From positions 1 to 25,550 of the forward strand of contig JAYUBZ010000134.1 in assembly GCA_043740595.1 (NCBI GenBank): a stretch of DNA of 25,550 nucleotides, read 5' to 3'. The DNA is from Gammaproteobacteria bacterium. Its GTDB lineage: Bacteria; Pseudomonadota; Gammaproteobacteria; Acidiferrobacterales; UBA6901. A program made the position numbers and the translations under genes. Below are positions 1-25,550 of this stretch, one piece after another. The notes beneath the pieces were generated by a model. That model did not search any database and was not told the origin of the DNA. It worked only from the letters and a program-made list of their open reading frames with translations. Positions within the stretch are counted from its first letter, which is position 1. Each line of letters begins with the position of its first letter.

Positions 1-687
1 CGCGATCTCTACGAAAGCATCCGCCTGGCGCTGCACGACAAGGTGCGCAGCGAAATCCAGAAGAAGGGCCTCGCCCGCAGCCAGATCGTGATCCTGGACG
101 CGCTGCTGAAGCTGCGACAAGTCTGTTGCGATCCGCGCCTGTTGAAACTCGATAGCGCGAAGAAGGTGAAGCGCTCCGCCAAGCTAGAACTACTTATGGA
201 AATGCTGCCGGCACTGCTGGAGGAAGGCCGGCGCGTGCTGTTGTTTTCACAATTCACCAGCATGCTGGCGCTGATCGAGGCGGAACTGAAAGAACGCCAC
301 CTCGACTACGTGCTGCTCACCGGCGACACCCGCGACCGCGCCACCCCCATCGATCGTTTCCAAGCCGGCGAGGTGCCGCTGTTTCTCATCAGCCTCAAGG
401 CCGGCGGCATCGGCTTGAACCTCACGGCCGCCGATACCGTGATCCACTACGACCCGTGGTGGAACCCGGCGGTCGAGCGCCAAGCCACGGACCGCGCGCA
501 CCGCATCGGCCAGGACAAAACGGTGTTCGTGTACAAACTCATCACCGCCGGCAGCGTGGAGGAAAAGATCGGCCAGTTGCAGGCGCGCAAACAGGCGCTG
601 GCGGATGGGGTGTACGGCAAGGCCGGCGCCGAGGGACCGGCGTTTACCGCGGAAGATCTGGAGGCGCTGTTTGCAGCAGCGGAGTGA
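1..687 (+). CDS. SNF2/RAD54-family (DEAD/DEAH-like) helicase, C-terminal part; 5' end lies outside the window
   Basis: Frame is open from base 1 ([20 protein letters not shown]...). SNF2 HelicC motifs: [69 protein letters not shown] at 685-687. Confidence 0.92.
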
Positions 688-696
688 TGGGGCCAC

Positions 697-879
697 TTAT
701 CTGAACCTGATGCCCGATGGTCTACACGCGTATTTTATTGCTGTCGACATACCGTCCCAGGTTCTTCCGGCGAAAATACGCCCATAGTCCCTTTTTGGCT
801 GTCTCTTGTCGTCCGCGCCCCACCTGCTCCATTGCCTGAAGAAGAACGTTACACCGCGTTGCTCGTATTGTGAGATTTT
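697..879 (-). pseudogene. Degraded 3' remnant of a DUF5131 (phage Gp37/Gp68-like, three-Cys radical-SAM-like) gene
   Basis: Start-less minus-strand frame reads KISQYEQRGVTFFFRQWSRWGADDKRQPKRDYGRIFAGRTWDGMS...*. This resembles the DUF5131 C-terminal pattern as I recall it (GVxFFFKQWGGWG...GRxLxGRTWDxMP). The N-terminal Cys motif region is absent. Confidence 0.65.
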
Positions 880-884
880 GTAAC

Positions 885-1487
885 CTATTGGTAGCGGGCC
901 GCTAACTCATCTATGCGCCTGCGCGCGCTGGCCAAACTTGGTGAACGTATTGCGGCTCGTTCAGCACTCCAATCTTCGCGCACAAATTGCCCAAGCATTG
1001 AGTTGTAACCGATTCCTTGGGCGGCTATTGCCCCAGGCGCCTTGATCAACTCCTCGCGAATCGCGCGCGGGGCTTTTTTTGCAAGTTCAAGCAGTGTTTG
1101 CTTGGGATCGCCAAGGGTATCCGGCTCAATAGGAATTTTCTTGGATCTGATTTTTAACAAGTTGGCGAGCGCCTCGGCATCCGCCATCAGCCAGGACTCA
1201 ACCTCTCGCACGGCAACCCGAAATAACATATCTTGTGGAAGCTTGCCACCACCCTTCCATGTCGAAATCAATAGAGGAGCGCAGGCCACACGATCAAGAT
1301 CGGTAATCAGCAGCACAGGCAATGAATAGGCAACCCGCGTGAGTTCCGGTAGCTTCTTTTTCAAATTACCGGCGCCTTTCCCGGGTATTTTTGTATCAAC
1401 ACATAGCACACCCCCGGTTTCGAGAATCAGGCGTTCGGCCACAGCCTCAGTCAGGGCGTCCTCGGTCGCGATAACCATGCTCTTCAT
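885..1487 (-). CDS. DUF4276-type TOPRIM-like protein (putative nuclease effector), 200 aa
   Basis: N-terminal strand with acidic residue (VIATEDALTE), DxD motif (LLITDLDR) and family-type REVESWLMAD motif. Its ATG directly abuts the TGA of the upstream ATPase. Confidence 0.75.
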   Translation of the reverse strand: MKSMVIATEDALTEAVAERLILETGGVLCVDTKIPGKGAGNLKKKLPELTRVAYSLPVLLITDLDRVACAPLLISTWKGGGKLPQDMLFRVAVREVESWLMADAEALANLLKIRSKKIPIEPDTLGDPKQTLLELAKKAPRAIREELIKAPGAIAAQGIGYNSMLGQFVREDWSAERAAIRSPSLASARRRIDELAARYQ

Positions 1488-2642
1488 TCACCACAACCCC
1501 AATTGCTCAACGCCCGCGGGTCGTGTTTTTGGCAGCACCACCTCGGCTACTGACAGTCCGGCCTCCAACGCTTTGGTTTCAGTTTCGCTAATCGGCCGGA
1601 CGCGCGACCCCTCTCGGTCAGCCTCCAGAACCACCACCCCCCGTCCGTCTATGCCTGGATTGCTCAACATTACATCGCTATGAGTACTGATAATGACTTG
1701 GCGGCGATGTTTGGCTTGGCGTAGTGCGCGATCGATCAATAGCGGAATCTGCTCGACCACCGCCTGGTGCAGTGAAAGCTCAGGTTCTTCAAGCAACAGT
1801 AGGGAATCGCCATCCAATAGTGACCACAGCAAACCAATCAAACGCAGCGTTCCATCCGAAAAATGCTCCTCACGCTGCCATGCGCCCTGTGGCCGATGAT
1901 GTTCATACAAGGCCTCCAAATGCGGTCGGCCCGTCGCTTCGTCAGGATGGAAACGCAACTCCTTGAACTGGGGCACGGCTGCGGCAAGCGCCTTGGCGAT
2001 CTTCCGCAACCGTGCTTCGCGCGTATTTTTTGAGCACTTGGCGATTCGCTCCAGAAAACCCTGCCCGAAGGGGTCATCCTCAAGACGCTGGCCCCCGATC
2101 TTGTCTCCGTATTTAAGTAGCTGCGGTACCAGATGCAGGTAGGTTATATTACTGAAAAATTCCGCAATATCTCTAAACTTTACGTTGGTCTGAATCTGCT
2201 CCAGATACGTTTGCGTAAGCAACTGGGTGTCTTTTTTATCTTGGTCGTTCGGACGACTGAACAATCGGCGTCCAGCGTGCCAAACTTCCTCGGTTGAGAC
2301 AAGCAACCGCTGCGCACCTTTGCCCTCCGGTTTAAACCCAAGTATGTACTTCCATGTCGGCTCGACTGGCTCCGCTTTCTCAGCCAAATGAACCTCGATG
2401 CGAACTTCTGTATCCCGCCGCGCATGCAAACAACGCAGTTTGGATATGCCCCCTCGGTCATCCACCGCTTTCTGGAGCCCCCCGCCGTTCGGCTTACTGA
2501 CGTCACGCAGCAAGCGGAACACGTCCAGCAAGTTCGACTTGCCAGATGCATTCGGGCCAATCACATAAGTTCTGGCAGCCAGTGGCACAGCCGCCTCACG
2601 AAAGTTGCGCCAGTTTTTCAGATGCACATGGGTGGCCAGCAT
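1488..2642 (-). CDS. ABC-type ATPase (AAA_21/AAA_15-like, SMC/RecF/OLD-related), 384 aa
   Basis: Walker A GPNASGKSN, signature-like FSDGTLR, Walker B/D-loop LLLLEEPELSLH, H-loop ISTHS. SD GGAG (2651-2654) lies 8 nt upstream of the ATG. Confidence 0.9.
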   Translation of the reverse strand: MLATHVHLKNWRNFREAAVPLAARTYVIGPNASGKSNLLDVFRLLRDVSKPNGGGLQKAVDDRGGISKLRCLHARRDTEVRIEVHLAEKAEPVEPTWKYILGFKPEGKGAQRLLVSTEEVWHAGRRLFSRPNDQDKKDTQLLTQTYLEQIQTNVKFRDIAEFFSNITYLHLVPQLLKYGDKIGGQRLEDDPFGQGFLERIAKCSKNTREARLRKIAKALAAAVPQFKELRFHPDEATGRPHLEALYEHHRPQGAWQREEHFSDGTLRLIGLLWSLLDGDSLLLLEEPELSLHQAVVEQIPLLIDRALRQAKHRRQVIISTHSDVMLSNPGIDGRGVVVLEADREGSRVRPISETETKALEAGLSVAEVVLPKTRPAGVEQLGLW

Positions 2643-2689
2643 TACTCGATCTCCAATATCTTCAGCGACTCAATCCTGTGACCATCCAT
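2642..2689 (-). pseudogene. 15-codon mini-ORF MDGHRIESLKILEIE; probable 3' remnant of a type III-like site-specific DNA methyltransferase (Mod) gene
   Basis: Its TAA overlaps the ATPase ATG (TAATG). The peptide resembles the recalled C-terminus (I)VDDRGIESLK(I/V)xxx of large N6/N4 DNA methylases. It is in frame with, and 9 nt after, the AbrB stop. Confidence 0.55.
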
Positions 2690-2698
2690 AACGCTCGA

Positions 2699-2923
2699 TT
2701 AGCCGCGGGTCAGGACCAAGATCTCGTCAGTGCTCATGGACCGGGTGGCTTTGTCGCGCAGGTGCGCGATCAGGCGTCTGCGGCGTATAGGCGATTTACC
2801 GGTTTTTTGCAGCACCACCACGCCGTGACGCACGGCGAATTCCACCTCAGTGTCTGGAAACAGGCCGGCCTGCTCACAAACTTCCGCTGGAACAGTGATC
2901 CGGCCCTTGCGGGTGATGCGCAT
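2699..2923 (-). CDS. AbrB/MazE/SpoVT-family DNA-binding antitoxin-like protein (VapB-type), 74 aa, with no cognate toxin downstream
   Basis: MRITRKGRITVPAEVCEQAGLFPDTEVEF...STDEILVLTRG matches the AbrB/VapB N-terminal pattern. Start reassigned to the ATG at 2923 because a GAGG SD precedes it; the ORF track start at 2974 is over-extended. Confidence 0.8.
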   Translation of the reverse strand: MRITRKGRITVPAEVCEQAGLFPDTEVEFAVRHGVVVLQKTGKSPIRRRRLIAHLRDKATRSMSTDEILVLTRG

Positions 2924-2947
2924 GGCGTGTCCTCGTGGATTTTTTCG

Positions 2948-2976
2948 ATAGTAAGGCCTGCTCATCCCGGACACAA
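2948..2976 (-). promoter_or_regulatory. Putative sigma70 promoter for the AbrB-ATPase-DUF4276 unit
   Basis: Minus strand TTGTGT (2976-2971), 17 nt spacer, TACTAT (2953-2948), 25 nt upstream of the AbrB ATG. Confidence 0.55.
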
Positions 2977-3009
2977 GCGACGACCAATATCAAACCTTAT
3001 GCACGCCGG

Positions 3010-4596
3010 CTAAGCCTGCTCGCGCGTCGCGTTAAAGGTGATCTCCGGCCAGCGCTCCATGGTCAGCTGCAGGTTCACCCGTGACGGCGCGAGATAGGCC
3101 AGCTCACCGGCACCGTCCCGCGCGAGGTTGTCGCGCAGTTTTTTCTCGAAATCGGCCAGCATTTTCTCGTCGTGACACACGATCCAGCGTGCCGTTTTCA
3201 CCTGCACCGGTTCGAAGACCGCGTCCACGCCGTATTCGTTCTGCAGACGGCTCGTCACCACGTCGAACTGCAGGGTACCCACCGCACCGAGTATCAGTTC
3301 GTTGGAATTGAGCGGGCGGAACAATTGGGTCGCGCCTTCTTCCGTCAATTGCTCCAGGCCTTTTTGCAGCGCCTTCATCTTCATCGGGTTCTTGATCTGG
3401 GTGCGGCGGAAGATTTCCGGGGCAAAATTGGGAATGCCGCTGAACTTGAGTGCTTCCTTTTGAGTAAAGGTATCACCGATGCGCATAGTGCCGTGGTTGT
3501 GCAGGCCCAGGATATCGCCGGCGTAGGCCTCTTCCACAGCGACACGTTCCTGTGCCATGAAGGTAATGGCGTTGGCAACGGTGACCTCGCGGCCGAGGCG
3601 CACGTGGTAGAGCTTCATGCCCGGCGTGTATTTACCCGAGCAAAGTCGTATGAAGGCAATGCGGTCACGGTGATTGGGGTCCATGTTTGCCTGGATCTTA
3701 AAGACGAAGCCGCTGAGGGCCTCTTCCTCCGCCCGCACCAGGCGCCCCCCACCGTCCCGAGGTTGCGGTCCCGGGGCAACCTCCACAAAGCTGTCGAGTA
3801 ACTCCTGCACACCGAAATTATTCACGGCGGAGCCAAAAAACACGGGCGTCTGTTTACCGGCGAGATAGGCCGCCAGGTCGAAGGCATGGCTGGCGCCACG
3901 CACTAACTCCACTTCCCCGCGGAACTCCTGGGCCTGATCCCCCAGCACCTCGTCCAGGCGCGGGTTGTCGAGGCCTACGATCACTTCGCCCACATTGATC
4001 TTGCCACCGTGGGTCGGCGAGTACAGATGTACGGACTCGGTGTGCAGGTGATAGATGCCCTTGAAGCGCTTGCCCATGCCGATGGGCCAGGTCACCGGCG
4101 CGCATTGGATGTTCAACACCTTTTCCACTTCGTCCAACACCTCCATGGGATCGCGCCCCTCGCGGTCCATCTTGTTGATGAAGGTGGTGATGGGGGTGGT
4201 GCGCAGCCGGCAGACTTCCATGAGCTTGATGGTACGGTCCTCTACACCCTTGGCGATATCGATCACCATGAGGGCCGAGTCCACGGCGGTGAGGGTACGA
4301 TAGGTGTCTTCGGAAAAATCTTCGTGACCCGGGGTGTCGAGCAGGTTGACGATGCGGTCTTTGTAAGGAAACTGCATGACCGATGAGGTGACAGAAATGC
4401 CGCGCTGCTTTTCCATTTCCATCCAGTCGGACGTGGCATGGCGTGCCGCCTTACGTCCTTTGACGCTGCCGGCGAGCTGAATCGCGCCGCCAAACAGCAG
4501 GAGCTTTTCGGTTAACGTGGTTTTCCCTGCATCCGGGTGGGAAATGATCGCAAAGGTCCGGCGACGGGCAACCTCACGCGTGATCTCAACTGACAT
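3010..4596 (-). CDS. prfC: Peptide chain release factor 3
   Basis: [56 protein letters not shown]; 528 aa, typical RF3 length. Confidence 0.98.
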
Positions 4597-4698
4597 GGCT
4601 TGAACCTGGCGCGGCCTAAAAACCGGGGAGAATAGCCTGATTCCCTGTGCCGTGCCACTGTGAATTTCTGGTCAACTGCTCCTGCGGGCGCCATCGGG

Positions 4699-4726
4699 TA
4701 TACTGTGTTCAACAAAAATTTTGTTG
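4699..4726 (+). promoter_or_regulatory. Putative -10 element plus palindromic operator upstream of the MBL-fold gene
   Basis: TATACT at 4699-4704, followed by the inverted repeat CAACAAAA-A-TTTTGTTG (4710-4726) over the expected transcription start. No clear -35. Confidence 0.45.
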
Positions 4727-4745
4727 CCTCGGGTCGGAGATCGCC

Positions 4746-5699
4746 ATGGGTTATTTTTCACGCTGGATGGTAGTCGCGGTAAGTATTGCACTGGTGTCTT
4801 GTTCCAAGTCCGAAGGCCCGCCCATTGCCGGGGATTATCCGCTAAAGCAGCTTACCGACCGGGTTTACATTGTAACTGGCCCAAACGAGGAGCCGAACAA
4901 GAAAAACCGGGGCTTCATGAACAACCCGGCCTTTGTGCTCACCAGCAAGGGTGTAGTGGTCATTGATCCCGGCTCCAGCCTGCAGGTTGGGCGTATGCTG
5001 TTGGAGAAAATCGCCAAAACGACGCCGTCACCGGTCATCGCTGTCTTCAATACCCATATCCACGGGGACCACTGGCTGGGCAACCAGGCGATTCACGATG
5101 CCTACCCCAATGCTGTGATTTATGCCCATCCGAATATGATCGCCAAGGCTGAAGCAGAGGGTGAGACCTGGCTCAAAACCATGCTCACCCTGACAACGGG
5201 CGCCACCATGGGCACCCGGCTTGTGCTTCCCAGTAGCGCCCTCGAGAACAACGATATGCTGCGTCTCGGTGACCGCCATTTTCGAATGTACCACAACGGC
5301 AAGGCCCATACCGATGGTGATCTGATGGTGGAAGTGGTGGAGGAAAAGCTCATGTTCCTTGGGGATATTGTCATGGCTCAGCGCGTAGCGCGCCTGGATG
5401 ACGGCGACTTCAAGGGCAACATCGCCGCCATCGACATGGCACTGAAAACCAAGGCAGTACTTTTTGTGCCCGGTCATGGCCAGAGTGGTGGACGCGAAGT
5501 CCCGTTGGCCTATCGGGCATTTCTTTCAACCTTGTATGGCTCGGTGAAGAAGTATTATGCCCGTGGCTTGAGCGATTACGACATGAAGGACATGGTCGGC
5601 AAAGACCTGGCGGCTTACCATCAGTGGGCCCTGTTCGATGCCAACCTCGGCCGTCTAGTCAGTCTGGCCTATCTGCAGGTGGAGGCTGAGTCTTTCTGA
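4746..5699 (+). CDS. MBL-fold metallo-hydrolase, probable lipoprotein (SoxH-like by resemblance), 317 aa
   Basis: HxHxDH motif (NTHIHGDHW), GKAHT, GDIV, PGHG. N-terminal signal with lipobox LVSC. GGAGA SD 5 nt before the ATG at 4746; the ORF track start at 4647 is over-extended. Confidence 0.85.
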   Translation: MGYFSRWMVVAVSIALVSCSKSEGPPIAGDYPLKQLTDRVYIVTGPNEEPNKKNRGFMNNPAFVLTSKGVVVIDPGSSLQVGRMLLEKIAKTTPSPVIAVFNTHIHGDHWLGNQAIHDAYPNAVIYAHPNMIAKAEAEGETWLKTMLTLTTGATMGTRLVLPSSALENNDMLRLGDRHFRMYHNGKAHTDGDLMVEVVEEKLMFLGDIVMAQRVARLDDGDFKGNIAAIDMALKTKAVLFVPGHGQSGGREVPLAYRAFLSTLYGSVKKYYARGLSDYDMKDMVGKDLAAYHQWALFDANLGRLVSLAYLQVEAESF

Positions 5700-5711
5700 C
5701 CGCCGTCACTT

Positions 5712-6668
5712 ATGCTCAAACTCTATCCTGAAATCAAAACGAATCGCGTCGACACCCTTTCCGTCGGTAACGGACACCAGCTTTATGTCGAGGAATCCGG
5801 AAACCCCCGGGGAGTCCCTGTGCTGTTCGTACACGGCGGTCCCGGGGCGGGCTGTGACGAAAAACACCGGCGCTTTTTTGACCCGACACACTATCGCATA
5901 ATCCTATTCGATCAGCGTGGCGCGGGGCGTTCGCGACCCCATGCCTCCCTGGACCACAACACCACCCAGGATCTGGTGGCAGACATGGAAGCCCTACGTC
6001 AGTTTTTCGACATCGATCGTTGGGTGCTTTTCGGCGGCTCCTGGGGATCGACCCTGAGCCTGGTCTACGCCGAGACCTATCCGGAGCGCGTGCTTGGATT
6101 GATCGTGCGCGGTATTTTTCTCATGCGGCCTCAGGAGGTCCGCTGGTTCTATCAGGAGGGTGCGAACTATGTGTATCCGGATTATTGGCAGGACTTTGTC
6201 ACCCCCATCCCGGAAAACGAACGCGACGACCTGGTGCATGCCCACTACCGCCACCTCACGGGCGATGACGAAATTGCGCGCATGGCATCCGCCAAGGCCT
6301 GGTCCGTATGGGAGGGGCGCACCGCTACCCTGACACCGAATCACGCGGTCATCGATTTTTTCAGTAACCCGCACCTGGCCATGAGCCTGGCGCGCATCGA
6401 GGCGCATTACTGCGTCAACCAGGCCTTTCTCGCGGAAAACCAACTGCTGCGTGATGCATACCGCCTCGCCACCCTACCCGGCTATATTATCCAGGGGCGT
6501 TACGATATGTGTTGCCCCATGGCAAGTGCCTGGGATCTGCATCTTGCCTGGCCGCAGGCACAACTGGAGATCATCCCGGACGCCGGACACTCGGTGAGTG
6601 AACCTGGCATTACCGATGCGCTGGTGCGCGCCACGATCAGTCTGCACAAACAGCTAGCGCTGGGTTGA
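5712..6668 (+). CDS. pip: Proline iminopeptidase (alpha/beta hydrolase)
   Basis: HGGPG oxyanion motif, FDQRGAGRS, nucleophile GGSWG, IQGRYD, DAGHS; 318 aa. Confidence 0.95.
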   Translation: MLKLYPEIKTNRVDTLSVGNGHQLYVEESGNPRGVPVLFVHGGPGAGCDEKHRRFFDPTHYRIILFDQRGAGRSRPHASLDHNTTQDLVADMEALRQFFDIDRWVLFGGSWGSTLSLVYAETYPERVLGLIVRGIFLMRPQEVRWFYQEGANYVYPDYWQDFVTPIPENERDDLVHAHYRHLTGDDEIARMASAKAWSVWEGRTATLTPNHAVIDFFSNPHLAMSLARIEAHYCVNQAFLAENQLLRDAYRLATLPGYIIQGRYDMCCPMASAWDLHLAWPQAQLEIIPDAGHSVSEPGITDALVRATISLHKQLALG

Positions 6669-6671
6669 GGC

Positions 6672-7508
6672 ATGGCGGTCTATGCCATTGGCGATGTACA
6701 GGGCTGCTATTCGGCGTTGCAACAGCTCCTCGATACGCTGCGTTTTGATCCCTCACAGGACCGGTTGTGGCTGGTCGGTGACTTGGTAAACCGCGGCCCG
6801 CAGTCCGCCGAGGTATTGCGTTTTGTCATGTCGCTGCCGGAAACGATCGTCGTGCTCGGCAACCACGATCTCCATTTGCTGGCGGTGGCCGCCGGCAAGG
6901 CCAAAATGCGGTCCGGCGACACCCTGGAGGGAATTCTATCCGCACCGGACCGCGAGTCTATGCTGGCCTGGTTACGCCAGCGCCCTCTTTTGCATCACGA
7001 TGCCGGTCTCGGATATACCTTGGTGCATGCCGGGCTCGTACCCCAGTGGAGTTTGGACCAAGCCATGGTCTACGCGCGGGAGGCGGAGGCGGCCATAGGT
7101 GCATCGGCGTCCAATGATTTATTCGACACACTGTACGGCGATCAGCCCGATCGCTGGGACGATACCCTGACCGGCCATGACCGTTTGCGGGTGATTGTTA
7201 ATGTCTTCACGCGTCTGCGCTACTGTGATCCCGCAGGGCGCATGTTGTTACGCGCCAGTGGGGCGCCGGGCACCCAGCCCGCGCCATTTTTACCTTGGTT
7301 TCAGATTCCGGAGCGACGCTCCCGGCATGCACGCATCGTATTTGGGCATTGGTCCACTCTCGGGTTATGGCAGGACGATGGTGTTATCGCCCTGGATAGC
7401 GGCTGTCTATGGGGCAGGCAACTGACAGCGGTGCGACTGGACACCCGCGGAGCCGACTTTATCAGCATCCCTTGCGGGCAATCGTTGTTACCCGGCACAT
7501 TGTGCTGA
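6672..7508 (+). CDS. apaH: Symmetrical bis(5'-nucleosyl)-tetraphosphatase (Ap4A hydrolase)
   Basis: [47 protein letters not shown] motifs. Confidence 0.95.
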
Positions 7509-7617
7509 CGGTTGGTTTTACTGTATGGGGATACGGTTTTGCTCACGCAAAAACTGTGCGTTTTTTTCTTCGGGCAGATGTAGCACAATGCGCCCTCCAT
7601 GTCTGACGCCTAGGGTT

Positions 7618-8001
7618 ATGAATCCACCTCGTAAGCATCACATTGAAGTAAACGTGAATCCACTCTACGTGGATGCGCAATCCGCGCCTGCCGTCAATCG
7701 CTATGTGTTTGCCTATACGGTGACGATCACCAATCGGGGCAGCGTCCCGGCGAAATTGCTCACTCGTCACTGGGTGATCACTGATGCCAACGACAAGGTG
7801 CAGGAAGTCCGCGGTCCCGGGGTGGTGGGCGAACACCCCTATCTTCCCCCCGGCTCGAGTTTTGAGTATACCAGCGGTACGGTGCTGGAAACCCCCGTGG
7901 GTAGCATGCGGGGCAGCTACCAAATGATGGCTGACGACGGGGTGGAATTCGATGCGGAGATCGCGCCATTTCTACTGAGCATGCCGCGAACACTGCATTG
8001 A
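7618..8001 (+). CDS. apaG: ApaG / Co2+-Mg2+ efflux-associated protein, 127 aa
   Basis: [57 protein letters not shown]. Start reassigned to the ATG at 7618 to fit the family length. Confidence 0.93.
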
Positions 8002-8040
8002 TCTGACAACACCGTCGTGCGTCTACTCAAGACGCTCGTG

Positions 8041-10488
<2,448 letters not shown>

Positions 10489-10539
10489 TTTTTATCTTCT
10501 ACTTTCCTCTATTTAGCGGCCTTGTTCCGCGGAATGTAA

Positions 10540-11619
10540 TCAGGTTGCTTCTTCGATACCACCTCGTTCCACGTGAAACACTTTGTGCGATAACCAGCCC
10601 TGGGTGTCCACCAAACCTGCCTCGGTGGCGGTAATAAATACCTGTAGAGACATGCTGGAGAGGGTGTGCATGAGCTGTTGTCGGTGTCGTGGATCCAGTT
10701 CAGCCGCAAGGTCGTCAATCAATACTACGCAGTGACGACGGGTTTTTTGAGTAAAGATTTCCATTTGAGCCAGGCGTAACGCGATCACCAATAATTTCTG
10801 CTGGCCATGGGAGGCACTGATACGGGCAGGTTGGCCGGAAAAAGAGAGGCCTATGTCGGCACGGTGCGGCCCGGAGTGGGTGCTGCCGGTTTGTAAATCC
10901 CGCCCACGCTCTTTGTGTAGTGTTTGATCCAAACCGATGTCGGACTCCCAGCCCTGCTTAAGTTCAATTTCTGCTTCAGAAACGCCCAGGAGATGAAAAC
11001 AATAGTGTTGAAAACGACTATTCCATTCTTCAAGAAACTGACGGCGGTAGGCCTGTAGGCGTTCGCCGGATTCCACCAGTTCCGGATCCCAAGCAAAACA
11101 CGCCTTAGGGAGTTGGCGGGCCTTCAGGGCCGCATTGCGTTGGTTGAGCGTCCGCTGATAGCGCATCCAGTGGCCATAAAAATCTGGTTCCACGTGAAAC
11201 ACCCCCCAATCCAATATCCCCCGGCGGTGTCGTGTATTAGTAAAAAATTGGAAATGACTATCAGGAGAAATAATTTGCAAGGGCAGGGTGCGTGCCAACA
11301 AAGAGGCGCTTGGTTGGGGGCTGCCCCCCAGGCTGAAACGCGAGTGTTGGGTATCACGTTGTAGCGCTAAGCGGGTTGCGGGAACGCCATCGTCATAAAA
11401 CTGCCCACTTACTAGAAAAGCAGGCGAGCTGTGTCGAATGAGTTGATTTAGGAGGGTTGTGCGAAAGCTGCGGCCTGTTCCTAGAAGATGTATAGCTTCG
11501 AGTAGGCTGGTTTTCCCACTGGCGTTATGACCAACAATCAGGTTAAGGCGGAGAGCGGGCGCAAGTCGGATTTTCTCGAAAAGGCGAAAGTGCTCCACTT
11601 CAAGCAAAGTTAGAGGCAT
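10540..11619 (-). CDS. recF: DNA replication/repair protein RecF
   Basis: GHNASGKTSLLEAI (Walker A), LDWGVFH, GPHRAD, SHGQQK, LIDDLAAELD; sits between dnaN and gyrB. Confidence 0.97.
   Translation of the reverse strand: MPLTLLEVEHFRLFEKIRLAPALRLNLIVGHNASGKTSLLEAIHLLGTGRSFRTTLLNQLIRHSSPAFLVSGQFYDDGVPATRLALQRDTQHSRFSLGGSPQPSASLLARTLPLQIISPDSHFQFFTNTRHRRGILDWGVFHVEPDFYGHWMRYQRTLNQRNAALKARQLPKACFAWDPELVESGERLQAYRRQFLEEWNSRFQHYCFHLLGVSEAEIELKQGWESDIGLDQTLHKERGRDLQTGSTHSGPHRADIGLSFSGQPARISASHGQQKLLVIALRLAQMEIFTQKTRRHCVVLIDDLAAELDPRHRQQLMHTLSSMSLQVFITATEAGLVDTQGWLSHKVFHVERGGIEEAT
10565..10580. other. parS centromere site 1, inside recF
   Basis: CGTTCCACGTGAAACA versus consensus TGTTTCACGTGAAACA; encodes VFHVER on the minus strand. 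Confidence 0.85.
11186..11201. other. parS centromere site 2, inside recF
   Basis: GGTTCCACGTGAAACA; encodes VFHVEP on the minus strand; 621 bp from site 1. Confidence 0.85.
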
Positions 11620-11658
11620 TGATGAATCGTGTAAAAGGCTGCTGGTTTCCCTGGAACC

Positions 11659-12759
11659 TCATAAACGCATGGGCATAACCACATATTGATAGCGATGCTC
11701 TGAGGGGCTACGCAGTGTGCAACTGCTGTTTGGGTCCGATAACCCAAATTCGACCACTGATGAGTCGAGGGCGCTGATTGCATCGATGATGTAGGTTACG
11801 TTAAAACCAATATCCAATTCGTTCCCCTGATAATCGATGGCTAACTCTTCTTGTGCCTCCTCTTGTTCTGGATTGTGTGCGGTGACCCGAAGGATGCCTG
11901 GGCTAATACTGAAGCGCACACCGCGATACTTTTCGTTCGACAGAATGGCGGCTCGATTGAGTGTTTCTTTAAACAAATCCCGATCCAGCTTTAGAAGTAT
12001 TGTCTGTTTTTGCGGTACAACCTTATTGTAATCCGGGAAGCGACCGTCGATAAGTTTGGAGGTAAACACCAAGTCAGTAAATACCACGCGTATGTGATTG
12101 TTGCCCAACAGAACATCGACGGTCTCATCGCTGCTTTCTAAAAACCGCGTCAGCTCCTGGACACCTTTACGCGGCACAATCACCTGCTTGTCACTGTCAC
12201 TTTGCGTTGTGATGCTGGACTCACTCATAGCCATGCGGTGGCCATCGGTGGCCACCGCGCGTAGTTTGTCAGCGCCGACTTCCAGCAAGAGACCGTTCAA
12301 GTAATAACGAACATCCTGTTGCGCCATGCAAAACTGGGTTTTTTCCAGCAATTCTTTCAGCGCTTTTTGCGGAAGCGTGATGCTGCGCTCCCACTGTGAG
12401 ACCTCGATGCTTGGGAAATCCGAGGCAGGCAATACCATCAGGGTGAAACGGCTGCGGCCGGATTTAATCACGACCTTTTCCTTTTCCAACTTGATTTCAA
12501 TTTTGGCCTGAGACGGAAGCGCGCGACAAATATCCAACAGCTTGCGTGCGGGCACCGTGAGTTCGCCATTAACCCCTTGCGCGGATCGTGTCTTCACGAT
12601 GACCTCTACCTCAAGGTCGGTGCCCACCAAAGAAAGTTCGCCCTCGTGCAAACGAACTAACACATTCGACAAAATAGGTAAGGTCTGGCGCCGTTCGACC
12701 ACGCCCGCTACAAACGAGAGGGGTTTGAGAAGGTCTTCGCGCAGGATACTAAGTTGCAT
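11659..12759 (-). CDS. dnaN: DNA polymerase III beta sliding clamp, 366 aa
   Basis: VVERRQTLPILSNVL, TDLEVE, QQDVRYYLNG, ATDGHRM, SKLIDGRFPDY, YVVMPMRL. ATG 12759 is preferred (GGA upstream, canonical length); ATG 12771 is an alternative. Confidence 0.98.
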   Translation of the reverse strand: MQLSILREDLLKPLSFVAGVVERRQTLPILSNVLVRLHEGELSLVGTDLEVEVIVKTRSAQGVNGELTVPARKLLDICRALPSQAKIEIKLEKEKVVIKSGRSRFTLMVLPASDFPSIEVSQWERSITLPQKALKELLEKTQFCMAQQDVRYYLNGLLLEVGADKLRAVATDGHRMAMSESSITTQSDSDKQVIVPRKGVQELTRFLESSDETVDVLLGNNHIRVVFTDLVFTSKLIDGRFPDYNKVVPQKQTILLKLDRDLFKETLNRAAILSNEKYRGVRFSISPGILRVTAHNPEQEEAQEELAIDYQGNELDIGFNVTYIIDAISALDSSVVEFGLSDPNSSCTLRSPSEHRYQYVVMPMRL

Positions 12760-12771
12760 AGTCTGTTCCAT

Positions 12772-12996
12772 TATTGGTTTATAGGTTTTATTTAAAAACT
12801 TATAGTAATAACTATTATGTCGGTCTTGGCATGTGGGTAAGGCAATATTTCTTTACTAAAACAAAGAGTTAAAAGTTTCAAACCCTGTTGATAACCCCTT
12901 ATGAGCACTGTGTACATGGCCGGGATAAACATGAGCAACTCTGAGTGAGCCGGTATTATAGTGAGTTATCCACATTCCAGCGCACACATTTCCACA
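12772..12996. other. Probable chromosomal replication origin (oriC) in the dnaN-dnaA intergenic region
   Basis: Perfect TTATCCACA at 12966-12974. One-mismatch boxes TGTGGGTAA (12832-12840), TGTTGATAA (12886-12894) and ATTTCCACA (12988-12996). Very AT-rich 12772-12820 with TAG-TAA-TAA trio-like repeats (12803-12811). Confidence 0.75.
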
Positions 12997-14328
12997 TCAA
13001 GTTGTGAGTATCCTGAGTAAGTTGGAATAGTCCTCTCGGATGCGCATATTGGACTCATTAAGCTCAACCACTTTACGGCAGGCATGCAGTACTGTCGTGT
13101 GATCACGGCCTCCAAAGGCGTCACCAATTTCCGGAAGACTGTGGCTGGTGAGTTCTTTGGATAAAGCCATGGCAAGCTGCCGTGGTCGCACCACCTGGCG
13201 CGCACGGTTTTTAGAGTGCAGGTCAGAAACACGGATCTTAAAATACTCTGCCACCGTCTTTTGAATATTGTTGATGGTAACCAAGCGCTCTTGAAACGCC
13301 AAAAGATCTTTCAAGCCTTCGCTGGCAAGGTTCATATCAATGGGTCGCCCGGTAAAAGCAGCACTGGCCACCACCCGGCGAAATGCACCTTCCAGCTCGC
13401 GCACATTGGAGCGCACACGCTTGGCAATAAAAAATGCAACCTCCTCTGGCAGTTTCAAACCCTCATGCTGAGCCTTCTTCATCAGGATCGCTACGCGTGT
13501 TTCCAATTCCGGTGGGTCAATAGAAACCGTCAAGCCACAGCCAAAGCGTGATATCAGACGTTCTTCAACACCCACCAACTCTTTCGGAAAACGGTCTGCA
13601 GTAATGATGACCTGCCGTTGGCCTTCGAGTAAATTGTTGAAGGTGTGAAAGAACTCCTCTTGCGAGCGTTCCTTACCGACAAAAAATTGAATGTCATCGA
13701 TAAGCAGAGCATCGAGCGTGCGGTAGTGTTTTTTGAAATCGTTAATCGCATTGTGCTGCAGGGCCTTCACCATATCGGCGACAAAACGTTCAGAATGAAC
13801 ATAAGCGACCCGTGCCTGAGGTTGCCGCTCCATCATCATTTGGCCCGCCGCATGCATCAGATGGGTTTTACCCAAACCCACACCGCCATAGATGAACAGG
13901 GGATTGTAGGCACCCCCTGGGTTTTCACCAACCTGACGCGCTGCCGCACGGGCCAGCTGATTGGATTTTCCCTCAATATGGGTATCAAAAGTGAAATCCG
14001 GGTTGAGTCGACCTGCCTGTTGCAAAGGCCGCTTGGCGGGACGCAACGGCGCTGATGTAGCGGTGACAGCGGGAACAGGTACATGCTCCGAAGACCGGCT
14101 GCCTATTTCGATAGCGACAGGCACATCCCGGTCCAGGTATTGCGCGGCAATTTCGGCGATGCGAGCCAGAAAGCGCTCTCGCACCCAGTCCATCACAAAG
14201 CGATTCGGGGCAAGCAGGCGCAGGCCGTCGCCTTCCGCCACAGCATGTAGAGGGCGAATCCAGGTATTAAACTGTTGTGCTGACAGCTCTTCTTCCAACC
14301 GTTCCAGGCACTTAGTCCAAAGTATCAT
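12997..14328 (-). CDS. dnaA: Chromosomal replication initiator DnaA
   Basis: [64 protein letters not shown]; 443 aa. Confidence 0.99.
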
Positions 14329-14400
14329 GCAGGCTCACACTCGCTTAGCCGAAAGACAGATCCCAGCCAGGACCGGCGAGTCTAACGGTTGAGGCTAATG

Positions 14401-14409
14401 TTATCCACA
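14401..14409 (+). promoter_or_regulatory. DnaA box in the dnaA-rpmH divergent promoter region (likely dnaA autoregulation)
   Basis: Perfect TTATCCACA 72 nt upstream of the dnaA start; it overlaps the -35 position of a candidate dnaA promoter with -10 TAGACT. Confidence 0.7.
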
Positions 14410-14458
14410 GCAAACCTGGACCTCCGCCAGGGTATTGATCTTTAGTGGAAATTTAAGG

Positions 14459-14487
14459 TTGACAGGGTGCGGTAAAGGCAGTAACTT
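14459..14487 (+). promoter_or_regulatory. sigma70 promoter of the rpmH-rnpA-yidD-yidC unit
   Basis: TTGACA (14459-14464), 17 nt spacer, TAACTT (14482-14487), then GC-rich discriminator TGCCGCCC. Confidence 0.75.
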
Positions 14488-14527
14488 TGCCGCCCTTTCC
14501 GTTCAACGAAAATGAAGCAGGCATCAG

Positions 14528-14662
14528 ATGAAGAGAACTTACCAACCCGGCGTGTTAAAGCGCAAGCGCACCCACGGATTCCGCGCAAGAATGGCCACGC
14601 CTGGCGGACGCGCCGTAATTCGTGCCCGCCGCGCCAAAGGCCGCACCAGACTCAGCGCCTGA
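14528..14662 (+). CDS. rpmH: 50S ribosomal protein L34 (bL34), 44 aa; missing from the ORF track
   Basis: Hand translation: [44 protein letters not shown]; canonical position. Confidence 0.98.
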
Positions 14663-14664
14663 GC

Positions 14665-15030
14665 TTGCTGACACCGCGGCTGGGGTTGCCGAAGGCAAGT
14701 CGCCTCTTGGCCAGCACGGGATTTACCACGGTGCTGCGGGGTGGGAAAAAAACCAATGACGCACTATTCAGTGTCTACACCGCCCCCAACCAGCTGTCCC
14801 AAGCCCGCCTGGGCATCACCGTCTCGCGCAAGGTCTCATCCCGCGCGGTACAAAGAAACCGCATTAAGCGACAGGTAAGGGAGTCATTCCGCCAACATCG
14901 ACTAACGTTGTGCGGTGTGGACTTGGTGGTCATCGCCCGACCCCAGGCCGCCGATAGCGACAACAAAACGCTTAAGGCCGCACTGCAACAACATTGGGAA
15001 AGAATACAACGGCAATGCAGAAGCTCCTGA
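14665..15030 (+). CDS. rnpA: Ribonuclease P protein component
   Basis: [30 protein letters not shown] (RNR motif), DLVVIAR. Probable TTG start just after the rpmH stop; exact start uncertain. Confidence 0.93.
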
Positions 15031-15263
15031 TGCTACTGATACGCGGCTACCGCACCCTGATCAGCCCACTCTTGGGCAACCATTGCCGTTTCTATCCCAG
15101 TTGTTCCCACTACGCCTACGATGCCATCCAACACCACGGCGCTTTAAAAGGCAGCTGGCTTGCTAGCACACGCCTGCTGCGCTGCCACCCTTGGCATCCC
15201 GGTGGCTATGACCCCGTGCCCCCACCGACCCAGAAGAGCGGAACAAAAACCCACCATGGATAA
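15015..15263 (+). CDS. yidD: Membrane protein insertion efficiency factor YidD
   Basis: [27 protein letters not shown]...[17 protein letters not shown]; overlaps the rnpA end and the yidC start. Confidence 0.95.
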
Positions 15264-16908
15264 CCAACGACTCATTCTTTTTCTAGCCCTTTCCATGGTT
15301 CTCATGTTGTTGTGGCAGGCGTGGGAAGAACAACATGCGCCACCACCACCCATCGCCATGACCGCGCCCGCGCCCGGTCAGCCGACAGGCAACCATGGCG
15401 ATGTACCGGCACCCCCCAAGACCGCTGATGGCACGCTGCCCCCGACACCGCGCGCGGACGTCGCCGTTGTCCAAAGCGGAAAGCGCATCACCGTCACCAC
15501 GGATCTTTATATTGCAGAAATCGACACCCTCGGCGGCGATCTGCGGCGCCTGGGATTACGCAAACAGCCCGTTAGCATTAGTCAGCCGGAGGTCCCCTTC
15601 GAACTATTGTCCGAATCCGGTACGGATATTTTTCTCACCCAGACCGGACTGGTTGCCCACAACGCCGATTTGCCGAATCACAAATCGACCTATAACGTGG
15701 TCAAAGACCAATATGTCCTGGAGCCAGGGCAGGACAGCATACAGGTGCCTTTGTCCTGGAGCGGACCCGACGGTTTGAGCGTGGTGAAGACCTTCACTTT
15801 TCATCGGGACAGCTACGCGGTGAAGCTGGACTACGCCATCCATAATGCCGGCAAGAAGACGGTGGACGCCTATTTTTACGCTCAATTATTGCGTAGCTAT
15901 GTGCAACAACATAGCCTGCTGAGTGCTGCACCCAGCTATGTAGGCGCGGCCATTTACTCCCCGGAAAAAAAGTACGAGAAGATTACCTTCGACGAGATGA
16001 CCAAGAAGCCCTTGGAGCGCGAGGTCAAGGGCGGATGGGTAGCGATGTTGCAGCACTATTTTGTCGGCGCATGGATGCCGCCGGCGGACAGCACCGACAC
16101 CTTCTACGGCAAAACGCTGAACGACGGCCTGCACGTCATTGGCTACAAAACGGCTAACCCCAGCAAGGTCTTGCCGGGACAAGACGTGGATATCAGCACC
16201 ACCCTGTATGCCGGCCCGAAGGAACACAAGCGCCTGCTCAGGCAAGCGGAAGGCATGACGCTCACCGTTGACTACGGCTGGCTGACCATTATCGCCTCGC
16301 CGTTGTTTATACTGCTGCACTACATCCATAGCTGGGTCGGGAACTGGGGTTGGTCCATCATCCTGGTCACTATCCTCATCAAGCTGGTGTTCTATCCCCT
16401 TTCTGCCGCCAGTTACAAGTCTATGGCGAACATGCGCCGGGTACAGCCGAAGATGCAAAGCATCAAGGAACGTTACCCCGACGACAAACAGAAACAACAG
16501 CAGGCCATGATGGAGTTGTATAAAACCGAGAAGATCAATCCCTTGGGTGGTTGTCTGCCCATCGCAATACAGATACCGGTATTCATCTCGCTTTACTGGG
16601 TGCTGCTGGAGAGTGTGGAAATGCGCCAGGCGCCTTTCGCACTTTGGATCCATGACCTGTCGTCCGCCGATCCGTACTTTGTGCTGCCGGTCTTGATGGG
16701 CATCAGCATGCTGGTGACACAACTGCTGAGTCCGCAGATGGGCGATCCGCTGCAACGCAAGGTCATGATGGCCCTGCCCGTGGTGTTCACGGTATTTTTT
16801 GCCTTCTTCCCGGCGGGGCTGGTGCTTTACTGGGTGGTGCAGAATCTCTTGTCCATTGCGCAGCAGTGGATGATCACCCGACAGGTTGCGGCAAGCGGCA
16901 AGAAATAA
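15256..16908 (+). CDS. yidC: Membrane protein insertase YidC, 550 aa
   Basis: [13 protein letters not shown]-terminal [44 protein letters not shown]. Start reassigned to the ATG at 15256. Confidence 0.97.
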
Positions 16909-16928
16909 CCCGCCTACCCCGACACGTC

Positions 16929-18308
16929 ATGCATAAGCCGACACGCGCCACCGCCGACACCATCGCTGCGGTGGCCACGGCGGCGGGACGGGGCGGCGTG
17001 GGCATGCTGCGTATCTCGGGTGCGCTCACCCGGTTCCTGGCCGAACAACTCATCGGCGCGCTTCCTGTACCGCGCCATGCCACCCTTGCCACCTGGATCG
17101 ATAGCGCGGGTAACCCCATCGATCAAGGCCTGGCGCTGTATTTCCCCGCCCCCCGCTCTTTTACGGGTGAGGATGTTCTGGAGCTGCAGGGCCACGGTGG
17201 CCCAGTGGTGCTGGACCTGCTACTGCGCCGGGTGCTGGAACTCGGCGCACGCGCCGCGCGCCCCGGGGAATTTTCGGAAAGGGCGTTTCTCAATGGCAAG
17301 CTCGACCTCGCCCAGGCGGAGGCTATCGCTGACCTTATTGAGAGTGGTTCGGAAGCCGCCGCCCGCGCCGCCCTGCGCTCCCTCACGGGGGAGTTTTCCC
17401 GCCAGGTGCATGCCCTGGTGGAATCCCTGATTGCTTTACGCTTACACATCGAAGCGGCCATCGATTTTCCCGAGGAGGAGATCGATTTCCTGGCGGACGC
17501 TACCCTGGCCGAGCGCTGTGCGCAGCTGCAGGGACAGATGGCCGCCCTCGTGGCCAATACACGCCAAGGCTGTTTGTTGCGCGAAGGCATGACGGTGGTC
17601 CTGGCGGGGCGTCCGAATGCGGGTAAATCCAGCCTGCTTAACGCATTGGCCGGGCGCGATAGCGCCATCGTCAGCGCCACCCCCGGCACCACGCGGGATG
17701 TGCTGCGGGAATACCTGCAGATCGATGGCATGCCCCTGCATCTGATCGACACCGCTGGGCTACGCGTCACCACGGATGACATTGAAGGGGAGGGCGTGCG
17801 TCGGGCGCAGCGCGCCATGCGGCAGGCGGACCGCATATTACTTCTGCTGGATGATGCCCAAGGGGAGTCGGTCACCAACACCGGTTTGCTCGACCAGCTG
17901 CCGGCGTCCATCCCCTACACCCTCGTGTATAACAAAATCGATTTGACCGGCCGCGCCCCGGGCATGGGTTCGGGGCAGGATCCCAACGGCACCGACAGCG
18001 GCATAGCGATCGGCGTGTCCGCCCAGTACAGCACGGGGCTGGAGGTGTTGCGCGCACACCTCAAGGAATGCATGGGGTTTCAGAATGCCGAGGCGGGCGC
18101 ATTCAGTGCCCGGCGCCGGCACCTCGATGCCATCGGGCGGGCGCAGGCGCACGGCGGGCAAGCCCTGCAACAGCTTCAGCAAAAGCGCGGCGAGTTGGCA
18201 GCGGAGGAGCTGCGTCTGGCACAACAGGCCCTGGGAGAGGTCACTGGTGAGTTCACCTCGGACGATTTATTAGGGCGTATCTTCAGCAGTTTTTGCATCG
18301 GCAAGTAA
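16929..18308 (+). CDS. mnmE: tRNA modification GTPase MnmE (TrmE)
   Basis: [65 protein letters not shown]-terminal FSSFCIGK. Probable start ATG 16929. Confidence 0.97.
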
Positions 18309-18337
18309 ACCGACACCGCACCCGTCCACTGCCTCCT

Positions 18338-18366
18338 TTGTATGCAAATTTAACCAGTGATAAGAT
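18338..18366 (+). promoter_or_regulatory. Putative sigma70 promoter of mnmG
   Basis: TTGTAT (18338-18343), 17 nt spacer, TAAGAT (18361-18366), then GC-rich discriminator TCCGCGCCCC. Confidence 0.6.
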
Positions 18367-18393
18367 TCCGCGCCCCAGTCTGCGGCCACGGCC

Positions 18394-20271
18394 ATGTCCA
18401 TGCAGTATTCAGAATCCTATGATGTCATCGTGATCGGCGGCGGCCATGCCGGCACCGAGGCCGCGGCGGCCAGCGCGCGCATGGGATGCCGTACCCTGCT
18501 CCTCACCCACAATATCGAAACCCTTGGCCAGATGTCGTGCAACCCGGCCATTGGCGGTATCGGTAAGGGCCACCTGGTGAAAGAGATCGACGCCCTCGGT
18601 GGCGTCATGGCCCGTGCCGCGGATCGTGCCGGCATCCAGTTCCGCATTCTTAACTCGCGCAAGGGCCCGGCGGTGCGCGCCACCCGCGCCCAGGCGGACC
18701 GCGTGTTGTATAAAGCCGCAGTGCGCCGGGTGCTGGAGAACCAGGAAAACCTCAGCCTGTTCCAGCAGGCGGTGGACGACCTCATTGTGGAGCAGGATCG
18801 GGTGGTGGGGGTGGTGACGCAGATGGGGCTCACCTTCCGCGCCCGTACCGTGGTGCTGACCACGGGCACCTTTCTCGGCGGATTGATCCACATCGGCCTG
18901 TCGAATTATCAGGGTGGGCGCGCCGGCGACCCGCCGGCCAATACGTTGTCCGCGCGATTACGGGAACTGGCGCTGCCCGTGGGGCGGCTCAAGACCGGCA
19001 CACCGCCGCGCATCGACGGGCGCAGCATCGACTACACGGTGATGCAGCCGCAACCGGGTGATACGCCGACACCGGTGTTCTCCTTCATGGGTGATCGATC
19101 GGAGCACCCGCGCCAGGTGCCCTGCCATATCACCTATACCAACGAGTCCACCCACGCCATCATCCGTGGCGGCCTCGATCGCTCGCCGATGTACGCCGGG
19201 GTGATTGAAGGCGTGGGCCCGCGCTATTGCCCCTCCGTGGAAGACAAGGTGGTGCGCTTCGCGGACAAGACTGCGCACCAGATCTTCGTTGAGCCCGAAG
19301 GCCTCGATACCCACGAGGTCTATCCCAACGGCATCTCCACCAGCCTGCCCTTCGATGTGCAGCACGCCTTGGTACGCTCCATCAAGGGTTTCGAAAACGC
19401 CCATATCACCCGCCCCGGTTATGCCATCGAGTACGACTACTTCGACCCGCGGGCACTGAAGCCGACCTTGGAGACCAAGGCGCTCGGTGGTTTGTTCTTC
19501 GCCGGTCAGATCAACGGCACCACCGGTTATGAAGAGGCTGCGGCCCAAGGCCTCATTGCCGGGATCAACGCCGCGCTACAGGTGAAGGATTTATCCCCTT
19601 GGTGGCCGCGGCGTGACCAAGCCTATATGGGCGTGCTCGTTGACGACCTCGTTACCCGTGGTGTGAGCGAACCCTACCGAATGTTTACCTCCCGCGCGGA
19701 ATACCGTTTGCTATTGCGGGAAGACAACGCGGATCTGCGCCTCACGGAAATCGGCCACCACCTCGGTCTCGTGGACGCCGATCGCTGGCAGCGATTTTGT
19801 GCCAAGTCGGCCTCCGTCAGCAGCGAACAGCAACGCCTGGCAAAGACCTGGATACGTCCGGAAACGACCGATGCACAGGAAATACAGCGTGTTTTCGGGC
19901 AGGAACTGGGACGTGAGTATTCACTCTTGGATTTACTGCGCCGCCCGGAAGTGGCCTATGCCAGCCTCATGACCCTGCCCGGTATCGGTCCGGGTGTTGC
20001 GGATCCCGCCGTGTCGGAACAGCTGGAGATCCAGGCCAAGTACGCAGGGTATATCGACCGCCAAACACACGAAATCGAAAAACACCTGCGCAACGAGGAA
20101 ACCCTGTTACCGACGGACATGGATTACACCACGGTGCGTGGGCTCTCCACGGAGGCGCGACAGAAATTAGTGGCCCAACGTCCCGTGACCCTGGGGCAGG
20201 CAGCGCGTATTTCCGGCGTCACACCGGCGGCCATCTCCTTGTTGCTGGTTCACCTGAAACGACGCGCCTAA
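18394..20271 (+). CDS. mnmG: tRNA uridine-5-carboxymethylaminomethyl modification enzyme MnmG (GidA)
   Basis: [79 protein letters not shown]; 625 aa. Confidence 0.99.
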
Positions 20272-20285
20272 TAATTTCTGGCAAT

Positions 20286-20322
20286 AAAAAACCCGGCACG
20301 CTATTCCCGTGCCGGGTTTTTT
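20286..20322. terminator. Bidirectional intrinsic terminator between convergent mnmG and the DUF2914 gene
   Basis: Perfect 15-bp inverted repeat AAAAAACCCGGCACG-(CTATTCC)-CGTGCCGGGTTTTTT with A/T tracts on both sides. Confidence 0.93.
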
Positions 20323-20335
20323 GCGACGAGCAGAT

Positions 20336-20887
20336 TTATTTGGTGGTAGCGGGTTCCGCCGGCATCGCCGGTGATGTCGCTGCGGCGGGGGCGGTTTCCG
20401 GGGCCGCGGCCTTCTCACTGGCAGTGTAGGTGAACGTCGACGCACTCAGGGTGCCGCCATTGGCATCCACCACCGAGACCTTCCACTCACCGGTCCAAGA
20501 CGGCTCCAGACGCTTGCTGGAGAACACGCGCCAGCGCGAGCTGCCCACATCAAATTTCACTTCCGCCATGACCTTGTTGTCGTGTTCCCAGCGGTGGGTC
20601 ACGGCTTGACCCTGCATCCCCTGGAGCTCGGTGAAGAAGGTGATATTCGTGACATCGTTGGTCAACGTGGAGAGGGTATCTGTGGGTTCACGGTCTTTGA
20701 TGCCGGTGGTGAAGACGGCGCGGGCAACCGTGCCATGGGTCTCGGCGGGGGCAGTCGCCGGTTCGGCGGGTGTCGCAGCGGCGGGCTTTACGGCTGTTGC
20801 ATCCTGGGCAGGCATCGGGGTTAGGTCGGCGGCCTGCGTCGCGCCAAAGGCCAACAGGCCCACCAGAGTGAAGAGTGCTTTTTTCAT
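20336..20887 (-). CDS. Secreted DUF2914-domain protein with Ala/Pro-rich linkers, 183 aa
   Basis: Signal peptide MKKALFTLVGLLAFGATQA and strong SD AGGAGG. Core VARAVFTTGIKDREP...FFTELQGMQGQAVTHRW...RWRVFSSK...WTGEWKVSVVD recognised as DUF2914. Confidence 0.82.
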   Translation of the reverse strand: MKKALFTLVGLLAFGATQAADLTPMPAQDATAVKPAAATPAEPATAPAETHGTVARAVFTTGIKDREPTDTLSTLTNDVTNITFFTELQGMQGQAVTHRWEHDNKVMAEVKFDVGSSRWRVFSSKRLEPSWTGEWKVSVVDANGGTLSASTFTYTASEKAAAPETAPAAATSPAMPAEPATTK

Positions 20888-20912
20888 TATATCCTCCTTG
20901 TAAAAGCGAATA

Positions 20913-20941
20913 AGAATACGATCAATTTTGCTCACGCGCAA
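20913..20941 (-). promoter_or_regulatory. Putative sigma70 promoter of the DUF2914 gene
   Basis: Minus strand TTGCGC (20941-20936), 17 nt spacer, TATTCT (20918-20913). Confidence 0.5.
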
Positions 20942-21108
20942 ATGCCCGAGGCAGCGTACTTTAACTTTTGTTGTATTGCACATTCCTAGAGGATGAAGGG
21001 CGGGAATTTACCGGCAAAAGGGGGCAAGGTGGTTGTTCTGTAGGGGTGCTGCAACGGGTACACTGGGTCTCCCGACAGTGCAGGTTTGAACGGCGTTAAA
21101 CCACATCC

Positions 21109-21747
21109 ATGTTGAATACGTTATTGCAGGAGGGTCTGACGGCCATGGGGTGCCCGCTGGCGGCGGAAACCCAGCTCAGCCTGCTCGCTTATGTACGGCT
21201 GCTGGAGAAGTGGAATCGGACCTATAACCTGACGGCGGTGCGCGTGCCGGAACAAATGATCCCACGCCACCTGCTGGACAGCCTGGCGATAGCGCCCTAT
21301 TTGAAAGGCCGTCGGGTTTTGGATATCGGTACCGGTGCCGGTTTGCCAGGCATACCCCTGGCCTTGGCGCGACCCGACATGGATTTTACCCTGCTGGACA
21401 GCAATGCGAAGAAAACCCGCTTTGTAACCCAGGCCTGCGCCGAACTGGGGGTTAAAAATGTCGCCGTCGTGAACGATCGCGTGGAAAAATATCATCCGCC
21501 GGCGCCCTTCGACACCATCGTGTCTCGCGCATTCAGCACCATTACTGATATGCTCGCGGCAAGCCGGCATGTGTGTGGCGCTGCCGGACAGTTTTTGGCG
21601 ATGAAGGGGGTCTACCCACAGGAAGAACTGGCGGGGATGCCACCGGGTTACAAGGTAACCGATGTGCCGGCCCTCGTGGTCCCGGGACTTTCGGCGGCGC
21701 GCCATGTGGTCATCATTGTCCCCGTCGACCCGAACGAGCCAACTTAA
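21109..21747 (+). CDS. rsmG: 16S rRNA m7G527 methyltransferase RsmG (GidB)
   Basis: KWNRTYNLTA, RHLLDSL, LDIGTGAGLPGIPLA, LLDSNAKK, SRAF, AMKG. Confidence 0.97.
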   Translation: MLNTLLQEGLTAMGCPLAAETQLSLLAYVRLLEKWNRTYNLTAVRVPEQMIPRHLLDSLAIAPYLKGRRVLDIGTGAGLPGIPLALARPDMDFTLLDSNAKKTRFVTQACAELGVKNVAVVNDRVEKYHPPAPFDTIVSRAFSTITDMLAASRHVCGAAGQFLAMKGVYPQEELAGMPPGYKVTDVPALVVPGLSAARHVVIIVPVDPNEPT

Positions 21748-21765
21748 CGCGTGCAGCGAGATTTC

Positions 21766-22539
21766 ATGATGAAAGTGCTGGCGGTAACCAATCAGAAGGG
21801 CGGCGTGGGCAAGACCACCACCAGCATCAATCTGGCCGCGTCCCTGGTCAAGACGCGCCGGCGCGTCCTGCTCATCGACCTGGATCCCCAAGGCAATGCC
21901 ACCATGGGCAGCGGCGTCAATAAAGAACAGGCCCATCCCACCACCTACGAAGTCCTGATCGGCGAGGCCACCATCGAGGCAGCCATGGTGGTGTGCGAAA
22001 GTGGCTATAGCCTGGTACCCGCCAATGGCAACCTATCCGGCGCAGAGGTGGAGCTGATCGGCATGGAGCGGCGCGAGCGGCGCTTGAGTGCCGCACTTCA
22101 GGGGGTCTTGGACAAATTCGACTATATATTGATCGACTGTCCGCCGTCCCTGAACCTGTTGACGGTGAATGCCCTGGTCGCGGCGCAGTCGGTGCTGATC
22201 CCCATGCAGTGCGAGTATTACGCGCTCGAAGGCCTCACCGCCCTGGTGGGCACTATCCGCAAGATCCGTGAGACGCTGAACCCGCGTCTCGAGATCGAGG
22301 GCCTGTTGCGCACCATGTTCGATCCGCGCAATACCCTGGCCAACGAAGTCTCGGCCCAGCTGGGTGAACATTTCGGCGATAAGCTCTACCGCACGATCAT
22401 TCCACGCAATGTGCGTCTGGCTGAAGCGCCGAGCTACGGCAAGCCGGTGATCAGTTACGATATGCAATCCCGCGGCGCACAGGCCTATCTCGCGCTGGCC
22501 GGGGAAATATTGCGGCGCGAACAAGGTGCTCCCGCATGA
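21766..22539 (+). CDS. parA: Chromosome partitioning ATPase ParA (Soj)
   Basis: Deviant Walker A NQKGGVGKTTT, DLDPQGNAT, IDCPPSL, QCEYYALEGL, IPRNVRLAEAPS. Probable start ATG 21766 or 21769. Confidence 0.97.
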   Translation: MMKVLAVTNQKGGVGKTTTSINLAASLVKTRRRVLLIDLDPQGNATMGSGVNKEQAHPTTYEVLIGEATIEAAMVVCESGYSLVPANGNLSGAEVELIGMERRERRLSAALQGVLDKFDYILIDCPPSLNLLTVNALVAAQSVLIPMQCEYYALEGLTALVGTIRKIRETLNPRLEIEGLLRTMFDPRNTLANEVSAQLGEHFGDKLYRTIIPRNVRLAEAPSYGKPVISYDMQSRGAQAYLALAGEILRREQGAPA

Positions 22540-22600
22540 ACTGTTTTTCACATATCCGTGCCGCTGCGACCGCAGTGCGACTGGCGGGTGAGGGTTGAAC

Positions 22601-23458
22601 ATGAGCACGAAGAAACCCCGTCTCGGCCGCGGGCTGGATGCCTTACTGGGCGGTTCCCTGGACACCACGGCCAACGCGAGGGACGAACTGCGCCACCTGC
22701 CGGTGGATCTGCTGCGGCGTGGCAAGTATCAGCCGCGCACCCACATGAGCCCCGAGGCCCTGGAGGACCTGGCCAACTCCATCAAGGCCCAAGGTGTGGT
22801 GCAACCCATCGTGGTACGCCCCTTGTCCGGTGGCCAGTATGAAATCATTGCCGGCGAGCGCCGCTGGCGCGCCAGCCAGATGGCGGGTCTCGACACCATA
22901 CCCGCCGTAGTGCGCGATATTTCGGATGAGGCGGCCATCGCCATTGCCCTCATCGAGAACATCCAGCGGGAAGACCTCAACCCGGTGGAAGAGGCCTTGG
23001 CGCTGCAACGCCTCATCGACGAGTTCGGCATGACCCACCAGCAGACCGCCGAGAGCGTCGGCCGCTCGCGCGCCGCCGTCACCAACCTGTTGCGTCTGCT
23101 CGCGCTGAACGACGATGTGCGCCAGATGTTGGAGGAAGGCAAGATGGACATGGGTCATGCGCGCGCCCTGCTAGCCCTCACCGGTCATGCCCAAAGTCAG
23201 GCGGCGCGGCAGGTGGTCGACAAGGGTCTGTCGGTGCGCGAGACCGAGAACCTGGTGCGGCATCTGATGGAACGTCCGGTAGCCCCCAAGGCCAAGTCCA
23301 GCAGTCTGGACCCGGACATCCGCGTGCTGCAGGATAGCCTGTCGGACAAGATCGGCGCCAAGGTGCACATCCAGCACACGTCCAAAGGCAAAGGCCGGTT
23401 GATCATCGACTACAATAGTATCGACGAGCTTGAGGGTGTGCTGGCGCGTATTCGTTGA
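22601..23458 (+). CDS. parB: Chromosome partitioning protein ParB (Spo0J)
   Basis: RLGRGLDALL, YQPR, IIAGERRWRA (CTP-binding), ALIENIQREDLNP, HTH GRSRAAVTNLLRLL. Confidence 0.97.
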   Translation: MSTKKPRLGRGLDALLGGSLDTTANARDELRHLPVDLLRRGKYQPRTHMSPEALEDLANSIKAQGVVQPIVVRPLSGGQYEIIAGERRWRASQMAGLDTIPAVVRDISDEAAIAIALIENIQREDLNPVEEALALQRLIDEFGMTHQQTAESVGRSRAAVTNLLRLLALNDDVRQMLEEGKMDMGHARALLALTGHAQSQAARQVVDKGLSVRETENLVRHLMERPVAPKAKSSSLDPDIRVLQDSLSDKIGAKVHIQHTSKGKGRLIIDYNSIDELEGVLARIR

Positions 23459-23542
23459 CGGTAGGCATGTTTGCGACGCCGATTATTTAGATAAGCCTCT
23501 ACTGCGGTGCGTTCCGCTGCAGGAAATCAGGAGAATAATATA

Positions 23543-24085
23543 ATGATGCGAGTAACACGTTTGGTAGCCGTGCTGGCCTTGGGCCTCCTGGTACCCCTGA
23601 CGAGCTACGCGGGTGTGGACGAGATACGCCACGATGCGATGCAGGGCGACACGGCCGCCCAGTATGAAATGGGCATCCTCTACGAATTCGGTTTCCACCT
23701 GGCGGATCACGAGACCGAGGCGCTCGCCTGGTATGGCGTGGCCGCGGGGCGCGGCAGTGAGCCCGCCGCCGCCCGCCGCGATTTGTTGAGCGCACGACTT
23801 TCCGCGGCGCAACGCGCCAAGGCCGATGAACGCCGCCACGAGCTAATGACGGGCATGCCCGCCACTACGCCGCACGCCGCGATGCCGGTAGAACCCGTAA
23901 CGCCCCCGCCGATGGCCGCCCCCGCCCCTGCGCCCACGTCGACTCCGAACGTAGCGATGCCGCCGGAGCCCACACCTCTATCACCATCCCCGGAACCGGT
24001 CCCGACACCCAGCGCCGAAATGCCCGCGCCGTCCATGCCGGCCCCTACCGCGGAGCCGTCGCCGGAACCCGTCCCCACGCCGTAG
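23543..24085 (+). CDS. Secreted Sel1-like-repeat protein with Pro-rich C-terminal tail, ~180 aa
   Basis: Signal peptide MMRVTRLVAVLALGLLVPLTSYA and SD CAGGAG. Sel1-like AAQYEMGILYEFG...EALAWYGVAAGRG. Tail contains SPEPVPTP twice. Confidence 0.75.
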   Translation: MMRVTRLVAVLALGLLVPLTSYAGVDEIRHDAMQGDTAAQYEMGILYEFGFHLADHETEALAWYGVAAGRGSEPAAARRDLLSARLSAAQRAKADERRHELMTGMPATTPHAAMPVEPVTPPPMAAPAPAPTSTPNVAMPPEPTPLSPSPEPVPTPSAEMPAPSMPAPTAEPSPEPVPTP

Positions 24086-24163
24086 CACACGGGGTGTGGT
24101 GACGCGCGTGATCACGCAAGATCGGCGGCGCTTCCGCGTTCAGTATCGGTAGAGAGGCGGCGC

Positions 24164-25550
24164 ATGAGCGAGACCTACTCAAAGGATCCACAGGTCGAAC
24201 GTTCCCTACAGTACTCCCTGCGTGATGGAGTCGCTTATGCCGTGATGACGGGCGCCGGCGAAATCTATTTTTCCGCGTATGCGATTTTTCTCAGGGCCAG
24301 CACTGCACAGATTTCTTTCCTCGCGGCGGTACCGTCGTTGCTGGGATCCTTCGCGCAACTTTTTTCCGCCTGGCTTGCGCGTCGCAGCGGCCGGCGCAAG
24401 GACCTCATCCTGGCCGGTGTCCTGGGCCAGGCGCTTACCTGGTTGTCCATCATCTGGCTGCCGTTTTTTTTCCCTGCCCAGGGCGCCACGCTGCTGATCG
24501 TCGCGGTTGTGTTGTATTACGCCGCCGCCAACCTGGCAGCACCGTTGTGGAACAGCCTCATGGGCGACTTGGTGCCGGAACATAAACGCGGACGTTTTTT
24601 TGCCCAGCGCACCCGCAGGATGAGCCTGACCGCATTCCTGTCCCTGGTGATCGCCGGTAGCGTTTTGCATTTCGCCGACCTGCATCAGGTGACGCGTTTT
24701 GGGTTTCTGCTGATCTTCAATGTCGCCATCGTGGCGCGGTTTTATTCGCTCTATCAACTGAATCGCATGGTTGAACCGGAGACCGTCAGCGATGCCATGC
24801 AGCCGCTGTTTACCCGCGATGTCCTGCAGCGCATGCGCCACTCGCAGTTTGCGCGCTTTTCTGTCTTCTTCGGGATGATGAGTTTTTCCGTGGCGCTGGC
24901 ATCACCGTTTTTTACCGTTTACATGCTGCGCGACCTGCACTTTTCTTATTTGGAGTTCACCGCCGCTACCGCCGTGTCGGTGCTTGCCCAGTTCATGACA
25001 CTCACCATGTGGGGACGTCTCAGCGATGTGTTCGGCAATCGTTTAATCATGGCGGTGACTGGATTTTTCATCCCAGTGCTGCCCTTGTTGTGGTTGGTGT
25101 CGATGAATTTCTGGTACATCATCATTATCCAGGTACTCGGCGGTTTGAGTTGGGCTGGCTTCTCCCTGAGTGCCAGCAACTATGTCTACGACACCGTCGC
25201 GCCGGCGAAACGTGCGCACTATGGCGCCATGCACAGTGTCTTGAGCAGTGCCGGTGTATTCGCCGGTGCCTTGCTGGGCGGCTACTTCGGATCGTTGTTG
25301 CCGGCGCACGTGCAGGTGTTCGGCATGGTCGTGGATTGGCCGAGCAGCTTGTGTTGGTTGTTTCTGATCTCCGGATTGGCGCGCGCGGCCATGGCGCTGC
25401 TGTTTCTTCCGCGCTTACGTGAGGTGCGTGAGGTGCGGTCGTTACCCTTTCCCAGCCTTATCTACCGCGTGACCCAGTTTCATGCCTTGTCGGGTCTCGT
25501 TTTCAGCCTATTCCCCTTTGGCCAGGGACGGCGTCGCAAGCCACGCCCGG
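24164..25550 (+). CDS. MFS transporter, 3' end runs off the window; missing from the ORF track
   Basis: Hand translation is open from ATG 24164 to the end (462 codons), with about 12 hydrophobic segments and motif-A-like WGRLSDVFGNR. Confidence 0.88.
   Translation, partial: MSETYSKDPQVERSLQYSLRDGVAYAVMTGAGEIYFSAYAIFLRASTAQISFLAAVPSLLGSFAQLFSAWLARRSGRRKDLILAGVLGQALTWLSIIWLPFFFPAQGATLLIVAVVLYYAAANLAAPLWNSLMGDLVPEHKRGRFFAQRTRRMSLTAFLSLVIAGSVLHFADLHQVTRFGFLLIFNVAIVARFYSLYQLNRMVEPETVSDAMQPLFTRDVLQRMRHSQFARFSVFFGMMSFSVALASPFFTVYMLRDLHFSYLEFTAATAVSVLAQFMTLTMWGRLSDVFGNRLIMAVTGFFIPVLPLLWLVSMNFWYIIIIQVLGGLSWAGFSLSASNYVYDTVAPAKRAHYGAMHSVLSSAGVFAGALLGGYFGSLLPAHVQVFGMVVDWPSSLCWLFLISGLARAAMALLFLPRLREVREVRSLPFPSLIYRVTQFHALSGLVFSLFPFGQGRRRKPRP

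What the first reader, a model, noticed from the sequence alone, without database searches (positions are those of the whole stretch)
688..3009. Decayed defence island in which only the ATPase-TOPRIM core stayed intact
Seen: in transcription order the island reads AbrB, Mod-like scar, ATPase, DUF4276, DUF5131-like scar. Both scars abut intact genes. Spot GC counts inside are 29/60 (1081-1140), 30/60 (1801-1860) and 26/60 (2161-2220), versus 41/60 in the helicase (301-360); these are hand-picked lines. No integrase or att repeat is visible. Inference: the ancestral island combined TA, RM-like methylase, ATPase/TOPRIM and DUF5131 modules. Deletion of everything around the pair suggests it is selected for or addictive by itself, and hints at an undescribed composite system linking DNA modification to an ATPase-TOPRIM effector.
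Basis: inference. Interest (0 to 1): 0.7.

Follow-up and report, generated by a model that had tools for sequence, protein, structure and literature searches.

The report
Orphan HEC-01 defence pair between gene scars
An intact, already catalogued candidate anti-phage gene pair (an ABC ATPase plus a small Toprim-like nuclease, "HEC-01") sits between two real gene stumps in a variable spot downstream of prfC. It is a well-documented case of defence-cassette turnover, not a new kind of system.

Summary
Window 736-870 (minus strand) is the last 45 codons of a DUF5131 gene. Window 2642-2692 (minus strand) is the last 16 codons of a type III-like DNA methylase (Mod).

The intact pair between them matches PADLOC HEC-01A and HEC-01B strongly. 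All ATPase and Toprim catalytic motifs are present, the two proteins are predicted to bind, and both genes are under purifying selection.

Relatives explain the scars. One genome of the same family carries an intact Mod-TcmP-DUF5131-Res system directly after prfC. Two same-genus genomes carry decayed versions of it. Another contig has helicase and prfC adjacent with nothing between.

HEC-01 was not found in the 18 other family genomes searched. Its Mod tail resembles that of its closest foreign relatives. It therefore most likely arrived by horizontal transfer and replaced TcmP and most of DUF5131.

The "undescribed composite system" is not supported. ATPase-Toprim pairs set inside methylase-based systems are already described (HEC-01 in Hma, MAD3-MAD4 in MADS). 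AbrB is not associated with the pair elsewhere. TcmP-DUF5131 is an alternative cassette for the same Mod-Res slot, not a partner of HEC-01.

This scan has already reported orphan HEC-01 pairs beside methylase stubs in other genomes. Verdict: new member of a known kind.

The parts
1..687 (+). 3' end of an SNF2/SWIM-type helicase gene; left flank of the variable interval
   Evidence: Pfam Helicase_C, E 1.7e-22. It is adjacent to prfC across an empty 317-bp spacer in G016:C222.
719..871 (-). DUF5131 3' relic. Codons 205-249 map to 736-870. The original stop is mutated, and about 17 nt of the old 3' flank follow.
   Evidence: tblastn 64% identity, E 2e-17; Pfam DUF5131 positions 202-242; 76% DNA identity to G003. 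It carries a frameshift in the related contig L135.
872..884 (-). 13-nt junction spacer between the HEC-01B stop and the DUF5131 relic (right breakpoint)
   Evidence: Homology to G003 ends at 871. Homology to the closest cassettes, L016 and L017, ends at the HEC-01B stop.
885..1487 (-). HEC-01B: 200-aa Toprim-like nuclease subunit (DUF4276-like), intact
   Evidence: PADLOC HEC-01B E 7e-56. E9/D10 and D63-x-D65 are invariant and present. AF2 model pLDDT 94.8. Best fold matches: OLD C-terminal Toprim region Z 9.4, AriB Z 7.9.
1488..2642 (-). HEC-01A: 384-aa ABC-type ATPase (AAA_21), intact
   Evidence: PADLOC HEC-01A E 5e-153; Pfam AAA_21 E 7.5e-35. Walker A, signature, Walker B and H-loop residues are invariant and present.
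2642..2698 (-). Type III-like Mod methylase 3' relic: 16 homologous codons (2645-2692) plus a stop that overlaps the ATPase ATG. The left breakpoint lies 2 nt after the AbrB stop.
   Evidence: Alignment to Mod tails in L019, L020, L023, L027, L055 and L070. Score 40 against a shuffle maximum of 35. Homology to G003 ends at 2697.
2699..2923 (-). AbrB/MazE-fold 74-aa gene with no toxin partner; resident of this genus next to prfC
   Evidence: Pfam MazE_antitoxin 26.7 bits; NCBIfam AbrB domain. Present in G003, G004 and metagenomic relatives. Absent from G016 and from 80 HEC-01 loci.
3010..4596 (-). prfC (release factor 3); right flank and anchor of the hot spot
   Evidence: Pfam GTP_EFTU and RF3_C. 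In G016:C86, Mod-TcmP-DUF5131-Res begins 245 bp after prfC.

Best explanation
The interval between prfC and the helicase is a variable defence locus. Its older occupant in this family was a type III-like restriction-modification system: a Mod methylase of about 1000 aa and a Res enzyme of the BPTD_3080 family. A two-gene cassette, TcmP-DUF5131 (PADLOC candidate PDC-M30), was embedded between Mod and Res.

In the window's lineage that system has decayed. A different embedded-type cassette, HEC-01, now occupies the place of TcmP and the first three quarters of DUF5131. HEC-01 came from outside the family and brought the last 16 codons of its own donor's Mod gene. Only the last 45 codons of DUF5131 remain on the other side.

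Function is inferred, not shown. HEC-01A and HEC-01B probably assemble into an ATPase-nuclease complex like MAD3-MAD4 (a 2:2 heterotetramer with ATPase and DNA-cleaving activity) or PARIS. That complex would act as a stand-alone anti-phage effector, probably transcribed with AbrB or by read-through from prfC.
For: Identity of the parts:
- PADLOC, Pfam and NCBIfam hits.
- Catalytic motifs present in both proteins.
- Toprim/OLD/AriB fold for HEC-01B.
- Predicted A-B binding: ipSAE 0.62 against a best control of 0.02. That mark was reached by 58 of 80 solved complexes and 2 of 110 mismatched pairs. The three runs agree in at least 95% of contacts and the partner's pLDDT is at least 90. My own alignments were used, so the counts hold only roughly, and likeness to solved ATPase-Toprim complexes may contribute.

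History of the locus:
- Empty site in G016:C222.
- Intact Mod-TcmP-DUF5131-orf78-Res after prfC in G016:C86.
- G003 has AbrB, then a Mod with an internal deletion (the start fused to the last about 75 codons, with a frameshift), then TcmP and DUF5131.
- G002 has 32 codons of TcmP fused to DUF5131.

Foreign origin of the pair:
- Not found in 18 other genomes of the family. Found in 2 of 102 others in the order, at 57-59% identity.
- Closest relatives (89%, 84% and 81% aa) are in unrelated MAGs.
- GC3 is 0.55-0.60, against 0.76-0.82 in the flanking genes.
- The relic's ending (LEIE*, with stop-start overlap) matches L016 and L017 (LEIK*), not the resident tails (IALD*, IPLS*). DNA homology to L016 and L017 runs 23 nt upstream of the ATG.

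Selection on the pair:
- Codon-position identity to L016 is 0.91/0.95/0.63 for A and 0.83/0.92/0.60 for B.

The Mod-Res slot is variable in other genomes:
- HEC-01 in 6 or more loci.
- Empty in L121.
- Two toxin-antitoxin-like pairs, named by eye, in L122.
- Another ATPase pair in L124.

Mod-tail relics also recur upstream of orphan HEC-01 in L021, L022, L030 and L039.
Against: - HEC-01 gave no protection against any phage in the only published test, in E. coli (10.1101/2024.01.29.577857). A defence role is therefore still guilt by association.
- The order of events is inferred from a few fragmented MAGs, and the G003 interval is broken by contig ends.
- The 16-codon tail is too short to prove it came with the cassette rather than from a resident Mod.
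- L030 shows DUF5131, a Res fragment, a Mod fragment and HEC-01 in tandem. An ancestral tandem array pruned by deletions is therefore possible.
- No consensus promoter was found.
- G000 is 76% complete, so a Mod or Res elsewhere in the genome is not excluded.
Confidence: 0.62

Rival explanations
1. In situ decay of one larger ancestral array. The ancestor at this site carried both Mod-HEC-01-Res and Mod-TcmP-DUF5131-Res, in tandem or as one composite. Several deletions then left AbrB, a Mod tail, HEC-01 and a DUF5131 tail.
For: Both scars abut the intact pair. L030 shows such a tandem junction in another lineage: a DUF5131 pseudogene, a Res N-terminal fragment, a Mod C-terminal fragment, HEC-01A, HEC-01B and Res. 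G003 and the window share the AbrB end of the island.
Against: HEC-01A was not found in 18 other family genomes, including those with the intact or decayed TcmP-DUF5131 system. The window's Mod tail resembles that of the foreign cassettes L016 and L017. This history needs at least three independent deletions with precise ends. The cassette's GC3 is foreign-like.
Confidence: 0.2
2. The pair is kept because it is addictive or selfish, like a toxin-antitoxin pair with the nuclease as toxin and the ATPase as restraint, and not because it defends against phage.
For: It persists as an orphan in many unrelated housekeeping contexts: about 60 of 80 loci have no R-M neighbour. HEC-01 showed no defence in E. 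coli. Between related lineages the cassette is less diverged at third codon positions than the flanking core genes (28/586 against 81/529, p 2e-9). That fits later spread by recombination.
Against: There is no direct evidence of toxicity. Related ATPase-Toprim modules (PARIS, Gabija, OLD, MADS) are shown defence effectors. Embedding in R-M systems points to defence. No plasmid or mobile-element hallmarks are present.
Confidence: 0.1
3. AbrB has been recruited as the regulator of the orphan pair, giving a new three-gene unit AbrB-HEC-01A-HEC-01B.
For: The same AbrB, 56-nt gap and ATPase arrangement is conserved in at least three further lineages. The genes are co-oriented, and no terminator-like site was found on their strand.
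Against: AbrB precedes a different cargo (the Mod start) in G003. It is absent from 80 other HEC-01 loci. It evolves with weak constraint: 8 nonsynonymous against 5 synonymous codon changes versus L137, and a flat codon-position profile versus G003.
Confidence: 0.08

Closest known systems
HEC-01 (Hma-embedded candidate 01; PADLOC-DB v2; Payne et al., bioRxiv 10.1101/2024.01.29.577857)
   Same: A two-gene ABC ATPase plus small Toprim-like protein. Both PADLOC models match strongly (E 5e-153 and 7e-56). The gene order is the same and the genes abut. There is a historical association with a methylase gene directly upstream.
   Different: Here the pair is orphaned; only 16 codons of the methylase remain. 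In related loci the scaffold is a type III-like Mod plus a BPTD_3080-family Res, not Hma. The published test found no defence activity for HEC-01.
MAD3-MAD4 module of the methylation-associated defence system MADS (PMC13662399)
   Same: A split ABC-type ATPase plus a DUF4276/Toprim-like nuclease, linked to a DNA methylase-based system. In MAD3-MAD4 the Toprim active site lies at the ATPase interface. The predicted interface here includes residues 10-11, next to the Toprim Glu.
   Different: It is only a distant relative: the NCBIfam MAD3 equivalog model scores 65 bits against a cut-off of 420, and no solved MAD4-like chain was matched by sequence. No other mad genes are adjacent.
PARIS (AriA-AriB) and OLD-family nucleases (P2 Old, Gabija GajA)
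   Same: The logic of an ABC ATPase with a Toprim nuclease. Fold of HEC-01B: OLD C-terminal region Z 9.4, AriB Z 7.9.
   Different: There is no match to DUF4435/AriB models. The ATPase and nuclease are separate, unlike OLD. The trigger and the substrate are unknown.
TcmP-DUF5131 pair (PADLOC candidate PDC-M30; NCBIfam TIGR04474 with Pfam PF07505)
   Same: The scar at 736-870 is the 3' end of such a DUF5131 gene. Relatives keep the full pair at this locus, between Mod and Res.
   Different: In the window it is a dead 45-codon remnant and TcmP is gone. Its function is uncharacterised.

Membership tests
HEC-01 (PADLOC) | ABC ATPase matching a HEC-01A model | tested here: met
   PDLC04180, E 5.4e-153, covering residues 1-382. 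Walker A, signature, Walker B and H-loop residues are present.
HEC-01 (PADLOC) | Adjacent small Toprim-like protein matching a HEC-01B model | tested here: met
   PDLC04194, E 7.1e-56. E9/D10 and DxD are present. The partner is adjacent in 75 of 80 related loci.
HEC-01 (PADLOC) | Embedded within an Hma or other methylase-based system | tested here: not met
   Only a 16-codon Mod relic remains. No Mod homologue was found in the 76%-complete genome. Most relatives are also stand-alone.
HEC-01 (PADLOC) | Anti-phage activity | not testable with these tools
   The published assay found none for HEC-01 in E. coli.
MADS MAD3-MAD4 | MAD3 equivalog score and the mad1-mad8 operon context | tested here: not met
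   NF047739 scores 65.2 bits against a cut-off of 420. PADLOC mad3 gives only E 2.4e-20. No other mad-like genes are adjacent.
Pfam DUF4276 (PF14103) | Score at or above the gathering threshold | tested here: not met
   20.8 bits against 30.2, E 4.9e-4, a partial match. It is best called DUF4276-like.
Toprim / OLD-type nuclease fold | Toprim fold with a conserved Glu and a DxD motif | tested here: met
   AF2 model pLDDT 94.8. Fold matches: 6nk8_B Z 9.4, rmsd 3.6, 162 residues aligned; 8ux9_A Z 7.9. E9 and D63/D65 are invariant in 47 homologues.
PARIS (AriA/AriB) | AriB (DUF4435) partner | tested here: not met
   No AriB or DUF4435 hit for the 200-aa protein. The AriA hit is at the level of the generic AAA_21 domain.
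DUF5131 (PF07505), for the scar | Match to the family model | tested here: met
   Only model positions 202-242 of 243 match, at 28.4 bits (29.2 with neighbours, against a cut-off of 28.9). tblastn E 2e-17. It is a fragment, not a gene.
Type III-like Mod (N6_N4_Mtase), for the scar | Homology to the methylase | tested here: inconclusive
   The relic is too short for the Pfam domain. It matches only the conserved C-terminal tail of Mods upstream of HEC-01A, with a score above all 1540 shuffles.
VapBC/MazEF-type toxin-antitoxin | Antitoxin with an adjacent toxin gene | tested here: not met
   The MazE/AbrB fold is present. No toxin ORF follows it in the window, G003 or the related contigs.

The most novel reading that the evidence does not exclude
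Type III-like Mod plus BPTD_3080-family Res systems may act as exchange platforms. Under this reading the conserved Mod tail and Res head flank a slot in which unrelated cassettes are swapped by recombination. The states seen are HEC-01, TcmP-DUF5131, toxin-antitoxin pairs, other ATPase pairs, and empty. Cassettes would leave carrying a Mod tail and then spread as autonomous units; here the orphan form is shared by several already diverged lineages. Payne et al. analysed Hma, BREX, DISARM and type I R-M, not this scaffold.
Probability: 0.35. Interest if true: 0.5.

Novelty: new member of a known kind. Interest (0 to 1): 0.3.

Why it matters
The case gives a base-level record of how embedded defence cassettes turn over. 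All the stages are seen at one chromosomal site in one bacterial family: an empty site, an intact Mod-cassette-Res system, two partly decayed versions, and a replaced version with both junction scars. It shows that HEC-01 persists, and seems to spread, without its methylase-based host system. That argues the pair works on its own and is worth retesting for function outside E. coli. It adds no new kind of system.

Tried and rejected
- Mobile-element hallmarks: no flanking direct or inverted repeats at the junctions, no tRNA, no Rfam family and no integrase.
- Sigma-70 consensus scan: no promoter-like site in 600-3100. The two terminator-like sites are on the opposite strand and no more than chance gives.
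- Sequence search of solved structures: nothing for HEC-01B, and only a marginal AriA hit for HEC-01A.
- Foldseek alone gave no match at E <= 0.001. The OLD C-terminal regions ranked first at E about 4e-3.
- Enrichment of DUF5131/TcmP or AbrB/VapBC next to HEC-01 homologues: 1 of 80 loci and 0 of 80. Immediate neighbours are mostly housekeeping genes.
- Res remnant downstream of the DUF5131 scar in the window or in G003: none found.
- Mod homologue elsewhere in G000: none found, but the genome is 76% complete.
- Whole-segment GC as evidence of foreign origin: weak (20th percentile). GC3 is clearer.
- One locus from an unpublished genome (G141, L106) was left out.
Full report
**Anatomy.** All genes of the finding lie on the minus strand.
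- prfC: 3010-4596.
- A 74-aa AbrB/MazE-fold gene: 2699-2923.
- A 56-nt gap.
- A 384-aa ABC-type ATPase: 1488-2642.
- A 200-aa protein whose ATG directly follows the ATPase stop: 885-1487.
- A 197-nt gap.
- The stop of a plus-strand SNF2-type helicase gene: 685-687.

Pfam gives AAA_21 for the ATPase (E 7.5e-35). It gives only a sub-threshold DUF4276 match for the small protein (20.8 bits against a cut-off of 30.2). PADLOC identifies the two as HEC-01A (E 5e-153) and HEC-01B (E 7e-56).

**The DUF5131 scar is real.** The DUF5131 protein of a same-genus genome (G003) aligns by tblastn, over its residues 205-249, to window 870-736. Identity is 64% and E is 2e-17. The Pfam DUF5131 model finds positions 202-242 at 748-870. 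DNA homology to G003 covers 719-871 at 76%. The ancestral stop codon is mutated. In a related contig the relic carries a frameshift. First and second codon positions are more diverged than between intact copies. It is a dead remnant.

**The Mod scar is real.** The gap between AbrB and the ATPase reads ...VMDGHRIESLKILEIE*, and its TAA overlaps the ATPase ATG. In L019, L020, L023, L027, L055 and L070 the gene directly upstream of HEC-01A is a methylase of about 1000 aa. It matches N6_N4_Mtase and the PADLOC type III MTase model (E 7e-181). These methylases end ...AVKIVDDRGIESLKVIxL[DE]*. Against that tail consensus the window scores 40. The maximum in 1540 shuffles of upstream regions was 35.

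**What relatives hold at this site.**
- G016:C222 has helicase and prfC adjacent, with an empty 317-bp spacer.
- G016:C86 has an intact system starting 245 bp after prfC:
  - Mod (1015 aa).
  - TcmP (TIGR04474).
  - DUF5131.
  - A 78-aa ORF.
  - Res (NCBIfam BPTD_3080 restriction endonuclease, 1168 bits).
  - TcmP-DUF5131 corresponds to the PADLOC candidate PDC-M30.
- G003 (same genus) has prfC, AbrB and a 72-nt spacer. A Mod with an internal deletion follows: its first 14 codons are fused to its last 75 or so, with a frameshift. Intact TcmP and DUF5131 come next.
- G002 has the first 32 codons of TcmP fused to DUF5131.

So the DUF5131 scar is what remains of a resident Mod-TcmP-DUF5131-Res system.

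**Origin of the HEC-01 pair.**
- HEC-01A was not found in the 18 other genomes of the family. It was found in only 2 of 102 other genomes of the order, at 57-59% identity. Several of these genomes are incomplete.
- The closest relatives (89%, 84% and 81% aa identity) are in unrelated MAGs, L016-L018.
- GC3 is 0.60 and 0.55 for the pair. It is 0.82 in the helicase, 0.76 in prfC and 0.65 in AbrB.
- The relic's last codons and its stop-start overlap resemble L016 and L017 (...SLKFLEIK*). They do not resemble the resident tails (...IIALD*...IIPLS*). DNA homology to L016 and L017 continues 23 nt upstream of the ATG.

I therefore read the Mod tail as having travelled with the cassette. Window 872-2696 (1825 bp) replaces G003's 2106 bp, which hold the spacer, the deleted Mod, TcmP and three quarters of DUF5131. 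No repeats or microhomology of note mark the junctions. With 16 codons the origin of the tail is not proven. A tandem array pruned by deletions remains possible. L030 shows such a junction: a DUF5131 pseudogene, a Res N-terminal fragment, a Mod C-terminal fragment, HEC-01A, HEC-01B and Res.

- HEC-01B is adjacent in 75 of 80.
- The immediate upstream gene is an N6_N4 methylase in 9 of 71 loci and a type I S subunit in 4 of 71.
- The immediate downstream gene has a ResIII domain in 7 of 73.
- The remaining neighbours are diverse housekeeping genes.
- DUF5131 appears once (L030) and AbrB never.
- Mod-tail relics recur upstream of orphan pairs in L021, L022, L030 and L039.
- Close Mod-Res scaffolds carry different slot contents:
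  - None in L121.
  - A distant HEC-01 in L128.
  - Four small ORFs in L122 that I read by eye as two toxin-antitoxin pairs.
  - Another ATPase with a 181-aa partner in L124.

So HEC-01 is usually autonomous. TcmP-DUF5131 is an alternative cassette, not a partner of HEC-01.

**The configuration is stable.** Metagenomic contigs L135/L136 and L137/L138, plus two places listed without DNA, carry the same order with the same gaps: prfC, AbrB, ATPase, 200-aa gene, helicase. Against these contigs:
- The cassette and the Mod scar are 97-100% identical.
- prfC is 89-94.5% identical and the helicase 93%.
- The DUF5131 scar is 90-92% identical.
- Third-position differences are 28/586 in the pair against 81/529 in prfC (p 2e-9).

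This suggests the orphan cassette spread among already diverged lineages by recombination. Different mutation or selection regimes are not excluded.

**The pair is constrained.** Codon-position identity to L016 is 0.91/0.95/0.63 for A and 0.83/0.92/0.60 for B.

**Likely mechanism (inferred).**
- HEC-01A keeps its Walker A, signature, Walker B and H-loop residues.
- HEC-01B keeps the Toprim Glu (E9) and the DxD motif (D63, D65).
- The HEC-01B model (pLDDT 94.8) best matches OLD C-terminal Toprim regions (Z 9.4, rmsd 3.6, 162 residues aligned) and AriB (Z 7.9).
- The complex prediction supports binding but does not show it. The score is 0.62 against a best control of 0.02. That mark was reached by 58 of 80 solved complexes and 2 of 110 mismatched pairs. 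The three runs agree in at least 95% of contacts, and the partner's pLDDT is at least 90. My own alignments were used, so the counts hold only roughly, and likeness to solved complexes may help.
- The predicted interface includes HEC-01B residues 10-11 and 152-163 and HEC-01A residues 327-334. These stretches contain invariant residues.

The nearest characterised analogue is MAD3-MAD4. It is an ABC ATPase plus a DUF4276-type Toprim protein that forms a 2:2 heterotetramer with ATPase and DNA-cleaving activity, with the Toprim site at the subunit interface (PMC13662399). The window's ATPase is not a MAD3 equivalog: it scores 65 bits against a cut-off of 420.

In the only published test HEC-01 protected E. 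coli against none of the phages tried (10.1101/2024.01.29.577857). A defence role therefore remains an inference from family relations and from embedding.

**AbrB.** It has a MazE/AbrB fold. No toxin gene follows it in any relative. It precedes different cargo in G003. It evolves with weak constraint. It is best seen as a resident small gene of the genus that now sits upstream of the pair. A regulatory role is possible but untested.

**Verdict.** The locus is a decayed defence site with one intact, constrained ATPase-Toprim pair. The claimed undescribed composite system, however, is the already described embedding of HEC-01/MAD3-MAD4-type pairs in methylase-based systems, and the DUF5131 relic belongs to a rival cassette.

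Earlier notes of this scan report orphan HEC-01 pairs beside methylase stubs in other genomes. I did not check those here.

Noticed in passing
window 2699-2923: AbrB evolves with little constraint. Against L137 and L138 there are 8 nonsynonymous and 5 synonymous codon changes. Codon-position identity to G003 is flat (0.84/0.87/0.81), against 0.95/0.99/0.74 for prfC. The frame stays open in all copies.
   Followed up: partly
window 885-2698 versus L135, L137 and L138: The cassette and the Mod scar are 97-100% identical between lineages whose prfC and helicase are 89-94% identical. The third-position difference is significant (p 2e-9). The neutral DUF5131 scar is 90-92% identical. This suggests the orphan cassette spread later by recombination.
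   Followed up: partly
L013 (G003:C663) 3300-3550: Mod carries an internal deletion. Its first 14 codons are fused to its last 75 or so, with a frameshift. TcmP and DUF5131 downstream stay intact.
   Followed up: yes
L013 (G003:C663) 1281-1400: A weak second Mod-tail-like stretch lies just downstream of DUF5131 (tblastn E 0.004-0.01, 35-37% identity over 40 aa). It may be another relic or chance.
   Followed up: no
L013 (G003:C663) 3941-4191: About 250 bp lie between AbrB and prfC that are absent from the window. Their content was not examined.
   Followed up: no
L102 (G002:C53) 6117-7028: The first 32 codons of TcmP are fused in frame to a full-length DUF5131. Here it lies next to flagellar export genes, not the helicase.
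   Followed up: partly
L030 1-470: A DUF5131 with an internal stop, a fragment of about 50 aa from the Res N-terminus and a frameshifted Mod C-terminal fragment precede HEC-01A, HEC-01B and an intact Res. This is a footprint of recombination between two Mod-cassette-Res systems.
   Followed up: partly
L122 2915-4205 and L124 1-1394: Other contents of the Mod-Res slot. L122 has four small ORFs that I read by eye as a BrnT/BrnA-like pair plus an antitoxin and a PIN-like protein; no domain search was run. L124 has a different ABC-type ATPase with a 181-aa partner.
   Followed up: no
L101 (G016:C86) 6241-6477: A 78-aa ORF with no family match sits between DUF5131 and Res in the intact system.
   Followed up: no
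G016 contigs C222 and C86: This one MAG (6% contamination) carries two prfC copies, one at an empty site and one followed by the intact system. It is probably a mixture of two strains.
   Followed up: no
window about 11500-13300: This is the lowest-GC stretch of the window (0.485 over 1825 bp), lower than the HEC-01 cassette. It was not examined.
   Followed up: no

Follow-up and report, generated by a model that had tools for sequence, protein, structure and literature searches.

[quoted passage not shown] The two genes are:

1488..2642, minus strand: gene A (384 aa), HEC-01A-type ABC ATPase of the AAA_21/AAA_15 family, assigned from PF13304, PDLC04180, its motifs and its fold
885..1487, minus strand: gene B (200 aa), HEC-01B-type DUF4276 putative nuclease of TOPRIM fold, assigned from PDLC04194, the AF2 model and fold matches

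Read on the minus strand, the A/B junction is TGG TGA ATG AAG, with zero gap and zero overlap. Both ORFs are intact and have no internal stop, and the first-pass annotation, which had described two abutting genes with a TGA/ATG junction and neither frameshift nor internal stop, is borne out by the ORF list and the sequence. Gene A matches the PADLOC model PDLC04180 (HEC-01A) with E 5.4e-153, residues 1-382 falling on profile positions 1-379 of 382, and gene B matches PDLC04194 (HEC-01B) with E 7.1e-56, residues 4-198 on positions 6-200 of 204; such E-values exclude A and B as chance ORFs. Judged by these profile matches, the two genes are members of HEC-01, a candidate anti-phage system of PADLOC. 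The family is therefore already known, as had been suspected from the letters alone, and the present copy is an ordinary instance of it, real but unremarkable.

HEC-01 was described as 'Hma-embedded candidate 01' (Payne et al., bioRxiv 10.1101/2024.01.29.577857), with the same full-length HMM matches and the same gene order, in which the ABC ATPase precedes a small TOPRIM-like protein. Some relatives of our pair are Hma-embedded exactly as described, whereas the present copy is solitary; otherwise there is no difference of substance. The representative originally tested failed to protect E. coli from BASEL and classic phages (bioRxiv 10.1101/2024.01.29.577857), and another made E. coli B resistant to one or more of T7, T5 and T4 (PMC12881386); PADLOC splits HEC-01 into many sub-models, and the tested representatives may belong to other subfamilies than the present copy. 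The majority of such candidates show no enrichment in the vicinity of defence genes.

Our comparison of the ATPase was based on an alignment of 27 sequences with identity down to 44%. Gene A has the full ABC set of Walker A, Q-loop, signature, Walker B, D-loop and H-loop, the first of these being placed as follows:

2535..2558, minus strand: Walker A of gene A, G29-P-N-A-S-G-K35-S36, from the sequence read and conservation in the alignment

Residues G29, N31, A32, G34, K35 and S36 of this motif are invariant, and the signature S262-D263-G264-T265, the Walker B/D-loop E285-E286-P287-E288-x-S290-L291 and the H-loop H321-S322 are invariant or all but invariant, which confirms across the 27 sequences the retention of Walker A/B, signature and H-loop claimed at first pass. 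The protein matches PF13304 (E 7.5e-35), and its profile also reaches Rad50 and RecF-type heads together with the N-termini of GajA and TsOLD. The best Foldseek matches of the AF2 model (pLDDT 83) are PtuA, the SMC head and Rad50, with E about 1e-14; as modelled, A is an ABC head of SMC/Rad50/PtuA-like type and lacks a long coiled coil. The insert at about residues 168-203 is near-invariant, yet its residues 173-189 have pLDDT below 50 and are apparently flexible.

The partner was compared in an alignment of 50 sequences with 45-89% identity, and its motifs lie at these positions:

1458..1463, minus strand: TOPRIM acidic pair E9-D10 at the end of strand 1 of B, from the alignment, after the predicted strand 2-8
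1293..1301, minus strand: DxD motif D63-L64-D65 at the end of strand 3 of B, from the alignment, after the predicted strand 58-63
1191..1208, minus strand: R94-E95-V-E97-S-W99 (REVESW) block after strand 4 of B, the second acidic pair, from the alignment

Invariant are E9-D10, T62-D63-L64-D65, R94, E97 and W99, and E95 is kept in at least 90% of sequences; B carries an invariant E/D, DxD, ExE and Lys set, and the acidic residue, DxD and EVESW motifs noticed earlier hold throughout the alignment. The AF2 model (pLDDT 93.1; predicted strands 2-8, 28-35, 58-63 and 87-92) has a four-stranded alpha/beta core with E9/D10 and D63-x-D65 at strand ends, the arrangement that defines a TOPRIM domain. Its top Foldseek matches are OLD C-terminal regions (probability about 1.0), and a second, independent structure aligner (VIA) gave Z 9.5 for BpOLD, 7.2 for TsOLD, 7.1 for GajA and 7.0 for AriB. 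The sequence-profile search of B against PDB chains returned chance matches only. To PF14103 (DUF4276) the present B has a partial match of 20.8 bits and E 4.9e-4, where the gathering cut-off is 30.2 bits; all 50 aligned homologues match this family at E <= 0.01, the best at 1.5e-9. B is confidently predicted to fold as a TOPRIM domain, closest to the C-terminal regions of OLD nucleases. On this fold the first-pass annotation had staked its reading of the effector, and AF2, Foldseek and the structure aligner agree on it.

How does the pair stand to the known systems that share this domain logic? The TOPRIM-plus-helical C-terminal regions of the OLD family (P2 Old, BpOLD/XccOLD, TsOLD, GajA) are the best fold matches of B; however, in OLD and GajA one polypeptide carries both domains, whereas the present ATPase and nuclease are two ORFs with a stop codon between them, and the TOPRIM-Old Pfam model gave no match. 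PARIS (PMC11464382) is likewise a two-gene system of an AAA_15/21 ABC ATPase and a TOPRIM effector in the OLD-like superfamily. Its effector AriB is a DUF4435 TOPRIM tRNase, whereas B is of the DUF4276 type, and both present proteins are smaller. No DUF4435 or AriB model in Pfam or PADLOC matched B at E <= 0.1. Gene A does match the AriA model PDLC02980 (E 3.6e-32, residues 27-326 on positions 4-303 of 304), in the same ranges as generic AAA_21, and the HEC-01A match at 5e-153 is far better. The pair is not PARIS, and in fold B is nearer to OLD (Z 9.5) than to AriB (Z 7.0). [quoted passage not shown]

The closest characterised relative of the pair is instead MAD3-MAD4 of the Pseudomonas aeruginosa MADS system, a 2:2 assembly-activated, toxic DNA-nicking complex in which the catalytic pocket of MAD4 has been described and the structural neighbours of MAD3 are PtuA, SMC and Rad50, as for A (PMC13662399). 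Both pairs join an SMC/Rad50/PtuA-like ABC ATPase to a TOPRIM protein of DUF4276 type in which a helical domain lies beside the TOPRIM fold. Matched by motif order, MAD4 D12, D81, E83, E119, E121 and K164 correspond to B D10, D63, D65, E95, E97 and K129, the REVESW block being the counterpart of E119/E121. The sizes differ (384 aa for A against about 440, 200 aa for B against about 220), and so do the surroundings: the MADS locus holds a methyltransferase and other genes, whereas the present pair lies among prfC, a mazE-like gene, an SNF2 helicase gene and what is left of a DUF5131 gene. Against the NCBIfam MAD3 model NF047739 gene A scores 65.2 bits, below the 420-bit equivalog cut-off, and a natural MAD3 from G345, a genome of another bacterial family, scores 525 bits and has only motif blocks in common with A. 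Among PADLOC models B has no mad4 match, while the MAD4-like protein of G345 matches PDLC04136; hhalign of the B alignment against a natural MAD4-like protein gave a probability of 3.8%, with only the ExExW block aligned. By sequence, A and B are a different subfamily from MAD3 and MAD4 and not their equivalogs. Since this relatedness is weak, the mechanistic analogy rests on fold, motifs and predicted interface.

The interface was taken from a 1:1 co-fold of A and B, which gave ipSAE 0.72 against 0.01 for the best control; in calibration the 0.72 mark was attained by 58 of 80 solved complexes and by 2 of 110 mismatched pairs. Predicted contact segments in A are 293-308, 323-334 and 351-367, that is, just past the D-loop, just past the H-loop and at the C-terminus, and those in B are 10-11, 35-41 and 145-167. 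When placed by the motifs, they coincide with the regions of the experimental MAD3-MAD4 interface. In all of 80 loci A comes immediately before B, and in most of these the two genes abut or overlap. The model supports binding of A to B, with B sitting on the C-terminal lobe of A.

The reading that we prefer, with a probability of about 0.6, is that A and B make up an autonomous ATPase-nuclease module, of HEC-01 type and within the OLD-like superfamily. By analogy with MAD3-MAD4, A would form a head-to-head dimer enclosing two ATP molecules, to which two subunits of B would bind, and B would be stabilised in the resulting A2B2 particle. ATPase and Mg2+/Mn2+-dependent nuclease activity would appear only in the assembled complex. 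An infection cue would lead the nuclease to damage nucleic acid, by which phage replication or the infected cell would be stopped. The substrate would most likely be dsDNA, as for MAD3-MAD4, and may possibly be tRNA.

The same interface can be read in the opposite sense, as in PARIS: A would keep B inactive until a phage-encoded protein, for instance an anti-restriction DNA mimic, caused its ATP-dependent release, followed by cleavage of host tRNA and abortion of the infection. The putative catalytic residues E9/D10 of B fall in the predicted interface, which is compatible with occlusion; the domain pairing is that of PARIS, AriB is among the structural neighbours of B (Z 7.0), and OLD-family TOPRIM nucleases can be tRNases, as AriB (PMC11464382) and P2 OLD (PMC12445682) illustrate. 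However, the equivalent MAD3-MAD4 interface, where MAD4 A11 and S13 flank the catalytic D12, belongs to an active complex and not to an inhibited one. B lacks a DUF4435/AriB match, has 200 aa against about 300 and is structurally nearer to OLD DNA nucleases and MAD4-type proteins. PARIS is often borne by phages or satellites, whereas the present family was absent from 50,697 phage records. We regard sequestration and release as unlikely.

The horizontally acquired cassette measures 1.8 kb and occupies a variable slot near the chromosome origin, between prfC/mazE-like genes and the SNF2 helicase gene and at a distance of about 10 kb from dnaA. Three features mark its edges:

736..870, minus strand: DUF5131 remnant, the C-terminal 45 codons, found by tblastn; boundary marker outside the module
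2643..2665, minus strand: cassette leader of 23 nt with a GGAG ribosome-binding site, from leader comparison and homology with G345
2699..2923, minus strand: 74-aa MazE/AbrB-fold gene of the conserved prfC backbone (PF04014, E 5.4e-06); boundary marker outside the module

A sister species keeps a TcmP-like/DUF5131 pair in the same slot, and residues 205-249 of its DUF5131 protein match the remnant in tblastn with 64% identity and E 5e-17. The HEC-01 cassette has replaced this pair, itself another candidate defence pair, and left the DUF5131 remnant behind. On the other side, synteny with a genome of the same genus (G003) passes through the mazE-like gene and ends at window position 2697. The mazE-like gene was considered as a third component and rejected: G003 keeps it with prfC in the absence of the pair, and it is missing beside every other copy. 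The SNF2 helicase gene (1-687) has its best PADLOC matches among DpdE-type models. Its membership in an Hma or Dpd system was likewise rejected, a longer contig of the same species placing it among hslO, a two-component system and bipA, unlinked to the pair.

The copy in G345 occupies an unrelated neighbourhood; its nucleotide homology to the present cassette, 81.7% identity over 1769 nt, covers exactly window positions 898-2665. The 23-nt leader, by this comparison, travels with the cassette. We had considered the 16-codon frame upstream of A, whose stop overlaps the ATG of A, as the scar of a methylase gene. It is common to G345 over about 25 nt only, GGAG included; G345 has no methylase upstream, and the methylase C-terminus directly before A in one Hma-embedded locus (L025) is dissimilar. 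A methylase scar is not supported, and the frame is read as the cassette's own leader. No direct or inverted repeat has one copy in each junction zone (871-897 and 2666-2696), and the scan of 600-3100 for sigma-70 promoters and terminators gave nothing above shuffled expectation. There is a local GC dip, but the GC3 values of A (0.60) and B (0.55) fall among those of the window's core genes (0.52-0.76), and base composition was set aside as not diagnostic of foreign origin.

Across taxa the pair was not found in 40 relatives and is present in 12 of 401 genomes of the same class (3%); it occurs in 523 species representatives across many phyla, and the ATPase family numbers at least 8000 sequence clusters. 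Decayed copies occur, one with a frameshifted A and truncated B (G293) and one with a TGA inside B (G124). The pair is a patchy two-gene cassette that moves horizontally. This distribution bears heavily on a housekeeping role in DNA repair, in which A and B would correspond to the ABC ATPase RecF and the TOPRIM protein RecR. The domain logic is indeed that of RecF-RecR, the profile of A reaches Rad50/RecF-type heads, and dnaA-dnaN-recF-gyrB are nearby; however, a pair not found in the 40 relatives and limited to 3% of the class, transferred horizontally and put in place of a different cassette, in a genome with its own recF at 10540-11619, hardly fits such a role. The repair reading is very improbable and already close to refuted by the distribution data.

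Where do the other copies lie? Three of 38 well-flanked loci are inside Hma-type restriction(-modification) islands, and about 90% are solitary among ordinary genes. The first-pass annotation had taken mostly housekeeping surroundings as telling against its reading, and most copies do stand alone there; this does not refute a defence role, since the cassette has a patchy distribution, spreads by horizontal transfer and is exchanged for other cassettes. The same surroundings could suit a selfish cassette, of an addiction or toxin-antitoxin-like kind and lacking a dedicated anti-phage role, which would spread horizontally and whose loss or imbalance would be harmful. The negative published phage test of HEC-01, the toxicity of the analogous MAD3-MAD4 on co-expression and the decayed copies agree with it. 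Nevertheless, A, whose active site is fully conserved, is an enzyme rather than a labile antitoxin, copies recur within restriction-modification/Hma islands, one HEC-01 representative gave phage protection, and the present cassette took the slot of another candidate defence pair. Pure addiction appears to us quite unlikely. The link of our ATPase-nuclease module to defence is drawn from the copies in Hma-type restriction-modification islands, the one protective representative and the analogy with MAD3-MAD4.

A bolder proposal, which we consider doubtful, is that solitary HEC-01 cassettes are fully autonomous immune or abortive modules that sense infection through the insert of A at about 168-203 and need no methylase or helicase partners. 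Their trigger and substrate (for example tRNA, not DNA) could then differ from those of PARIS, OLD and MADS, and the bare unit with its 23-nt leader might move between unrelated chromosomal sites by a route that leaves behind neither repeats nor recombinase genes.

The present locus is one more instance of a very widespread family whose mechanism is unsolved. It also offers a clean natural case of cassette replacement, HEC-01 for a TcmP-like/DUF5131 pair, with junctions at base level; this swap and the likeness of interfaces are of modest use, and neither would surprise a specialist. The resemblance of the predicted A-B interface to the newly solved MAD3-MAD4 interface suggests that the mechanism of an assembly-activated nuclease may extend to the much larger family of solitary HEC-01 cassettes.

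On every point that could be tested, genes A and B are a copy of HEC-01 (Hma-embedded candidate 01), a PADLOC candidate system. The window is the entire 25.5-kb contig of a fragmented MAG (344 contigs, 75.7% completeness), and its first genes are:

1-687, plus strand: SNF2-type helicase, C-terminal 228 aa, cut by the contig end
736-870, minus strand: last 45 residues of a DUF5131 protein
885-1487, minus strand: ORF B, DUF4276 protein, 200 aa, free of internal stops
1488-2642, minus strand: ORF A, ABC-type ATPase, 384 aa, free of internal stops
2699-2923, minus strand: orphan 74-aa MazE/AbrB-fold gene adjoining prfC, no toxin gene after it
3010-4596: prfC

The PADLOC-DB models HEC-01A (PDLC04180) and HEC-01B (PDLC04194) matched A and B end to end (E 5.4e-153 and 7.1e-56). 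In Pfam, A matched AAA_21 (E 7.5e-35) and also AAA_15, and B reached 20.8 bits against DUF4276, under the gathering threshold of 30.2 bits; all 50 aligned B homologues matched this family. Published classifications put DUF4276, Mad4 included, in the Toprim superfamily, and MADS3-4 and AbiL beside OLD, Gabija and PARIS. The NCBIfam search gave no equivalog for A or B. We rejected assignment as a MAD3/MAD4 equivalog (A reached 65 bits of the 420-bit MAD3 cut-off and B had no NCBIfam match), as PARIS, and, the pair being two separate ORFs, as a single-chain OLD.

The AF2 model of B (pLDDT 93.1, pTM 0.89) has the TOPRIM strand order, and its strands 1, 3 and 4 each end in an acidic motif. Its top five Foldseek matches were C-terminal regions of OLD nucleases (probability 0.98-1.00), and an aligner independent of Foldseek gave Z-scores of 9.5 for BpOLD, 8.3 for PH0156, 7.2 for TsOLD, 7.1 for GajA and 7.0 for AriB. 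Strand order and fold matches agree on the TOPRIM fold proposed for the partner protein. The A model (pLDDT 83) is an ABC head nearest to PtuA, the SMC head and Rad50, and its sequence profile extends to GajA, Rad50, TsOLD, PtuA and the retron Eco8 nuclease. With both HEC-01 models matched and this fold in B, the first-pass annotation, which had read the genes as a candidate two-gene ATPase-TOPRIM module of defence or toxin-antitoxin type, was correct in essence.

As a system HEC-01 is not new to the catalogues, and two tests of it are on record in the literature. [quoted passage not shown] Most guilt-by-embedding candidates were not enriched near defence genes. Later, a cold-seep representative gave E. 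coli B protection from one or more of the phages T7, T5 and T4 (PMC12881386).

The genes abut at a TGA-ATG junction, and all motifs named in the earlier reading were found and are invariant across homologues. These are Walker A (G29..K35-S36), the signature S262-D263-G264-T265, the Walker B/D-loop block E285-E286-P287-E288-x-S290-L291 and H-loop H321-S322 in A, and E9-D10, T62-D63-L64-D65 and R94/E97/W99 in B, where K129, Y161 and W173 are also invariant. P173-Q174 is the candidate Q-loop. Residues 168-203 of A (window about 2034-2141, minus strand) are almost invariant, including P173-Q174-L175 and D190-P191-x-G193, and residues 173-189 have pLDDT below 50 despite this conservation. The loop, probably flexible, could be a sensor or nucleic-acid contact.

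Co-folding of A with B gave an ipSAE of 0.72, the best of three controls reaching 0.01. Among solved complexes 58 of 80 reach this mark, against 2 of 110 mismatched pairs; these counts hold only roughly here, as our own alignments were used. Predicted contacts lie on A at 293-308, 323-334 and 351-367 (just past the D-loop, just past the H-loop and at the C-terminus) and on B at 10-11, 35-41 and 145-167. In the experimental structure of MAD3-MAD4, a 2:2 heterotetramer, MAD3 contributes E372-D383, R398 and R425-V443 (signature D336/G337, H-loop H391) and MAD4 contributes A11/S13, G44-E51 and R175-S179 (PMC13662399). The A segments occupy the same places relative to the ATPase motifs, and the B segments parallel those of MAD4; judged by motif landmarks rather than superposition, the two interfaces would correspond.

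MAD4 by itself is insoluble, ATPase activity appears in the complex only, DNA is nicked and cleaved by the complex when Mg2+ or Mn2+ is present, and the MAD4 pocket comprises D12, D55, D81, E83, E119, E121 and K164 (PMC13662399). The reading we favour, at a probability of about 0.6, is an autonomous ATPase-nuclease of the OLD-like superfamily: A and B would assemble into A2B2, assembly would activate the enzyme, and its role would be phage defence or abortive infection, DNA being the favoured substrate. Since AriB (PMC11464382) and P2 OLD (PMC12445682) cut tRNA, B might act on tRNA instead of DNA; a mechanism like that of PARIS, in which B would be released to cut tRNA, seems unlikely. MAD3-MAD4 is toxic on co-expression only (PMC13662399), and a selfish addiction cassette is a quite unlikely reading of A-B.

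The contig spans the origin region (dnaA, dnaN, recF and gyrB at 8-14 kb). In three further assemblies of the species, the order is again prfC, mazE-like gene, A, B, convergent SNF2 helicase, hslO, two-component system and bipA. A search for B in 40 relatives from the genus, family and order found no copy. In G003, a sister species of the same genus, nucleotide synteny extends over prfC and the mazE-like gene and ends at window 2697, two bases beyond the mazE-like stop codon. The slot there (L009, G003:C663, 478-3279) holds a TcmP-like protein and a DUF5131 protein, which match PADLOC candidates PDC-M30/M41, and an addiction-module antitoxin (Unstab_antitox gene). As the sister species fills the slot with another cassette, the prfC-proximal site is a cassette-exchange hotspot.

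The DUF5131 (phage Gp37/Gp68-like) remnant directly follows the B stop and is 64% identical to the intact gene of G003 (E 5e-17); therefore, the A-B cassette took the place of the TcmP-like gene and some 200 DUF5131 codons. A search for flanking repeats at the cassette junctions found none, and base composition was not diagnostic. The mazE-like gene, kept in G003 at about 85% nucleotide identity and likewise without an adjacent PIN/MazF-type partner, is backbone, not cassette. The SNF2 helicase best matched PADLOC DpdE-type models (E 6e-101) and was found in 7 of 21 relatives; it is probably a solitary accessory helicase, because hslO, the two-component system and bipA flank it on a longer same-species contig.

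A second copy of the cassette, in a genome of another bacterial family (G345), encodes proteins 89% (A) and 81% (B) identical and has Slp lipoprotein genes on one side and an ABC-F gene on the other. Nucleotide homology covers exactly window 898-2665, that is, both genes and a 23-nt leader with a ribosome-binding site.

Of 401 genomes in the class, the HEC-01B model found 12, every one from a different genus; two of these have decayed copies and one has tandem A-B-A-B arrays. In G293 (L035) frameshifts break A into three pieces, and B is cut short; in G124 (L034) an in-frame TGA lies inside B. The gammaproteobacterial G101 (L033, L040, L042-L045) has six diverged HEC-01B copies, with arrays on at least two contigs and A copies 42-48% identical to ours. 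A pattern scan found relatives in 523 species representatives of many phyla, the ATPase family comprises 8000 or more clusters at E <= 1e-20, and in all 80 loci retrieved A immediately precedes B. This distribution almost excludes a RecF/RecR-like housekeeping pair, which we consider very improbable.

The pairs are mostly solitary, for example:

Pseudomonas sediminis: after nrdAB
Burkholderia metallica: near lptD-surA-pdxA
Pantoea: beside metE
Rhodocyclus purpureus (L024/L098, 5532-10609): just downstream of dnaA-dnaN-gyrB

The copy in R. purpureus, a betaproteobacterium, is a second origin-proximal insertion, which may be coincidence. One lineage lies within an Hma-type island (SNF2 helicase, DUF4391, AAA_21 + RloB, N6/N4 methylase, A-B, Macro, ResIII/RE_endonuc); such markers occur at only 3 of 38 well-flanked loci. 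None of the 50,697 phage records searched contained the family, and the one plasmid occurrence is a 2.3-Mb Ralstonia megaplasmid.

The G345 genome, which carries the 89%-identical cassette, also has a MAD3 equivalog (525 bits, over the cut-off) with a MAD4-like partner between surA and pdxA (L046, G345:C3, 875-2754). This pair is a solitary two-gene cassette; therefore, MAD3-MAD4-type pairs are also found outside full MADS loci. For HEC-01, our locus adds only the base-resolved cassette swap and the predicted MAD3-MAD4-like interface.

Follow-up and report, generated by a model that had tools for sequence, protein, structure and literature searches.

A 48-nt stretch (positions 2689..2642, minus strand) directly in front of the HEC-01A-type ABC ATPase gene in the window, by which we mean the whole 25,550-nt segment of gammaproteobacterial DNA analyzed here (GCA_043740595.1 JAYUBZ010000134.1:1-25550), is, with a probability that we put at roughly 0.9, a nonfunctional leftover of the 3′ end of a Mod gene encoding ~950 to 1130 aa, and today does no more than provide the ATPase gene with a 5′ leader and ribosome-binding region. 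It shows that the ATPase-nuclease pair, although it seems to stand on its own, derives from a cassette that was nested in the operon of a type III-like restriction system, i.e., that a candidate anti-phage pair once resided inside a restriction-modification (RM) operon and has outlived it. No PF01555 match was found in the 75.7%-complete genome, and the stretch, which has no catalytic N6_N4_Mtase domain, is a stub and not a functional PF01555 DNA methyltransferase gene. Taken as a single locus, this is a modest, well-documented, and fairly ordinary molecular fossil (a pseudogene stub before a known candidate defense pair) that involves no new mechanism. What the locus adds is the documented type III-like host, the cophylogeny of the ATPase with its restriction neighbors, and the difference in cassette between congeners at the same site.

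The Mod stub upstream of the ATPase gene

The gap between the AbrB-type gene, hereafter vapB, and the ATPase gene (Table 1) reads as the initial annotation had described it, its 56-bp length, its reading, the TAA/ATG overlap, and the Shine-Dalgarno (SD) sequence of the ATPase all being reproduced exactly from the sequence. Read on the minus strand in the frame set by the AbrB stop, the gap gives SSV-MDGHRIESLKILEIE*. The part of this frame with an ATG start comprises 15 codons (2689..2645) and is closed by a TAA at 2644..2642, the last A of which also belongs to the ATPase ATG at 2642..2640 (TAATG). The relic, which begins 9 nt after the vapB stop, is made up of ~13 Mod-derived codons (MDGHRIESLKILE) plus two codons that once belonged to the spacer between Mod and ATPase and through which the frame now runs on to the TAA; the GGAG of the ATPase sits in codons matching the terminal L-E pair of the Mod gene. 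The junction is no product of misassembly, since contigs from several sequencing runs bridge the gap without a single difference and an independent Logan contig, L111, also has it.

Table 1. Positions of the genes, relics, and signals around the Mod stub
Feature	Position	Strand	Basis or remark
SNF2-type helicase gene, convergent 3′ end	1..687	plus	PADLOC, NCBIfam
Relic, last 45 codons of a DUF5131 gene	736..870	minus	tblastn and blastn with the congener's DUF5131
HEC-01B-type DUF4276/TOPRIM-like partner, 200 aa, intact	885..1487	minus	PADLOC PDLC04194; Pfam DUF4276 weak
HEC-01A-type ABC ATPase, 384 aa, intact	1488..2642	minus	Pfam AAA_21 (7.5e-35), AAA_15; PADLOC PDLC04180
Relic, very probably of the 3′ end of a type III-like Mod (PF01555) gene	2642..2689	minus	Tail-profile matches and codon alignment with L118, L019
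GGAG Shine-Dalgarno of the ATPase	2654..2651	minus	Sequence; 8 nt before the ATPase ATG
Gap, AbrB-type gene to ATPase gene	2698..2643	minus	56 nt
AbrB-type gene stop TAA	2701..2699	minus	Sequence
Orphan AbrB/MazE-fold VapB-type antitoxin gene	2699..2974	minus	Pfam MazE_antitoxin (5.4e-6)
prfC (release factor 3)	3010..4596	minus	Pfam GTP_EFTU, RF3_C; conserved flank common to the congener

The stub aligns codon for codon with the intact Mod tails of two relatives, L118 and L019, and its first 33 nt are identical to these at 27 of 33 positions. Both relatives read GTG GAT GAT CGC GGG at the compared codons, and the four single-base differences named in the initial annotation (GGT/GAT, CAC/CGC, AGG/GGG, ATG/GTG) are thus real. 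The tail motif is degraded and still recognizable, with IESLK, one D, and the L-E codons kept; compared codon by codon, the stub departs from the two intact tails by single-base changes, a 6-nt deletion, and the loss of the original TGA, so that the former spacer is read through to the TAA. One of these changes is recent and in the predicted direction: L111, whose ATPase is 98% identical and whose junctions agree with those of the window, keeps the ancestral CGC where the window has CAC.

A protein tail profile built from 89 members of the Mod family and run against the six-frame translation of the genome (3.63 M residues) ranked the stub first, at 11.2 bits and a genome-wide E value of 0.73. 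With a DNA tail profile built from seven intact tails, 2688..2643 (minus strand) likewise ranked first in the whole 1.92-Mb genome (E = 0.021). By our own arithmetic, the probability of such a match by chance in one 56-nt gap, with place, strand, and register fixed beforehand, is ~1e-5; as a control, the reverse complements of 80 homologous upstream regions scored at most 3.1 bits versus 9.3 for the window. Single-sequence tblastn of the whole Mod against window positions 1 to 6000 gave a 16-codon match (E = 3.6 to 6.5) that is not significant alone and no further Mod remnant. That an ordinary intergenic spacer merely came to resemble a Mod C terminus might be argued from the 6 to 8 of 16 residues, no more, that match any single Mod tail and from BLAST E values above 1. 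Chance likeness is, however, extremely improbable given that the stub is the top genome-wide match for both profiles, that its position, strand, and register are exactly those of the intact loci, that this Mod type is the one predicted by the ATPase phylogeny, and that graded Mod relics occur at other loci and an unmistakable one of 73 codons at the same chromosomal site in a congener (all described below).

Intact Mod-ATPase loci and stubs at other loci

The C-terminal Mod motif that the initial annotation had named, AVKIVDDRGIESLK(V/I)xxLx, is real: it stands at the very end of all 120 PF01555 Mod family members listed, these being the listed matches to the C-terminal third of the L015 Mod (~610 to 1510 aa, mostly near 1000). 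We took 80 genome loci encoding relatives of the ATPase and read the sequence upstream. At L011, L012, L015, L019, and L062, a gene for 968 to 1113 aa (in L012, 971 aa of a gene cut by the contig start) lies on the same strand 8 to 26 nt before the ATPase gene, carries PF01555, and ends in (I/V/L)AVKIVD(D/N)RGIESLK(V/I)xxLx; the ATPases are 79% (L015), 72 to 73% (L011, L012, and L019), and 68% (L062) identical to that of the window. Closer still is L118, from a metagenome scan, with an 84% identical ATPase and an intact 952-aa Mod whose gene stops 4 nt before the ATPase ATG, bringing the range of Mod-ATPase distances across intact loci to 4 to 26 nt. A TTGGAG in L118 lies 7 nt before the ATPase ATG, inside the last two codons of the intact Mod. 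L112 (82% ATPase identity) has a Mod tail, its Mod gene being cut by the contig start, followed by the ATPase, the partner, and the N terminus of a Res-like protein. Close homologs of the ATPase are therefore preceded by Mod, and the central claim of the earlier reading, that the ATPase-TOPRIM pair once lay directly downstream of a Mod gene, is supported by both motif and adjacency: methyltransferase C termini do match the peptide and the nearest ATPase genes do follow methyltransferase genes, in each respect the reverse of what had been set down in advance as contradicting it.

The TOPRIM-like partner comes after the ATPase in the intact loci, and in L011 and L019 a ResIII helicase gene (~935 to 940 aa; ResIII E of ~1e-8 and a short stretch of PADLOC REase_III) lies downstream of the pair. 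The best PADLOC match of the L011 Mod is MTase_III (3e-161, among the best 25 of 33 matches). Hma was rejected as a former host, no Hma model appearing for the L011 Mod (again among the best 25 of 33 PADLOC matches) or for its Res-like gene. A PF01555 Mod gene and then an SF2-helicase Res gene in one operon are found in L011, L019, L105, L106, and L107. Since L106 and L107 have this core without a cassette, L105 has it with another ATPase cassette, and L011 and L019 have the pair before ResIII, the HEC-01 pair in the ATPase lineage of the window is normally an optional cassette nested between Mod and the ResIII helicase. The window itself holds no Mod gene, and no Res match above 28 bits was found in the genome (75.7% complete). 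These intact relatives resemble type III RM systems of the EcoP15I kind in having a PF01555 Mod followed by a ~940-aa ResIII gene, and differ from them in a Mod ~1.5 times the classical length and in the weakness of the Res match; in the window, nothing of such a system survives apart from the Mod stub.

Two further observations concern these loci. In L118, the region where Res is expected (L118:4896-7665) reads as three overlapping or abutting frames (416, 219, and 334+ aa), and the gene may be broken. Retention of the Mod tail at the DNA level as a recombination site was considered and rejected, as its synonymous sites vary freely among intact loci.

In a tree of 81 ATPases, that of the window falls inside a 24-row clade (SH-aLRT 98), with L008 and L009 as the nearest rows, and this clade holds every locus with the long Mod type, whether intact or as a stub. 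The ATPases that follow a classical Mod of ~650 to 700 aa (tail ...NVRSL) or HsdS form supported clades of their own. Three ATPase clades hence track three restriction neighbors, the long Mod, the classical Mod, and HsdS, and each of the three has intact and stub states.

Mod stubs before such pairs are graded in length, from ~7 to ~100 codons. Those supported by profile or BLAST are L129 (~13 codons), L031 (~16), L017 (~22), L014 (~25), L022, and L013 and L119 (>50 codons); five others, L038 (~7 codons), L008, L009, L088, and L092, were recognized by eye below the profile threshold and are suggestive. In-frame stops or frameshifts are present in the stubs of L022, L013, and L017.

Stubs of the classical Mod also lie directly before HEC-01A, in L037, L040, L048/L049, L021, and L158/L160/L161, as do stubs of HsdS in L026, L052, L036, L063, L024, and others. 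The stub phenomenon is not limited to the lineage of the window and recurs in three restriction-gene contexts. A variant is seen in L014:1463-1852, a 129-aa frame in which the last ~25 residues are a perfect Mod tail and the remainder is unrelated; this is a Mod tail fused to other sequence directly before the ATPase.

The ATPase-partner pair and its expression

The ATPase matches the PADLOC HEC-01A profile PDLC04180 at 5.4e-153 (residues 1 to 382 on profile positions 1 to 379 of 382) and the partner the HEC-01B profile PDLC04194 at 7.1e-56 (residues 4 to 198), the two genes abutting at 1488/1487. The Pfam DUF4276 match of the partner is weak and below the cutoff, and the assignment of a TOPRIM fold to it follows Payne et al. 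(10.1101/2024.01.29.577857). In HEC-01 (Hma-embedded candidate 01), an ABC ATPase is paired with a TOPRIM-like protein whose metal site resembles that of OLD; the pair was discovered inside Hma systems and conferred no phage protection in the one published assay; embedded genes share the orientation of the host system in 96.7% of cases (10.1101/2024.01.29.577857). The window pair has the same makeup, an ABC ATPase and a small TOPRIM-like protein with full-length matches to both profiles. Whereas HEC-01 as published is nested in larger defense operons in the same orientation, the window pair is orphaned, its host reduced to a 48-nt Mod stub, and whereas the published host is Hma, that of the window lineage is a two-gene, type III-like Mod+ResIII system.

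The closest studied design is PARIS, which shares the two-gene arrangement of ABC ATPase and TOPRIM protein. PARIS consists of the ABC ATPase AriA and the DUF4435 TOPRIM nuclease AriB and, by sensing the anti-restriction protein Ocr, backs up restriction (PMC11464382). It differs from the window pair in that the partner of the latter is DUF4276-like and AriB is DUF4435. In PADLOC, the window ATPase scores far higher for HEC-01A (5e-153) than for AriA (3.6e-32, a generic AAA_21-type profile). The partner has no AriB/DUF4435 match in PADLOC or Pfam, and its PADLOC matches are HEC-01 models only (12 HEC-01B and 1 HEC-01A).

Modules of the PrrC/RloC type in type I RM operons offer a further parallel, in that an ABC-type ATPase-bearing effector is nested in a restriction operon and that hsdS genes precede members of other clades of the window ATPase family. 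PrrC, a single protein with an anticodon nuclease domain kept in check by EcoprrI, contrasts with the two-gene pair of the window. To regard the pair as a PrrC- or PARIS-like guard of a restriction system is a reasonable analogy. If PARIS, OLD, and PrrC are taken as models in the same way, the pair would combine an ATP-driven sensor with a metal-dependent nuclease.

These loci extend "guilt by embedding" (Payne et al., 10.1101/2024.01.29.577857) to a further host system. They also suggest that the restriction partner an orphan HEC-01 pair once had can be identified from its upstream stub. With HEC-01 so far inactive in assays, such an assignment may guide the conditions under which it is tested (presence of the cognate RM system, anti-restriction triggers).

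As to expression, no promoter-like site was found in 600-3200 on either strand, and terminator-like sites in the same interval were absent from the minus strand, the three on the plus strand matching the number in shuffled sequences. As the gap and its surroundings contain neither a promoter-like site nor a minus-strand terminator-like site, the pair probably shares a transcript with vapB, initiated at vapB or prfC. The gap holds no stable RNA structure (RNA fold z = 0.33); a regulatory RNA or a separate promoter within it was discarded, with no sign of either in the promoter/terminator scan or the RNA fold. The runs that hold the locus are DNA metagenomes only. When Mod is lost, only deletions that spare its last codons would leave the pair expressible, because in L118 these codons hold the GGAG of the ATPase; the graded series of Mod stubs before such pairs could be accounted for in this way.

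A different view of the 15-codon frame is that it now works as a mini-ORF, with ribosomes coming from vapB restarting at its ATG, translating the 15 codons, and restarting again at TAATG, and with the frame under selection for this coupling, all of which would be compatible with an origin as a relic. It has an in-frame ATG, no internal stops, and the TAATG overlap, and there are parallels elsewhere: in L009 and L010, too, a short frame with an ATG start ends at or close to the beginning of the ATPase gene, and L008 and L009 end in TGATG. We nevertheless consider a functional mini-ORF improbable. Its ATG is not preceded by an SD sequence and comes from an ancestral GTG valine codon, the ATPase has its own GGAG, and the pattern of change (four of the five codons of the otherwise invariant VDDRG altered, and a nonsynonymous variant in L111) looks like neutral drift. 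Given in-frame stops or frameshifts in the stubs of L022, L013, and L017 and changes of neutral appearance in the window, true translational coupling through the 15-codon frame seems unlikely.

The chromosomal site and the history of the stub

No toxin gene lies directly after the VapB-type antitoxin gene in the window; the Mod stub is there instead. In the relatives L096 to L098, homologs of vapB (50 to 56% identity) are directly followed by an ORF of ~135 aa that we read as PIN/VapC-like. On the other side of the pair, 14 nt after the HEC-01B stop, begins the DUF5131 relic, which matches residues 205 to 249 of the 249-aa DUF5131 protein of a congener at 64% identity by tblastn (E = 1.2e-18) and, as DNA, at 79% over 133 nt by blastn (E = 7e-22).

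That congener, G003, has the same prfC-vapB order (contig C663; L094, L104), which is followed by a frameshifted Mod relic of 73 codons (E of ~8e-18) ending in ...VAVKIVDDRGIESLKIIALD*, then by TcmP (TIGR04474, 5e-27), and then by the intact 249-aa DUF5131 gene. The two congeners thus differ, at one chromosomal site, in the cassette that follows a Mod tail of this kind. In another congener, G004, vapB is cut by the contig end, and nothing further of the locus was found. No homolog of the ATPase above 30 to 33% identity was found in 60 relatives (four congeners and 56 others). None of the five TcmP homologs found in 401 genomes of the class is preceded by the tail of the long Mod, which gives no support for the Mod-tcmP junction of G003 as a common native arrangement.

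The block formed by the Mod tip, the ATPase gene, and the partner gene would occupy a decayed island that follows prfC-vapB. It is bordered by a Mod tip at one end and a DUF5131 tip at the other, and in G003 both belong to one array, Mod relic-tcmP-DUF5131, which makes it likely that the block replaced tcmP and most of DUF5131; on balance we favor this as the most plausible course of events, with at least the 3′ half of the stub brought in by the block. The 3′ end of the stub (..LK-I-LEIE, with its stop overlapping the ATG) matches L008/L009 (..LK-F-LEIK, TGATG) at 22 of 26 nt and does not match the G003 tail. In L008/L009 and L088, the pair lies in unrelated chromosomal contexts, and homology ends at the stop codon of the partner gene.

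Replacement has to be weighed against decay purely in situ, i.e., an array Mod-ATPase-partner(-tcmP-DUF5131)-Res resident after prfC-vapBC in the ancestor of the genus that was eroded by deletions only, without import of a stub. Mod relics do lie behind the same prfC-vapB flank in both congeners, the window and G003 resemble each other over the 9 nt that follow the vapB stop, and the left junction of the window results if a G003-like sequence loses 268 nt between two TGTGG repeats. This course nonetheless takes more events, including the loss by G003 of exactly the ATPase pair with a clean tail-SD-ATG junction to tcmP kept; the last codons of the stub and its stop/start overlap are those of the L008/L009 lineage (22/26 nt) and not of G003; and neither the four congeners nor the 56 other relatives yielded the ATPase. 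We therefore regard decay in situ as possible and the less probable of the two. By either route, whether replacement or decay, the stub descends from a Mod gene lying directly upstream of the ATPase. The proposal in the initial annotation that only the tip bearing the ribosome-binding site survived a deletion fits in its first part the GGAG inside the last two Mod codons of L118; a single, simple in situ deletion, its second part, is improbable.

A more general and rather doubtful proposal is that the end of the Mod gene, with the ribosome-binding site of the next gene, marks the left boundary of a slot for cassettes in type III-like operons, where defense cassettes are swapped together with a few Mod codons. 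If so, the window and its congener would record such a swap (HEC-01 pair versus tcmP-DUF5131) at one site, even after the death of Mod. Were the slot general, stubs before orphan pairs would be fossils showing both which restriction system the pair served and how embedding happens.

Two minor observations concern the flanks and the tcmP cassette. The SNF2-type gene at the window edge, inside which the contig starts, gives a strong match to the PADLOC DpdE profile (6e-101); in NCBIfam, SCO1167-family and pilus-regulating Snf2 helicases are the best matches, all below the cutoff for this fragment, and DpdE is weak (2.6e-5). At L115 (contig C59 of G188), ~100 nt before a TcmP homolog, one frame reads ...TTIPNVRSL..., which, compared with the classical Mod tail ...GIANVRSL, may be another Mod stub before a tcmP cassette.
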